DNA from: Fidelibacterota bacterium
GTDB lineage: Bacteria > Fidelibacterota > Marinisomatia > SCGC-AAA003-L08 > GCA-2689995
NCBI GenBank assembly: GCA_014381925.1
Contig: JACNKR010000063.1
Location: 68,867 to 132,866, forward strand
Reading direction: 5' to 3'
DNA: 64,000 nt
Shown: in pieces, positions 1-64,000 of the stretch
How positions within the stretch are numbered: the stretch's first letter is position 1
Layout of the letters: every line of letters starts with the position of its first letter
Position numbers and translations under genes: made by a program
The notes under the pieces: generated by a model
Databases searched by the model: none
The model's input: the letters and a program-made list of their open reading frames with translations, nothing else
What the model was told of the DNA's origin: nothing

Positions 1-1
1 T

Positions 2-691
2 CGTGAACTACAATCTGCATTTAATAGTCCCATGGCATATATTTTTCTTTTCGTATTTGCAGTTGTAAGTGGATATTTTTTCACAAGTCCATTTTTTCTA
101 ATTGGACAATCTGATCTTCGGGGATTATTTTCAATTATACCTCTTTTATACATAATTCTAATACCTGCTATCACAATGGGGATGGTTTCTAGAGATTGGA
201 ATATTGGAACGATGGAAATAATGACAACGCTACCAATTACAGATTATGAATATATAATTGGTAAATTTTTATCCGCAATTACAATTATTGTAACCAGTTT
301 GGGGTTTACTATAATCCATGTATTTACAGTTTATCGTTTCGGAACTGAAATTGATACAGGGGCAATTCTCTGTGGGTATTTTGGGCTCATTCTTTTAGGC
401 ACTTTTTATTCCTCAATTGGGATTTTCGCAAGTAGCTTGACCGATAATCAAGTATATGCATTGCTTTCAAGTTTTGGAATTGTGTTATTGTTTTTTATGA
501 TGGATAAAGTATTGATTTTTGTTCCTTCTGCAACTCTTGCTAGTTTATTACAATACATGAGTGTAGATTTTCATTTATCAAACATTTCAAGAGGTGTATT
601 AGATACACGAAATATTATTTACTTTTTATCGATGAGCTTTTTATTTATTAATCTATCGGTAAGATCATTAGAGTCAAGAAGGTGGAGATAA
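2..691 (+). CDS. ABC-2 type transporter permease, GldF-like (5' end outside window)
   Basis: The frame of ORF 32..691 stays open back to nt 2 (RELQSAFNSP precedes the first Met). The sequence is a multi-TM hydrophobic protein typical of ABC-2 permeases. A GldG-like gene follows 4 nt downstream. Confidence 0.6.
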   Translation, partial: RELQSAFNSPMAYIFLFVFAVVSGYFFTSPFFLIGQSDLRGLFSIIPLLYIILIPAITMGMVSRDWNIGTMEIMTTLPITDYEYIIGKFLSAITIIVTSLGFTIIHVFTVYRFGTEIDTGAILCGYFGLILLGTFYSSIGIFASSLTDNQVYALLSSFGIVLLFFMMDKVLIFVPSATLASLLQYMSVDFHLSNISRGVLDTRNIIYFLSMSFLFINLSVRSLESRRWR

Positions 692-695
692 GATA

Positions 696-2222
696 ATGAA
701 AGTAGAAAATAAAAATAATTTTGCGATTTATCTTGGTGTATTAATAGTAGCCATATTTCTTTTGAACTACATTTCAAGAAGTTATTATGGTCGGTTTGAT
801 TTAACAGATACTCAAATGTTTACAATTTCAGAATCGAGTAAAACAGTTTTAGAAAATATTGATGATTTATTAATTATGAGAGCATATTTTTCTGAAGACC
901 TGGGAAGTGAACTTGGAAATAATAAGCGGTATCTTCAAGATTTACTAGAAGAATATCGTGCCGTAAATAATGAATATATTGATTTTGAATTTTTCACTTC
1001 AGATGATTCTGAAGAGTTTAAAACAGAAGCCCAAAAATCAGGAATTCATCCTGTTCAATTAAATGTGATTGAAAATGACAAAATGGAAATAAAACAAGTT
1101 TTCATGGGTATGGTCATTATGTACGGAGATAAAAAAGAAAGTATCCCTGTTATTCAAACAACAACAGGTCTTGAGTATACAATTACATCGGCAATTAAAA
1201 AACTGATTAATGTTAATAAAGAAACAGTTGGCTTGGCTTCTTTGGGTGCTCCAAACCCTCAGTCAAAAAATCAAAGCATTTCTGAATTATTAAGGCAAAC
1301 CTATGATATAATGCCTGTGAATCTAGATGCGCCGGTACCACAAAATATAAGTGTTTTAATTTTAAGTGATGTAGCCGATTCATTAACAAACAGCCAATAT
1401 TCTAATTTAGATAACTATTTAGCAATGGGAGGAAGTTTGTTCTTGGCGCAAAATAGAATAAAAACAGATATTCAAGCTCAGTCAGCTCAACCAATTCCTT
1501 CAAATTTATTTACACTGTTAGAAAACTATGGTGTATCAATTAATGAAAACCTGGTCCTTGATAAAAACTGCGGTCAAGTTACAATTAGCCAAAACCAAGG
1601 ATTTTTTAGAATGAATTCAGCTAAGGATTATCCTTTTTTCCCAAAAATTACTAATTTTTCAGAAGAACAAATTGTTGTTAGTGGGTTAGAAATGATTCAA
1701 GTTTTATTTCCAAGCGAAGTAAATGCTTATGTTGATACATTAGGGTTTGGTATTGGGTCATTTACACCATTATTTATCACTTCCTCACAATCAACTACAA
1801 TGGAAGAGTTTTTTAATTTGACACCTATTGACAATCCATCATTTAGGAGCTTAAACGAGGGTTCATTTAATGTCGCCGCATTAGCTACTTATCAAAATAA
1901 TGAATCAGGATTAGAAAGTAAAATTATTATAGTTGCAGATTCTCGGTTTATTTCTGACGACGGTGGTGGGAGGATGCCCGAAAATTTAACTTTTGCATTA
2001 AATTCTGTTGATTATATGGTTGGTGATAGTGATTTAATTGCATTGCGTTCGAGAGAAATTACAACTCGTCCTTTAAATGCAGACGCTCAAGATGTGGGAG
2101 TTAAGTCTTTTTGGAAAAAATTAAATTATTTTCTTCCTGCATTATTAATTTTATTATTTGCATTCTTTAAATCAAGGTCAGAAAAAGCAAGAACACATAA
2201 ATTGGAGTATATGTATGAATAA
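696..2222 (+). CDS. GldG-like ABC transporter auxiliary protein (ABC_transp_aux type)
   Basis: 508 aa with an N-terminal TM, a large soluble domain and a C-terminal TM (FLPALLILLFAFF). An SD-like GGTGGAG lies upstream. It is adjacent to the ABC-2 permease, as in gldF-gldG pairs. Confidence 0.6.
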   Translation: MKVENKNNFAIYLGVLIVAIFLLNYISRSYYGRFDLTDTQMFTISESSKTVLENIDDLLIMRAYFSEDLGSELGNNKRYLQDLLEEYRAVNNEYIDFEFFTSDDSEEFKTEAQKSGIHPVQLNVIENDKMEIKQVFMGMVIMYGDKKESIPVIQTTTGLEYTITSAIKKLINVNKETVGLASLGAPNPQSKNQSISELLRQTYDIMPVNLDAPVPQNISVLILSDVADSLTNSQYSNLDNYLAMGGSLFLAQNRIKTDIQAQSAQPIPSNLFTLLENYGVSINENLVLDKNCGQVTISQNQGFFRMNSAKDYPFFPKITNFSEEQIVVSGLEMIQVLFPSEVNAYVDTLGFGIGSFTPLFITSSQSTTMEEFFNLTPIDNPSFRSLNEGSFNVAALATYQNNESGLESKIIIVADSRFISDDGGGRMPENLTFALNSVDYMVGDSDLIALRSREITTRPLNADAQDVGVKSFWKKLNYFLPALLILLFAFFKSRSEKARTHKLEYMYE

Positions 2223-2802
2223 TCCCTTAAAAAATGTAGTAATAATAGCTGTTATTTTGGTTGGATTATATTTTTTAACGAATTATAATCAAAATGCCAA
2301 TTTAACAAAACAGGATGTTATTTTTTCCGGTAATAAATCTGATATTATAAAAGTATTAATTCAGTCTGGTGAAAGTGCAATCCAATTAGAAAAGCAAGAT
2401 TCTATATGGAGTATTGCAGGAATAGATACACTGGTTATTCGACAAAACCGAATAGACGATTTATTTGATAAAGTATTAGAAGTTAAACGAACAACCATTC
2501 GATCTAAAAAAGAATCTAATTGGATAAACTATTCCGTAGATGACTCTACGGGAACTCACCTTATTTTATTAGATGAGTCAGATAATACAATTGGTTATTT
2601 TGTATTTGGTAGATCAAAATCTGACTGGGCACATAATTTTGTTCGATTAAGAAATAAAAATGAAAACAAGGATGTATTAAAAAATGTATATGAAACAAGT
2701 GAAAGCGTAATTCACCATTTAAATACATCTGAAACATATTGGGGAGAAAAACCCAAAGAACCAGAATTAATCTCAACCGAAGTAGATTCTCTCGGTGTTT
2801 AA
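2215..2802 (+). CDS. hypothetical membrane-anchored protein (possibly DUF4340-like, by position after the gldFG-type pair)
   Basis: The track ORF starts at 2158, inside the upstream gene. ATG 2215 gives MNNPLKNVVIIAVILVGLYF, an N-terminal anchor, with an 8-nt overlap onto the upstream stop. I could not recognise the family with certainty. Confidence 0.4.
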   Translation: MNNPLKNVVIIAVILVGLYFLTNYNQNANLTKQDVIFSGNKSDIIKVLIQSGESAIQLEKQDSIWSIAGIDTLVIRQNRIDDLFDKVLEVKRTTIRSKKESNWINYSVDDSTGTHLILLDESDNTIGYFVFGRSKSDWAHNFVRLRNKNENKDVLKNVYETSESVIHHLNTSETYWGEKPKEPELISTEVDSLGV

Positions 2803-2823
2803 TTGAAATAATTTGGAGTAATT

Positions 2824-3534
2824 TTGAAAATATTAATTCCGCCAAGCGAAGGTAAGGCAAATATTAAAAAGCCAATGGATATTAAATTTGGCGATACCAA
2901 TTTTGAATATATAGATGATGTTAAAATGGTAATTCGATTATTAAGCTTAATTGGAAATAATGAGATTAGGTCTATCTATGGAACTTCTCAAGAAAAAGCT
3001 GAAATTTTTCATCGTCAAAACCAAGATGCACTTAATAGTCGTGTTTGCCATGCAATTGATCGCTACACAGGCGTTGTATATGATCATATAGATTGGGCAA
3101 CACTACCAGAACATGCCCGCAACTATATGGATGAACATATTCGTATTTTTTCTGGATTATTTGGACTTGTTACTCCCAAAACGCTTATTCCAAATTATAA
3201 ACTTAAAATGAATGTACATTCTATTCAATATTTTTGGAAACCCCGATTAACTGAAATATTAAAAAAAGAAGATCTCGTAATTGATTTACTTCCACAGGTG
3301 CACCGAAAATCATATATTAAAAAAGATGTAAATGTGGTTGAGGTTGAATTTTTGATTCTGAATAAAAAATTAGGTAAAAAAGTTACTGCAGGTCATTATG
3401 GAAAAGCTGTAAAAGGTGAATTTATTCGTTTTATTGCACTAAATAAAATTAATACTATTGATGCTTTTTCAGGGTTTTCCTATGAAGGCTTTGAATGGGA
3501 CGGTGAATCATTCCTAAAAGAGGTTGATGAATAA
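2824..3534 (+). CDS. yaaA: YaaA-family (UPF0246/DUF328) peroxide stress protein
   Basis: 236 aa with a TTG start. The N-terminus MKILIPPSEGK and the DRYTGVVY motif are typical of the YaaA family. Confidence 0.6.
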   Translation: MKILIPPSEGKANIKKPMDIKFGDTNFEYIDDVKMVIRLLSLIGNNEIRSIYGTSQEKAEIFHRQNQDALNSRVCHAIDRYTGVVYDHIDWATLPEHARNYMDEHIRIFSGLFGLVTPKTLIPNYKLKMNVHSIQYFWKPRLTEILKKEDLVIDLLPQVHRKSYIKKDVNVVEVEFLILNKKLGKKVTAGHYGKAVKGEFIRFIALNKINTIDAFSGFSYEGFEWDGESFLKEVDE

Positions 3535-3599
3535 ACTTTCCTTTTATTCTATTCAGCTATATTGATGTAAATTATCAATAGTAGTAATACAAATTTAAT

Positions 3600-3677
3600 G
3601 GTGGCTGTAGTTCAGCTGGTTAGAGCACCGGATTGTGATTCCGGTTGTCGTGGGTTCGAATCCCATCAGCCACCCCA
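3600..3677 (+). tRNA. tRNA-His (anticodon GTG), with encoded G-1 and 3' CCA
   Basis: I folded the cloverleaf by hand. The acceptor is GUGGCUG/CAGCCAC with an extra G-1 pairing C73. The D stem is GUUC/GAGC, the anticodon stem CCGGA/UCCGG with loop UUGUGAU, and the T arm GUGGG-UUCGAAU-CCCAU. CCA is encoded. Confidence 0.95.
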
Positions 3678-3705
3678 AGCCTCTTCTGTTGAAGGGGCTT
3701 TTTAT
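3678..3705 (+). terminator. rho-independent terminator after tRNA-His
   Basis: AGCCTCTTC-TGTT-GAAGGGGCT forms a 9-bp stem with one G-U pair. It is followed by TTTTATTTAT. Confidence 0.7.
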
Positions 3706-3737
3706 TTATCATTTAAAACGAACAAAAGATAATTTTT

Positions 3738-4841
3738 ATGAATTTACTTCAAAATATTAAACCAACATTATTAATGGGTCCAGGCCCTTCTTCGGTATCT
3801 CCACGCGTTTATGAAGCACTTAAAACGCCAACCATTGGGCATTTAGACCCTCGGTTTATTGACGTTATGGATGGAATTAAGTCTATGTTAAAAACTCTAT
3901 TCCTAACTGAAAATGAATTTTGTACAGCTGTTTCTGGAACTGGCTCGGCAGCAATGGAGTCTTGTTTTGTTAATCTTATAAACCCTGGTGATAAAGTTCT
4001 CATTGTTCAAAATGGTTATTTTAGCATGAGAATGGAAAATATGTGCTCTAGGCTTGGTGCAAATATTGATGTTTTAAAGTTTGACTGGGGGTTTCCAGCA
4101 GATCCTAAAATTGTTGGTGAAAAAATAAATGAAAACAATTATGATATTGTAGCTGTTGTTCATGCAGAAACTTCTACGGGAGTCAGAAATCCAATAGAAG
4201 AAATTTCTAAATTTATTTCAAATGATACCTTGTATATCGTTGATGCTGTAACAAGTTTTGGTACAATAGAGTTAAATGTTGATAAATGGAACATTGATGC
4301 TGTATATAGTTGTTCTCAAAAAGGGCTTTCATGTCCTCCTGGAGCTTCACCTGTTTCATTTTCAAATAAAGCAATTCAGAAAATGAAGTCAAGAAAAAAA
4401 CAAATCCCAAATTGGTATTTAGATATGACTGAATTAATTAAATATTGGGATGGGGAAAAAAGAGCCTATCATCATACCGCTCCTATAAATATGATGTATG
4501 CACTTTATCAAGGTCTTTCAGACGTTACTACTGAAGGAATTGAAAGCACAATAACTCGACACCAAGAAGTTCATTTATATTTAGTAGATGGATTAAAAAA
4601 ATTAGGGCTTGAGTTTTTAGTTGAGAAAAAGTATCGTCTTCCATCTCTAAATTCGGTTTTAATTCCAAAAGGGGTAGATGATGCAAAAATTAGAACCTCA
4701 CTTTTAAATGAATATCAAATAGAAATTGGGGCCGGCTTAGGGCCGTTTGCTGGAAAAATTTGGCGAATTGGCCTAATGGGTTATTCTGCACACAAAGACA
4801 ATGTAGATAGGCTGTTAAGTGCTTTAAGTGAAGTTTTATAG
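3738..4841 (+). CDS. class V aminotransferase (alanine-glyoxylate / serine-pyruvate aminotransferase family)
   Basis: 367 aa. It has the LLMGPGPS N-terminal motif and a SCSQKGL PLP-lysine motif. Confidence 0.8.
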   Translation: MNLLQNIKPTLLMGPGPSSVSPRVYEALKTPTIGHLDPRFIDVMDGIKSMLKTLFLTENEFCTAVSGTGSAAMESCFVNLINPGDKVLIVQNGYFSMRMENMCSRLGANIDVLKFDWGFPADPKIVGEKINENNYDIVAVVHAETSTGVRNPIEEISKFISNDTLYIVDAVTSFGTIELNVDKWNIDAVYSCSQKGLSCPPGASPVSFSNKAIQKMKSRKKQIPNWYLDMTELIKYWDGEKRAYHHTAPINMMYALYQGLSDVTTEGIESTITRHQEVHLYLVDGLKKLGLEFLVEKKYRLPSLNSVLIPKGVDDAKIRTSLLNEYQIEIGAGLGPFAGKIWRIGLMGYSAHKDNVDRLLSALSEVL

Positions 4842-4867
4842 TAGTGGTATTATAAAAATTAATTAAT

Positions 4868-5095
4868 TTGAAGCTAATTTTTTTAACCCTGGTGATTATT
4901 TTTTTATTTGGCTGTGATAAGGCTGAAAAAGTTAGAAAAGAACAAATAATTAAAATTAACCCAACCACAATAGAGCATTCTCCTCCTGCTCAAAAATTAA
5001 TTATTTCAGCACACTATCTCGCAATTGGTTATTTTGATGATAAAAATAATCTCAAAAAAATAGATCGATTTTTAAATGGAAAACTATTGAAATAG
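4868..5095 (+). CDS. hypothetical small lipoprotein
   Basis: 75 aa with a TTG start and a lipobox-like LFGC. I recognise no homology. Confidence 0.3.
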   Translation: MKLIFLTLVIIFLFGCDKAEKVRKEQIIKINPTTIEHSPPAQKLIISAHYLAIGYFDDKNNLKKIDRFLNGKLLK

Positions 5096-5097
5096 GT

Positions 5098-5523
5098 TTA
5101 TTCATTTTCTCCAAAAATTGTAACAATCAGCTTTCTGTTTCCACCATGATTACGATGCTCACAAAGATATATCCCTTGCCATGTTCCTAAGTTTAATTTT
5201 CCATTTGTAATTGGAATTTGAATACTTGACCCTAAAATACTTGCCTTTAAATGTGCTGGCATATCATCAGATCCTTCAAATGTATGTTGATAATAGGTTT
5301 GATTTTCAGGTACCATTTTATTAAAATGAGATTCAAAATCTAACCGTACCGTTGAATCTGCATCTTCATTAATTGTTAATGAAGCGGATGTGTGTTTAAT
5401 GAATACATTGATTAATCCAGTTTTTATGGATTTAATTTCTGGAATTTCTATTAAAATATCATCTGTAATTAAATGAAACCCTCTTGGTTTTGCTAAAATG
5501 TGAAACTCTTTTTGAATCCACAT
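5098..5523 (-). CDS. YjbQ-family (UPF0047) secondary thiamine-phosphate synthase-like protein
   Basis: 141 aa. The overall pattern (HTSASLTINE, DDMPAHLK) is typical of YjbQ. Confidence 0.75.
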   Translation of the reverse strand: MWIQKEFHILAKPRGFHLITDDILIEIPEIKSIKTGLINVFIKHTSASLTINEDADSTVRLDFESHFNKMVPENQTYYQHTFEGSDDMPAHLKASILGSSIQIPITNGKLNLGTWQGIYLCEHRNHGGNRKLIVTIFGENE

Positions 5524-6341
5524 TAAGTTCTATTTCCTCCTTTTGACTCGAAGGCTCGCTTCCTACATAGCTCTGGAACTCCAAACCATTTAATTATAAC
5601 ATCGCTTACTCTTGGGAAAATTTGACCAATTGCCAAAAGAGGGCGAATAGGACCGCTATTTACAATAATTTCTTTTTTACCTTTTGTAATTGCATCAATT
5701 ACCGCTTTCCCAACTAATTGAGGTGCAGATTCTCCTAATAAAGCCGGCGGGGCATAGCCTCCATCTTTAAACATTCCAGTATCGGCAATATAGCCTGGGC
5801 AAATAGCTGTCACTCCAACTTCAAACTCTTTTAATTCTTGATCTAGTGCATCGCTCCATAAAATTAACCCTGCTTTGGTTGATGAATATATTCCATTATA
5901 TATCACTCCTTTTTTTCCTGCAAGAGATGCAATATTAACTATATTTCCTTTGTTGGCTTTTATTTTAGGAATTAATAACCGTGTTAATTCCATTGGACCA
6001 AGTAAATTAACATTCACAATTTTTTGAATATCATCTAATTTATAGTCTTCAAAGCTCCTATAAATTTCTATTCCTGCATTATTAATCAAATAATCAATTT
6101 CTTTATCCATTAATTGATTTGTTAAATTATATAATTTTGAAGTTTCCGACAAATCAAATTGAAGATATTCAAAGTTGCCTAAATTGCTTTTTACTATTTC
6201 TTTTGTATTCTCTAACCCCTCTTTATTCCGCGCAACTCCTATTACATTTATACCTTTTTCTGTAAGCGAATTTATAATATGTACACCAATTCCCCTAGAT
6301 GCACCTGTAACTAATGCAATTTTTCCATTTAAGTTTTTCAT
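5523..6341 (-). CDS. short-chain dehydrogenase/reductase (SDR) family oxidoreductase
   Basis: It carries TGASRGIG (Rossmann TGxxxGxG), NNAG and YSSTK catalytic motifs. Confidence 0.85.
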   Translation of the reverse strand: MKNLNGKIALVTGASRGIGVHIINSLTEKGINVIGVARNKEGLENTKEIVKSNLGNFEYLQFDLSETSKLYNLTNQLMDKEIDYLINNAGIEIYRSFEDYKLDDIQKIVNVNLLGPMELTRLLIPKIKANKGNIVNIASLAGKKGVIYNGIYSSTKAGLILWSDALDQELKEFEVGVTAICPGYIADTGMFKDGGYAPPALLGESAPQLVGKAVIDAITKGKKEIIVNSGPIRPLLAIGQIFPRVSDVIIKWFGVPELCRKRAFESKGGNRT

Positions 6342-6395
6342 AATGCTCTCTTTTAGCTGTAAAATTAAAGCCGAAATTTAACTGGAATTATCGTT

Positions 6396-6980
6396 ATGAC
6401 AAAACACCGACAAACAGTTGCGGTAAATGAATTTGTATTAAGACAAGTTGAAGGGTCTGGAAAAACATTCAGCCTCGATTTAACTTTTCAAGAAATTGCT
6501 GAATATGCGGAAAGCCAACTCTATAATAATCCTGACTCAATTATTGATGGATATAGAGATGGGGTAATTCTTATAAAATGTGAACCCTTAATGAATAAAC
6601 ATTTCTATTCACCCTTGGTAAAAATAGATGAACATACTGTTTTAGAGGCCATAATGACAAAAAGAAGAGAGCAAGAAAAACCATATATTCAAATTAGAGC
6701 ATTGTCTGGGAATTTATTACCGACTGGACGAGTAGATTTAATTTTATACCACCATGATGTTTTGGCAGAAACAAATGAACAGTCAACAAATGCAGATTGG
6801 GAATTAATTTCAATCCAAGCTGTACCCTTAGGAATTAAAAAATTACCAATGGGACCCATAACAATGATGCGAAATCAGCTTGAATTACCAGGAGGTACTT
6901 CTGCAAATTACTCTTCCAATGAATGGGCGGAATCAATTAATTTTTGGCAACAGTATGCTTTTTTAAAACCAACTAAATAA
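6396..6980 (+). CDS. conserved hypothetical protein
   Basis: A 194-aa ORF with non-biased composition. I cannot name the family with confidence. Confidence 0.5.
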   Translation: MTKHRQTVAVNEFVLRQVEGSGKTFSLDLTFQEIAEYAESQLYNNPDSIIDGYRDGVILIKCEPLMNKHFYSPLVKIDEHTVLEAIMTKRREQEKPYIQIRALSGNLLPTGRVDLILYHHDVLAETNEQSTNADWELISIQAVPLGIKKLPMGPITMMRNQLELPGGTSANYSSNEWAESINFWQQYAFLKPTK

Positions 6981-6988
6981 AGGAAATT

Positions 6989-7771
6989 ATGTTTTCATTT
7001 GAACATTTTATAACACTCGGATTTCTAATTCTATTACAAGCTGTTTTAGGATTTGATAATTTACTATATATTTCATTAGAGTCTAAACGAGCTCCTGCCT
7101 CTGAACAGGCAAAAGTTAGAAAGTTAGGAATTGGAATTGCTGTTATTTTACGGATCGTGCTCCTTTTTGTTTTAACTCAAATAATTGGATATTTTCAAAA
7201 TCCTTTATTTGGAATAAATATTGGACATATTATTAGTTGTGAATTTAACCTGCATAGTTTAATTGTATTGTTTGGTGGCGGGTTTATACTCTATACTGCC
7301 ATAAAAGAAATTTTCCACATGTTATTGTTAGATGAAAATGAAACAGCTGAGGGTGGCGGATCTTCAGCAAATAAAATTATTTTATTAATTGTGGCAATGA
7401 ACCTTGTTTTTTCTTTTGATTCAATTTTAAGTGCAATGGCATTAACGGATAACTTTTGGATTATGGCAATAGCAATAATTATCAGCGGAATATTAATGAT
7501 TCAACTTGCAGAAACCGTTTCTTCTTTTCTTCAAAAAAACAGAATATTTGAAGTTCTTGGGCTATTTGTATTATTTATTGTTGGGATAATGTTACTTACT
7601 GAAGGTGGTCACATGGCACATCTCCATTTATTTGGACACGAAATTACCGCAATGAGTAAAGCAACTTTTTATTTTGTAATTTCCATCTTGGTTTTAACAG
7701 ATTTAGTTCAAACAAAATATCAAAAAAATCTACTAAAACAAAAACAGCTTCGAGAAAAAGGGGGAATTTAA
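6989..7771 (+). CDS. TerC-family integral membrane protein
   Basis: 260 aa and multi-TM. The motifs LGFDNLLYISL and FSFDSILSA are TerC-like repeated DN/DS motifs. Confidence 0.7.
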   Translation: MFSFEHFITLGFLILLQAVLGFDNLLYISLESKRAPASEQAKVRKLGIGIAVILRIVLLFVLTQIIGYFQNPLFGINIGHIISCEFNLHSLIVLFGGGFILYTAIKEIFHMLLLDENETAEGGGSSANKIILLIVAMNLVFSFDSILSAMALTDNFWIMAIAIIISGILMIQLAETVSSFLQKNRIFEVLGLFVLFIVGIMLLTEGGHMAHLHLFGHEITAMSKATFYFVISILVLTDLVQTKYQKNLLKQKQLREKGGI

Positions 7772-8202
7772 TGAGTGTATATTATAAACCAAATGGCTAT
7801 CATGATGTCAGTTCATATATTGTTGTAAAAAATGCAAATGATACAATTAAATTTGCAGAAAATGTGTTTAATGCTATTATTGTTGAAAAAATGGAAGATA
7901 ATGGTGAAATTATGCACGCTGAATTCCAAATTGGCGATACGATCATAATGATTGGTAACGGTAAAAACGGTAGTAAGCTGTTTCCTGCAATGCTATATGT
8001 ATATGTTGAAAATGTAGATAAAACATATAAAAAAGCAATGGACTCAGGTGCAATTTCAATTATGGAACCTCAAAATCAGTTTTATGGAGATAGAAATGCG
8101 GCAGTTGAAGATTCTTGCGGTAATCAATGGTGGATTGCCACACACCGTGAAAATTTATCATCAAAAGAATTAGAAGAACGATTAGAGAAGATTATTCACT
8201 AA
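7771..8202 (+). CDS. VOC/glyoxalase-family protein (PhnB-like)
   Basis: 143 aa. The C-terminal FYGDRNAAVEDSCGNQWWIATH is typical of PhnB-like VOC proteins. Confidence 0.7.
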   Translation: MSVYYKPNGYHDVSSYIVVKNANDTIKFAENVFNAIIVEKMEDNGEIMHAEFQIGDTIIMIGNGKNGSKLFPAMLYVYVENVDKTYKKAMDSGAISIMEPQNQFYGDRNAAVEDSCGNQWWIATHRENLSSKELEERLEKIIH

Positions 8203-8209
8203 AGTTTTT

Positions 8210-9025
8210 ATGTTAATAAAAACTATTTTAAAATCTATTTCATATCGGGTTGATTCTCAAAAACCCACTGAAGAGTTTCCTTTTAATTTACCTATTTTGA
8301 AAAACCTAAAAACCATTGAATTAAATTCACCTGTTACATTTTTAGTGGGAGAAAATGGGTCTGGGAAATCAACATTTATAGAAGCTTTGGCATGTACTAT
8401 CGGTTCAATTGTTGTTGGGAGTGATGCCATACAAAATGATAAAACCTTAAACGATGTTCGTAAGTTATCAGAATGCTTTTATTTATCTTGGTCAAAAAAA
8501 ACAAAAAATGGATTTTTTCTACGTGCAGAAGATTTTTTTGGCTACACAAAAAAACTCTCTTTATTAAAAGCACAAATTAAAGAAGATATTGTTACTGTAG
8601 ATAAAAAATATAAAAACCGGTCTGAATACGCAAAAGGTTTGGCTAAAATGCCACATGCAAATGAGTTAAATGCAATAGAAAATAGTTATGAGCGAGGTCT
8701 TGAAACCTATTCTCATGGAGAAAGTTTTTTAGAATTATTTCAATCTCGAATAAAGCCGAAAGGGTTATATTTATTAGATGAACCTGAAGCACCTCTTTCT
8801 CCTTTTAGACAGCTTGGATTTCTTTCATTATTAAAAAAAATGGTTTCAAAGGGTTCACAATTTATTATTGCAACTCATTCTCCAATTATTATGGCATTTC
8901 CTAATGCTGAAATTTTAACTTTTGATACACCTCCAATTCAAAGGGTAAAATATAATGAATTAGAACATGTTGCTTTAACTAAATCTTTTTTACAAAACCC
9001 TGAAGTATATTTGGAAAAACTATAA
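8210..9025 (+). CDS. AAA/ABC-like ATPase
   Basis: It has Walker A GENGSGKST, Walker B LLDEPEAPLSP and ATHSP motifs. Confidence 0.7.
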   Translation: MLIKTILKSISYRVDSQKPTEEFPFNLPILKNLKTIELNSPVTFLVGENGSGKSTFIEALACTIGSIVVGSDAIQNDKTLNDVRKLSECFYLSWSKKTKNGFFLRAEDFFGYTKKLSLLKAQIKEDIVTVDKKYKNRSEYAKGLAKMPHANELNAIENSYERGLETYSHGESFLELFQSRIKPKGLYLLDEPEAPLSPFRQLGFLSLLKKMVSKGSQFIIATHSPIIMAFPNAEILTFDTPPIQRVKYNELEHVALTKSFLQNPEVYLEKL

Positions 9026-9776
9026 TTAAACTAAACTTTCAATAATCAATTTTAATGCAATTACACTTAGGGTGAATTTAAATAATTTGTTAAATAATAC
9101 TTCTGGAATAAAATTTAAAACTTTTTTACCTAGGAGCGTTCCTGCAAACACGGAAAAAATGACAGGTATAAAAATATTAAATTCATTTAAGTAATTAACT
9201 TTAAAAAAGTAAATAAATAATGGAATTTTTGTTAAATGTATTATCGTTTGACAAAAAGCCTTATTTGCAATTATTTCCTTTTTTGATAAATTGTTGTTTA
9301 AAAAAAGGTGCGATTAACGGCCCTGTTGCCCCAATAAAAATTGAACTAATTCCGCCGATTATACCTACAAATGAAAATGATACTCCGTTATTTAATTTAA
9401 TTGATTTATTAAAAAATAAATACCATAAAATAAATAGACCTATTAATGGTTTTAAATATTCAACTTTAATTTTATTTGCAGTTTCAACATGGAAAAGCTG
9501 TATTAATAAAAAAATTATTAAAATAGAAATCATTACGCCAATAACTGCTCCTATTGAAAATAATTGAATAATTTGTTTGTTTATATTTTTTCTAAAAACA
9601 TAAAGTCTAATGGTATTGCTAAATAATTGAATTATACCGTGTAATGCAATAGCCATATATCCTTCTGGAATTAATAAAGCCATAATACCCAATAATATTA
9701 TTCCACCACCCATGCCAAGAACTGCAGATATTGTAGAGGTCAAAAAGGAAACTACTATTAAAATTAATATTTCCAT
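9026..9776 (-). pseudogene. TauE/SafE-family sulfite exporter/anion permease, interrupted by a 1-nt frameshift
   Basis: Track ORF 9261..9776 ends ...FIKKGNNCK*. The +1 frame continues KKEIIANKAFCQTIIHLTKIPLFIYFF...FAGTLLGKKVLNFIPEVLFNKLFKFTLSVIALKLIIESLV* to a stop at 9026..9028. The total of 751 nt is 3n+1. The frame switch falls at the A6G2 run (plus-strand CC TTTTTT, 9277..9284). Confidence 0.75.
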
Positions 9777-9815
9777 ACTATAATTTAAATTGTACCGGGA
9801 GTTTTGTTGAATAAA

Positions 9816-10517
9816 CTATTTTCGTTTTCCAAATAAAATGGTTCCAAGTCGAATATGGGTTGCTCCATTTTCAATTGCTAGTTCAAAGTCTCCACTCATT
9901 CCCATTGATAATTCTTTACAGTTCGGGTTAACTTGATTTTTAATATTATCTCTTATTTGGCGGGTTTTATTAAAAATATTATTCAGCTTTGTGGGGCTAC
10001 AATTTAAGGGGGGGATTGTCATTATACCTATTAAATTAAGGTGATTCATTTGTGAAATTTGGCTTGCAATATTAATTACTTCATCAACAGGAAATCCATA
10101 TTTTGCAATATCATTTCCAGTGTTCACTTGAATATAAATATTTGAAACTATATTTAGGTCATGAGAAATTGAATTTATTCGTTTTGCAAGTTTTAATGAA
10201 TCTACCGTTTCAATAACATCTACATATTTTAATACTTTTCTAACTTTATTAGATTGTAAATGTCCAATAAAGTGGATTTCGGAATTTTGTCTATTTTGAA
10301 TTTGAGGAACTTTTAATTCAACTTCTTGAACTTTATTTTCACCAATACAAGTAATGCTCGCATTTAAAGCTGATTCAACTGCTTTAATACCAAATGTTTT
10401 AGTAACAGCAATTATTTGTACATCCTCAATTGATCTGCCTGATTTTTTACATGCAGACTTAATTTGATTTTTTACTTCAGAAAATGCTCCCTGGTTAATT
10501 ACACCAGGGGTTTTCAA
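9816..10517 (-). CDS. yggS: YggS-family pyridoxal-phosphate homeostasis protein
   Basis: 233 aa with an alanine-racemase N-terminal-like fold. It has AVTKT and HFIGHLQSNK motifs. Confidence 0.85.
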   Translation of the reverse strand: MKTPGVINQGAFSEVKNQIKSACKKSGRSIEDVQIIAVTKTFGIKAVESALNASITCIGENKVQEVELKVPQIQNRQNSEIHFIGHLQSNKVRKVLKYVDVIETVDSLKLAKRINSISHDLNIVSNIYIQVNTGNDIAKYGFPVDEVINIASQISQMNHLNLIGIMTIPPLNCSPTKLNNIFNKTRQIRDNIKNQVNPNCKELSMGMSGDFELAIENGATHIRLGTILFGKRK

Positions 10518-10520
10518 TTA

Positions 10521-12983
10521 TTACTCGCCTTCTTCCTCTGAATCATCATCGCTTTCCATTACTCTTGTAATTGAAGAAATTTTCGCACCATCATCAAGTT
10601 TTAACAGCCGAACCCCTTGTGTATTTCTACCAATTGTTCTAATTGCTTTTACAGGCTGGCGAATCATAATACCGCTGTCAGTTATAATCATTAAATCATC
10701 ATTATCTACAACTTCAATCATTGATACCATTTTACCAACCTTGTCTGTTGTTTTTAAAGTAATGATTCCTTTTCCTCCTCTATTTTGAACACGGTATTCA
10801 ATTACATTTGTTCGTTTGCCAAGCCCTTTATCTGATGCTACTAATATTGTTCCCTCTCTTTTAATAACAATCATACCAATCACCCAGTCATCATCAGATC
10901 TAAGCGTAATGCCCTTAACTCCCATGGTTTTTCTTCCCATCGGCCTAGCATCATTTTCATTAAACCGGATTGATTTTCCATGGCGAGTTCCTAAAATAAT
11001 ATCATGTTCACCATTGGTAATTTTGGCTTCAATTAGTTCATCGCCTTCTCGAATTTCAATTGCATAAATACCACCTTTTCGCGGGCGGCTATATTGACTA
11101 AGAGCTGTTCTTTTTACAATGCCTTTCTTCGTTGCCATTGCTACAAAGTCGGTATCATTAAATTCTTTAACTGATACAAATGCTTTAATTCGTTCTCCAG
11201 GGTCACATCCGATTAAGTTCACAGCGGCTCGCCCTCTTGCGGTTCTTCCCCCTGTTGGTATATCATATACTTTTAACCAATAACACTTTCCTTGGTCTGT
11301 AAAGAATAAAATATAGCTATGAGTTGAAGCTATAAATAAATGTTCTACAAAATCATCATCTTTTGCGCCAGCACCACGCATACCTCGTCCACCACGACGC
11401 TGTCTTTTCCAATTAGAAGAAGGTAGTCGTTTAATAAACCCGTTATGAGTAATTGTTACCACCATATCTTCATCTGCAATCATGTCTTCAACAGAAAGCT
11501 CTCCCGTTCCTTCAATTATTTGTGTTAATCTGTCATCTCCATATTGTTTTTCAACTTCAGCAAATTCTTCTTTAATTATTTCATATTGTAGGTTTTTACT
11601 TGCTAAAATAGAATTTAATTTTTCGATTAACTTTAATAACTCTTTATATTCTTCAATAATTTTATCAACCTCCAAAGAAGTTAACCGTTGTAAACGCATT
11701 TCCAATATCGCCTTTGATTGTTTTTCAGATAAAGAAAAACGAGCCATTAATGCTTCTCGAGCAACAACAGGATCTTTTGATTTTTTAATTATTTTAATTA
11801 CTTCGTCTATATTTTCTAAAGCAATTTTTAATCCCTCTAATATATGTGCTCTTATTTCTGCTTCATTTAATTCAAATTGAGTTCTTTTAACAACGACTTC
11901 AATTCTAAAGTTTAAAAAATGGTTTAGAACTTCCTTTATATTCATTACTTTAGGAATACCATTTACAAGTGCAAGCATAATGACACCATAAGAATCTTGA
12001 AGCTGTGTTAATTTAAATAAATTATTTAAAACAACATCTGCAATTGCATCTCTCTTACATTCAACAACGATTCTCATTCCATCTTTATCAGATTCATCTC
12101 GGAGATCTGATATACCCTCAAGCCGCTTGTCTCTAACGAGATCTGCTATTTTTTCTATTAGGTTTGCTTTGTTAACTTGATACGGCAATTCATTAATAAT
12201 TATTCGCTCTCGGCTATTTGTACCAAATTCCTCAATAATTGCTCTACCACGAACAACCAACCGGCCTCGGCCTTTTTTATAAGCGTTATGAACTCCGTCA
12301 GTACCCAATAAAATACCGCCAGTTGGAAAGTCTGGACCTGTAATATGATTAGCGATAATCTCATCAATTGATATGTCTGGGTTTTCAATAATTGCATTTA
12401 AGCCAGAAAGTAATTCTCTAAGGTTATGAGGGGGGATTTTAGTTGCCATTCCCACAGCAATACCATCGGCACCATTCATTAATAAAGTTGGTAGAATAGA
12501 GGGTAATACGGTTGGTTCTTGAAGTGAGTCATCAAAGTTAGACGCCCACGAGACAGTATCTTTATCAATATCTCGTAACATCTCTGAAGAGACTCTTGCC
12601 ATTCTCGCTTCAGTATATCTCATCGCGGCCGCAGAATCACCATCTATAGAACCAAAATTCCCCTGTCCATCCATTAATGGATATCGTAAAGACCATGGTT
12701 GTGCCATTCTAACCAGTGCATCATAAACAGAGCTATCGCCATGAGGGTGATATTTACCTAAAACCTCTCCGACAATTCTCGCACATTTTTTATATTTTCT
12801 ATTCCAAGACGCACCCAGGTCTGCAGTTCCAAATAATACTCTACGATGTACAGGTTTTAACCCATCTCTCACATCTGGAAGAGCTCGAGAAACAATAACT
12901 GACATTGAATAGTTAAGATATGATTCATTCATTTCCTCAACAATGTCACGGTCCTGGGTATTTCCTCCAACTATATCTAACAT
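10521..12983 (-). CDS. gyrA: DNA gyrase subunit A
   Basis: 820 aa. It has [10 protein letters not shown], the AAAMRYTE active-site Tyr motif, C-terminal beta-pinwheel repeats and an acidic tail. Confidence 0.98.
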
Positions 12984-12998
12984 ACTAATTCCTTATTC

Positions 12999-15232
<2,234 letters not shown>

Positions 15233-15235
15233 TAG

Positions 15236-16288
15236 TTAAATATTAATTAATTTGGTGTCTGTTGAAATCCACGACTTTATTCCATCTTTATGAATGTCTG
15301 TACTTGTAATAAACATTTGAAATTTATCAAACATAGAGTTTAGCATTTTTTCAATTCTAACACTGTCTATTTTAGCAAAAAGATCATCTAATAACAAAAC
15401 GGGGGTTTTTCCCAATTTTTTTTTTATAAAACCACCTTCTACTAATTTTAAAATATAATGAAAAAATTTTTTTTCCCCTTGAGAGCCAAATTCTTTTAAT
15501 AAAATATTATTATAATAAAAAATAAACTCGTCTTTCTGAGGACCAAATAACACTTTTCCGTAGAGAGCTTCTTGTTCTTTTATTTTATTAAGTTTTTCAG
15601 TTATTTTATTTATACTTATTTCTTTAAAATAAGAATATCCAATAGAAGCTTTTTTTTCTGGGAAAACCAAGTTCCAAGTTCCTTCAAATTCCTCAGAAAA
15701 TTCAGTCCATAATTTATGTCTTTTTTTCCAAATTTTTTGGCTTTTTTCTGCAAACAATTGATTCCAATAATCAATTTGATTTATTTGATTATTTTTTAAT
15801 AATTGTTTCTTTTGTATTAGAATTTTTTCCAACTGTATTAAGGTGTCCATATAATCAGGGTCAACTGTACAAAAAATACGATTAAAAAAAGCGAGGCGAG
15901 GCGCTTTACCACCAGAAATTATATCTAGAGTATCCGGAGAAAAAACAACGGTTGGAAAAATACCAATTAAACTTGCTCTAGATTTAAGAACCTTATTGTT
16001 AAGCTTTATCCTTTTTTCTAGTGCATTTCTACTTGTTTGTATAGAAACCTTTTTTTCATTATCTGAAATTATTCCGACAACCCTAAAATAATCAGAAAAT
16101 GAATTAATTAAATTTGTTTCTTTTCCTGGTCTAAAAGATTTTCCAAGAGAAAGTAAATGAATAGATTCAAGTATAGACGTTTTACCAGATCCATTTTCTC
16201 CTAAGATAATATTTAATTTTGGCGAAAAATCAATATTAAAATTGTTTAATGATCTAATATTTTCAATTTCAATGTGTTCAAGCCACAT
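15236..16288 (-). CDS. recF: DNA replication/repair protein RecF
   Basis: 350 aa with Walker A GENGSGKTSILESI and Walker B LLLDDLFAKID. Its position after dnaN fits. Confidence 0.9.
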   Translation of the reverse strand: MWLEHIEIENIRSLNNFNIDFSPKLNIILGENGSGKTSILESIHLLSLGKSFRPGKETNLINSFSDYFRVVGIISDNEKKVSIQTSRNALEKRIKLNNKVLKSRASLIGIFPTVVFSPDTLDIISGGKAPRLAFFNRIFCTVDPDYMDTLIQLEKILIQKKQLLKNNQINQIDYWNQLFAEKSQKIWKKRHKLWTEFSEEFEGTWNLVFPEKKASIGYSYFKEISINKITEKLNKIKEQEALYGKVLFGPQKDEFIFYYNNILLKEFGSQGEKKFFHYILKLVEGGFIKKKLGKTPVLLLDDLFAKIDSVRIEKMLNSMFDKFQMFITSTDIHKDGIKSWISTDTKLINI

Positions 16289-16289
16289 T

Positions 16290-17396
16290 TTATATTCGAA
16301 TTGGCATCAACAGAGATAATATTTCTTTTTCAGATTTATCATCTTTAGGTATAATCATCCCTGCTCCGAGTGATGATTTTAATTTTATAAAAACCTCTTC
16401 TGTAGATTGATGGTTTAACATTTCTTTTAAATAATTAGCATTAAATCCAATAGTAATAGATTCTTCTTTATACTCACAAATAATTTCTTCATGACCAGAG
16501 GTTATATTTTCTGGATCTTCAGTTGTAATAATTGCTTTATTGTTTTCAAAGGTTAATGCAATTTGACGAGTCGTTCTGTTTGAAAAAATAGAAACTCGTT
16601 TGACGGCAGATAATAAATCGTTTTTATTAATAACTGCAATTTTATCATTGTCTGAAGGTATTATGCTTTCATAATCAGGATATTTTTCTCTAATTATTCT
16701 TGAGACCAAAGTTGTATTACCGTTATCAATTTGAATATGATTAGAGCAAAGTATTAATTTTAAATTATTATCTGTTAAGTGAGATTGTAAGATAGTTAAA
16801 AACTTGGTAGGGATTATAACCTGTCCGTTATATGTATTTTCTTCTTTCGTTTTACTAACTCGCTTAACAAGTCTAAATCCATCTGTAGCTACCGATGTAA
16901 TTTGTTTTCCGTCTACATTAATACAAACTCCTTGAAGAGATATTTTCATTTCATCTCTACTTGTTGCATATAATGTATCTTGAATTATTTCATTTAATTC
17001 ATTTTTTTCCATTTTTATAATTACAGGGTTTTCAACACTAGGCATTTCAGGAAATTCATTTGCTGTTTTTCCCATTATACTATAATTCCCAAAATCTGTT
17101 TTTATTTCAACTTTATTTTCGGGATTAATGGATATACTTAAATTTTCATCCGGAATTTCTTGTGTAATTTCTAATAATGTTTTTACAGGAATAGCTAGCT
17201 TTCCTTCTGAAGAAGAAGTAATATCAATTTTAATTAATATTGTTTGTTCTAAATCGGTAGCTCTTAAAAAGAGAGTCTTTTTTTTAATTTCAAACAAAAC
17301 ACAACTTAATATTGGTAATGTAGAGCGAGCTGGTATAACTCTATTTATTTTTTGTAAAGAATTAAGTAATTCTTTTTTTGATAGTTTAAAGTTCAT
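16290..17396 (-). CDS. dnaN: DNA polymerase III beta sliding clamp
   Basis: 368 aa of three-domain clamp length, ending in the C-terminal LMPIRI. Confidence 0.95.
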   Translation of the reverse strand: MNFKLSKKELLNSLQKINRVIPARSTLPILSCVLFEIKKKTLFLRATDLEQTILIKIDITSSSEGKLAIPVKTLLEITQEIPDENLSISINPENKVEIKTDFGNYSIMGKTANEFPEMPSVENPVIIKMEKNELNEIIQDTLYATSRDEMKISLQGVCINVDGKQITSVATDGFRLVKRVSKTKEENTYNGQVIIPTKFLTILQSHLTDNNLKLILCSNHIQIDNGNTTLVSRIIREKYPDYESIIPSDNDKIAVINKNDLLSAVKRVSIFSNRTTRQIALTFENNKAIITTEDPENITSGHEEIICEYKEESITIGFNANYLKEMLNHQSTEEVFIKLKSSLGAGMIIPKDDKSEKEILSLLMPIRI

Positions 17397-17437
17397 AAGT
17401 ATATATCCTTTATATATATTAATTTATAATTAATTAA

Positions 17438-17488
17438 ATTTATTTTTATTATTCTATGTTTAAATGTTAATGATTTATTTTTATTATT
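17438..17488. repeat. two direct copies of ATTTATTTTTATTATT (17438..17453 and 17473..17488)
   Basis: An exact 16-mer is repeated 35 bp apart. This resembles the AT-rich repeats of a DNA-unwinding element. Confidence 0.6.
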
Positions 17489-17542
17489 ACTAATTATCAA
17501 GTTTTATTATAACTTAAAAAAATATAATAAATTAATTTTTCA

Positions 17543-17551
17543 TGTGGATAA
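17543..17551 (-). promoter_or_regulatory. perfect DnaA box (TGTGGATAA = TTATCCACA on minus strand)
   Basis: Exact match to the 9-mer consensus. Confidence 0.7.
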
Positions 17552-17604
17552 CTTTGTTTATAATGGGTATAACTTTTGTTTATTAAACAAACAAAAGAAA
17601 ATTG

Positions 17605-18870
17605 TTAAAAAGTCTGAATAAATATATTTTCTCTCTCTTTAGTTATCCACATTTCAAACTCTTTAGTAATTTTATTATTTTTTGCCATTGCTTCCATTAT
17701 TTGCCATGAGTTTTTTAAAGTAGCTTTTTCGCTTAATTTTCGATCTTTAACAAAAACCAAATAATAACTCTTATTACTTGATTCTATTGGAATTAGTAAT
17801 TCAGGTTTGCCCGAATAATCGTTTAATAATGATAAAATTTCAACAGGAATTGCATCGTCTGGGGTTAGCTCAAACACCCCTGATTGATTTTGAAAATCAG
17901 CTTGATACTGGTAAGCTAAAGAATCAAAGTAAACAATTTTATTATTAGATTGTTGATAGATGGTTCTTAATTTTTCCTCTGTTAGTTTCTTATCATTTTC
18001 CGTTGGAATAACTTCTTGTAAAATATGCCTTACATGAATTTTTTCACCCTGCTTGTCTAATAATTGAATTAAATGAAATCCAAATTTAGTTTTCACAGGC
18101 TCACTAATTTCACCGACATTTAAAGAAAAAGCAACCTCTTCAAATTCGTTAACTAAATTTCCTCGTAAAATATACCCAAGATCACCACCGTTTTGATTTG
18201 AACCAGGATCTTGAGAATATTTTGATGCATAATCCTCAAAGTTATTAAATTGAAGAATACTATCTTTAATAGAAGTTAACAAGTCTATGGCTATATTTTC
18301 AGCATCCCAACTTGGTTGAATAGGTAATTCTATCAACGAAAACTTCGATCTGCTTGGAAGTAGAGGTATAGAATCCTTATACTCATCATAAAAAGTTATA
18401 ATTTCTGCTCTAGAAACAGAAATATTTACCATAAAGCTTTGTTGGTATCTTTCAATTAATAGTCTTTTTTCTATTTCATTCCAAAGCGATAATTTATATT
18501 CATGAATAGATACACCTAAAATATTTTCTAATATACTTTCTGAACCAGCTCGCCGTTTCATCATATCTATTTCATTCTCTAGTGTAGAGCTAATTTCATC
18601 ACCAGATACATCAATAAGCGTATCTTTTTTAGCCATTTCAAAAAGAACATTTTGATTAATTAAAAAATCTAGCACATTGTCATGGTTCTCATCAATATAA
18701 TATGGGTTTTTAGAAAGATCTATTCCGTTTTGCATTGCTTGCATTTGTATTGTTTGTAATACATCACTATAAAGAATTGTATTGCTTCCCACTTTTGCAA
18801 CAACACCATCAACAAATTCATTTTTTGAAAACAGAATAGTAAATATGATTAAAATAAAAAACTTATTCAT
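17605..18870 (-). CDS. SurA-like periplasmic parvulin-type peptidyl-prolyl isomerase
   Basis: 421 aa with a signal peptide. It has a PPIC-type domain, GGDLGYILRGNLVNEFEEVAF...FGFHLIQL. Confidence 0.75.
   Translation of the reverse strand: MNKFFILIIFTILFSKNEFVDGVVAKVGSNTILYSDVLQTIQMQAMQNGIDLSKNPYYIDENHDNVLDFLINQNVLFEMAKKDTLIDVSGDEISSTLENEIDMMKRRAGSESILENILGVSIHEYKLSLWNEIEKRLLIERYQQSFMVNISVSRAEIITFYDEYKDSIPLLPSRSKFSLIELPIQPSWDAENIAIDLLTSIKDSILQFNNFEDYASKYSQDPGSNQNGGDLGYILRGNLVNEFEEVAFSLNVGEISEPVKTKFGFHLIQLLDKQGEKIHVRHILQEVIPTENDKKLTEEKLRTIYQQSNNKIVYFDSLAYQYQADFQNQSGVFELTPDDAIPVEILSLLNDYSGKPELLIPIESSNKSYYLVFVKDRKLSEKATLKNSWQIMEAMAKNNKITKEFEMWITKERENIFIQTF
17643..17651 (+). promoter_or_regulatory. 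perfect DnaA box TTATCCACA
   Basis: Exact match to the 9-mer consensus. It lies 100 bp from the previous box in inverted orientation, inside the 3' end of the SurA-like CDS. Confidence 0.65.
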
Positions 18871-20570
18871 TAATTAATTTCTTCTTGTGTTGTAAAAAAA
18901 TTACTATTTATGGTTACATTATATTTTTCCTTAAGATTATCAAAAGTATCTTCTTTGTGAGAATCTTGATTTTCTTTAGTCAAGGCTGTTTTGATTCTAT
19001 TTTTAACTTTATCATATTCAATTATTTCCTCTGGTAACATTGTTTCAAAATAGATAATTGACCACTTATTGTCCCGAGTTTTAAAAACCTTACTATAATT
19101 ACCCGTATTTATATTTTTAAGGGCCTTGACAATATCTTTATTTTTTGTTTTATCAAAAGGTTGCATTTTACCAGACTTTTTAGGACTTAATATAGAGAAT
19201 GATTTTGCCAAACTAAAGAAATCACCTCCTTTTTGTATTTCAACAAACAAACTATCTGCAAGTTTTTGTCTTTTTACTTTTAAATTAAATACTGAGAACC
19301 TCTCTGGTTCTTTATATTTTGTTTCCTTGTATTTTTCATAATACGCTTTTATATCTTCATCTGTTGGCTCTGGTGCATTATTTACTAAATGCCGAACATA
19401 AGCGTCATATAATATTTCACCCTCAATTCCGCTGTATTGAGCTTGATACCCATAAGATACGTTTAGCTTGTGTGTTTTTCCTCTTTCTATAGCAAGAACT
19501 TGCAAAATTAGTGTTTTTATAGCAAGCCTTAAGCTTTCGCTGTTTGTAATAGAGGGTCTTCTTGAAGGGGAAGATTTAGATAGTTTATTAATTAACCATT
19601 TAACACCATAGCCTTTTTGATTATATATAAAAATAACATCATTGCCTGAATAATCTTTTAATACAGGAACGATATCAACATTATTCATATAGGTGATTTT
19701 TTTTTGATGTTCATTTAAAATACTACCTAGTTTATCTAAAACAGGTTCGTTAAAATAAAAATTAATGTTATCAATTAAATTTTTATCATGTAAATCAGCC
19801 GCCTCTTTTAATTGATTTTTTACTATACCCAAAGAAGAAAACTCAACTTTTTCCAAAAGCTTTTCATCTGGAAAACCCACAGCCTCTGAGGCTCTCTCGT
19901 CTTTAATAAACACAATGTGATAACCATATTTTGTTAAAATAGGGTCTGAAAGATCACCCTTTTTTAATTGAAAAACCTCTTTTTGAAAATCGGGGTCAAC
20001 TTTTCCCCAAGAAATCCAACCAAGGTTTCCTTTGTTGCCTGTAACGCCAGGGTCATCAGAAAAGCTTAATGCTAGACTATCAAAATTAAAAGAATCTCCC
20101 GTTTTTGAAAGCAGCTCGCTTGCGAGTTCATAAGCCTCAATTTTATTTCTATTAAAATCTCCCCCCATTTCTGTCCCATTAAACCCGATTAATATATGGC
20201 TAATATTTAAATCTTTTAAAATATATTTTTTACCCAACTCAATATATTCTAAAGGAACCAATGGAAGGGCTACGAGCTTTTCATATGTTTTATTGACAAA
20301 TAAAAAATCACCCCGATTTCTTAATTTAATAGCCGTTCGAGGGTTTTCTAAGAAATGTTGTTCTTTTGCTTCTAGTACGGCTGTTTTTTTACGAATAAAA
20401 TCATTTAATATTCGTTCTTTCTGATGAGTTTTTATTCTTTCCCATTCAGATTTAGGATAAAATTCAAAAAATTCATTTTCAAAATAAACGTTATCCCCAA
20501 CTGAAACGACTTTCTCATTTGAAAAAAGACATGTTAAAACTAATAATAAAACAAGTAGGTTTCGAACCAC
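18870..20570 (-). CDS. parvulin-type peptidyl-prolyl isomerase (PpiD/SurA-like)
   Basis: 566 aa with a signal/anchor. It has a PPIC domain, GNLGWISWGKVDPDFQKEVF...YGYHIVFI. Confidence 0.7.
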   Translation of the reverse strand: MVRNLLVLLLVLTCLFSNEKVVSVGDNVYFENEFFEFYPKSEWERIKTHQKERILNDFIRKKTAVLEAKEQHFLENPRTAIKLRNRGDFLFVNKTYEKLVALPLVPLEYIELGKKYILKDLNISHILIGFNGTEMGGDFNRNKIEAYELASELLSKTGDSFNFDSLALSFSDDPGVTGNKGNLGWISWGKVDPDFQKEVFQLKKGDLSDPILTKYGYHIVFIKDERASEAVGFPDEKLLEKVEFSSLGIVKNQLKEAADLHDKNLIDNINFYFNEPVLDKLGSILNEHQKKITYMNNVDIVPVLKDYSGNDVIFIYNQKGYGVKWLINKLSKSSPSRRPSITNSESLRLAIKTLILQVLAIERGKTHKLNVSYGYQAQYSGIEGEILYDAYVRHLVNNAPEPTDEDIKAYYEKYKETKYKEPERFSVFNLKVKRQKLADSLFVEIQKGGDFFSLAKSFSILSPKKSGKMQPFDKTKNKDIVKALKNINTGNYSKVFKTRDNKWSIIYFETMLPEEIIEYDKVKNRIKTALTKENQDSHKEDTFDNLKEKYNVTINSNFFTTQEEIN

Positions 20571-20582
20571 AGTTCTCCCTTT

Positions 20583-23558
20583 TTATGTTAAAAATATAGC
20601 TAATAATTTATTTAATATATTATCCACAAAAGAATAGATATCTACCCCTTGCTTTAAATTTATATTTATGTGCAAAATATTATTATCAACAGGTAAAAAA
20701 CGAGGCTTAGCTTTTTGTTCCTCGGTTATTTGGATTAATTTTGGAATGAATAAATCCCCTTTACTTGCAACCCCGCTTGGTAAAAACTCTAACTGTAACG
20801 TATTTTTGATAAACACACATTTTTTTATACCAAGCTTTGCACAATAAACCCTTGTTTTGTAATTATTTATAAGATTCGTTAAGGGTCGTGGTATTGGTCC
20901 ATATCTATTTTCAACTTCATATTCAATTTTAGAAAACCCCTCCAATTCATTGCAACAGGCAAATTTTCTATAAAACTCTAAGCGAATTGATTCCGAACAA
21001 ATATATTCATCAGGAATAGCTACATCAAAATATAGCATTACCGAAACTTCTTCCGGCTCAATTACAAACTTCTTTTTAATAATTTTTTTTTCTTGTAGAA
21101 CCTCTTTAATCATTTTAGAATACAATCCATATCCAATTTGGCTTAATCCCCCGCTTTGTTTATAGCCAAAGATTGAGCCAACCCCTCTTATTTCCATATC
21201 TGATTTAGATATATTATATCCAGAACCTAGAGATGTGTTTTTTTCAATACTTTTAAGACGCTTATATGCGTTTCTAGATAGCCTTAATCCTTTTGGAATA
21301 AGCAGGTAAGCAAAGGCTTGTTTGTCGCTTCTGCCAACCCTTCCTCTGATTTGATAAAGCTGAGACAAGCCAAGGTTGTGGGCTTTATTAATAATAATTG
21401 TGTTTACATTTGGGATATCAATACCCGTTTCAATAATAGAAGTACATACAAGTACATCTATTTCTCCTTCTATAAAATGATACATTGTTTTTTCTAATTG
21501 TTTTTTGGGTTCCTGTCCATGGGCAGGCTTGATGTTTAAACCCGGCAGGGAGGTTTCTAATATTTGAACTATTGAATCAAGAGTTTTAACATTATTATGT
21601 ACAAAAAAAACTTGCCCCCCTCGGTTAATTTCAAACATTATCGCTGATTTTATTAATTGAATATTATAATATTTTATATGAGTTTGAATTGGAAACCGTG
21701 CTTTAGGGGAGGTGTTTATTGTTGATATACTTTTTATCCCAGAAAGCGACATGTGTAAAGTTCTAGGTATAGGTGTTGCCGACATTGATAAAACATCTAT
21801 TTCTTTTTTTAGGGTTAATATTTTTTCTTTTTGTTTTACTCCAAATCGATGCTCTTCATCAATTATTAAAAGACCTAAATCTTTAAAAACAACACGGTCT
21901 GATAATAAGGAGTGGGTGCCAATAATAACATTAACTTCCCCATTTTTCAACCTTAATAATGTTTTATCGTTTATAGACTTAGATTTAAACGCAGATATTA
22001 ACCCAACATCAATAGAATAAGGACTTAATCTTTTATTAAATGTTTGGAAGTGTTGACTTGATAAAATAGTGGTGGGTGCAAGAATCGCAACTTGTTTTCC
22101 AGCATAGGCTGTTCTAAAGGTTGCGCGTAGGGCAATTTCGGTTTTACCAAATCCGACATCTCCACACAACAGTCTGTCCATCGGCTTGTTAGAAAGTAAA
22201 TCACTAGAAATTTCGTCCCAAGAGGTGTTTTGGTCTTTTGTTTCTTCAAATGGAAAAGAGTTAATAAACTGTTTCTCAATATCATCGTCAACCGTAAGAG
22301 GCACTCTATGCGCCGCCGATCTTTCAGCATATCCATACAATAATTCGTCTATAATTTCATTAACATGTTTTTTGGCAGATTTTTTCTTTTTATCCCATAA
22401 GTTTTTTTTTGATAAACTGTCTAGTTTTATTAAGGATTCGTTTTTTGAAGCAAAAAACTCTAAAAGCCCGAGGTTTTGTATAGATACATATATTTTCCCG
22501 CCATCAGAATAATGTAACAGAAGCCTTTCATCTGTATTGTTGTCGTCTCCGAAATCAAACACTCCTTTATATTCAGCGACCCCATGGTGTTTATGTACTA
22601 CGCTATCTCCCTTTGAAAGAGAATTAAAATCAATTAAACTCCTCGTTTTTTCAGCACCTGTATTTAAAACACCCTTATTAACAAACCAAATAGGGACAAT
22701 GATTAGATCTTTAAATAAATATCCTATCGATGTTAAATATTTTGATGTAACCGTTTTTATTTTAAAATCTTTTTTAATAAAGTTTTCATACTTAATTGTT
22801 TGAAAGCGAGACGACCCATTTGAAATTTTATTGTTTTTGGTCGGGATGTTTTTTTCAAGAATAACAATTTGTGTATTTGTTGAAACTAAGCCTGAAAGGC
22901 TTTGGTTTCCCTTTTCCCCCTTTGGCAGCAACCTATTAATGCTTGTTTCGGTTGTGGTTATTTGTGATTCAACATCAAATAAAAAAAACTCAACTTCTTC
23001 AGATAAAAAGCTAATCCGCAAAGGTGTATTTCTATTAAAAGGAAAGACATCAATCATCCCTCCTTTTAATGAGCACTCACCCTTTAATGTCACAACATCA
23101 ACAAAAGAAAAAGAAGAGTCTTTTAGCCAAGAAACAAGCTTGTCATAGCTTGTATTATTATCAAAGGTAAAAATATTTTGAGGTGCAACCTCAAAGCATT
23201 TACTATAAAAGGCTTCTTTTGAAGAAAACAATACCTTGGGTAGCAACCCCGCCGATGCTTGAGAATATATTTTATCCACAGACTCTGAAAAGCCAGATTT
23301 AAACCCTGCAGGGGAAGCCTGGTCTATAGAGCTTTTTACTATAAAAAAACCAAGATCATTATCCGCCGAAACAGTTTCGCTATGTATGTTAATTAAAAAA
23401 TCTTCACTAGATATAAATACAAAGCTTTCTGGTAGCTGTTTACACGAATAAATGAATAGCTCAATGGGAAAACCTGTTAAGTCTATTTTTCCTGAGGCAA
23501 GTTTTTGCTTTAAACTGTCTATATGCTGACTAAAACCACAATGTTTCACGTGAAACAT
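20583..23558 (-). CDS. mfd: transcription-repair coupling factor Mfd
   Basis: 991 aa with helicase motifs GDVGFGKTE and DEEHRFG plus a TRG-like region. The start codon lies inside the parS palindrome, so the start is uncertain. Confidence 0.9.
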   Translation of the reverse strand: MFHVKHCGFSQHIDSLKQKLASGKIDLTGFPIELFIYSCKQLPESFVFISSEDFLINIHSETVSADNDLGFFIVKSSIDQASPAGFKSGFSESVDKIYSQASAGLLPKVLFSSKEAFYSKCFEVAPQNIFTFDNNTSYDKLVSWLKDSSFSFVDVVTLKGECSLKGGMIDVFPFNRNTPLRISFLSEEVEFFLFDVESQITTTETSINRLLPKGEKGNQSLSGLVSTNTQIVILEKNIPTKNNKISNGSSRFQTIKYENFIKKDFKIKTVTSKYLTSIGYLFKDLIIVPIWFVNKGVLNTGAEKTRSLIDFNSLSKGDSVVHKHHGVAEYKGVFDFGDDNNTDERLLLHYSDGGKIYVSIQNLGLLEFFASKNESLIKLDSLSKKNLWDKKKKSAKKHVNEIIDELLYGYAERSAAHRVPLTVDDDIEKQFINSFPFEETKDQNTSWDEISSDLLSNKPMDRLLCGDVGFGKTEIALRATFRTAYAGKQVAILAPTTILSSQHFQTFNKRLSPYSIDVGLISAFKSKSINDKTLLRLKNGEVNVIIGTHSLLSDRVVFKDLGLLIIDEEHRFGVKQKEKILTLKKEIDVLSMSATPIPRTLHMSLSGIKSISTINTSPKARFPIQTHIKYYNIQLIKSAIMFEINRGGQVFFVHNNVKTLDSIVQILETSLPGLNIKPAHGQEPKKQLEKTMYHFIEGEIDVLVCTSIIETGIDIPNVNTIIINKAHNLGLSQLYQIRGRVGRSDKQAFAYLLIPKGLRLSRNAYKRLKSIEKNTSLGSGYNISKSDMEIRGVGSIFGYKQSGGLSQIGYGLYSKMIKEVLQEKKIIKKKFVIEPEEVSVMLYFDVAIPDEYICSESIRLEFYRKFACCNELEGFSKIEYEVENRYGPIPRPLTNLINNYKTRVYCAKLGIKKCVFIKNTLQLEFLPSGVASKGDLFIPKLIQITEEQKAKPRFLPVDNNILHININLKQGVDIYSFVDNILNKLLAIFLT
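20620..20628 (+). promoter_or_regulatory. perfect DnaA box TTATCCACA
   Basis: Exact 9-mer inside the 3' end of mfd. Confidence 0.5.
23272..23280 (+). promoter_or_regulatory. perfect DnaA box TTATCCACA
   Basis: Exact 9-mer inside the 5' part of mfd. Confidence 0.5.
23542..23557. promoter_or_regulatory. parS centromere-like site TGTTTCACGTGAAACA
   Basis: A perfect 16-bp palindrome identical to the ParB-binding parS consensus. It extends to an 18-bp palindrome, ATGTTTCACGTGAAACAT (23541..23558), at the mnmG/mfd junction. Confidence 0.8.
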
Positions 23559-25352
23559 TTATTTTGAAAGTGCTATTGCAATGGAGGCAACATCTGAAGG
23601 GTTAACCCCTGCTATTCTTGAGGCCTGGCCTAGTGTTTCAGGTTTTAATCTTGTTAGCTTCTCTCTCGCCTCGTTAGATAGATTGTATATTTTATTGTAT
23701 GAAAAGTTTACATTAATTATTTTTTCTTCAAGAGATTTAGTTTTTTTTATTCTTTCCTCTTCTCTTATAATATATCCCTTATATTTAATAAACGTTTCTA
23801 CAGAGAATAAAACTTCAGCAGGAATAGAGTTAAAACCTTTCTCATTGGAAAGGTCTAAAAAAGAAATATCTCCCCTTAGAATGCTTTTATAAATAGAGTT
23901 CTGCTTTCTCTGGTTTTTGGTTAATATGCTCATTACATTGTTGTAGTTATTAATAAACTCTTCATAGGTAGAAGCTTGTACCTTCGTTAGTAAATTATGT
24001 TTAATTGCAGTTGGAGACAGCCGTAAGACCGCCGTGTCAGACCTTAAAAGAAGTCTATGTTCTGCGCTTGCAGTAAACATTCTGTATGGCTCGTTGATTT
24101 CTTTTGTTGTAAGGTCGTCTATTAATACTCCTATATATGCCTGATCTCTTGTAAGGACAAAACTTTTTTTATTTTCGATATATTTACATGCATTTATTCC
24201 AGCGATTAACCCTTGTGCCGCCGCCTCTTCATAACCTGAAGTGCCGTTAATTTGTCCTGCTGAAAATAAGCCTAAAACTGTTTTAGACTCTAGGGATCTT
24301 TTTAATTGTGATGGAACCAAATAGTCGTACTCAATTGCATAGCCAGGCCTAATGAGTTCGACATTTTTAAAGGCAGGGATTGTTTTTAGTGCAGATGTTT
24401 GTGTTTCTTTAGGCAGGCTTGTTGAAAATCCATTTAAATATATTTGTTTAGAATTTACCCATTCAGGCTCTAAAAACAGCTGGTGAAAAGGTTTATTTGA
24501 AAATCTAAAAACTTTATCTTCTATACTTGGACAATAACGAGGCCCCACTCCTTCTATTTTTCCAGAAAACATAGCAGATAGATGCATTTTTTTTAATATA
24601 TGTTTATGTGTTCGTGTAGATGTGTTTACAATATTACAATTATCATTTCTAGGAAAAAAGGGTCGCTTTGTATTTGTTGAGAAGGGAAAAGGGTTTTTCT
24701 CTCCTTTAGAAATTTCTGTTTTACTCCAATCAATTGAATTACTTAAAAGACGAGGCGGAGTTCCTGTTTTTAATCTCCCTGTTGTAAAGCCATGTTTGCT
24801 TAATGCCTCTGTTAATCCTGTTGATGGTATTTCGCCCATTCGTCCTGCCCTAAAAGTGGTATCTCCAATATGAATAAGTCCATTTAAAAAAGTTCCTGCG
24901 GTAATTATTAGGGCAGAGCATTTAATTTTCTTTTTAGATTTTAAAATAACATGAGAAACGGCTCCTCTGATTGTGTCAAAATCAACAACTTCACCTTTTA
25001 TTATGTTTATGTTCTTATTTGTTTTAACAAAGTTATTAATATAATTTGCATATTGAAGTTTATCAACTTGAGCTCGTGGACTCCAAACAGCCCGCCCTTT
25101 TGATTTATTTAATGTTTTGAACTGTAAACACGCTTTGTCAGCAAAAAACCCCATTGCACCACCAAGTGCATCAATTTCTTTAACAAGATGACCTTTTGCA
25201 AGACCCCCAATTGCGGGGTTACAAGACATTCTTCCAAGTGCTTTTGGGTCAAGTGTAATAATAGTAGCTTTAAAACCCATTCTTGAAATTGCAAGGGCAG
25301 CCTCTATCCCCGCATGTCCACCTCCAGCAATAATAATATTTTCATCTTTCAA
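23559..25352 (-). CDS. mnmG: tRNA uridine 5-carboxymethylaminomethyl modification enzyme MnmG (GidA)
   Basis: 597 aa with the N-terminal FAD motif IIAGGGHAGIEAA. Confidence 0.97.
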   Translation of the reverse strand: MKDENIIIAGGGHAGIEAALAISRMGFKATIITLDPKALGRMSCNPAIGGLAKGHLVKEIDALGGAMGFFADKACLQFKTLNKSKGRAVWSPRAQVDKLQYANYINNFVKTNKNINIIKGEVVDFDTIRGAVSHVILKSKKKIKCSALIITAGTFLNGLIHIGDTTFRAGRMGEIPSTGLTEALSKHGFTTGRLKTGTPPRLLSNSIDWSKTEISKGEKNPFPFSTNTKRPFFPRNDNCNIVNTSTRTHKHILKKMHLSAMFSGKIEGVGPRYCPSIEDKVFRFSNKPFHQLFLEPEWVNSKQIYLNGFSTSLPKETQTSALKTIPAFKNVELIRPGYAIEYDYLVPSQLKRSLESKTVLGLFSAGQINGTSGYEEAAAQGLIAGINACKYIENKKSFVLTRDQAYIGVLIDDLTTKEINEPYRMFTASAEHRLLLRSDTAVLRLSPTAIKHNLLTKVQASTYEEFINNYNNVMSILTKNQRKQNSIYKSILRGDISFLDLSNEKGFNSIPAEVLFSVETFIKYKGYIIREEERIKKTKSLEEKIINVNFSYNKIYNLSNEAREKLTRLKPETLGQASRIAGVNPSDVASIAIALSK

Positions 25353-25354
25353 GT

Positions 25355-26704
25355 TTATTTACCAATGCAAAATGATGAGAATAAATTGTTAAATATATCT
25401 TCGTTAGAAATTTTCCCCAATGTTTCTTCAAGAATTTCCGTAAACTCATGTAAGAGAGATGATAGCAAAACAAGGTCGGGTTCGTTATTTAATATGTTAA
25501 TTGCTTCGTTTAAAATACCAACAGTGCTTAATATTAATGCATGCTGTCTTTCGCTCATTACCACCGGATCTTTGGAGTAATTATAGCTAAGGCTATCCTT
25601 TAGGTGTGTGGATAACTCTGTGTATAACTGGTCAATCCCCGTGTTTGTTTTTGTAGATATTTTGATTAAATTTGTGCCTTTAATGTCGTTCAGGTTGAGA
25701 TCTGACTTGGTGTGAACAAGTATAATTTTTTTATTTAATAAATCCATGTTTTGTTGTTTATAAAAATTTAATGGATTCTCTTCATCAAGTAATAAAATAA
25801 TGTCAGCATTCTTAAATTCTTGCATTGATTTTTGAATTCCTAGTAATTCAACTTCATTATTTGATTCAATAATACCCGCGGTATCAATAATGCAAACAGG
25901 AATACCAGAAATTTCCAACCATGTTTCAATTGTATCTCTTGTTGTGCCGGGAATATTTGTAACAATTGCTTTTTCTGAACCAGATAAACGATTAAACAAT
26001 GACGATTTCCCCGCATTTGGTTTTCCAAATAAAACAACTCGAACCCCAACATTAATAGTCTTACCAAAACGGGAGCTGCTAATTATATTTTTTATGGTAT
26101 ATAAAATATTATTTAAAATTAATTTAATTTCTGAAGTTGTAGTAAAAGAAACTTCATCTTCGGCAAAATCTAATTCATGCTCTAAAATAGTTAAGAGAGT
26201 AATTACTTCTTTTCTAATATTTAATAAAGATTGTGATAAATCGCCGTTTAGATTGTTTAATTGAACTTTTGCATTTTTTGATGTTTTAGATGAAATTAAT
26301 CCAGAAATTGCCTCGGCTTGAATTAAATCAATTTTCCCATTTATAAATGCTCTATAAGAGAACTCGCCAGGCGAAGCCTGGCGAACTTTTAACGAATAAA
26401 GAAGGGCAAGTATTGCCTTTGGAATAAACTCACCTCCGTGGCTAGAAATTTCTAATATGTCTTCTCCGGTAAAACTATTTGGACCTTTAAAGTATGTTAT
26501 TAAACAATTATCTAGTTTGTTTCGATTAATGTCAACTATTGAATTATAATTTACATAGCGAGGCTGTGGAGGAGTTTTTTGATTTGTAATTCTTTTATAT
26601 AGAGAAATTAGATTTTGACCTGAAACTCTAATAACAGCAATGGCGCCTATTCCTGGAGGAGTTGCGAGTGCAACAATATCATCCTGAACAAGAGGCTTAA
26701 TCAT
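25355..26704 (-). CDS. mnmE: tRNA modification GTPase MnmE (TrmE)
   Basis: 449 aa with G-domain GKPNAGKSSLFN and DTAG motifs. It ends in the C-terminal FCIGK. Confidence 0.97.
   Translation of the reverse strand: MIKPLVQDDIVALATPPGIGAIAVIRVSGQNLISLYKRITNQKTPPQPRYVNYNSIVDINRNKLDNCLITYFKGPNSFTGEDILEISSHGGEFIPKAILALLYSLKVRQASPGEFSYRAFINGKIDLIQAEAISGLISSKTSKNAKVQLNNLNGDLSQSLLNIRKEVITLLTILEHELDFAEDEVSFTTTSEIKLILNNILYTIKNIISSSRFGKTINVGVRVVLFGKPNAGKSSLFNRLSGSEKAIVTNIPGTTRDTIETWLEISGIPVCIIDTAGIIESNNEVELLGIQKSMQEFKNADIILLLDEENPLNFYKQQNMDLLNKKIILVHTKSDLNLNDIKGTNLIKISTKTNTGIDQLYTELSTHLKDSLSYNYSKDPVVMSERQHALILSTVGILNEAINILNNEPDLVLLSSLLHEFTEILEETLGKISNEDIFNNLFSSFCIGK
25607..25615 (-). promoter_or_regulatory. 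perfect DnaA box (TGTGGATAA)
   Basis: Exact 9-mer inside the 3' part of mnmE. Confidence 0.5.
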
Positions 26705-28443
26705 TAAGTGGTGGAAAGTTTAGTCGTTTTTTTAAGGTTCCACTGTTGAATAATATTTAATATGTTTGAGGTAGCATAATATAAGTTTAGTCCAGAAGGA
26801 AATGAATTGAAAATTAAAAAGAAAAATCCAGTCATCATATACATAATTGGTTTTTGTGAACTATCCATTGTTGCGGAAGAAAATTTTTGCTGAAAGAACA
26901 TTGTTATCCCCATAAATAATGGTAAAATTGCAATATGAGCACCATAAATAGGGATAGAAAAAGGAAGGTTTACAATTATATCAGGCTGTGATAAATCTGT
27001 GATCCATAAAAAGAAAGGCTCCCCTCTAAATTCAATTGTTGTTCTAAAGGTAACAAATAACGCGAACAATAAAGGCATTTGGATAATTATTGGTAGACAT
27101 CCACCTAAAGGATTAACACTATGTTTTTTCCAAAGAGCCATTGTTTCTTTATTTAGCTTCATTGGATCATCTTTATATTTAGCTTGAAGCTTTTTTATTT
27201 GGGGTTGAAGCTGTTGAATTTTCTGATTTGATACGGTTGCTTTTTTTGTAAGTGGACCTGTTAATAGTCGAACAAGGAAAGCAAATAAAATTAGAACAAT
27301 GCCATAGTTTATTTGAAAGCCGGTGTATGGATTATGTAAAAATTTCAGTAATTTTAATATAAACTTAGAAATTGGGCGTATGAAAAAATAACCCCAATTC
27401 ATTGCTTCTTCGATATTAGAACCTGTTTTTTTCATTTCGGTTACATCTTGTGGCCCGAGATATAGCTTTCCTGAAAGAATATGTTCACTATCACTATGAC
27501 CAATATACATTTTATAACCAGGGGTAATATCTCTATCTCCAAAGCTTTTATTTTCAGCCTCAAAAGACCCGTAAATACCCTTATTATCCGGTATAATTGA
27601 GGCAATAAAATATTTTGTTTTTATAGAAGCCCAATCTGTTCTTCCGTCAAGAGATTCTAAATAAAGTTTATCTGGTGAATTTTGGTTTACTGATTCTTTA
27701 TCATCTACCTGCCAAATAACGCTTCCAGATTCTGTAATGTCATCATCTTTGTTTTTCTCTGTAGGTCTTAATGCTTTTGTCCATGCAATTTCTTTTGTAA
27801 AAGCTCCATCGTTTAAACTTTCAGTATTTACTGTATAGTTAAAATGATAAAAATCACCATTAACAATTAAAGATTTTTCGATGATGTTTCCAGAATTATC
27901 TTTAAAAGTAAAATCAAACTGTTTTGATTCGCCTTCTTTTATATTAAAGATTTGCCCATTTGTAATTTCTGTTGTAAACGGTCTATCAAAGAAAACTGGC
28001 TTATTAGACGAATGGTCTCTTAGTGCCAAGCAGGGCGCACAGGAATTCTCTTCAGGTAATAATATTGAAACAGGGGCTTCTTCATTATAGCTTCCATCAT
28101 CTAAATACCCGCCCATGTAATCTTTTAAAATAAAAGATCTAATTGTCCCTCCCCCTGAATTTGATATTTCAGCAGTGTATTTAGGGGTTTCAACGGTGAA
28201 TACAATTTCATTTTTAAAATCTTGGTATTGTTTGGACCGAAGCGCGTCGTCAGAATCTTCTATTTTTTGAATATATTCAAAATTATTGGACTGTTTTGAA
28301 TCTGTTAATTTTTTTTCTTCAAATTCTAAAGAAGTATTTTCAGGTTGAGGTGGAGAAATAAACTCCATATATTTAGGTGTAAGAAATAACACCACTAAAA
28401 TTAAAAGAAATGCGAGAAGTTGTTGTTTACCGGAATTTAACAT
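26704..28443 (-). CDS. yidC: membrane protein insertase YidC
   Basis: 579 aa with an N-terminal TM, a large periplasmic domain and the C-terminal 5-TM insertase core. Its position after yidD fits. Confidence 0.93.
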   Translation of the reverse strand: MLNSGKQQLLAFLLILVVLFLTPKYMEFISPPQPENTSLEFEEKKLTDSKQSNNFEYIQKIEDSDDALRSKQYQDFKNEIVFTVETPKYTAEISNSGGGTIRSFILKDYMGGYLDDGSYNEEAPVSILLPEENSCAPCLALRDHSSNKPVFFDRPFTTEITNGQIFNIKEGESKQFDFTFKDNSGNIIEKSLIVNGDFYHFNYTVNTESLNDGAFTKEIAWTKALRPTEKNKDDDITESGSVIWQVDDKESVNQNSPDKLYLESLDGRTDWASIKTKYFIASIIPDNKGIYGSFEAENKSFGDRDITPGYKMYIGHSDSEHILSGKLYLGPQDVTEMKKTGSNIEEAMNWGYFFIRPISKFILKLLKFLHNPYTGFQINYGIVLILFAFLVRLLTGPLTKKATVSNQKIQQLQPQIKKLQAKYKDDPMKLNKETMALWKKHSVNPLGGCLPIIIQMPLLFALFVTFRTTIEFRGEPFFLWITDLSQPDIIVNLPFSIPIYGAHIAILPLFMGITMFFQQKFSSATMDSSQKPIMYMMTGFFFLIFNSFPSGLNLYYATSNILNIIQQWNLKKTTKLSTT

Positions 28444-28450
28444 TTTTACC

Positions 28451-28663
28451 TTATTTTACTGGATCCCAATGATTATGTTTTGACCAAGGATGACACCGTC
28501 CAATTCGTTTTAATCCTTTTATAGAGCCGCCGAGTGCTCCATATTTATAAATTGATTCAATCATATAATGCGAACAAGAGGGGGAGTATCGACATGCTGG
28601 TGGCAATATGGTTCCAATTGTTAGTTGATATAATTTTACCAGACCGATTAGAAATTTAGTCAT
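28451..28663 (-). CDS. yidD: membrane protein insertion efficiency factor YidD
   Basis: 70 aa with CRYSPSCSHY and GRCHPW motifs. Confidence 0.93.
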   Translation of the reverse strand: MTKFLIGLVKLYQLTIGTILPPACRYSPSCSHYMIESIYKYGALGGSIKGLKRIGRCHPWSKHNHWDPVK

Positions 28664-28959
28664 ATTAATTTTTTTTTAATATTAGAAAAACCATTTAAAA
28701 GAGCGCTCCATGAAACAGTGGTTTTTAAAGGCTGAACAACAAGAACGACATTTTCATTAATAAAAAACTTATAAAACAAAGACCGACACCTTCGTTTAAA
28801 TAAATTTCTTTTTACAGCATTTCCATATTTTCTAGATACTATTAACCCTAAGTTTGAATTATTTTCAAAGCGGTATCTAAATAACAAATCCCCGATTATC
28901 AGGGATTTATAGGAGGAAAAAAAATGACGAAACTCTCGTTGTTCGAGTGCATACTTCAA
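28660..28959 (-). CDS. rnpA: ribonuclease P protein component
   Basis: 99 aa, basic, with a TTG start. It sits between rpmH and yidD. Its TGA stop overlaps the yidD ATG. Confidence 0.8.
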   Translation of the reverse strand: MKYALEQREFRHFFSSYKSLIIGDLLFRYRFENNSNLGLIVSRKYGNAVKRNLFKRRCRSLFYKFFINENVVLVVQPLKTTVSWSALLNGFSNIKKKLI

Positions 28960-28962
28960 AAT

Positions 28963-29097
28963 TTATGCAGAAAGTGTTTTTCTACCCTTTTGCCGTCGCC
29001 TAGCCATCATTGCTTTACCATTTTTAGTACGGGTTCTTTTTAAAAACCCGTGCTTGTTTCTTCTTTTACGATTACTTTTACGAATTGTTATTTTCAT
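28963..29097 (-). CDS. rpmH: 50S ribosomal protein L34
   Basis: Not in the ORF track because it is too short. My hand translation gives [44 protein letters not shown] (44 aa). Confidence 0.95.
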
Positions 29098-29432
29098 CAA
29101 TTATCCTAATTCTGTGTCTAAAATAGCCGAGTAATTTATAAAAGATTAACTATATAACCCTCAAGTTTAATTTACAAAAAATTTATTGAAATTTTGGTTG
29201 ATTTAGGCAGTAGATATTTTTAAGATTTAATTAATTTACTATTGATATTTTCTAATATTCATAAGGCTGTCCAATTGTTAGAGAGGTCAACACTATAATT
29301 GATGTATTTAAAATGGTACCATCAATCCTTTAAAATATATCCAACCTTATCGATTTTATTTATAATTATGTTCAATACGAGCTATAAACATTAATTTTTT
29401 TTCTATAACAGATGTATAATATTAAATTTCAA

Positions 29433-31520
29433 TTATTTGGTATGATGATATAAAAACCCCAATACATCAGCTCTTTCATTAATCCATTTTGATATAGGCT
29501 TCCCCCCTCCATGACCAGCATCGGTATCAACGCGGATTAAAATGGGATTATTCCCTTTGTAAATATGTTGGAATGTTGCTGTTAGCTTATAAGAATGTGA
29601 TGGCACCACTCTATCGTCAAAATCGCCAGTAGTTATAATGATTGGCGGATAATTAATATTAGGCTTTATATTATGAACAGGCGAATAGGAATATAATATA
29701 TTAAAGTCTTCCACAATTGATGGGTCACCATATTCACTCATCCACGCCCATCCAATTGTAAATTTATGATATCTTAACATATCAGCAACAGGGACAGAGC
29801 TTTCGACAGCTCCAAATAAATCAGGCCGCTGTAAAACCACCGCCGAGGTTAATAAACCGCCATTACTTCTACCGCTTATGGATAAATGTTTTTTTGAGGT
29901 AAATTTTTCATTTATTAAATATTCTCCCGCAGAAATAAAATCATCAAATACATTTTGTTTTTTATGTAACATCCCACCAGAATGCCATTTTTCACCATAT
30001 TCATCACCTCCTCTAATATTTGCTACTGCATAAACCCCCCCTGCTTTTATCCACGCAATAATTTCAGAGGAAAATGAAGGCATAATGCTAATTTGAAATC
30101 CACCATACCCATAAAGAAGTGTTGGGTTTTGTCCATTCTGTGTTAATTTTTTTCCATAAATTAGATACATCGGGATTTTTGTACCATCATTCGATGGAAA
30201 AAAAACTTGCTCCATTTTAAATTCATTCGCAGTAAAATTGATTTCTGGTTCAAACCATAGCTCTTGTTGAAATGTTTTTAAATCATATTTATAAATCACA
30301 TCAGGAAATAAATAGGATGAAAAAGTATAATATAAAAAGGGATCTTTTTCTCTTGCCCTAATTCCATTAATTGAACCTTTGCCTGGTAAACCAATTGAGC
30401 GCAAATATTGGCCATCAATTTCATATATTTCTAAACGGTCAGACACATCTTTACGATATTGAACAATGAAATAATTATTTATTAAATTAATATGTGTTAA
30501 CACATCACTTTTTTCTGATATTATTTCTACCCAATTTTCAGGTTCCGGCTGATGTATATCCATTGCAATTAACCTATTTTTAGGAGCATTTACATCCGTT
30601 AAAAAATAAAATATATTATCATCATTTCCAATATAATTGAAGCTACCCGACCAATCATCAGATAATGGTATAAACGGCTCTGTTGATCCCAGCCTGCGAT
30701 AATAAATAGTATTATTTTTTGAGGTCCCATGCCATTTCCCCAGAATTAAATATTTTTTATCCTTTGTGATAATTGTATAAGGGCTATAGTCCGGGTTTTC
30801 ACTATCTTCATAAATTAAACTATCCTTTTCTTGAGGTAAATTGATCTCATGAAAATATAATTTTTGATTATGGTTTTCATTTTCAAATTCTTTATCCTTT
30901 GCCGGCTCAGGATATCGACTATAATAAAAACCGTCTCCACTTGAATTCCAATCAGCTCCAGAAAATTTAACCCACTTTAAAACATTCTCATTTACTTTTC
31001 CAGTCTCTACATCTTTAATATAAATATCTGTCCAATCACTCCCCCCAGAAGACTGCCCATAAGCAAGTAAACTACCATTTTCGTTTATACTTATAAACCC
31101 AATAGATATAATACCACCCTCGCTCATTTTATTTGGGTCAAGTAATATTCTTTCTTTTCCTTTTTCTTTTACATATAGAACAAACTGATCCTGGCTTCCG
31201 TTGTTTTTAAAATAGAATTCTTTTTCACCTCTTATATAAGGCATTTCTTTTTGTGGATTATTTTTTAATTCTTTTAAAGATTTCTTAAAAATATTTTTTT
31301 CAGGAATAGTATCTAAAACAGATTGAGTTAATTTATTTTCACTTTTAATCCACGGTTTTAATTCGGGATCATTTAAGTTTTCCATCCAACGGTATGGGTC
31401 GTGGATTTTAATTCCATGAAACTCATCAATTTGACTTTCTCTTCGAGGATTTGGATATTTTGTATTTGTATTCATACACGCCATAATTAATAGTGATAAA
31501 GTAAAAATTTTATATTTCAA
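29433..31520 (-). CDS. prolyl oligopeptidase (S9A family), secreted/lipoprotein
   Basis: 695 aa. It has DPYRWMEN, a beta-propeller region and the catalytic GRSNGGLL serine motif. Confidence 0.9.
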   Translation of the reverse strand: MKYKIFTLSLLIMACMNTNTKYPNPRRESQIDEFHGIKIHDPYRWMENLNDPELKPWIKSENKLTQSVLDTIPEKNIFKKSLKELKNNPQKEMPYIRGEKEFYFKNNGSQDQFVLYVKEKGKERILLDPNKMSEGGIISIGFISINENGSLLAYGQSSGGSDWTDIYIKDVETGKVNENVLKWVKFSGADWNSSGDGFYYSRYPEPAKDKEFENENHNQKLYFHEINLPQEKDSLIYEDSENPDYSPYTIITKDKKYLILGKWHGTSKNNTIYYRRLGSTEPFIPLSDDWSGSFNYIGNDDNIFYFLTDVNAPKNRLIAMDIHQPEPENWVEIISEKSDVLTHINLINNYFIVQYRKDVSDRLEIYEIDGQYLRSIGLPGKGSINGIRAREKDPFLYYTFSSYLFPDVIYKYDLKTFQQELWFEPEINFTANEFKMEQVFFPSNDGTKIPMYLIYGKKLTQNGQNPTLLYGYGGFQISIMPSFSSEIIAWIKAGGVYAVANIRGGDEYGEKWHSGGMLHKKQNVFDDFISAGEYLINEKFTSKKHLSISGRSNGGLLTSAVVLQRPDLFGAVESSVPVADMLRYHKFTIGWAWMSEYGDPSIVEDFNILYSYSPVHNIKPNINYPPIIITTGDFDDRVVPSHSYKLTATFQHIYKGNNPILIRVDTDAGHGGGKPISKWINERADVLGFLYHHTK

Positions 31521-31529
31521 ACTAATAAT

Positions 31530-32162
31530 TTAATGTTGATGGTCTGGATAATGTGGTCTATGGAATAAAATATGTAATAATGACCCAGATACAACCGCCT
31601 GTATTCCACTCATAAGAGAGCGATCTATAATTCCATTTAATATTTCATTTGAGAAAAACCCTAATATCGTGGCTAAGCACATTACAAAAATAAATAATAA
31701 TGTCTTATTTAAACCATACGATGGACGAGCAAGCATCCAAATTGTAAGTCCAACAGGAAGCCGATGAAGGATAATCGCGAGAGGCAATCCAAAATCAGCA
31801 TCATGTTGGTGTCCATGAGGCATCATTAAGGCCATTCCATCCAAAAGGGCATGAATTAACATTCCTGTACAAATGATTATAATAGTTGTGCGATGTGCTT
31901 TTTCATGTAAACTATCTCTCCCTTTCTCAATAATTGCAGGAATGGATGCCCCAATAAATAATAATGGAAAAGAAAGCCAGCCAATTTCTTCTAAGCTATG
32001 AGGAACAAGATGAAATACAACTAGCCCGCCCACAATTAAAAAAACACCCCTATCCACCACATTAATGGCCTTTCTATTAAAAGTATATAATTGATAAAGA
32101 GCTGGCCCAAGTGATATTGCAACCAAGCTTAAAACAAGCAGGGTATAATTATTAGTTAACAT
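31530..32162 (-). CDS. ZIP-family metal transporter (ZupT-like)
   Basis: 210 aa and multi-TM. It has HALLDGMAL and LAIILHRLPVGL motifs and a His-rich loop, HGHQHD. Confidence 0.55.
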   Translation of the reverse strand: MLTNNYTLLVLSLVAISLGPALYQLYTFNRKAINVVDRGVFLIVGGLVVFHLVPHSLEEIGWLSFPLLFIGASIPAIIEKGRDSLHEKAHRTTIIIICTGMLIHALLDGMALMMPHGHQHDADFGLPLAIILHRLPVGLTIWMLARPSYGLNKTLLFIFVMCLATILGFFSNEILNGIIDRSLMSGIQAVVSGSLLHILFHRPHYPDHQH

Positions 32163-32269
32163 TTTTTCCTAAATTAAATTAATGATAAAAATCTCTTTGG
32201 AATGAGGTCATAAATTATTCAAATTTTGCAACCTTTTTTTAATCATTTTCTTGCTAATTTAGGAATTAT

Positions 32270-32635
32270 ATGCGAGCATTATTGATTCTGTTGCCTCTAA
32301 TTTTATTAATTGGATGTAAATCAGAAGCAGAACTAACCCTCGAAAGAGGAATACAATACTATGAATGGGCGGTTGAAAGCAATGGTAGCAATGTAGATAA
32401 AGCTGTTATTGAATTCAAACAAGTCGTTCGGTTATTATCTTCAAATTTACCAAACATTTCGCAAAACGAAGTAGTCGTTTTAGCAAAAGCACACCACAAT
32501 TTGGCTATATGCTATTTAAAGAAAGATTGGCATGATTCGGCAGAACAAGAAGCAATGAAAGCGTTTCAACTGCTTCCTACTGAAGATAACTATGAAACTT
32601 TATCTATTGTAAAATCTGAAAGAAAGAAAAAATAA
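32270..32635 (+). CDS. hypothetical lipoprotein (TPR-like)
   Basis: 121 aa with a lipobox LLIGC. Confidence 0.4.
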   Translation: MRALLILLPLILLIGCKSEAELTLERGIQYYEWAVESNGSNVDKAVIEFKQVVRLLSSNLPNISQNEVVVLAKAHHNLAICYLKKDWHDSAEQEAMKAFQLLPTEDNYETLSIVKSERKKK

Positions 32636-32677
32636 ATAATATAATTTTATTCTTTTTTCAAACGATTCATTAAAATT

Positions 32678-33133
32678 ATGGATTTACAAAATAAATATGC
32701 ACCAAAAAGTATATGCTTTGGCTGTGGACCTGCAAATGAGCATGGTTTAAAAATTCAAAGCATTCCTGACGGTGATAACGTTTATGCCGTTTTTCAACCC
32801 CAATCTCATCATCACGCATTTCCAAATATATTAAGTGGTGGAATAATTGGTACTCTTTTGGATTGTCATTCTAACTGGACGGCGGCATGGGCAATTATGA
32901 ATAATAGAAATGAAATTCAACCCCCATGTACAGTGACTGCTAAATATACAGTAAATTTATTAAAGCCCTGTCCTACAAAAACCCCTGTTAAGTTAATTGC
33001 ATCAATTGTAGAATTGAATAATAAAAAAGCAATTATTAAATCTGAATTAATTGCAGATGATATAATTTGTGCAACTTGTGATGGAATTTTTATTGCCGTT
33101 GAAGAGGGTCATCCCGCATATAATAGGTGGTAA
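32678..33133 (+). CDS. PaaI-family hotdog-fold thioesterase
   Basis: 151 aa. The N-terminal CFGCGPANEHGLKI is typical of this family. Confidence 0.7.
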   Translation: MDLQNKYAPKSICFGCGPANEHGLKIQSIPDGDNVYAVFQPQSHHHAFPNILSGGIIGTLLDCHSNWTAAWAIMNNRNEIQPPCTVTAKYTVNLLKPCPTKTPVKLIASIVELNNKKAIIKSELIADDIICATCDGIFIAVEEGHPAYNRW

Positions 33134-33134
33134 T

Positions 33135-33536
33135 ATGAAAAAAATTAATAAAACAAATGAACAATGGAAATGTGAATTGTCCCCTCTAGAATTTCATATC
33201 ACCCGAGAAGGAGGAACCGAAGCCCCTTTTTCAAACAAATTTGTAAATCATTTTGAGAATGGTACATATCAATGTGTGTGTTGTCGTGCAGATTTATTTA
33301 TTTCAAATCATAAATATAATTCAAAAACAGGATGGCCAAGTTATAATCAACCAATTAATGAAAATGTATTAACTGAAATTGAAGATAAGTCTTTAGGGAT
33401 AATTCGTACAGAAATTAAATGTTCTAATTGTGATGCACACTTAGGACATGTATTTCCCGATGAAAGCCAAAAAACAGGTCGACGGTACTGAATGAATTCA
33501 GTCGCTTTGAGGTTCAAAGAAAAAAAATCAGAGTGA
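33135..33536 (+). CDS. msrB: peptide-methionine (R)-S-oxide reductase MsrB with in-frame TGA (candidate selenocysteine) at the catalytic Cys position
   Basis: ATG 33135 gives MKKINKTNEQWKCELSPLEFHITREGGTEAPF. Two CxxC zinc motifs are present. The track ORF stops at TGA 33489..33491 in ...TGRRY-TGA-MNSVALRFKEKKSE. The extension ends at TGA 33534..33536 in a GTGA overlap with the next gene. Confidence 0.75.
33505..33519 (+). other. candidate SECIS-like stem-loop downstream of msrB UGA
   Basis: CUUUG-AGGUU-CAAAG forms a 5-bp stem starting 13 nt after the UGA. The apical loop contains GGU. The stem is weak and AU-rich. Confidence 0.35.
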
Positions 33537-35614
33537 AGAAAATACTTTTAACGGGTATTATTCTTTTTTTGGTTAGTTCGTGCTCACATAGTTTGCGATT
33601 TGTTGGTGAACACAAACATAGAGAAGTTACTATTTATAGAGATAATTGGGGTGTTCCCCATATTTATGGCAAAACAGATGCAGACGTTGCATTTGGATTG
33701 GCTTATGCACATGCTGAAGACGATTTAGAAAATATCGTCTTTTCATTATTAGCGGGAAGAGGGAAACTTGGTGAATATTTTGGTAAGGATCTCGCACCAA
33801 ATGATTATCTCGTTCAGCTTTTTGGTTTATGGGATAATCTCAAAAATAATTATAATAAACTCGATAGTGAAACAATTAAACTTTGCAATGCCTATGCCGA
33901 AGGGTTTAATCATTATTTATTAAAACATCAACCAAAAGATATACCTAAAGAAGTATATCCGGTCAAAGGTGAAGATTTAGTTGCCGGGTTTATGCATAAA
34001 ACGCCATTTTTTTATGGATTAAATAAAGTGCTCTCCCAAGTAATGGTAGATAAATACCCACAAGAAACAAAAATGTATTCTTATTTTCCCGAGGTTTATG
34101 GTGAATCAATGGGTTCTAATGTATTTGCTGTTTCACCATCCCGAAGTAAAAATGGGCACACCTTGTTTATGAGCAATACCCATCAGCCATGGAATGGTCC
34201 TACCGCATGGTATGAAGTACATTTACATAGCGAAGAGGGGTGGAATACGGTTGGCGGATTATTTCCTGGTTCTCCAATTATTTTAGTAGGACATAATGAA
34301 AATTTAGGATGGTCACATACTGTAAATAATCCAGATTTAATTGATGTTTATGAATTGGAGTTGTCAGGGGATGACCTTTTAAAATATAAAGTTGATGATG
34401 AATGGCTTGATCTTGAAGAAATACCTATTTCATTTAAAGTCAAATTAATCGGACCTATAAAATTAAATATAACTCAAACAGGCTATCGTTCAATATTTGG
34501 ACCTGTTTTTGAAAGTGAATCCGGTAAAAAGTATGCAATTCGATTTCAAGGCATGGATGATGTTCGCGTTGTAGAACAATGGTATAAAATGAACAAGGCA
34601 TCAAATTTTAATGAATGGAAAGATGCAATGTCGATAACGGCTATACCAAGTTTTAATACGGGCTACGCAGATAAAGATGGAAATATATTCTATGTCTATA
34701 ATGCTAAATTTCCTACTCGTTCGCCCGGGTATAATTGGCGAGGATTATTACCTGGCAATACCAAAGAAACACTCTGGGGAAATAATATTTCATTTTCAGA
34801 GCTTCCACAAGTAATGAACCCAGCCTCTGGATTTATTCAAAATTGTAATAGTTCTCCTTTCGAAACAACAGATGGCAATGATAATCCCGAGGAATCTCAT
34901 TTCCCTGAATGGCTAGGCATTGAAACGATTATGACAAATAGAGCATTACGGTCTTTAGAATTATTTGGAGATGATAAACATATTTCATATGATGAAATGA
35001 TGAAATATAAATATGACTTAAAATATTCTGAAAAATCAAATATTGTTAAAATTATTAAAAGAACAGATGAAATTATAACAAATGATCCACTTTTATTTTC
35101 AGCCATACATATTTTACAAAAATGGAATTTAGAAACAAATATTCAAAACCCACATACTGCATTTGTAATTTTTAGTCTTTTTAAATTTATTGAAGATAAC
35201 CCCTCGCAAATTAATTTAAATGAATTAGAAGATCATCTTTTGCTCAATGCAAAAAAATTCAATAAATGGTATGGAGGATTAGAAGTTCCATGGGGAGAAG
35301 TTAATCGATTAATTCGTGGAAATATCAATTTACCCTTAAATGGAGGGCCAGATATAAACCATGCCATATATGGATCTCCACAAAAAAATGGGATATTAAA
35401 AGGGGTAGCGGGCGACTGTTTTATAATTTATGCTGAATGGGACAAGAATGGAAGAGTCAGCTCACAAAGTATTCATCAATTTGGTTCTACACAAAACATG
35501 GATTCTAAACATTATAATGATCAGGCAATTTTATTTAGCCAGAAAAAGATGAAGCCTGTTTTATTTGAACTATATGAAATTAAAGAAAAAGCAGAACAAA
35601 TTTATAAACCCTAA
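33533..35614 (+). CDS. S45 penicillin-amidase-family Ntn-hydrolase acylase (PvdQ/aculeacin-acylase-like)
   Basis: 693 aa with a GTG start and a lipoprotein-like signal (VSSC). It has VTIYRDNWGVPHIYG and a MGSNVFAV nucleophile-Ser motif. Confidence 0.8.
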   Translation: MKKILLTGIILFLVSSCSHSLRFVGEHKHREVTIYRDNWGVPHIYGKTDADVAFGLAYAHAEDDLENIVFSLLAGRGKLGEYFGKDLAPNDYLVQLFGLWDNLKNNYNKLDSETIKLCNAYAEGFNHYLLKHQPKDIPKEVYPVKGEDLVAGFMHKTPFFYGLNKVLSQVMVDKYPQETKMYSYFPEVYGESMGSNVFAVSPSRSKNGHTLFMSNTHQPWNGPTAWYEVHLHSEEGWNTVGGLFPGSPIILVGHNENLGWSHTVNNPDLIDVYELELSGDDLLKYKVDDEWLDLEEIPISFKVKLIGPIKLNITQTGYRSIFGPVFESESGKKYAIRFQGMDDVRVVEQWYKMNKASNFNEWKDAMSITAIPSFNTGYADKDGNIFYVYNAKFPTRSPGYNWRGLLPGNTKETLWGNNISFSELPQVMNPASGFIQNCNSSPFETTDGNDNPEESHFPEWLGIETIMTNRALRSLELFGDDKHISYDEMMKYKYDLKYSEKSNIVKIIKRTDEIITNDPLLFSAIHILQKWNLETNIQNPHTAFVIFSLFKFIEDNPSQINLNELEDHLLLNAKKFNKWYGGLEVPWGEVNRLIRGNINLPLNGGPDINHAIYGSPQKNGILKGVAGDCFIIYAEWDKNGRVSSQSIHQFGSTQNMDSKHYNDQAILFSQKKMKPVLFELYEIKEKAEQIYKP

Positions 35615-35704
35615 TTTATTTTATTAAATGAAATAGGACTAAAAATTGTAATATCAGTTAATAATGAGAATAAATAGTTATTTAATATTAGAAAAGGAAA
35701 AAGA

Positions 35705-36064
35705 ATGGGTTTAGATAAATTATATAAATTAGGTAAAACATTAGCTGTATTTACACTAACGGTTTTATTAATATCAATAACAGCTAAAGTATGGTGCGGT
35801 GGATGTGAAAATCGAAATAGTCGTTTTGGTAAATCATGTGCCGTTTCACCCTGTGCAAGTGGAAATCAAGAAGTTCAAGTCTTTGCATGGGATTCAGACA
35901 GTGGAGAAATTGACATCGAAGCAATTATAAGCGGTGAAGACTTAGACGATGAAACAAAAGCCATGCTAAAAAAAGCAATCAAAGATATTGATATCGATAT
36001 TGAGATAGATGGCGACGGAAATGAAGTAAAGAAAAAAGTAATGGTTAAAATTATCGGTGAATAA
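35705..36064 (+). CDS. hypothetical membrane-anchored Cys-rich, acidic protein
   Basis: 119 aa with an N-terminal TM followed by CGGC...C...C and a D/E/I-rich tail. No family recognised. Confidence 0.45.
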   Translation: MGLDKLYKLGKTLAVFTLTVLLISITAKVWCGGCENRNSRFGKSCAVSPCASGNQEVQVFAWDSDSGEIDIEAIISGEDLDDETKAMLKKAIKDIDIDIEIDGDGNEVKKKVMVKIIGE

Positions 36065-36067
36065 ATA
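36035..36067 (+). repeat. 33-bp direct repeat copy A (3' end of the 119-aa gene)
   Basis: AAAGTAATGGTTAAAATTATCGGTGAATAAATA matches 37450..37482 at 30 of 33 positions. Confidence 0.8.
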
Positions 36068-36279
36068 TAATTTTTCCTTATAAAAAAATATAAAATTCCA
36101 TTACTCTCTGTTTCAATACTTTCATCTAGTTCAATAGTCATCTACGACCTCCAGGTATAGTTTGATTATTAAGACTAATTTCTTTTATTATTCTTCCGAT
36201 TTTAATCCAGGAAACTTAAACAGTTTGTATTGTATAATCACCTCATCGTAGATTTGCGATAATCGATAAATGGAAAAGT

Positions 36280-36597
36280 ATGCCACTTGCAAAAATAGAT
36301 ACATTTGATAACTCCGATAAGCAATTAGCAGATATAGCGAAAGCACTTTCTCATCCCGCTCGTATTAATATTCTTCGAATATTAAATGAGCGTAATTCTT
36401 GTATTACCGGAGAGATTGTTGATCTAATCCCCTTATCCCAATCAACGGTAAGTCAACACTTGAAGGAATTAAAACGGGTGAATCTAATAAAAGGGGAGAT
36501 TGAAGGTCCACGCACATGTTACTGTCTTAATGAAGATGTCGTTGAAAAAACAAAATCTGTATTTACAAAACTGTTTTCAACATTTAAGTGTTGTTAA
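36280..36597 (+). CDS. arsR: ArsR/SmtB-family metalloregulator
   Basis: 105 aa with wHTH ALSHPARINILRIL...STVSQHLKELK. It carries Cys pairs CYC and a C-terminal CC. Confidence 0.85.
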   Translation: MPLAKIDTFDNSDKQLADIAKALSHPARINILRILNERNSCITGEIVDLIPLSQSTVSQHLKELKRVNLIKGEIEGPRTCYCLNEDVVEKTKSVFTKLFSTFKCC

Positions 36598-36622
36598 ATA
36601 AAAATTAAAAAAAGGTAGAAAA

Positions 36623-37405
36623 ATGGAAAACAATGAAATGAAAAATATAGTCCAGGAAAAATATGCTGAAATTGCTACAGAAAATACATCTTGCTGTGGA
36701 TCTAATCCAGCAACAGATTATTCCGCTTTTAACTTAGATTATACCCGTTTAGACGGATATGTAGAGGATGCTGATCTACATCTTGGATGTGGTATTCCAA
36801 CAGAGCATGCTAATATCAAGCAGGGCGACACAATTGTCGACTTGGGTTCTGGTGCAGGAAACGATGTTTTTGTAGTTAGAAGCATTATTGGAGACAAGGG
36901 CAAGGTTGTTGGTATAGATATGACGCCTGAAATGGTTGATAAAGCAAATATGAATAAAGAAAAGCTCGGTTTTGAAAATGTTGAGTTCAAATTGGGTGAC
37001 ATTGAGAATCTTCCACTTGATGATGAAATAGGTGATGTGGTTGTGAGTAATTGCGTTCTTAATCTTGTGCCGGATAAAGAAATAGCTTTTAATGAGATTC
37101 ATCGTATTTTAAAACCAGGCGCACATTTTTGTGTTTCCGACATTGTGCTTGAAGGTCAAGTTCCACCAGAATTGAAAAAATCAGCAGAAATGTATGCAGG
37201 ATGTGTCTCTGGTGCTTTACAGAAAAATGAATATCTGGAAATAATTGAGAAAGTCGGGTTTAAAGATATTGAAGTGAAAAAAACTCGCGAAATTGTTTTA
37301 CCTCAAAATTTAATTCAATCATTTATGGATGATTCGCAATATGAAAAATATAATAAAAGCAATATAGGTATTTATAGCATTACGGTGGTGGCTACAAAAA
37401 AATAA
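36623..37405 (+). CDS. arsM: arsenite S-adenosylmethionine methyltransferase (ArsM-like)
   Basis: 260 aa. It has the SAM motif VDLGSGAGND and conserved Cys at SCCG, LGCGIP and AGCVSGA, as in ArsM. It lies directly after arsR. Confidence 0.8.
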   Translation: MENNEMKNIVQEKYAEIATENTSCCGSNPATDYSAFNLDYTRLDGYVEDADLHLGCGIPTEHANIKQGDTIVDLGSGAGNDVFVVRSIIGDKGKVVGIDMTPEMVDKANMNKEKLGFENVEFKLGDIENLPLDDEIGDVVVSNCVLNLVPDKEIAFNEIHRILKPGAHFCVSDIVLEGQVPPELKKSAEMYAGCVSGALQKNEYLEIIEKVGFKDIEVKKTREIVLPQNLIQSFMDDSQYEKYNKSNIGIYSITVVATKK

Positions 37406-37449
37406 CATATTTATCCATCCTTATGGATTTACTAAAATTGTTGAAGAAT

Positions 37450-37482
37450 AAAGTAATGGTGAAATTTATTGGTGAATAAATA
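37450..37482 (+). repeat. 33-bp direct repeat copy B (relic 3' end, 18-codon ORF MDLLKLLKNKVMVKFIGE*)
   Basis: AAAGTAATGGTGAAATTTATTGGTGAATAAATA. Two of the three differences from copy A are synonymous in the KVMVK(I/F)IGE* frame. Confidence 0.8.
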
Positions 37483-37504
37483 AAAATTTAGCCCTTCACA
37501 CAAT

Positions 37505-37522
37505 CCTCTCTAGTTAGAGAGG
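37505..37522. terminator. bidirectional hairpin terminator between convergent arsM and OMP genes
   Basis: CCTCTCTA-GT-TAGAGAGG is a perfect inverted repeat with AT-rich flanks on both sides. Confidence 0.6.
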
Positions 37523-37544
37523 AAATTAATTACTTTACTCTTAT

Positions 37545-38450
37545 TTAATTCAGTATTTCTCTTATGCTCAAGGAAATTGTCTTACCAATTAATTGACTGC
37601 CTTCTAGGTCATGATTAAACGGCTGATCATACATTAAAGATATTGAGCGAGTATTGGTCCATTTGTATTCTAAACCAACAGCACCATTTAATTGTTTTTT
37701 TGCAGAATTATTTTCAATCATTCCAATGCCTATTTCAGATGTACTATTTATGAAACGAAGTTTAAAATATGGATAAATTTCACCATAAACAGCTACCTGT
37801 CTAAGGGTTTGCAATTGAAGGTTGATTGAATTCCCCGGTTTATATCCTATGTCGCTTTCTGTAATGGGAACAGATGCAGAACCTGATACACCAAATACCC
37901 ACGGGAATTTAGATCTCCACCACCACTCAAAACCAAGAGAGCCTGAATATTGACCGGTACCTAATCTTAAACTTTTATCCTCCTCTGTTATTTTTTGACC
38001 TGTTGGTAATGTTATTTTACCATTAATAAATAATTTTTGTCCTGGCCCCATAACATTATTTTTTACTATCCAACGAAGATTTACAGAAATATCGCCCAAC
38101 CCTTTTTTAATTTTATTTTTATGTTCTGAATCAGGGCTTTCTTCAACATTATATTGATTCCATCTTTTAAATGGAATACTAACAAAAGCATTGATGTTTT
38201 CAGTTATTCCAAACATACCGTAAACATTTAACAAATTTAAATCTACATTGCCTTCTAACTCTATATTATTATCTGACTCAAAAGTCATATATGACATGCT
38301 GGTGCCAAGCATAATTTGATTACTACTTAAACCAACTCCTTCTGTTGCACTTCCGACCGAAAGTGTCGGGCTACTTCAAAGAGGGCATTGTGCAAATAAT
38401 AAGATTGGAAATAAACCAACTAATAAAGTAAATAATAATTTCTGTTTCAT
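37545..38450 (-). CDS. outer-membrane beta-barrel protein (MetA-pathway/transporter-like) with signal peptide joined through in-frame TGA: candidate CxxU selenoprotein
   Basis: Track ORF 37545..38312 lacks a signal peptide. The same frame continues upstream through 21 sense codons, then one TGA (38376..38378), then MKQKLLFTLLVGLFPILLFAQCPL from ATG 38450. A GLGDISVNLRW motif and a beta-strand pattern lie downstream. Confidence 0.65.
38348..38369 (-). other. candidate SECIS-like GC-rich stem-loop downstream of the OMP UGA
   Basis: The RNA is UGA-AGUAGCCCGACACUUUCGGUCGGAAGUGC. It has two alternative 5-bp stems: CCGAC/GUCGG, or CACUU/AAGUG with loop UCGGUCGG. The segment is about 62% GC in an AT-rich genome. 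Confidence 0.5.
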
Positions 38451-38507
38451 GATTTTTCTTTCTGTTTTTTATTTCAATTATATCTTAGATTGGATATTGC
38501 TAAGAAA

Positions 38508-39131
38508 TTAACAACAATAATTATTTTTATTTTGAGCTTTCTTAAAAGATTCTCTTCCTTCTTTAAAAGCAAAATAAGCAATTATTATTGAGCCTATTGC
38601 ATCTATTTGTTTAAATTCAAATAATTCATACCCAATACAGGAAATAAGTAAAACAAATGACAACTGCATACACACCTTTGTACAATTTGCATCAGCTATA
38701 ATTGCATCAGAATTTAATTTTTTACCTATTTCTAATTTTTCATGTACCAACCACCACATTACAATAATAGAACTTGTTGATACAATAATTCCCCAAAATG
38801 TAGTTATTGGATGAATTCCATAAATTAAATTATAAATTGATGTAATTGAAATCCCTAATGTTAATAGATAAAAAGAAGCTCCTGTAATTTGTAAAGCCCT
38901 TTTTTCAAATTGGTCTCTTTCATTAACATGATTTTTATTTACCCGTAGCATCATGTGAAAAATACCAATCCCTGAAATAACTTCTACAAATGAATCTAAC
39001 CCAAAACCAAACAAAGATAAAACTTCATCATCTAACCCAAAATATATAGAAATAATTCCTTCTATTAAATTATATACAATTGTAAAAATTGCTAATAAAA
39101 TTGCACGATTTATATTTGTATTACCCCTCAT
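38508..39131 (-). CDS. cation-transporter membrane protein (CDF-like transmembrane domain only), C-terminal CC
   Basis: 207 aa with about 6 TM, a GLDSFVEV motif and a tail ...NKNNYCC. It overlaps the czcA stop by 11 nt. Confidence 0.45.
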   Translation of the reverse strand: MRGNTNINRAILLAIFTIVYNLIEGIISIYFGLDDEVLSLFGFGLDSFVEVISGIGIFHMMLRVNKNHVNERDQFEKRALQITGASFYLLTLGISITSIYNLIYGIHPITTFWGIIVSTSSIIVMWWLVHEKLEIGKKLNSDAIIADANCTKVCMQLSFVLLISCIGYELFEFKQIDAIGSIIIAYFAFKEGRESFKKAQNKNNYCC

Positions 39132-42100
39132 CTGAAAACCATTGAAATAATGCGGGGATTACAAGTAAAGTTAAAATAGTTGAAGTAAACAACCCGCCGA
39201 CTACTACGGTTGCCAAAGGTCGTTGAACTTCGCTACCAGCTCCCGATGCAAATAGTAAAGGAAGCAATCCTAAAGATGTTGTTAATGCAGTCATTAATAC
39301 AGGCCTTAGTCTTAATTGAGCACCTTTAATAGATGCTTCATATTTTGTTGCCCCTTCTTTTACTAATTGATTCATATATGATAACAACACCATTCCATTT
39401 TCTAAAGCAATTCCAAAGAGAGCAATAAATCCAACAGAAGATGGAACAGATAAATTTTGCCCCGTGAGCCAAAGTGCAACAATTCCCCCTACAAGAGCGA
39501 GAGGAATATTGAGTAAAATAAGAAGTGAGTTTTTTAGAGAATTAAAACTAATAAACAATAATAAGAAAATAATAATTAGAGTAATTGGAACTACTACTGC
39601 TAGTCGTTTATTTGCTTCTTGTTGAAGCCGAAATTGTCCACCCCAATTAAGTAAATAACCTGGAGGTAAAACAACCTTCTCCTGAATTGCACTTTTTCCC
39701 TCTTCAACAAACGAGCCAATATCTCTATCAGAAACATTACATTGTATTGTGATAAATCGTTGATTATTTTCTCTTGTGATTTGGCGTGGCCCTGTAATTT
39801 CTTGGATATCAACTAATTCCGACAATGGAATGTTTATTCCACGAGGAGATTGCACAACTATATTAGAAATTGCCTCAACAGAATTTCTATATTTTTCTTC
39901 AAATCTAACTGTAATATCAAACCGTCTATTTCCTTCAAATATTTCTCCCACTTTTTCACCACCTATAGAAGAATGAACTATCTCTTGAATATCAGATATA
40001 TTTATACCATATCGAGCAATTGCCTGCCTATTAATCGTTATAAGTAATTGAGGAGTACCTGAAACTTGATCGACTTGTACATCATCAGCGCCAGGCACTT
40101 CACGAATAACGGCTGAAATTTTATCAGCTTTTGCTTTAAGTATTTCTAAATCATCTCCAAAAAGTTTAATTGCAAGCTCTGCTTTAATTCCTTCTAACAA
40201 TTCATCTACATTCATTGCAATAGGCTGAGTAATATTAACCAAAACGCCAGGCACATCATCAAGAGTTTCGCGAATTATACTTTCTAATCCATCTTGATTT
40301 AAATTAGGTCTCCAATTTCCTTTTTCAGCTAATATTACATACATTTCTGCACTATTTACAGGGTCTGCATGAGCCCCCACTTCACCTCTTCCTATTCGAG
40401 AAACAACGGAAGTAATTTCAGGAATACTCATCAATCTTTTTTCTATTGCTAGTGTGGTTTTTTTACTTTCGGTCAACGAAATAGATGGTGCCATTGAAAC
40501 CCTTACCACAATAGATCCTTCATTTAATTTTGGGGTAAACTCAGATCCTAATTGTGGAAAAATTGTAATTCCAGCTAATATTAAAAACACCGCTAAACTA
40601 ACAGCAATCGTTCTGTTTTTTACAAAATGAGTGATAATTGGAGTGTAAAATTTATTGAGTATTTTTACCAGCCAAATTTCTTTTACTAATTTTAAATCTT
40701 TCGGAATTTTTAGAACAAAGGTAGATAAAACAGGAGCAATTATTGTTGCATAAATCAAAGACCCAAACATTGCGATTGCGATTGTATATGCAAGAGGTCT
40801 AAATGTTTTTCCTTCTACGCCTTGCAAGGTAAATAAAGGTAAAAATACAATTATAATTATAATTATTGCAAAACTTACGGGTTTTATTACTTCTAAAAAT
40901 GCACTTGATATTAATTGTTTTTTCGATTTAGAATGCCCTGAACTTTTTAATACTTTTTCGATATTTTCAATAACAACAATTGCACCATCAACTAACATTC
41001 CAATCGCAATTGCTAATCCACCAAAAGACATTAAATTAGCCGAAATATTAAAGTAGTTCATTCCAATCATTGCAAATAAAACTGAAAATGGAATGGATGC
41101 CGCAACAACGATGCTTGGTCTAATTGAGCCCATAAAAATAAATAATATCAATACGACAAGAATAATTCCCTGTAATAATGCATTACTTACTGTTTTCACA
41201 CAAGCAGTTACTAGTGTTTTCTGTTCATAATATGGTACAATTTTAATTCCTTTGGGTAAAATATTATTTATTTCATCCATTTTTGTTTCAACTTGGCCTA
41301 TTACTGATGATGAATTAGTACCATAGAGCTTTACCACCATACCCGAAACAACCTCGCCTATTCCATTGTAAGTTTGAATACCTCGCCGTATTGCACCTCC
41401 AATTTCTATATTTGCAACTTCTTTAAGTAAAACGGGTGTACCAGATTCAGATTTAAGAATAATATTTTCAATATCCTCAATTCCAGACGCTAACCCAACG
41501 GAACGCACAATAAATTCTTCAGAGTTTTTTTCAATAAATTGTGCACCAACATTCAAATTATTATTTCTAATTTTTTCAATCACATCTTGAATCGTAATGT
41601 CATATTGCAATAGTGAAAAAGGGTTTATATTTACTTGATATTGTTTTTCATAACCACCAATTCCTAAAACTTCGGTAACCCCAGGTACTGTTTGAAGATG
41701 GAATTTGACAATCCAATCCTGAATAGATCGTAATTCTTCAAGAGAATATTGTCCACTTTCATCATCTAAATAATAAAACAATATTAACCCCATCCCTGTA
41801 GAAATTGGACCCATCTCGGGTTCTCCAAATCCTTCTGGGATTTGTTCTCTTGCTTCTTGAATTCGTTCATTTACCAACTGTCTAGCAAAATAAAGATCTG
41901 TTCCATCCTTAAAGTAAATATTCACGACTGATAATCCAAAATTAGAGACAGATCGAATTTTTGCTAATTCAGGCAAACCATTCATTGCAACCTCCACAGG
42001 ATATGTTACATATTTTTCTACTTCTTCAGGAGCAAGACCTTCAGTTGTTGTAAATACTTGTACTAAATTTGGTGATACATCGGGGAAAGCATCAATTGGA

Positions 42101-42198
42101 AGCTGTTTGTAACTGGTATAACCTGCGCCTAAAATAAGTACAGAAATTGTCAATATTAATAATCGATTTTGTAAAATAAATTGAATTAATTTTCCCAC
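39121..42198 (-). CDS. heavy-metal efflux RND pump, CzcA/CusA family
   Basis: 1025 aa with a GTG start and 12-TM RND architecture. Sequence is HME-type throughout. Confidence 0.92.
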   Translation of the reverse strand: MGKLIQFILQNRLLILTISVLILGAGYTSYKQLPIDAFPDVSPNLVQVFTTTEGLAPEEVEKYVTYPVEVAMNGLPELAKIRSVSNFGLSVVNIYFKDGTDLYFARQLVNERIQEAREQIPEGFGEPEMGPISTGMGLILFYYLDDESGQYSLEELRSIQDWIVKFHLQTVPGVTEVLGIGGYEKQYQVNINPFSLLQYDITIQDVIEKIRNNNLNVGAQFIEKNSEEFIVRSVGLASGIEDIENIILKSESGTPVLLKEVANIEIGGAIRRGIQTYNGIGEVVSGMVVKLYGTNSSSVIGQVETKMDEINNILPKGIKIVPYYEQKTLVTACVKTVSNALLQGIILVVLILFIFMGSIRPSIVVAASIPFSVLFAMIGMNYFNISANLMSFGGLAIAIGMLVDGAIVVIENIEKVLKSSGHSKSKKQLISSAFLEVIKPVSFAIIIIIIVFLPLFTLQGVEGKTFRPLAYTIAIAMFGSLIYATIIAPVLSTFVLKIPKDLKLVKEIWLVKILNKFYTPIITHFVKNRTIAVSLAVFLILAGITIFPQLGSEFTPKLNEGSIVVRVSMAPSISLTESKKTTLAIEKRLMSIPEITSVVSRIGRGEVGAHADPVNSAEMYVILAEKGNWRPNLNQDGLESIIRETLDDVPGVLVNITQPIAMNVDELLEGIKAELAIKLFGDDLEILKAKADKISAVIREVPGADDVQVDQVSGTPQLLITINRQAIARYGINISDIQEIVHSSIGGEKVGEIFEGNRRFDITVRFEEKYRNSVEAISNIVVQSPRGINIPLSELVDIQEITGPRQITRENNQRFITIQCNVSDRDIGSFVEEGKSAIQEKVVLPPGYLLNWGGQFRLQQEANKRLAVVVPITLIIIFLLLFISFNSLKNSLLILLNIPLALVGGIVALWLTGQNLSVPSSVGFIALFGIALENGMVLLSYMNQLVKEGATKYEASIKGAQLRLRPVLMTALTTSLGLLPLLFASGAGSEVQRPLATVVVGGLFTSTILTLLVIPALFQWFSDEG

Positions 42199-42286
42199 AA
42201 TAGCTTTCCCCTTTTTTATCTAACCATTAACTTTAAATATGATTCAAATATGTTAATTGATTAAAGTTGTAATTCTTAATTTCTAA

Positions 42287-43249
42287 TTAATGATTATGAC
42301 CACCGCCAAATGAAGATTTAGCTATTTGGGCTTTCAATATAAAACCACCTTTTTTAACATATTGTTGACCAATTTTTAATCCTGACAATATTTCTACAAA
42401 TTCAGAATTTTGTTGACCAATTTTTATATTAATAGGTTCATATCCATGTTCATTTTTTGTAAAGACTACATCTAAACCTTTTATAGTTTCAATTGCTGTT
42501 TTTGGAATCATAATACTACAACTAGATTGACTAATGGTAACAAACCCGGTAATAAACTGTCCTGGCCGAAGCCATCCATATGAATTAGAAAGCACTACTC
42601 GAGCAATTGCTGTTCGTGTATGTTCATCAATTGTAGGTGATATAAATGAAATTTCGCCCGATATTGAAGGAAAATCTTTTTTAATTAAAACATTTACAGT
42701 TTGTCCAATTTTTAATTGTGTCAAATATTTTTGATAAACGCTTAAATTCAACCATACTTTTGAAAGATTTGCGATTGCAAAGAAATTATCTGAATTTTGA
42801 GCCGTTTCTCCTTTTGTAAAGTGCATATCAATTATAATACCATTAATTGAAGATTTTAACTCATAAACGGTAAGACTTTCATTACTTTCAATAATTGCAA
42901 GTAAATCACCCTCGTTAACTTTATCACCAATTTGTTTATAAACCTCTTTTACTAATCCACCAAAACGAGGAGTAATATGCACCAGTCTATCAGGATCCAG
43001 CTGTATTTCTCCAGGTAATTCAATTGTTTTATTTAAAATGCCACTTGAAGCAATATCAACCTCAGCCCCAAATTCAAAAAGTACTTTTTCAGTAATATTT
43101 TCTTTATGATCTTCATGATCACCATGTCCAGAATGGCTTTCATGTTCCTGTATTGAATAATTATTTTGATGTGAATTCACCATTTCTTTTGTAACCCAAA
43201 AGGTAATGAGTGCTGTTATAATTATTGTACTAAGTATAATTTTTTTCAT
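42287..43249 (-). CDS. efflux RND periplasmic adaptor (CzcB/CusB-like) with His-rich termini
   Basis: 320 aa with an N-terminal anchor, then HESHSGHGDHEDHKE, a lipoyl/beta-barrel MFP core and a C-terminal GGGHNH. Confidence 0.85.
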   Translation of the reverse strand: MKKIILSTIIITALITFWVTKEMVNSHQNNYSIQEHESHSGHGDHEDHKENITEKVLFEFGAEVDIASSGILNKTIELPGEIQLDPDRLVHITPRFGGLVKEVYKQIGDKVNEGDLLAIIESNESLTVYELKSSINGIIIDMHFTKGETAQNSDNFFAIANLSKVWLNLSVYQKYLTQLKIGQTVNVLIKKDFPSISGEISFISPTIDEHTRTAIARVVLSNSYGWLRPGQFITGFVTISQSSCSIMIPKTAIETIKGLDVVFTKNEHGYEPINIKIGQQNSEFVEILSGLKIGQQYVKKGGFILKAQIAKSSFGGGHNH

Positions 43250-43280
43250 TTAACTAAAGCCCTAAATTTTATTATATTCA

Positions 43281-44087
43281 TCAATGATTATGATGATGAT
43301 CGTCATTGTCATTGTCATTGTGATTATGTTGATGCTCCTCTTCATGATGCTGGGTATCATCTTCTGTATTTTTTTCTAAATGAGTTTCATGAAGGTGTTG
43401 AATTTCTAATTTATCAGTTATTGCTTTTGCAGAATAATATCCATTTAATTGAAATACGAGTAAAAATGAGCCTGCAATTATTAACATCCAATTTGTCACT
43501 ATTGAAATATTAGATAATTTTTTCCGTAACAAAAGTAATATTGGAAAAGCGATTACTAAAGCTGTTATTTGCCCAATTTCAACACCTGCATTAAAAGATA
43601 AAATTTTATAAACTAATTGATGGTGTCCCAAGTCAATTTGTTGCAAACGAGTTGAAAGGCCAAACCCATGAATTAATCCAAATATAAACACCATAAAAAC
43701 TTTATTTGGTACATTTATGGATAACCATTTATTGAAACCATCAAGATTTTCAAATCCTTTATAAATAACACTGAATGCAATTACAGCATCAATTAAATAA
43801 TAATTTGCATTTATCTCATAAAATGTAGCAAAAATAAGAGTGATACTATGTCCTATGGTAAATGCTGTGATAAATTTTGCAATGTCAGCAAGTCGGGATA
43901 AAAAGAAAATCACTCCAATTAAAAACAATATATGATCATAGCCTGTTATCATATGTTTTGCTCCTAGTATAAAAAAATCTGAAAGCCCACCTTGAACCAT
44001 TTCCACCTTATCCGATTCTGACACACCATGTGCAAAGATAAATGAAGGTAAACACAATATTGATAATTTTAAAAATAAGTTTTTCAT
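43281..44087 (-). CDS. HupE/UreJ-family membrane protein with His/Asp-rich C-terminal tail
   Basis: 268 aa with a signal peptide followed by HGV, and multiple TM segments. The tail is HLHETH...HHEEEHQHNHNDNDNDDHHHNH. Confidence 0.65.
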   Translation of the reverse strand: MKNLFLKLSILCLPSFIFAHGVSESDKVEMVQGGLSDFFILGAKHMITGYDHILFLIGVIFFLSRLADIAKFITAFTIGHSITLIFATFYEINANYYLIDAVIAFSVIYKGFENLDGFNKWLSINVPNKVFMVFIFGLIHGFGLSTRLQQIDLGHHQLVYKILSFNAGVEIGQITALVIAFPILLLLRKKLSNISIVTNWMLIIAGSFLLVFQLNGYYSAKAITDKLEIQHLHETHLEKNTEDDTQHHEEEHQHNHNDNDNDDHHHNH

Positions 44088-44088
44088 T

Positions 44089-45306
44089 TTAATTTTCTCC
44101 TAAAAATGAGTGATTTGTTCTCCCGAGAATACGATTAATTTCCCAGGTTTTATTATGATAGTCTTGAAGAGCATTTAAATATTGAATCTGAGATAGAAAC
44201 CACATTTCTTTAGCATCTACAACCTCTAAATAAGTATATCGTCCATTCATATATCCATCCATTATAATTGAATATGCTGAATTTGCTTCAGGTATAATCA
44301 TTGTTTCCAATAGTATAATCTCAGATTTAATTTCATTTAATGAATTGATAATATTTTCAATTTGAGAATTAATATCATTTTTTATTTTTATTAATTCAAG
44401 TTGAGTCATTTCTAATACAGAAAGTTCTCGGTTAATATTGCCATTATTTTGATTAAAAAGAGGAATAGGTAATGTTACCCCTAATTGGAAAGAATTCCCT
44501 AATTCATTTTTTTTTATTCCTGTTCCAAATTCAATATCTGGTATTATTTTTAATTTTTCTAATTTAACTTTTATATTTTGAATTTGAATTTGAATGTTTG
44601 CTTGAACTATTTTAGGTGCAATATTTATATTAAATTCATTATTTATTTTAAATGGTGTGGAAAAATGATATAAATCTGATAAATGTCCTACTGCAATATT
44701 ATAAGACAAACTATTATCTTCATAAAATGTAGATAATGAATTCCAGGCATTGGGTAATTGGTTTTCAATTTTCAATAATTTTATTTTTTCTTGATATAAT
44801 TGAATTTTTGCCCGAGATGCTTCAACGGGAGAAAATTTACCTGCAATAACTTTCTTTTTTACCGCTTCTAATAATTCTTCAGAAATTAATATTCGGTTTC
44901 TCTGAAGTGATTTCATTTCCTGATAAAAAAGAATTTCGATAAATAAGTGATATGATTCATTTAAAACCTGAGATTTTTGTTCATCATATTCTAATTTGGC
45001 TAAATTTAATTCAAATTCTCTTAATTGAATATTTTGTTTTCGTTTCCCTCCAAGTAAAATATCTTGAGTAAGCATTCCACTTATCTCGGGTTCAATTCCA
45101 AAATCAGATTCAATTGACAAGTTTGGATTAGAAAATTTTCGACTTTGTTTTAATTGCGCCGTTTTTACTTCAACATTTTTTTTACTTAACTTAAGTATTG
45201 AATTATGTTGAAGGACAATATCTGTAAGCGTATTAATATTTAGTTCTTGACTAAAAGTACACGATATTAAAATGACATAAATTAGCCATTTAATTAATAA
45301 ATTCAT
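44089..45306 (-). CDS. TolC-family outer membrane efflux protein (CzcC-like)
   Basis: 405 aa with a signal peptide and coiled-coil/beta repeats typical of OEP. It occupies the first structural position of the RND operon. Confidence 0.8.
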   Translation of the reverse strand: MNLLIKWLIYVILISCTFSQELNINTLTDIVLQHNSILKLSKKNVEVKTAQLKQSRKFSNPNLSIESDFGIEPEISGMLTQDILLGGKRKQNIQLREFELNLAKLEYDEQKSQVLNESYHLFIEILFYQEMKSLQRNRILISEELLEAVKKKVIAGKFSPVEASRAKIQLYQEKIKLLKIENQLPNAWNSLSTFYEDNSLSYNIAVGHLSDLYHFSTPFKINNEFNINIAPKIVQANIQIQIQNIKVKLEKLKIIPDIEFGTGIKKNELGNSFQLGVTLPIPLFNQNNGNINRELSVLEMTQLELIKIKNDINSQIENIINSLNEIKSEIILLETMIIPEANSAYSIIMDGYMNGRYTYLEVVDAKEMWFLSQIQYLNALQDYHNKTWEINRILGRTNHSFLGEN

Positions 45307-45375
45307 GGTATTCCTTTCTAAAAAATTAATTATAGCGGTTACATTAACCGGAAAATCAAATAATAAAAAGGGTGT

Positions 45376-45777
45376 TTAAGTTAGAAGTATTGTTGTTTTT
45401 ATAAAGAGGGGTGTAGGAGGTAGAATTGTTTCTACCTGTTGAATAGAAAACTGAGAGTTCTGAAATTGCTCAAAAGGTGTTATTGTGAATTCAAAAATAT
45501 AATTATCAATTACAACATTATTTGAGTGACTTAAAAAATTTAAATCTGGATTATAGTTCCAAAACGGAATATCAAAACAATTATCGCAATCATCTTGATG
45601 TTCATCTGTTTTTTGGACAGGAACACGACATGCAATATCACATTCCGCTTCAATATTGATATGACCATCAGTTTCAAAACATAAAACCGGTGCTTCAATT
45701 CCATTTTGAAGTAATATTCCAAAACAAAAAACCCAAACAAATATTTGATGAATGATATTTTTTCTCTGTTTTCTCAT
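45376..45777 (-). CDS. hypothetical secreted/anchored Cys-His-Asp-rich protein leading the efflux operon
   Basis: 133 aa with an N-terminal TM, then CFETDGH...ECDIAC...DEHQDDCDNC. No family recognised. Confidence 0.45.
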   Translation of the reverse strand: MRKQRKNIIHQIFVWVFCFGILLQNGIEAPVLCFETDGHINIEAECDIACRVPVQKTDEHQDDCDNCFDIPFWNYNPDLNFLSHSNNVVIDNYIFEFTITPFEQFQNSQFSIQQVETILPPTPLFIKTTILLT

Positions 45778-45898
45778 TTGTTAAATATATTAAATAAATT
45801 AGATATAATTGGTGCGATTAAAAAAATGATTATTACCCCTAAAAATAGTATAATCATATATAAAAATAAGAAGCTAAAACCTCTTTCTCCGATAATTT

Positions 45899-46765
45899 TT
45901 ATTTATAAGTTAATAATCCATTTTTAAAAACAAATTTACCATTTGAATTTATTACTGCAAACGGGATAGAGTTTTTATTTATAGATTCATATCCAATTAA
46001 AATTAATTTTTCACCGGGGTAAACAGGATAGCCAAAACGACCATTTATACTAATTAATTGACCAATATCATTATTTAATATTTTTTCAATTAAATTTGAA
46101 CAGCTCATTGACATAACACACGCACCATGTAAAATAGTCCCTTTAAAACCAGCCAGCTTTGCTAATAATGGATTTATATGTATAAAATTAAAATCACCTG
46201 AAACTTCTGCAAATTTTAACTCTTGACCTTTTTCAGTTTGCATTTCAATTCTAAATTTTTCTTTCAAATCTTTAGTTTGTTCTATGTTTTTTCGAGGATT
46301 TTTTAATTTTTTTCGAACAATAAACCCTGTTTGAGATTCCACGACGAGTACATTTTTATTAAACCCACGTCCACTAATTTTAATTTTTTCTCCTACAGGA
46401 GTTTCTATTATATTATTAATTTCTATTTTTATTTTTAATTGATCATCCACTTTTAATGGGTTATGCCATATAATTTTCTGGTCTGCAAATACACCCCTTA
46501 ATAAATTTATATTTAAACCTTCATGAATTAGTAATTTTTTTATTAATGGAAATGTAAGTTTATAAAGTAAAAATGGAGGTGCATAATATTTACTAAAATA
46601 AGCGGGATTATTATCTTTAGTTGCATTAGAAAACAGTTCGATATCTTGGTGTGAAATTGGTTTTATGATTTCTTCAAATGAATAACCAATCATGTTTCTA
46701 TTCATTTTATACGAATTTATATTCTTAATTAATGATTTAAAAAGTTTCCAATCAAATGATGACAA
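45899..46765 (-). CDS. MaoC-family double hotdog dehydratase
   Basis: 288 aa with the MaoC motif SGDFNFIHINPLLAKLAGFKGTILHG. Confidence 0.75.
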   Translation of the reverse strand: MSSFDWKLFKSLIKNINSYKMNRNMIGYSFEEIIKPISHQDIELFSNATKDNNPAYFSKYYAPPFLLYKLTFPLIKKLLIHEGLNINLLRGVFADQKIIWHNPLKVDDQLKIKIEINNIIETPVGEKIKISGRGFNKNVLVVESQTGFIVRKKLKNPRKNIEQTKDLKEKFRIEMQTEKGQELKFAEVSGDFNFIHINPLLAKLAGFKGTILHGACVMSMSCSNLIEKILNNDIGQLISINGRFGYPVYPGEKLILIGYESINKNSIPFAVINSNGKFVFKNGLLTYK

Positions 46766-46766
46766 A

Positions 46767-47267
46767 TTAAATCCATTCCTCTAATTCTAATAATTTTATT
46801 TTCATATCTAATCCACCCCCATAACCCCCAAGCCCTCCATTTTGAGCAATTACACGATGACATGGTATTACTATTGGAAGTGTATTTGTTGCATTAGCAG
46901 TACCAACGGCACGCATTGCTTTTGGATGACCAATATTTTTTGCTATTTCACCATACGATTTTGTCTGTCCAAAAGGTATTTTTGTTACAGCTGTTAATAC
47001 TTTTTTTCTAAAATCTGTTGTAAATAATTGATATTTAAAAGTGAATACTTTTCTTTGTGCAAAAAAATATTCTTCAAGTTGAGTTTTAGCCAGAGATTGT
47101 GGATTTTTATATTTCTTAAATGTATTATAATTTAATTTTTTTTTACACCAATTTTTTATTTTCTCTTTACTGGAATCGGGTAATCCAATATAAACTACAA
47201 TACTTTTATATTCAACTATTGTTAAATTTCCAATTGGTGTGCTGACATTATAATATCTTAAATCCAT
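46767..47267 (-). CDS. ogt: methylated-DNA--protein-cysteine methyltransferase
   Basis: 166 aa with the active-site IPCHRVI motif. Confidence 0.9.
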   Translation of the reverse strand: MDLRYYNVSTPIGNLTIVEYKSIVVYIGLPDSSKEKIKNWCKKKLNYNTFKKYKNPQSLAKTQLEEYFFAQRKVFTFKYQLFTTDFRKKVLTAVTKIPFGQTKSYGEIAKNIGHPKAMRAVGTANATNTLPIVIPCHRVIAQNGGLGGYGGGLDMKIKLLELEEWI

Positions 47268-47371
47268 ATTACTAATTTTAATACAATCATGCTATGTGGT
47301 TATAGAATTAATCCTTAAAAAACCCGTAAATTTACTATGTGTATTTTCAATCATATTTACGATAAATAAAA

Positions 47372-48670
47372 ATGGAAGGTATTAAAATGAGTGAACAAGC
47401 CAAGATTCAACTTCCTGAGTTAGAACATGAATCTGCTATCATTACGGGTAGTGAAGACGAAAAAGCTTTTGATATAACAAAATTACGCCCCAATACAGGA
47501 CATATTACACTTGACCCTGGTTATGGAAATACGGGTGCATGTATAAGTGATATTACATTTATAGATGGTGAAAAAGGGATTCTCAGATATAGAGGATATC
47601 CTATAGAACAGCTTGCTGAACAATGTAAATTTACAGAAATTTGTTATTTACTTCTTTATGGTGATTTACCAACAGAAGAACAGCAACAACAGTTTAGTTC
47701 GCGAATTAAACAAGAACAAAATATCCATGAAGACATGAAACGGTTTTTTGATGGCTTTCCAATTACTGCTCATCCAATGGCAATTTTGTCTGCCATGATT
47801 ACTTCATTATCGGCCTATCATGAAAGTACCGATATTTCTGATATAGAAAAAATTGATGCTGATATTATCCGGTTATTAGGAAGAGTAAAATCTTTTGCTG
47901 CTTTTTCATATCGTAAATCACATGGACTACCCTATATATACCCACAACAAGATTTAAGCTATGTTGAAAATTTTCTCCACATGACGTTTTCAGATACTCA
48001 AGAAAATTATAAAACAGACCCAGTATTAGCTGAAGCGTTAAATCTTCTATTAATTTTACATGCTGATCATGAACAAAATTGTTCGACAAGTACGGTGAGA
48101 ATGGTAGGGAGTAGCCATGCAAATTTATATACAACTATTTCTGCCGGTATTGGCGCTCTTTGGGGGCCACTACATGGAGGTGCAAATCAACGAGTAATTG
48201 AAATGCTTGAAGAAATTAGAGATGATGGAAGTGATTATAAAAAATATGTGAACATGGCAAAAGATAAAAATTCAGATTATAAATTATTTGGGTTTGGTCA
48301 TCGTGTATATAAAAATTATGACCCTCGAGCAAAAGTGTTATCTCAAGTTGCAGATAGAGTTTTAAAAGCATTAAATGTTGACGACCCACTTATGGAAATT
48401 GCTAAAAATTTAGAAGAAGTCGCATTAAATGATGAATATTTTATTGCGAGAAAATTATATCCAAATGTAGATTTCTATAGTGGTATTATCTATAAAGCAA
48501 TGGGGATTCCAACGAATATGTTTACTGTAATGTTTGCACTCGGAAGACTTCCAGGATGGTTAGCGCATTGGAGAGAAATGATTCTTGATCCTAAATCTAG
48601 AATAAATCGGCCAAGGCAAGTTTATACTGGTCCTACATTTAGAGATGTAACTCAAATTAAGGATAGATAA
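47372..48670 (+). CDS. gltA: citrate synthase
   Basis: 432 aa with HADHEQNCSTS and GFGHRVYK motifs. The start could be ATG 47372 or ATG 47387. Confidence 0.95.
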   Translation: MEGIKMSEQAKIQLPELEHESAIITGSEDEKAFDITKLRPNTGHITLDPGYGNTGACISDITFIDGEKGILRYRGYPIEQLAEQCKFTEICYLLLYGDLPTEEQQQQFSSRIKQEQNIHEDMKRFFDGFPITAHPMAILSAMITSLSAYHESTDISDIEKIDADIIRLLGRVKSFAAFSYRKSHGLPYIYPQQDLSYVENFLHMTFSDTQENYKTDPVLAEALNLLLILHADHEQNCSTSTVRMVGSSHANLYTTISAGIGALWGPLHGGANQRVIEMLEEIRDDGSDYKKYVNMAKDKNSDYKLFGFGHRVYKNYDPRAKVLSQVADRVLKALNVDDPLMEIAKNLEEVALNDEYFIARKLYPNVDFYSGIIYKAMGIPTNMFTVMFALGRLPGWLAHWREMILDPKSRINRPRQVYTGPTFRDVTQIKDR

Positions 48671-48671
48671 T

Positions 48672-49490
48672 CTGAAAGCATACCATGGTTTAGTAAAGCA
48701 TGTGCTTGAAACGGGAGTTCGAAAAGAAAACCGAACAGGCACAGATACAATTTCTGCTTTTGGCGCTCACTATAAAGTAGATCTCGCAAATGGACTTCCA
48801 TTACTTACTACAAAGAAAGTTTTCTTTAAATCAGTTATTAGAGAACTATTATGGTATTTAAGTGGTGAGACTCATATTCGAAATCTTAGAAAACATACAA
48901 AAATTTGGGATGCTTGGACCTCAGAGGAAAAGAACTGGGAAATTGGACGGATGTATGGATACCAGTGGGTAAATTGGGAAAAGTATACCAAAGATGATAA
49001 TACGGGTCAGTATAATAAAACTTACATTAATCAAATTGATGAAGTCATTAATTTAATTAAAAATAATCCTGAATCTCGTCGAATGGTTGTGACGGCATGG
49101 AACCCTTCTGTGCTGGATGAAATTGCACTTCCTAGCTGTCATGCTTTTTTTATTTTTAATGTTACAGGAGATAAATTAAATTGTCATTTAACTCAAAGAA
49201 GTGGAGATATCGCTTTAGGAATACCATTTAATTTAGCTTGTTATGCAACATTAACTCAAATGATTGCACAGGAAACAGGATATAAATTAGGCCAATTTTC
49301 TCATTATATTAATGATGCACATATTTATGTAAATCATGTTGATGGACTAAAAGAACAATTAGAAAGAGAATTTAGGCCACTACCAAAATTAGAAATAAAA
49401 AATAAATCATTTTGGGATTTAGAGTTTGAAGATTTTACTTTAAAAGATTACAATCCTCACCCTTCTATTCGCTTTGAAGTTGCAGTTTAG
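48672..49490 (+). CDS. thyA: thymidylate synthase (ThyA); probable CTG start upstream of the track's GTG 48702
   Basis: It has RTGT..S.FG and the catalytic PSCH motif (LPSCHAFF). The conserved N-terminal LKAYHGLVKHVLETG lies upstream of the first canonical start. An AAGGA sits 8 nt before CTG 48672. Confidence 0.85.
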   Translation: MKAYHGLVKHVLETGVRKENRTGTDTISAFGAHYKVDLANGLPLLTTKKVFFKSVIRELLWYLSGETHIRNLRKHTKIWDAWTSEEKNWEIGRMYGYQWVNWEKYTKDDNTGQYNKTYINQIDEVINLIKNNPESRRMVVTAWNPSVLDEIALPSCHAFFIFNVTGDKLNCHLTQRSGDIALGIPFNLACYATLTQMIAQETGYKLGQFSHYINDAHIYVNHVDGLKEQLEREFRPLPKLEIKNKSFWDLEFEDFTLKDYNPHPSIRFEVAV

Positions 49491-49972
49491 TGGATATTCA
49501 CCTAATTTGGGCACAAGACTTAAAAAGTGCAATTGGGAAAAATAATGATTTACCATGGTATATTCCAGAAGATTTAAAAAACTTTAAACAACTTACCTTA
49601 AATCAACCAATTGTAATGGGTAGAAATACGTGGGATTCATTAAAATTTAAACCTCTCCCCAAACGAAGAAATATTGTTTTAACTTCTAAAAATAATATTG
49701 AATCAGCAGATACATTTGATAGCCTAGATCATTTATTAAGTGATTTAATAAATAAGAAAACAAAAAAAATATTTGTTATTGGAGGAGCTCAAATATATAA
49801 GTTATTTTGGGGGTTAGCAACATCATTACATATTACAATTATATCTGATAAATGTGAAAATGCAGATACTTTTTTTCCATTTTCAATGGATGATATAAAA
49901 AATGATTTTAGGTTAATACTTTCAAGAGATTTAACAAATTCTGCTCAATATCAATATTGGGAACGAAATTAG
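49490..49972 (+). CDS. folA: dihydrofolate reductase
   Basis: 160 aa with a GTG start overlapping the thyA stop. It has LPW, VMGRNTW and VIGGAQIY motifs. Confidence 0.9.
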   Translation: MDIHLIWAQDLKSAIGKNNDLPWYIPEDLKNFKQLTLNQPIVMGRNTWDSLKFKPLPKRRNIVLTSKNNIESADTFDSLDHLLSDLINKKTKKIFVIGGAQIYKLFWGLATSLHITIISDKCENADTFFPFSMDDIKNDFRLILSRDLTNSAQYQYWERN

Positions 49973-50310
49973 TCAATTGCTTTTCGGATTAATATTCCTG
50001 TTAATCCAGAAACACCACCTATAATTATGGGTAAAATTAATATAATAATTGCTAGCATGAATGAATTATTTACATTCATCATTGTTGCAACTCTAGCCAT
50101 TAAAATTTCTCCACCAATTATCCATCTATAAAATAAAATAATTGCCCATGTAATTGTTAATGTGGAGCTTCCTATCTGAATAGCAGATATATTACTTTCC
50201 GCCATTGCCCCGATTATTACACAATAAATTACACCAGCCCACCATGGTAAAAAATATAATACAGGAAATAATATTAAAACAAAAACAGACATTTTTTTAA
50301 TGTAATTCAT
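49969..50310 (-). CDS. hypothetical small multi-TM membrane protein
   Basis: 113 aa with 3-4 TM. Its ATG overlaps the acylase TGA stop (ATGA). Confidence 0.4.
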   Translation of the reverse strand: MNYIKKMSVFVLILFPVLYFLPWWAGVIYCVIIGAMAESNISAIQIGSSTLTITWAIILFYRWIIGGEILMARVATMMNVNNSFMLAIIILILPIIIGGVSGLTGILIRKAID

Positions 50311-52757
50311 GAATTTTCTCCATTAATAATGATAACTTTTCCATTAATATCTTCAGGGTTTGAACTTGAATTAATATCTCTTAGTTCTCCAGCTCTCCAT
50401 TCTTCAAGCATATTATCATAATATTTACTTCCAGGATATCCAGATTGACCTCCAGGTAAAATCCCTTTTGCTTTTGGAGGTGAGGACATTTCAACAATAT
50501 ATCTCCACGAAGGACCAAAATGTTTTCGAGTTGCATTTGGAATTAATTTTCCACCACCTGTTGATAAATTTTCGACACCAAATCCTGGAATTTTAGCAAG
50601 ATGTAAAATATCTGTTCCTCTATAATTCCCCCAGAACCATAATTCAGATAATTGACCCACTTCTTGAGTTAACAAATTAATTGTATTTTCAAAACTTTTA
50701 TATACTAAGTCAGAAAAAAGTTCTTTTTTATTTGTATTAATGTTGTCAATCCATTTAGAATTTTGTTCTTTTGTAATTAACCGTTCCAATCGTGCATAGT
50801 CTGGCCAAAGAATTTCATCATATGATTTTCCTAGTTCATCTTCCCAAACAAGATTTTCAAATTGATCAATCCATTCATTATATATTGTTGGTGCAATTTT
50901 ATCAGCATCAAAGAAATAATTCCACTTAATTAACTCAGCAACAGGTTGAATAAAATGTGGTTTTAATAATGTATCATTTAAAACAGACAGAAAAACAGGA
51001 AGTACTCTTTCTGCCATTAAATTTTTATTATCCGTTTGAATTTCTATAAAATCATCAAATGTTGCATTTTTTAATGATGTTAAGTGTTGATTAATTCGCT
51101 CTCCTCTAAATGATTCTACAAACCATGGTCCTAAATAATATGGATAGTTTTCATCCGTTATATGTTGATTTGCAGAACTTACAAATCCTCTTTTAGGGTT
51201 TTTTATATGTGCCTTTTCATTATGCGGAATTGCATCATTCCAATTATATTGAGGATTTGTTCCATCCATCACAAAGCGTCCTTGGTTTTTCCATTTTTGT
51301 GGTGTATTTCCGGCATGCCAAATTGCAATATTTCCATCAATGTCTGCATATACAAAATTTTGAACGGGGCATGTAAAATATTGAAGTGCATCGACATAAT
51401 CTTGATAATTTTTTGCCTTATTTAATTCATAAAATGTTTTACTTTCTGCACTTGAATCATGAGCTAACCATCTCAATGCTCTTCCAACGGACAACATTTC
51501 TCCGCTTTGATTTCGTTCATTGTGCATTCTTTTTGTTTGGCCTTCATGCGTCCAAACAACAGGGCCAAAATGAGTATAAATTACAGTATCAATGAAGCTT
51601 TTTTCACCTCTAATTTTTATCTCTTCAATTTTCTTTTCTGTTGTTAGCCATTCATTATCATAAAAATATTGATTCATTTTATTTGATTTAAATACAATAT
51701 CATACCAATCCCAAACATCATCACCACCATTTGTTTCGCCCCAAGCAATATAATCATTAAATCCACTAATAACACATGGTCCTCCAGGGAGAGAGGCACC
51801 ATAAACATTAAACTCAGGGGTATTTAAATGAATTTGATACCAAATATTTGGTAATGTTAGACCTAAATGTGGGTCATTTGACAAAAGAGGAAACCCTGAT
51901 TTTGTTTTTGATCCGTCAACAGCCCAATTATTACTTCCAATTCGTGCATCCGGCTGTATCAAAACCTTATCTTGATATGGGTTTGCACGATAAAGTGAAT
52001 CAGGAAATGGTATTGATTTAATAGGTTTTGCAAATGGAGTCTCTTTAGGAATAATTGGATCTAAATAATTAGGAAACTCTGGATACAAATCGTTTAAATC
52101 TTCCATACCAATTTTATCCCATAATTTATTAAAATCAAGGTCTGAAGATCTACCACTTAAACTAAATGCCATTGTTTTAAGAAATAATAAAGTCTTTAAG
52201 GGTGTCCATTTTTCAGGTTTATAATCTAATATTTTATATTCAATTGGATATTGATCCCAATTTAAAGAATTAATATAAGCATTAACTCCGTCAGCATAAG
52301 CCTCTATACCACTATATACATTTTTATGTTTCATTGTTTCTATTAGGCCTTTTTCAGCAGAATAGACCATTCCTATTCGTCGTTGGTATTGATCAAAAGG
52401 TAATGCCTTTGGGCCAATAATTTCTGAAATTCTTCCACCTGCGGCCATTGTTTGAAACTCCATTTGCCAAAGCCTATCAAAAGCAGTGATATATCCCTGT
52501 GTAAAACATAAATCATAATCATTTTTTGCAAAAATATGGGGCACATGATTTTCGTCAATTATTAATTTGACTTCATTCTGAATTTCATCAAAGTTTAATA
52601 TATTTTTATTATGAATATCTGAATTGACAAGGGATAAAAAACCATGAAATGGATCTAAAAACGTTGCTAATGGGGGGATATTTCCCATTTTATTATTAAG
52701 TAAAATTGTTATTCCGATAAGAAAAAAAATGCTAATAATTGCTTTAATATATTTCAT
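50307..52757 (-). CDS. S45 penicillin-amidase-family Ntn-hydrolase acylase (penicillin/AHL acylase-like)
   Basis: 816 aa with a signal anchor, HVPHIFA and a GSNNWAV nucleophile-Ser motif. Its ATG overlaps the ccmD stop (ATGA). Confidence 0.8.
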   Translation of the reverse strand: MKYIKAIISIFFLIGITILLNNKMGNIPPLATFLDPFHGFLSLVNSDIHNKNILNFDEIQNEVKLIIDENHVPHIFAKNDYDLCFTQGYITAFDRLWQMEFQTMAAGGRISEIIGPKALPFDQYQRRIGMVYSAEKGLIETMKHKNVYSGIEAYADGVNAYINSLNWDQYPIEYKILDYKPEKWTPLKTLLFLKTMAFSLSGRSSDLDFNKLWDKIGMEDLNDLYPEFPNYLDPIIPKETPFAKPIKSIPFPDSLYRANPYQDKVLIQPDARIGSNNWAVDGSKTKSGFPLLSNDPHLGLTLPNIWYQIHLNTPEFNVYGASLPGGPCVISGFNDYIAWGETNGGDDVWDWYDIVFKSNKMNQYFYDNEWLTTEKKIEEIKIRGEKSFIDTVIYTHFGPVVWTHEGQTKRMHNERNQSGEMLSVGRALRWLAHDSSAESKTFYELNKAKNYQDYVDALQYFTCPVQNFVYADIDGNIAIWHAGNTPQKWKNQGRFVMDGTNPQYNWNDAIPHNEKAHIKNPKRGFVSSANQHITDENYPYYLGPWFVESFRGERINQHLTSLKNATFDDFIEIQTDNKNLMAERVLPVFLSVLNDTLLKPHFIQPVAELIKWNYFFDADKIAPTIYNEWIDQFENLVWEDELGKSYDEILWPDYARLERLITKEQNSKWIDNINTNKKELFSDLVYKSFENTINLLTQEVGQLSELWFWGNYRGTDILHLAKIPGFGVENLSTGGGKLIPNATRKHFGPSWRYIVEMSSPPKAKGILPGGQSGYPGSKYYDNMLEEWRAGELRDINSSSNPEDINGKVIIINGENS

Positions 52758-52843
52758 TTAATCTTTCTATTTTGAATAAATAAATATGATAAAATTACAA
52801 GCCATACAATAATTACAACAGCATAAAACCATTCTTTAAACAT
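52754..52843 (-). CDS. ccmD: heme exporter protein CcmD (29 aa)
   Basis: Not in the ORF track. My hand translation gives MFKEWFYAVVIIVWLVILSYLFIQNRKIK, a single TM. Its ATG overlaps the ccmC stop and its TGA overlaps the acylase ATG. Confidence 0.6.
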   Translation of the reverse strand: MFKEWFYAVVIIVWLVILSYLFIQNRKIK

Positions 52844-53504
52844 TTGTATTCCTTAATTTTTTTTCTATGAAAATTCTATACTTAGCGAGGTTTATTAGAA
52901 TTAAACTAAAATTAACCAGTGAAAATAAAAATAAATTTTGAATAAGTTGAGATGATTCAGAAACTGTATCTCTCCCTGGGTGTGCTTGTGCTTCTGGTGA
53001 CCACATATCTACTGCAAAATAAATAATTGGAACATCAACAAATGCAAGAATACTAATAATTGCACCAAGTCTTGCCCCTTGCTCCGTTGTTCCTGAAAAT
53101 TCACGAACCATAAAATAAATAATATATGTTAAAAAAATTAATAAAGTTGTTGTTAATCGAGGCTCCCAAGTCCACGGTTTACCCCATATTGGAGTTGCCC
53201 ATATTGGCCCTGTTATTAATACCAATAGACAAAATATTGTACCAATTTCAGCCCAAACCATTGCAACAACATCAGAATAATCATCTCTATTTATTAAATA
53301 TTTTACACTATAAATCATCGCAATTAAATAGGCAATGAAGAAATTCCATGCAAGTGGTACATGATAATAAAATATTTTTTGAGCCCATTCTTGATCTGGA
53401 ACTAATGGCGATTTTGCAATAATAAGCCATAAATTAACAATTGTGAATAAAATTGTTATAATGGTTAAAACTAAATTTGATTTGACTTTAATAAAATCGT
53501 TCAA
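52836..53504 (-). CDS. ccmC: heme exporter protein CcmC
   Basis: 222 aa with the tryptophan-rich motif WGKPWTWEPR. Confidence 0.9.
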   Translation of the reverse strand: MNDFIKVKSNLVLTIITILFTIVNLWLIIAKSPLVPDQEWAQKIFYYHVPLAWNFFIAYLIAMIYSVKYLINRDDYSDVVAMVWAEIGTIFCLLVLITGPIWATPIWGKPWTWEPRLTTTLLIFLTYIIYFMVREFSGTTEQGARLGAIISILAFVDVPIIYFAVDMWSPEAQAHPGRDTVSESSQLIQNLFLFSLVNFSLILINLAKYRIFIEKKLRNTNV

Positions 53505-54173
53505 TTATTCCTCCATAATATAATCAAATAAAAACATTCCTAATACGGTAAACCCTACGGCGAAAGATAAAATTAACATACACCAAAAACTATATAATTC
53601 AAATTTTATTCCCCTTGATATTGCAGATGTAGATTTAACAGCAGAAATTAATACAGGAGATGCGAGTGGAAAAAATAATAAGGCAGTTAATACATCTCCC
53701 ATTTTTGACCTAAACCCCAAGCCTGAAATAACAACCCCTAACGCTGACATCCCCCAATTTACTAATAATGACAATGCCCATAATTGCCAGTTAGTAATTG
53801 CAGTAAAACCTAAAAATAGATAAAATAATGGAAATAAACATAGTTGAGAAATAAATAAATAAATTGTGAAAACAACAGTTTTCGATAAAAAAATATAACC
53901 CCTATCAATTGGAGAGGTTAATAATAGACTAATGCCCATGCCATCTTTTTCTCTTGTAAAGTTCCAACTAAGGCCAATAATAAAGGTAAACATAAATGTT
54001 AGCCAAATTAATCCTGGCAAAATTGAATTTACATTTGGTGTGGACATATCAAATGCAAAAGAAAATATTAAAATAATTGATAATCCGAAAACAGCCATCG
54101 ACAATATAGAATCTTTATTTCGTAATTCTTGATTTAATTCTTTTATAATTAAAGTTGATAATGGAGAAGCCAA
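53505..54173 (-). CDS. ccmB: heme exporter permease CcmB
   Basis: 222 aa and 6 TM, placed between ccmA and ccmC. Confidence 0.8.
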   Translation of the reverse strand: MASPLSTLIIKELNQELRNKDSILSMAVFGLSIILIFSFAFDMSTPNVNSILPGLIWLTFMFTFIIGLSWNFTREKDGMGISLLLTSPIDRGYIFLSKTVVFTIYLFISQLCLFPLFYLFLGFTAITNWQLWALSLLVNWGMSALGVVISGLGFRSKMGDVLTALLFFPLASPVLISAVKSTSAISRGIKFELYSFWCMLILSFAVGFTVLGMFLFDYIMEE

Positions 54174-54174
54174 G

Positions 54175-54816
54175 TTAGTGTACTATCTCCAAGGTTCCAT
54201 TTTTTAATTTATATATTGATTGACAGTGTTGTTGTATAAAATGGATGTTATGAGATGAAATTATTAATGATTTCTCATTTTTTTTAAAACTATTAATTGA
54301 TTCATTCAATAAGCCTAATCCCGATTCATCAAGTGCGTTTGTGGGTTCATCAATTATTGCAAGTGACCATGATGATAATTTTAATCTTGCAATATGAAAT
54401 CGTTGAATCATTCCTGCACTAAATTCACCTAATAATTGGTTTTTTGATTGGGTTAATCCAACTAATTCTAATATTGAATAAATTTGTTCTTCAGATTTTA
54501 TATCATTTCTTAATTGAAGAAAAAGAGAAATATTTTCAAATACAGTCATGTAGGGATAAGAATCTGACTGATGCCCCCAATAACAAATATCTTTTCGATA
54601 ATTATAGTCTGACCCGAAAATAGATAAATTATTTAATAAACCACGACCAGAATCAGGTCGCATCAATCCAGAAATAATTTTGAGTAATGTTGTTTTACCT
54701 GACCCATTTTCACCAATAATTCCAATTGACTCATTAGATTGAATTGTTAAATTAAGGTTTTTTAAAACAGGGTTACGATTAAAGGATTTACAAATTTGTT
54801 GAATGGAAAATTCCAT
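54175..54816 (-). CDS. ccmA: heme exporter ATP-binding protein CcmA
   Basis: 213 aa with Walker A GENGSGKTT, signature FSAGM and Walker B AIIDEP. Confidence 0.85.
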   Translation of the reverse strand: MEFSIQQICKSFNRNPVLKNLNLTIQSNESIGIIGENGSGKTTLLKIISGLMRPDSGRGLLNNLSIFGSDYNYRKDICYWGHQSDSYPYMTVFENISLFLQLRNDIKSEEQIYSILELVGLTQSKNQLLGEFSAGMIQRFHIARLKLSSWSLAIIDEPTNALDESGLGLLNESINSFKKNEKSLIISSHNIHFIQQHCQSIYKLKNGTLEIVH

Positions 54817-54823
54817 TTAGAAA

Positions 54824-55258
54824 TTAAATACCTGTCCCACATTGAGAGCAAAATTTATCTAAATCTTTTAATTCAGTTTTACATTTTGAACATTCTCTTT
54901 TTAATAAATTAACACCACAATTACTACAAAATTTACTATTTGGGTCATTTTCATGATTACATTTTTTACAGGTTAATAAATCATCTTGTTTTTGTGGTGT
55001 AGATTTTTCCATTAACTTTGATGCTTCTAGTTTTAGCTCATCTCTTGTTCTCTTAAAATCTTCATCAACAGTAATCCCCATTTCATGTTCAAATTCAATT
55101 TCTCTAATTTGTCTAAACAAGGTTTTTAATTGTCTGTTTTTTGAAGATTCTTTTTGATTCTTATCAGAATCAATTTGATGTTTATTATCAGAAAAAAGAG
55201 GAGAAACCGTAAAATAAATAGTGCCAATAAAAATAAGGAATAAAAGTATAGATAACAT
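54824..55258 (-). CDS. CcmI-like N-terminal module fused to a C-terminal double zinc ribbon
   Basis: 144 aa: an N-terminal TM, a charged helical region LFRQIREIEFEHEMGITVDEDFKRTRDEL resembling the CcmI N-domain, then CKKC-x10-CSNC and CSKC-x10-CSQC. Confidence 0.45.
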   Translation of the reverse strand: MLSILLFLIFIGTIYFTVSPLFSDNKHQIDSDKNQKESSKNRQLKTLFRQIREIEFEHEMGITVDEDFKRTRDELKLEASKLMEKSTPQKQDDLLTCKKCNHENDPNSKFCSNCGVNLLKRECSKCKTELKDLDKFCSQCGTGI

Positions 55259-55776
55259 TAGAATCCCATCTTTTTCATTTCATCATCTACTTTTTCAAAT
55301 GATATGTTTTTTTTATTTTGATTAATTTCTTTTGGTAGTGCTCTAAATCTATTTATAATAATAATACCCATTAATATGCTTAAAAATAAAATAAAAGTTG
55401 GTAGCTTCCAAGCAACCCAGCCCAGGCCTTTATTTTCAGGTAAAGCTCTTATTTTCTCACCTTCTATGCCAACAAAAAAATTAATAATTTCCTCATCAGT
55501 CATATTTTGTTTAATAAATTTATTTGAATAATCTAATACATTTTTATTATAAACTTGAAGCAGGGTATTATTTATTTTATTTTTATCAAATTCATCAGAA
55601 ATAATATTTTTAATTATTAATTTTATACCATTAGCAATTGGTGAATCATGTTCAGCAATAACCCCACCCCAACAACAGGGTGCATGGAGTTGCTGCTCTA
55701 GCTGATATTGTCTTTGTGATTTAAATTCAACACAAAAAAGAGAAGCAATTAAAAATAAATAAATAAATTTATTCAT
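55258..55776 (-). CDS. CcmH/NrfF-like cytochrome c biogenesis protein with APCC in place of the CPxC motif
   Basis: Use ATG 55776 (MNKFIYLFLIASLF signal), not the track start 55803; this gives an 8-nt overlap with the ccmF stop. LHAPCCWGGVIAEHDSPIA aligns with the CcmH LRCPxCxxxSIADSNAPIA. A C-terminal TM is present. Confidence 0.55.
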   Translation of the reverse strand: MNKFIYLFLIASLFCVEFKSQRQYQLEQQLHAPCCWGGVIAEHDSPIANGIKLIIKNIISDEFDKNKINNTLLQVYNKNVLDYSNKFIKQNMTDEEIINFFVGIEGEKIRALPENKGLGWVAWKLPTFILFLSILMGIIIINRFRALPKEINQNKKNISFEKVDDEMKKMGF

Positions 55777-57742
55777 CCAATTTCCTATTTGGCAATAATG
55801 CAATTAAAGTTCCAAAGATTAAAACCAATGTTCCAAGCCATACCCAAGAAACTAAATTATTTAATCTAATTTTTAATGTTGCCATTCCTGTTTTTAAATC
55901 TAAACTACCTAAAATAATATAAATATCTTTATTCAATGTAGTTTTTAATGCAACTTCAGAGTGGGGTTGACTATTTTGATCAATATAAATTCGTCGTTCA
56001 GGTTTTAAATTTGTATAAAATGCACCGTTTTTATAAATATCAATTGATGTAATTTCCGCCTTATGATTTTGTCGTTTTTTCGGGTGTGAGTTTGGAGACT
56101 CTTGCCAGTATTCTTTTAATTCAAAGGAATATTCTGCAAGTTCAACTGTATTGTTTTCGGGTGAAAGTGAAACATCGGCCTCTTGGTCAAATGCTTTTCC
56201 TGTGAAACCTAAAAACATCATTAGAATACCAATATGAACAATATATCCACCATATCTTGATCTATTTTTATCCATAATTGTAATAAAAACATTAAAGATG
56301 TTTTCGCCAGATGATTTCAATCGAGCTTTAGTTCCTCTATAAAACTCCAATAGAATAGTTGATAATACAAAACCAATTAAAATTATTGTAATCAATGGAT
56401 ATACTTTTCTAATTCCAAGTGAAAATGTAATTATACCCGTAATAAAACTAAGAACTATTGGTAATGAAAAATTTCTTTTTATGCTATTTATTGATGTTTT
56501 ACGCCATGCTAACAATGGAGCAATACCAGTTAATGCTAATAAGACCAGACCAAATGGTATCAATTTTTGGTTAAACCAAGTTGGTCCTAACCTTATTTGA
56601 ACCCCTCTTAATGCTTCTGTCATAACAGGATAAAGTGTTCCCCAAAGCACAACAAGCATCATGGCAACAAATATCATATTATTAAAAACAAATCCTGCTT
56701 CTCTGCTTGCAAATGAATCAAGTTGATTTTGTGAATTCAAATCTTTATGTCTGTAAATTAATAATCCAATATTTAGCGACACTAAAAACATAACAAACCC
56801 AAAAAACCAAATACTTAAATCTGTAGCAGCAAATGCGTGGATTGAAGATACTATTCCACTTCTTGTTAAATAAGTTCCAAAAATTGTGAGTGTAAATGTT
56901 AGCATTATTAATATCATATTCCACCGAACTAACATATTCTTTTTTTCTTGTATAATAACAGAATGAATATATGCTGTACCAGTTAACCAAGGGAATAATG
57001 ATGCATTTTCTACAGGGTCCCAAGCCCAATAACCACCCCAGCCTAACTCCATATATGCCCACTTGCCACCCATAACAACAGCAATACTTAGCAACATCCA
57101 TGTAAATAACGACCATCTTCTTGTAAGTCTTATCCACGATGCATCTAATTGTTGCGTTGCCATTGCAGCAATAGCATAGGCATATGGAATTGTAAAGCCA
57201 ATGAACCCTAAATATAGCATTGGGGGATGAAGCAACATTGCCCAGTGTTGCAATAATGGATTAAGTCCTGACCCCATTTTTATTGGTCCATCTACAGGTG
57301 CAAATGGGTTTTCAAACGCAAGACATATAAATAGGAAAAAACTCATGACAATAGCAATCACAATTGTAACCCACGGCATTAAGGAAACATATTTGTTTCT
57401 ATTTTGGTATAAAACGATGATAGCAAAAATTGATAATATAAACACCCAAAAAAGCAATGAGCCTTCCATACCAGCCCAAAAGCCACTTATTTTATATATG
57501 GTTGGTGTAAAAACACTACTATATTTATTTACATAGGTTAAAGATAAATCACTATTATAAAGAGCATATACAAGTGTACCGCCTGCCGAAAATGTAAGCA
57601 AACAAGCAGAAATCATTGCATTCCTACCCGCAACATATACACGAGAATCTTTAGATTTTAAATACCATAAGTTTAGTCCTAAGCTCGTGATTGTTAACAA
57701 AAAGGCGAGTGAAATTAAAGAAGATCCGAAAATAGATATCAT
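55769..57742 (-). CDS. ccmF: cytochrome c heme lyase subunit CcmF
   Basis: 657 aa, multi-TM, with the WGGYWAWDPVEN motif. Confidence 0.93.
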   Translation of the reverse strand: MISIFGSSLISLAFLLTITSLGLNLWYLKSKDSRVYVAGRNAMISACLLTFSAGGTLVYALYNSDLSLTYVNKYSSVFTPTIYKISGFWAGMEGSLLFWVFILSIFAIIVLYQNRNKYVSLMPWVTIVIAIVMSFFLFICLAFENPFAPVDGPIKMGSGLNPLLQHWAMLLHPPMLYLGFIGFTIPYAYAIAAMATQQLDASWIRLTRRWSLFTWMLLSIAVVMGGKWAYMELGWGGYWAWDPVENASLFPWLTGTAYIHSVIIQEKKNMLVRWNMILIMLTFTLTIFGTYLTRSGIVSSIHAFAATDLSIWFFGFVMFLVSLNIGLLIYRHKDLNSQNQLDSFASREAGFVFNNMIFVAMMLVVLWGTLYPVMTEALRGVQIRLGPTWFNQKLIPFGLVLLALTGIAPLLAWRKTSINSIKRNFSLPIVLSFITGIITFSLGIRKVYPLITIILIGFVLSTILLEFYRGTKARLKSSGENIFNVFITIMDKNRSRYGGYIVHIGILMMFLGFTGKAFDQEADVSLSPENNTVELAEYSFELKEYWQESPNSHPKKRQNHKAEITSIDIYKNGAFYTNLKPERRIYIDQNSQPHSEVALKTTLNKDIYIILGSLDLKTGMATLKIRLNNLVSWVWLGTLVLIFGTLIALLPNRKLDE

Positions 57743-58155
57743 ATTGTTTGACTACTTTTAGACTCATAATTAGATTCTTCTTCATATCGAGATGCACATT
57801 TTGTCATTAAATTATCAGCTACAAACACACCATTTTTATAGACACCTTCCACAATAACTTGCGTACCATCTTTAAATAAATCAGGAACTGCTGCAGAGTG
57901 GTGTTTTACTGATAAGGTTGCTTCCCCCTGTTTTAATTCAAAAAATAAATCAAGCTTATCTTCTGAATATTTTATTGAACCATCTAACACATTTCCTCCA
58001 AGCCTGAATTTTTCTTGAGTATAGGATTCATGGTGTTCAATTAAATCAGAAACTGAAATAAATGGTACCTCTTCGGTCTCAAACCCAATAACCATCCAAC
58101 CAAACCCAATTAATGAAAGTGCTAAAATTGCGATAATAAATTTTGCTTTTGGCAT
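57739..58155 (-). CDS. ccmE: heme chaperone CcmE, CxxxY variant
   Basis: 138 aa with an N-terminal anchor and an OB-fold region. The C-terminal LMTKCASRY stands in place of the canonical LAKHDENY. Confidence 0.85.
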   Translation of the reverse strand: MPKAKFIIAILALSLIGFGWMVIGFETEEVPFISVSDLIEHHESYTQEKFRLGGNVLDGSIKYSEDKLDLFFELKQGEATLSVKHHSAAVPDLFKDGTQVIVEGVYKNGVFVADNLMTKCASRYEEESNYESKSSQTI

Positions 58156-58251
58156 TTGTCTATATTCCTTAATTAACAGATGCTATAATTTACCTATTTA
58201 TTCAACTTTGATTCTAAAAAAACTATCAGCTTCTTCGTAATTTTAATCACT

Positions 58252-59118
58252 ATGAAAACACGATTATCTGAAAATAAAACATTTGCACAAATTAGCTTAG
58301 TGATAATTACTGCTATTTGGGGAATCACATTTATTATGGTGAAGGAAGCATTAAATGATGCACCACCGTATGCTTTTGCAGGGTGGAGGTTCCTAATTGC
58401 TAGTTTTTGTAATTTACTTTTTATTATTACTCAACTAAATAAATTTACAAAATTAGAAGTAATTGGTGGTATGTTTTGTGGAATATTACTCCATTTTGGT
58501 TATGCCTTTCAAAATTATGGACTCCAATTAACAACAGCAAGTAAATCTGCATTTATCACTGGGACTTCAATTTTAATAGTTCCTTTTATTTTATGGGTAT
58601 ATTTAAAAAAAACGATTTCATTAAAAACATGGTTGGCAATTATGATTGCTCTCGTCGGTTTATTTCTTTTAATTAATCCGTCAGAAGGTAATTTGAATTT
58701 TGGAGATATTATAACAATTGGATGCTCTGTGTCATTTGCAGGTCATATTATTGTTCAAGATAAATATATAAAACAAAATATTAGTATTTTTCGATTTTTC
58801 TTTATTCAATTAGTAACCGTAACAATTTTATCTTTTTTGAGCTATGCAATCATTGATTCACCTTCTATTATTTGGTCAAGTAGACTTATAAATGCTTTAT
58901 TAATCACTGGTGTTTTTGCCACATTTATAGCAATTGGTGTGATGGTTTGGGCTCAACGAATACTTACGCCAACACAAACTGCCTTAATTTTCATCTTAGA
59001 GCCAGTTTTTGCAGCCCTATATTCATGGTATGCCGTTGGTGAAATTTTAACAATTACAGGAATGTTAGGAGGCTTTTTAATCATTGTCGGTGTAATTATA
59101 GCAGAAACAACGGAATAA
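58252..59118 (+). CDS. DMT-superfamily (EamA-type) transporter
   Basis: 288 aa with 10 TM in two EamA-like halves. Confidence 0.75.
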   Translation: MKTRLSENKTFAQISLVIITAIWGITFIMVKEALNDAPPYAFAGWRFLIASFCNLLFIITQLNKFTKLEVIGGMFCGILLHFGYAFQNYGLQLTTASKSAFITGTSILIVPFILWVYLKKTISLKTWLAIMIALVGLFLLINPSEGNLNFGDIITIGCSVSFAGHIIVQDKYIKQNISIFRFFFIQLVTVTILSFLSYAIIDSPSIIWSSRLINALLITGVFATFIAIGVMVWAQRILTPTQTALIFILEPVFAALYSWYAVGEILTITGMLGGFLIIVGVIIAETTE

Positions 59119-59160
59119 TTGATTTTACCTTAATACTATAATTCCTTAAACTACTGCAAG

Positions 59161-61227
59161 ATGGAACTTGCACTCATTACACAATTTACCTGGACAGACG
59201 GTTTAGCGTTAGTTACAGCATTACTTGGTACAATTCTATATGGCATTATATTTTATGTTTTATTAATTAAAAAGAAGCCCCCTATTCATGAAAGAATTGT
59301 ATTATTCACGGCTCTAACATTTCTTTTTTATTTTAGTGGTAATTTTTTAGCATTATTCGCTAGAGCACTCGCACAGGAATTATTTCAAAAATCATATACA
59401 ATTGGATGGGTATTAAATTTAATTGGATTATCTTTTATGCCCGCCAGTTTATTGCATGCTTTTGCAATTTATAGAGATTATTATTTAAAAAGCACTATAA
59501 ATAGAAAATTAAAGAACCCGCTTCGATTTTTATATTTACATTTTTTTAGTATTTATTTTACATATCAATTTATTGGAAATATTACAAATAATACACCATT
59601 GCCCTGGCCAGTATTAACATCCAGCATCACCCCAATTCAGTTTCAATTTTTTGCATGGTGGCTGGGAATCTGTACAGGAATGTCGGGATTATTAAGTTAT
59701 AAATTAAAGGGAAATCCAAGATGGAAAAGGTTTGATAATTATTTTCCAATTAACGGAATTTTTTTAATAATCGCTTCTATATTTACTATTATTATTTTAT
59801 CACAACATCCATGGACACCTGAATTAGCACCGGCTATTCGTCTTTTATTTTTAATTTTTGCAATAACTCCCGGGATAACTTTGGGATATTATCTTGTTCG
59901 CTATCAATTTTTAAACATACTTATAAAACCTACCATTTTATACAGTGTTTTAACAGCTATAGTGATAATTATTTATCAGTTTGGAATTCGAAATATTGCA
60001 CAGTACCTGTCTCACTTTGATGCAATTAATGTAAAAATGGTAGAAATTATTTTAATGGTTTTTTTAGTTTTTATATTTCATCCTATCCGAATTTATTTAC
60101 ATCAAAAAATGAATCAGTTTTTCTTTCAAGATACAGAAAAATATAAATCTACAATCCACAATATTAGCCAATCATTAAAACGGGTTTCCAATATAAATCA
60201 AATTGAGAAAATATTAATTAACCAATTAGAAAATCCTTTATTTATTCAAAATTTAAATATTATTTCAAATTTAAAATTACCTGATAAAAAAATGTTTGAA
60301 AATGAAAAAAATACATTTTTACACAAAGATTTAGTAAATGAAACGTTAAGTAAATGGATGGAAAGCCAAAGCTTTGATTTTGTTGGATGGATAAAAGACC
60401 AAGAGGGAAGCTTGGGTGTTTTGGGAATTAAATTAAAACCTTTCAAAGATGAATTAAATACAAATGAATTACACTTACTAAACACAATATTAAATCAATT
60501 AGCACTAACGATGAGAAATATTATATTATTGGAAGATCAAGTTAATTTAGAAAAAGCAATTTTAAAACAGGAAAAGCTTTCTACGTTAGGACAAATTTCT
60601 GCAAGTATTAGCCATGAAGTAAAAAACCCACTACATTCAATTTATACATTGATTCAGGTAATGGAAGAAGATGAGCCCAAAGGGAAAGAATTAAAAAATG
60701 ACTTAAAAACGATTCGAAATGAAATTGAAGATTTAACGGATATATTAAATGAAATCTTACTTTATGCTCACCCAAATAAACAGAATGCAATTATAAAAGT
60801 AAGCGTAAATGATGTAATTGAAAAGACAATTCGGCTACTTTCTAAAGGGGCTCAAAAAGTTGGAATTAATATAGTTTTTAATCCAATTAATAGTATCTTT
60901 ATAAAAAGCAACCCGGGGAAATTAAAGGAAATAATTTTTAATTTAATTTTAAATGGAATACAGGCGTGTCATAAACAGGGTGATTTAATCCAAGTTGAAA
61001 TAGTAGAAGTTGAAAATGATATATTTATTAATGTGATTGATAATGGTCCAGGTATTAAAAATTTGAATAATGTTTTTGAACCCTACTTTACAACAAAAAA
61101 AGAGGGTACAGGGCTGGGACTTTCTATAGTAAAAACAAAAATTGAAGAATTAAATGGAAGTATAATTGCTCAAAATAGAAAACCAAATGGAGCAGAATTT
61201 ATAATTAATTTACCAAAAGAAACCTAA
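59161..61227 (+). CDS. sensor histidine kinase with large polytopic N-terminal membrane domain
   Basis: 688 aa with about 7 or more TM. It has the H-box SHEVKNPL and HATPase N/G boxes (NGIQA, DNGPGI, GTGLGLS). Confidence 0.85.
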   Translation: MELALITQFTWTDGLALVTALLGTILYGIIFYVLLIKKKPPIHERIVLFTALTFLFYFSGNFLALFARALAQELFQKSYTIGWVLNLIGLSFMPASLLHAFAIYRDYYLKSTINRKLKNPLRFLYLHFFSIYFTYQFIGNITNNTPLPWPVLTSSITPIQFQFFAWWLGICTGMSGLLSYKLKGNPRWKRFDNYFPINGIFLIIASIFTIIILSQHPWTPELAPAIRLLFLIFAITPGITLGYYLVRYQFLNILIKPTILYSVLTAIVIIIYQFGIRNIAQYLSHFDAINVKMVEIILMVFLVFIFHPIRIYLHQKMNQFFFQDTEKYKSTIHNISQSLKRVSNINQIEKILINQLENPLFIQNLNIISNLKLPDKKMFENEKNTFLHKDLVNETLSKWMESQSFDFVGWIKDQEGSLGVLGIKLKPFKDELNTNELHLLNTILNQLALTMRNIILLEDQVNLEKAILKQEKLSTLGQISASISHEVKNPLHSIYTLIQVMEEDEPKGKELKNDLKTIRNEIEDLTDILNEILLYAHPNKQNAIIKVSVNDVIEKTIRLLSKGAQKVGINIVFNPINSIFIKSNPGKLKEIIFNLILNGIQACHKQGDLIQVEIVEVENDIFINVIDNGPGIKNLNNVFEPYFTTKKEGTGLGLSIVKTKIEELNGSIIAQNRKPNGAEFIINLPKET

Positions 61228-61229
61228 TA

Positions 61230-62591
61230 ATGAGTTTAATAAAAATATTAATTGCTGACGATGAAAGAACTTCTCGACAAGCTTTAAGGCGGGCTTTAGT
61301 AAAAAAATATACCATCTTTGAGGCTGAAGATGGAGATATTGCTTTTGAAATAATCCAAAAGGAAAGTCCCGATATCATTTTATTAGATATTAATATGCCT
61401 AAGAAAAATGGATTTGAAGTATTAGAAAAAGCAACAACGCTCAAATTAATTCCTATTTGTATAATGATGACGGCCTATGGTTCAGAGCGAGTTGCTGTTG
61501 AAGCTTTAAAAAAGGGTGCTTGGGATTATATTGCAAAACCATTTCAATTAGACGAATTAAGAACATTAATCCGTAATGCTTCTGAGCACATTTTTTTAAA
61601 AAGAGAGAATAAAAAATTAAAAACTGATTTACAAAAAAAGAAAACAAAATTATTAGGACAAAGTGAACAAATGGCTGAGGTTAGAAGCCTCATTCAAAAA
61701 GTAGCTCAAACAGATGTTACCGTTTTAATTTTAGGTGAAAGCGGAACGGGGAAAGATTTAACTGCACATTCAATACATGAACAAAGCGATAGATCAAACA
61801 AACCATTTATTGCAATAAATTGTGGTGCATTGCCAAAAGATTTAATTGAGTCAGAATTATTTGGTTATAAAAAAGGTGCGTTTACTGGGGCAATAAAAGA
61901 TAAAAAAGGAAAGTTTGAGTTGGCAAATAATGGCACTTTGTTTTTAGATGAAGTTGGTGAAATGAGCCTAGAAACTCAAGTAAAAGTTTTAAGAGCAATT
62001 GAAGAAAAAGAAATTATACCCCTTGGTGGAGAGGTAAAAGTTAATTCTGATTTTCGTATTATTTGTGCTACAAACATAGATTTAAAAAAAGCAATAAAAG
62101 ATGGAAAGTTTAGAGAAGATTTATTTTATAGATTATCTGTTGTTGAAATGACAATGCCCCCACTAAGAGATCGTCCAGAAGATATTCCTGTATTATTTAA
62201 TAATTTTGTTAATATGTTTTGTATTCAATATTCAAAAACAACTATGAGTATTTCAAAAAAAATTATAAATAAAGCAAAATTATATAATTGGCCAGGGAAT
62301 GTTAGGGAGTTAAAAAATATTATTGAAAACACCGTCGTATTATCAGATGAAAGATTTGATGAATCTATATTTATTTCAAAAATTTCTGATGAATCAAAAA
62401 ATGAATATAATTTAAACGGAAGAACGTTTCAAGAAGCAAAACAAGAATATCTATTTCCAATTGAAAAAGCATTAGTTGATGAGGCATTAAAACTTGCAAA
62501 ACAAAATATTACAAAAGCATCAAAAATTTTAGGAATGAAACGACAATATCTTCAACAAAAAATAAAACAATTAAATTTACTGCAAGAATAA
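61230..62591 (+). CDS. sigma-54-dependent response regulator (NtrC family)
   Basis: 453 aa with a REC domain (DDE...D54-like LLDINMP), an AAA+ domain with GESGTGK and GAFTGA, and a C-terminal Fis-type HTH. Confidence 0.92.
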   Translation: MSLIKILIADDERTSRQALRRALVKKYTIFEAEDGDIAFEIIQKESPDIILLDINMPKKNGFEVLEKATTLKLIPICIMMTAYGSERVAVEALKKGAWDYIAKPFQLDELRTLIRNASEHIFLKRENKKLKTDLQKKKTKLLGQSEQMAEVRSLIQKVAQTDVTVLILGESGTGKDLTAHSIHEQSDRSNKPFIAINCGALPKDLIESELFGYKKGAFTGAIKDKKGKFELANNGTLFLDEVGEMSLETQVKVLRAIEEKEIIPLGGEVKVNSDFRIICATNIDLKKAIKDGKFREDLFYRLSVVEMTMPPLRDRPEDIPVLFNNFVNMFCIQYSKTTMSISKKIINKAKLYNWPGNVRELKNIIENTVVLSDERFDESIFISKISDESKNEYNLNGRTFQEAKQEYLFPIEKALVDEALKLAKQNITKASKILGMKRQYLQQKIKQLNLLQE

Positions 62592-62651
62592 TATTGCAGT
62601 TTTTGTTGAAATAAATTGATTTAATATTTCTTACTGAGGAGAAATATCCTT

Positions 62652-62667
62652 TGGCAAGGTATTTGAA
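62652..62667 (+). promoter_or_regulatory. candidate sigma-54 (-24/-12) promoter TGGCAAGGTATTTGAA
   Basis: It matches TGGCACG-N4-TTGCW except at two positions and keeps correct GG/-12 spacing. It lies 51 nt upstream of the OMP start and directly downstream of the NtrC-like gene. Confidence 0.45.
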
Positions 62668-62717
62668 TTGATAATGCTATATTAACTATTTTAATTAAAA
62701 AACAAGAAGGATATATT

Positions 62718-63338
62718 ATGAATAACAAAATAAGAGCAACCTTTCTATGCTTATTAGTGGGTATAGTATTTGGACAAAAAGAAATAAAATATGGTATTGG
62801 GTTTAATGTAGAAATAAATGGGCTAAGTTCTTTAATTCAATTATTTGAAAGTGGTCAAAATTCTAGTATAAATGGTATTTACTTTCCAATAGAAAAAGAT
62901 GGATATCTTATAGAGCCATCAATTTCATATATGACAAGTTCAGTTATTAAAGATTTTAATAATAATGATTATGATGAAAAAAGCTCCACTTCAAATATTA
63001 CGGCGATGTTAGGAGTTTTTAAATTGTTTGAAAGAGATAAAGTAAGATTTAATGTAGGCTTGCGAGCAGGAAAAACGTGGATTAATGAGAAATATAATTA
63101 TTCAGATGAAGATGAAGAAGTTGATGAACAAGATTTATTAATAATTTCACCAACAATTGGGGCTGAATATTTCATTTCTAATCATTTTTCTTTTGCAGGA
63201 GAAGCAATATTTACAATGACAAATTTAAAAGATAGTGGCGAAGTTAATTCTTTTTATTCATCAGAAGATTTAACATATTCTGAAACAAGAAAAGTAAATT
63301 CATTAACACATAAATTTATTTTAAGGTATTACTTTTAA
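62718..63338 (+). CDS. small outer-membrane beta-barrel protein
   Basis: 206 aa with a signal peptide, alternating beta-strand pattern and a C-terminal ...LRYYF. Confidence 0.6.
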   Translation: MNNKIRATFLCLLVGIVFGQKEIKYGIGFNVEINGLSSLIQLFESGQNSSINGIYFPIEKDGYLIEPSISYMTSSVIKDFNNNDYDEKSSTSNITAMLGVFKLFERDKVRFNVGLRAGKTWINEKYNYSDEDEEVDEQDLLIISPTIGAEYFISNHFSFAGEAIFTMTNLKDSGEVNSFYSSEDLTYSETRKVNSLTHKFILRYYF

Positions 63339-63422
63339 ATTATTATAATTAAAATGGATATTAGCTTTAAATTCAATAACTAAATTAATATCCAAAATTC
63401 ACAAATAAACAGAAGGAGTTTT

Positions 63423-64000
63423 CATGTATAAACGAATAATAACATTATTAATCATTGCAATTTCATTCTCAATTGTAACGGCAGAGCTAATTTTGCCTGC
63501 ACAAACAAATGCAATCGTGGCATTGGCAAATGAAAATGGATTTACAAATGAGAATTTAGAACAATATTTAATTAAACATTATGGAACAACAGTTCATGGA
63601 TTATCAAGAGAGCAGGCAATTCAAATCATAAATCGCTTTCAGTCTGAAAACCCTCCCGCACCGTTAAATATTGGTTATATAAAGCCTGTAGTGGTAGAAG
63701 AATTATTACTCGCTCAATCATTAGAGGTTGGAATGTCAAAGCGGTTTTATATGATTGATGATAATATCATCGATGGGACAATACTTTCAATTGAAGAAGG
63801 GGTTTGTGCTATTAAAACGGTTGATGGGAACTTAAATATCCCAGTAAATGAAATATTAGAAGAAACAGTAGATTTATTAAAAAAAGATGCATCTCGGTTT
63901 AAAGGCCCAATTATTCATGAAACTTTAGAAGAATTAGTGATTCGCTCAAAATATGGTGATGTTGCAATACAAAAAAAAGATATTAAAGATTTAGATAGAT
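63423..64000 (+). CDS. hypothetical secreted protein (3' end outside window)
   Basis: ATG 63423 follows an AGAAGGAG SD. The signal-like N-terminus is MYKRIITLLIIAISFSIVTA. The frame is open to the window end. It is not in the ORF track. Confidence 0.5.

Follow-up and report, generated by a model that had tools for sequence, protein, structure and literature searches.

The locus described here raises the question of whether a protein with a rearranged redox motif can still be a CcmH and, if so, whether the rearrangement belongs with the Cys-type heme chaperone encoded in the same operon. The gene lies on the reverse strand of a 64,000-nucleotide stretch of Marinimicrobia DNA, hereafter the window, in a cytochrome c maturation operon with the following features, given in window coordinates.

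57739..58155 (-): ccmE, Cys-type heme chaperone with MTKCASRYEE, that is CxxxY (Pfam CcmE, 86.8 bits; motif from the translation)
55769..57742 (-): ccmF, heme lyase subunit with WWD motif GWGGYWAWDPVEN (Pfam Cytochrom_C_asm, 123.9 bits; CcmF_C, 185.2 bits)
55258..55776 (-): ccmH, APCC-type, 172 residues (Pfam CcmH; alignment to 2KW0 and 2HL7; AF2 model and PDB matches)
55729..55776 (-): N-terminal hydrophobic signal or anchor segment of the ccmH product, about residues 1-16 (AF2 helix 2-14)
55672..55677 (-): vicinal cysteines C34-C35, TGT TGT (translation, conservation, structure alignment)
55648..55650 (-): His43 codon, CAT (His in 116 of 121 representatives of the C-C class)
55507..55599 (-): clade-specific insertion of about 30 residues, two extra helices (alignment; AF2 helices 65-75 and 79-87)
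55342..55425 (-): C-terminal transmembrane helix, residues 118-145, then a basic tail (AF2 helix 118-145; Pfam)
54824..55258 (-): transmembrane segment, 'EIEFEHEMG...DF' segment and double zinc ribbon (Pfam DZR and Zn_Ribbon_1)
54175..54816 (-): ccmA, ABC ATPase (Pfam ABC_tran)
53505..54173 (-): ccmB (Pfam CcmB, 74.5 bits)
52836..53504 (-): ccmC (Pfam Cytochrom_C_asm, 89.4 bits)
52754..52843 (-): open reading frame of 29 residues with a single transmembrane segment, overlapping the ccmC stop; a candidate minimal CcmD by position and hydrophobicity

The APCC-type CcmH is encoded with CcmF: its ATG shares 8 nt with the ccmF stop, its own stop overlaps the ATG of the next gene, and the order ccmE-F-H-DZR-A-B-C is conserved in three further loci (L001, L002 and L212) at identities down to 48%, in all of which CcmE is CxxxY, as in the window. 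A physical complex of the two proteins may be supposed from this arrangement. Neither a CcmG or thioredoxin-like gene nor a protein with CXXCH or CXXCK was found in the 64-kb window. The operon recalls System I*, which is reportedly a variant originally defined by Allen et al. in 2006 as being without CcmH, and which is said to have been the subject of another study by Goddard et al. in 2010. System I* and the window operon share a CxxxY CcmE, the order ccmE-ccmF-...-ccmABC and the lack of a ccmG in the operon; the window operon departs from the original definition in having a CcmH-family gene between ccmF and ccmA. The variant is known from Desulfovibrio and archaea (Stevens et al. 2011, PMC3601427).

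That the product of 55258-55776 is a true CcmH-family protein with an altered active site is confirmed. The first-pass annotation had called it CcmH-like and proposed a comparison with the family profile, which gives 45.4 bits against a gathering score of 25 for PF03918 (E = 6.2e-12). The match consists of two stretches covering both halves of the protein, residues 87-149 corresponding to CcmH profile positions 64-126, and PF03918 is also precomputed for nearly all of its relatives. The 172-residue translation, which includes LHAPCCWGGVIAEHDSPIANGIK, is modelled by AF2 with a pLDDT of 93.4 as helices 21-28, 46-59 and 94-105, the two inserted helices and the transmembrane helix 118-145. The predicted fold is a periplasmic bundle of three helices, the first two joined by the active-site loop, with a C-terminal membrane anchor and with the insertion placed between helices 2 and 3; the N-terminal segment, a predicted helix, may be a signal peptide. 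In Foldseek comparisons with the PDB the top two matches are both CcmH, 2HL7 (probability 0.89, target-normalised TM-score 0.56) and 2KW0, with E-values of 0.39 and 0.62 that are not significant by themselves. A pseudogene or degenerate remnant is ruled out by the conservation of motif and whole protein in more than 100 clusters and by translational coupling in the operon.

NrfF (TIGR03147) is a CcmH paralogue that has the canonical CxxC motif and specifically serves the CXXCK heme of NrfA. It is the only NCBIfam model matched by the APCC protein, at 23.2 bits over residues 19-79. An identity as NrfF is nevertheless ruled out, since the model cutoff is 159.2 bits, there are no nrfA, nrfE or nrfG neighbours and the window is without CXXCK or CXXCH proteins.

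The correspondence of the active-site residues can be read from the structures of canonical CcmH. A profile of the clade matches E. coli CcmH (2KW0) with E = 0.011 and P. aeruginosa CcmH (2HL7) with E = 0.047, and the alignment places 'lhaPccwGGviaehdsp' over 'LRCPKCQNNSIADSNSM'. A32 thus takes the column of the first motif cysteine, P33 that of the proline, C34 that of the variable residue and C35 that of the second cysteine, which bears out the earlier proposal that the CcmH signature is retained residue for residue with its first cysteine changed to alanine and an extra cysteine gained. The pair was also correctly located, the codons TGT TGT being read at 55677..55672. The canonical L-R-C-x-x-C, which in the P. 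aeruginosa protein is LRCPKC (PMC3884852), is accordingly absent and is replaced by L-H-A-P-C-C. In canonical CcmH the N-terminal cysteine is buried while the C-terminal one is exposed and is the proposed nucleophile (PMC3884852); C35 corresponds to the latter and it is the buried cysteine that has become A32. Eight residues beyond C35, position 43 is His in the APCC type, Ser in canonical CcmH and Cys in two other classes, the five-cysteine class and that with 'S-P-x-C-P...C'.

The altered site is not peculiar to the window. No substitution of A32, P33, C34, C35, W36, H43, D44 or S45 occurs in 17 relatives, whose identities go down to 46%. In an exhaustive HMM profile search, from which the best 149 representatives were taken at one per 50%-identity cluster, the C-C pair is present in 121, so that it is strongly conserved both here and in the 17 relatives. 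Among the 121, Ala32 is found in 114, Pro33 in 116, His43 in 116 and Ser45 in 109; C34, C35, H43 and S45 are near-invariant despite an overall identity of about 20-40%. Residues 32-45 of the window protein conform to the resulting pattern of the helix 1-helix 2 loop, [AS]-P-C-C-[WFYG]-x6-H-x-S. When the motif is masked, HMMs of the three classes score the protein at 66 bits (APCC), 33 bits (five-cysteine) and 26 bits (canonical). The motif has therefore been inherited, and a convergent origin in the Marinimicrobia clade is ruled out. The APCC site apparently marks a large and previously undescribed CcmH subfamily: literature searches found no description of CcmH motif classes, and nothing relevant on vicinal-cysteine CcmH or on Marinimicrobia or Acidobacteria CcmH in cytochrome c maturation. 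The suggestion that the homologue itself had been overlooked does not stand, as NCBI and JGI already annotate this exact protein and its relatives as CcmH.

Other members of the family place the partner of the retained cysteine elsewhere. It lies at i-3 in the canonical motif, at i-2 in in-operon relatives with 'NCPCNKG..YDHDS' (L213), at i-1 in the APCC type and at i+8, that is position 43, in the 'S-P-x-C-P...C' class. This variability fits a second thiol that is required but movable, and the last class suggests, on sequence grounds, spatial proximity of position 43 and C35. The five-cysteine class follows C-x-C-x-C-x7-C-x5-C, as in Neobacillus muris (L209, 10463-10966) and in a CcmF::CcmH fusion (L207). 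Since its HMM alignment has Gly in the column of the canonical second cysteine, that cysteine is not demonstrably universal. The five-cysteine proteins share with the APCC type the family, the operon slot between ccmF and a gene resembling the CcmI N-terminus and, as the masked scores show, the second-best affinity; in one locus (L072) a five-cysteine gene stands in tandem with an APCC paralogue. They differ in having five cysteines rather than two and Cys rather than His at position 43, and they are the common type, APCC inside an operon being rare. We know of no published name for the five-cysteine CcmH of System I* operons.

Whether CcmH type follows CcmE type was assessed in 120 System I loci sampled at random, which yielded 41 informative operons. 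All 28 operons with a His-type CcmE and a CcmH have the canonical motif, and all 13 with a Cys-type CcmE and a CcmH have the five-cysteine form, so that the two types co-vary without exception (28:0 against 0:13). CcmH, in some cases fused to CcmF, is present in 13 of 16 informative Cys-type operons; it is absent from the other three and from L210. The variant system, which the first-pass annotation noted had been reported as CcmH-less, is therefore usually not so. Stevens et al. 2011 (PMC3601427) already put the share of Cys-type-CcmE bacteria that contain CcmH at about one-third and did not regard its absence as characteristic. The co-occurrence of APCC and CxxxY that the first-pass annotation proposed to test emerges only in part: CcmE and CcmH types do go together, but none of the 13 Cys-type operons has an APCC protein, and the usual partner of a Cys-type CcmE is the five-cysteine C-x-C-x-C...C...C type. 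APCC genes inside an operon number four (the window, L001, L002 and L212), all with a CxxxY CcmE, and this arrangement has been seen only in this Marinimicrobia clade.

Elsewhere APCC genes are largely orphans. A GTDB scan, made with a pattern derived from 14 sequences and hence biased towards APCCW[GS][GSQ], gave 80 loci that were inspected over 10 kb to either side; 78 have no ccm neighbour at all, ccmE or ccmF being nearby in only two. Most sit between housekeeping genes, and the contexts include topA/glyS, PCuAC, Haem_bd and Redoxin. One MAG has three APCC paralogues. No overlap was found between the MAG accession prefixes of contigs with orphan APCC genes and those of contigs with a Cys-type CcmE. 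The number of orphans means that a specific co-adaptation of APCC with CxxxY is not supported; together with the varied contexts and the three paralogues, it also indicates that the subfamily may not be dedicated to CcmF.

For the operon in the window, the reading that we favour, and hold on balance to be probable, is that this Cys-type (System I*) operon encodes a CcmF/H heme-ligation complex in which the APCC protein takes the part of CcmH, with a dithiol whose partner cysteine has moved. It would be a periplasmic helical bundle, held at the membrane by its C-terminal helix, in whose loop the nucleophilic C35 is retained and C34 replaces the lost buried partner (A32). C35 would attack or capture a cysteine of the apocytochrome CXXCH as a mixed disulfide, which C34 might resolve by forming a vicinal, eight-membered-ring disulfide; alternatively, a thioredoxin-like partner might re-reduce C34-C35. 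His43, in place of the canonical Ser, probably adjoins C35 and could tune its reactivity. Disulfides between adjacent cysteines are rare and under strain; redox centres built on such a pair are known, as in Drosophila thioredoxin reductase, whose C-terminal SCCS cycles between dithiol and eight-membered-ring disulfide and so delivers reducing equivalents to a disulfide in a protein. That enzyme is unrelated in fold and context, and the likeness is one of mechanism, the APCC cycle being only proposed and the thiol-disulfide activity towards apocytochrome CXXCH putative.

The chemistry could also be simpler. C35 alone may matter, in apocytochrome capture or stereo-control, with C34 in a permanent structural vicinal disulfide or otherwise non-catalytic and the protein serving mainly as a docking subunit for CcmF. 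Thio-reduction by CcmH is indeed debated, a non-linear scheme in which CcmG resolves the mixed disulfide of CcmH and apocytochrome being favoured (PMC3884852), and the region best conserved across all classes is the C-terminal half (GEKIRALP...W..P and the transmembrane helix), not the cysteine loop. Moreover, the Desulfovibrio System I* is functional in E. coli without any CcmH (PMC3601427), so that, with the CcmH-less operons in our sample (3 of 16, and L210), CcmH thiol chemistry may be dispensable in System I*. We nevertheless consider this account improbable: across the 121 diverse representatives C34 varies no more than C35, and sister classes always have a second cysteine nearby, at i-3, i-2 or i+8, which argues for selection on a cysteine pair. 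A different function again would make Cys34-Cys35-His43 a ligand site for a metal, for instance Cu(I), or for the iron of heme; the protein would then be a periplasmic chaperone or holdase for a cofactor, taken up into the ccm operon in this clade. Two Cys and one His, near-invariant, are a typical soft-metal or heme ligand set, and the majority of APCC members are unlinked to ccmF; an orphan stands next to PCuAC, a copper chaperone, in the KSB1-type loci L020 and L027, next to a Haem_bd (PF14376) protein in L014 and next to an HbpS-like protein in L085. Such neighbourhoods, however, make up only four of about 85 loci and do not agree with one another, the majority of orphans lying among housekeeping genes; in addition, the scaffold belongs to a protein known for thiol-disulfide chemistry, whose nucleophilic cysteine is conserved, and the gene fills the exact CcmH slot in the window clade. 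We hold a ligand site to be unlikely.

The association of CcmE and CcmH types could come from whole-operon inheritance rather than chemical co-adaptation. System I and System I* would then be old lineages, separate from each other and passed on as blocks by descent or transfer, with APCC unrelated to Cys-type chemistry, an explanation that we take seriously and rate as quite possible, if short of even. The whole E-F-H-CcmI_N-like-x-A-B-C architecture moves together in Marinimicrobia, Acidobacteriota and Firmicutes, whole-system horizontal transfers have been inferred (PMC9084895), and APCC genes are found mainly outside ccm operons. Against it stand the complete lack of crossovers among the 41 informative operons and the presence in the System I* slot of at least three non-canonical cysteine arrangements (five-Cys, CPC and APCC) and never the canonical one; a slot so varied and yet never canonical hints at functional constraint, weakly so without phylogenetic correction. 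A bolder proposal, which we regard as doubtful, is that Cys-Cys-His is a distinct catalytic or ligand centre that evolved with the five-cysteine CcmH for Cys-type CcmE chemistry, the orphans forming a new family beyond CcmF. Such a centre might, for example, assist in cleaving the heme-CcmE thioether or averting its formation, or in handing over heme, and the orphan paralogues of Acidobacteriota, Marinimicrobia, KSB1 and Bdellovibrionota would be membrane-anchored periplasmic proteins of redox or cofactor handling. The specialised role of NrfF offers a possible analogy for them.

Under the preferred reading, as a CcmH subunit with a displaced partner cysteine, the APCC protein is best compared with canonical CcmH/Ccl2/CycL (2KW0 and 2HL7; PF03918). 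The two have in common the Pfam family, the predicted helical-bundle domain and its helix 1-helix 2 loop, the motif proline and second, exposed cysteine, the 'YGE.v...P...g...W..P' region, the C-terminal transmembrane anchor and the slot directly downstream of ccmF. The APCC protein differs in having Ala for the first cysteine, a new cysteine beside the second and His for Ser eight residues on, as well as a two-helix insertion of 30 residues, a Cys-type instead of a His-type CcmE and no NCBIfam equivalog match.

The role of CcmH is a debated point in System I maturation, with thiol reduction, apocytochrome docking and stereo-control as candidates. Natural variants in which the buried cysteine is gone, the exposed one is kept with a partner at i-1, i-2 or i+8 and the neighbouring Ser is replaced by His or Cys are ready-made experiments on that role. 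Cys-type systems usually have a CcmH of distinct cysteine chemistry, unmixed with the canonical in the 41 sampled operons; should the coupling prove functional, models of heme exit from CcmE and of the presentation of CXXCH thiols at CcmF would have to accommodate it. The results also bear on how cytochrome c maturation is annotated in uncultured bacteria that are abundant in the sea (Marinimicrobia) and in soil (Acidobacteriota), where an orphan 'CcmH' call is no evidence for a canonical system.

The double zinc ribbon gene immediately downstream of ccmH appears as a conserved System I* operon partner resembling the CcmI N-terminus. Its product matches the NCBIfam CcmI N-terminal domain with E = 1.3e-3, under the model cutoff, and the same motif occurs in the same slot in L207 and L209.

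The target CcmH, a 172-residue protein, is encoded within a compact cytochrome c maturation (System I) operon occupying window positions 52754-58155 on the minus strand:

57739-58155, minus strand, ccmE (Pfam CcmE, 86.8 bits)
55769-57742, minus strand, ccmF
55258-55776, minus strand, target ccmH
54824-55258, minus strand, 144-residue ORF in the slot between ccmH and ccmA
54175-54816, minus strand, ccmA
53505-54173, minus strand, ccmB
52836-53504, minus strand, ccmC
52754-52843, minus strand, 29-residue ORF with a single TM segment (MFKEWFYAVVIIVWLVILSYLFIQNRKIK)

The ccmF stop is overlapped by the ATG of the target (ATGAATAA), whose own stop overlaps the following ATG. An upstream in-frame TTG (55803) was considered as an alternative start and found no support: MNKF is the start in all homologues. 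The CcmE of the window carries the motif MTKCASRYEE and is thus of the Cys-type (CxxxY). No CXXCH heme-binding-motif ORF and no thioredoxin-like CcmG/CcdA gene was found within the 64-kb window.

The target matches Pfam PF03918 with 45.4 bits (gathering score 25, E 6.2e-12), while its sole NCBIfam match is a sub-threshold one to NrfF (23.2 bits against 159.2). A profile of its clade picks up both solved CcmH domains, aligning 'lhaPccwGGviaehdsp' on E. coli 'LRCPKCQNNSIADSNSM', so that A32 takes the place of the first cysteine, P33 that of the proline, C34 that of an 'x' and C35 that of the second cysteine. An AlphaFold2 model built from 113 sequences is confident (pLDDT 93.4) and predicts helices at 21-28, 46-59 and 94-105, an inserted pair at 65-75 and 79-87 and a TM helix at 118-145, with the motif in the loop 29-45 between the first two. 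Its best two PDB matches are the CcmH structures 2HL7 and 2KW0, with weak E-values and a target-normalised TM score of 0.56. The first-pass annotation was therefore right to place the protein in the CcmH family, and the TGT TGT codons of the cysteine pair do lie at 55677-55672; the observation is correct and non-random. Its suspicion that the homologue had been overlooked was misplaced, since automatic annotation already titles an identical NCBI protein 'cytochrome c-type biogenesis protein CcmH [Candidatus Marinimicrobia bacterium]', and JGI names relatives CcmH/NrfF. Stevens et al. 2011, who describe System I*, the Cys-type variant, place CcmH in about one-third of bacteria with Cys-type CcmE and hence do not regard its absence as characteristic (PMC3601427). 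Archaea, as Gupta et al. 2022 stress, lack CcmD/H/I (PMC9084895).

Conservation of the cysteine pair was assessed at two depths. Eight residues (A32, P33, C34, C35, W36, H43, D44 and S45) do not vary across 17 relatives with identity down to 46%. Of 1.84 billion representative proteins searched exhaustively by HMM, 518 matched at E<=1e-3, and 121 of the best 149 representatives carry the C-C pair, mostly with Ala at position 32 (114), Pro at 33 (116), His at 43 (116) and Ser at 45 (109). The other best-ranked representatives comprise 12 with canonical C-x-x-C (Ser at position 43 in 11), five with a five-cysteine C-x-C-x-C...C...C pattern, three with C-P-C, three with S-P-x-C-P...C, whose extra cysteine is position 43, one unclassified sequence and four fragments; since this ranking leans to the query's own class, these counts are not family-wide frequencies. 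When the motif is masked, the target's score is still highest with an HMM built from distant APCC proteins (66 bits, versus 33 for the five-Cys and 26 for the canonical class), which places it in the APCC clade by descent. Judged by sequence, then, the pair marks a large CcmH subfamily. No account of vicinal or alternative CcmH cysteine motifs, and no description of the five-Cys class, was found in the open-access literature searched.

Searching one genome for each GTDB species with the pattern L[MIH]APCCW[GS][GSQ] yielded 80 APCC loci, spanning Marinimicrobia/Fidelibacterota, KSB1, Calditrichaceae, Acidobacteriota (Vicinamibacterales, Terriglobia), Bdellovibrionota and others. In only two of them (L001, L002), both closely related to the window, is the gene part of a ccm operon; in the remaining 78 neither ccmE, ccmF nor ccmC lies within 8 kb, and three further APCC genes looked up are orphans too. 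The window arrangement recurs in a TARA relative (48% identical), with the whole synteny and a CxxxY CcmE, and a relative bearing 'INCPCNKGILYDHDS' is also located between ccmF and ccmA. Among the orphan loci, most of those from Marinimicrobia have topA-[APCC gene]-glyS, and in L036 a Redoxin gene lies downstream.

In a Calditrichaceae MAG (L072), five-Cys and APCC genes stand in tandem away from ccmF (7196-7714, 7953-8468); the two proteins are nearly the same over the C-terminal ~70 residues but differ in their N-terminal halves, a pattern suggestive of a recent partial duplication or of gene conversion. One Acidobacteriota MAG (JBGQNR01) holds three separate APCC paralogues (L042, L048, L056).

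The relation between CcmE type and CcmH class was measured in an unselected System I sample, obtained from metagenome contigs through a search for the CcmF WWD motif W-G-G-x-W-x-W-D-P-V-E-N (120 loci, L087-L206) and by typing CcmE and any CcmH by HMM alignment.

CcmH class by CcmE type, loci with a CcmH
His-type CcmE, 28 loci: canonical C-x-x-C...S, 28; five-Cys, 0; APCC, 0
Cys-type CcmE, 13 loci: canonical C-x-x-C...S, 0; five-Cys, 13; APCC, 0

Crossover is zero (Fisher's exact p = 5.7e-11, kinship between loci ignored). Fifteen further Cys-type loci show no CcmH; in 12 of these the contig ends at or <=~450 bp past ccmF, leaving only L097, L127 and L175 truly CcmH-less; 13 of 16 informative Cys-type (CxxxY/F) loci thus have a five-Cys CcmH (C-x-C-x-C-x7-C-x5-C). 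Cys-type systems, therefore, usually have a CcmH of non-canonical class. The proposal that thiol chemistry is co-adapted between CcmE and CcmH finds partial support, in a broader form, active-site class following CcmE class perfectly in the sample, but Cys-type CcmE is typically partnered by the five-Cys class, and most APCC genes are orphans. Only rarely, as in the window clade, does the APCC class occupy the in-operon slot. Shared descent of the operons could also account for the link between classes. At order level, Vicinamibacterales include both orphan APCC genes and an in-operon CcmH of the five-Cys class.

Named examples bear this pattern out. Vicinamibacterales L207/L208 have ccmE(AKCPSKY), a ccmF::ccmH fusion ('IICMCGTCGRKRIGECTC'), a Zn-ribbon protein, one further gene and ccmABC, and Neobacillus muris (L209) has ccmE(TRCPSKY)-ccmF-ccmH('FRCTCGCGQDHYECDPNTC')-x-x-ccmABC-Redoxin. 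Fusion of CcmH to the CcmF C-terminus is seen in some Cys-type operons (L099, L130, L207, L211). Firmicutes are generally held to use System II; a complete Cys-type operon (ccmE-F-H-x-x-A-B-C-Redoxin) is nevertheless present in some Bacillaceae (L209 and P0230, a Cytobacillus sp. whose CcmH motif differs again: 'HPPGCTDSMTADYC'). In an Acidobacteria-like Cys-type operon (L210, 6220-8213) ccmF is divided between two genes (378 + 294 aa) and a CcmH domain is lacking, though the Zn-ribbon gene is kept; this bacterial System I* operon is truly without CcmH.

In CcmH generally the N-terminal cysteine is buried and the C-terminal one exposed, the latter being proposed to attack apocytochrome as the nucleophile, giving a mixed disulfide (2013 review, PMC3884852), and an AlphaFold model puts the CXXC near the CcmF WWD/P-His site (PMC10663686). 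Compared with this arrangement the target keeps the exposed cysteine, as Cys35, and has lost the buried partner. Relative to the retained cysteine, the partner lies at i-3 in the canonical class, i-2 in CPC, i-1 in APCC and i+8 in S-P-x-C-P...C. That position i+8 can hold a partner suggests that residue 43, a near-invariant His in the APCC and CPC classes, is close to Cys35. The most economical reading is that the target would remain a CcmF-associated handler of apocytochrome thiols, in which Cys35 would act as nucleophile, helped by His43, and the adjacent Cys34 would resolve the intermediate to a vicinal disulfide. Redox-active vicinal centres do exist, as in the SCCS of Drosophila thioredoxin reductase. 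APCC proteins may instead have a ligand-binding or chaperone role, given the many orphan paralogues and their occasional neighbours: a PCuAC copper chaperone gene precedes the orphan in two KSB1-type MAGs (L020, 7450-7986; L027, 7291-7845) and a PF14376 haem-binding-domain (Haem_bd) gene follows it in another (L014, 8537-9037). Such neighbours hint at a service of some orphans to other cofactor pathways of the periplasm.

The 144-residue protein (54824-55258, minus strand) carries a TM at its N-terminus and a double zinc ribbon at its C-terminus, along with the segment 'LFRQIREIEFEHEMGITVDEDF'. Its ELEF..MG....DF motif recurs in the same slot in Vicinamibacterales (L207, 12942-13601, with the Zn ribbon) and Neobacillus muris (L209, 10979-11353, without it). 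It matches the NCBIfam CcmI N-terminal domain weakly and below threshold (E 1.3e-3), and seems to be a conserved System I* component, as yet without a name, that stands in for CcmI.

The 29-residue ORF (52754-52843, minus strand), which overlaps the ccmC stop (8 nt) and the start of the next gene (4 nt), is a candidate minimal CcmD. Downstream of ccmC, L207 likewise has small ORFs (90 and 52 aa), as does L209 (one of 43 aa). Directly after the operon comes a penicillin-amidase gene (50307-52757), syntenic in the TARA relative (L212). The window has a G+C content of 30.7% and a single tRNA, at 3601-3674.
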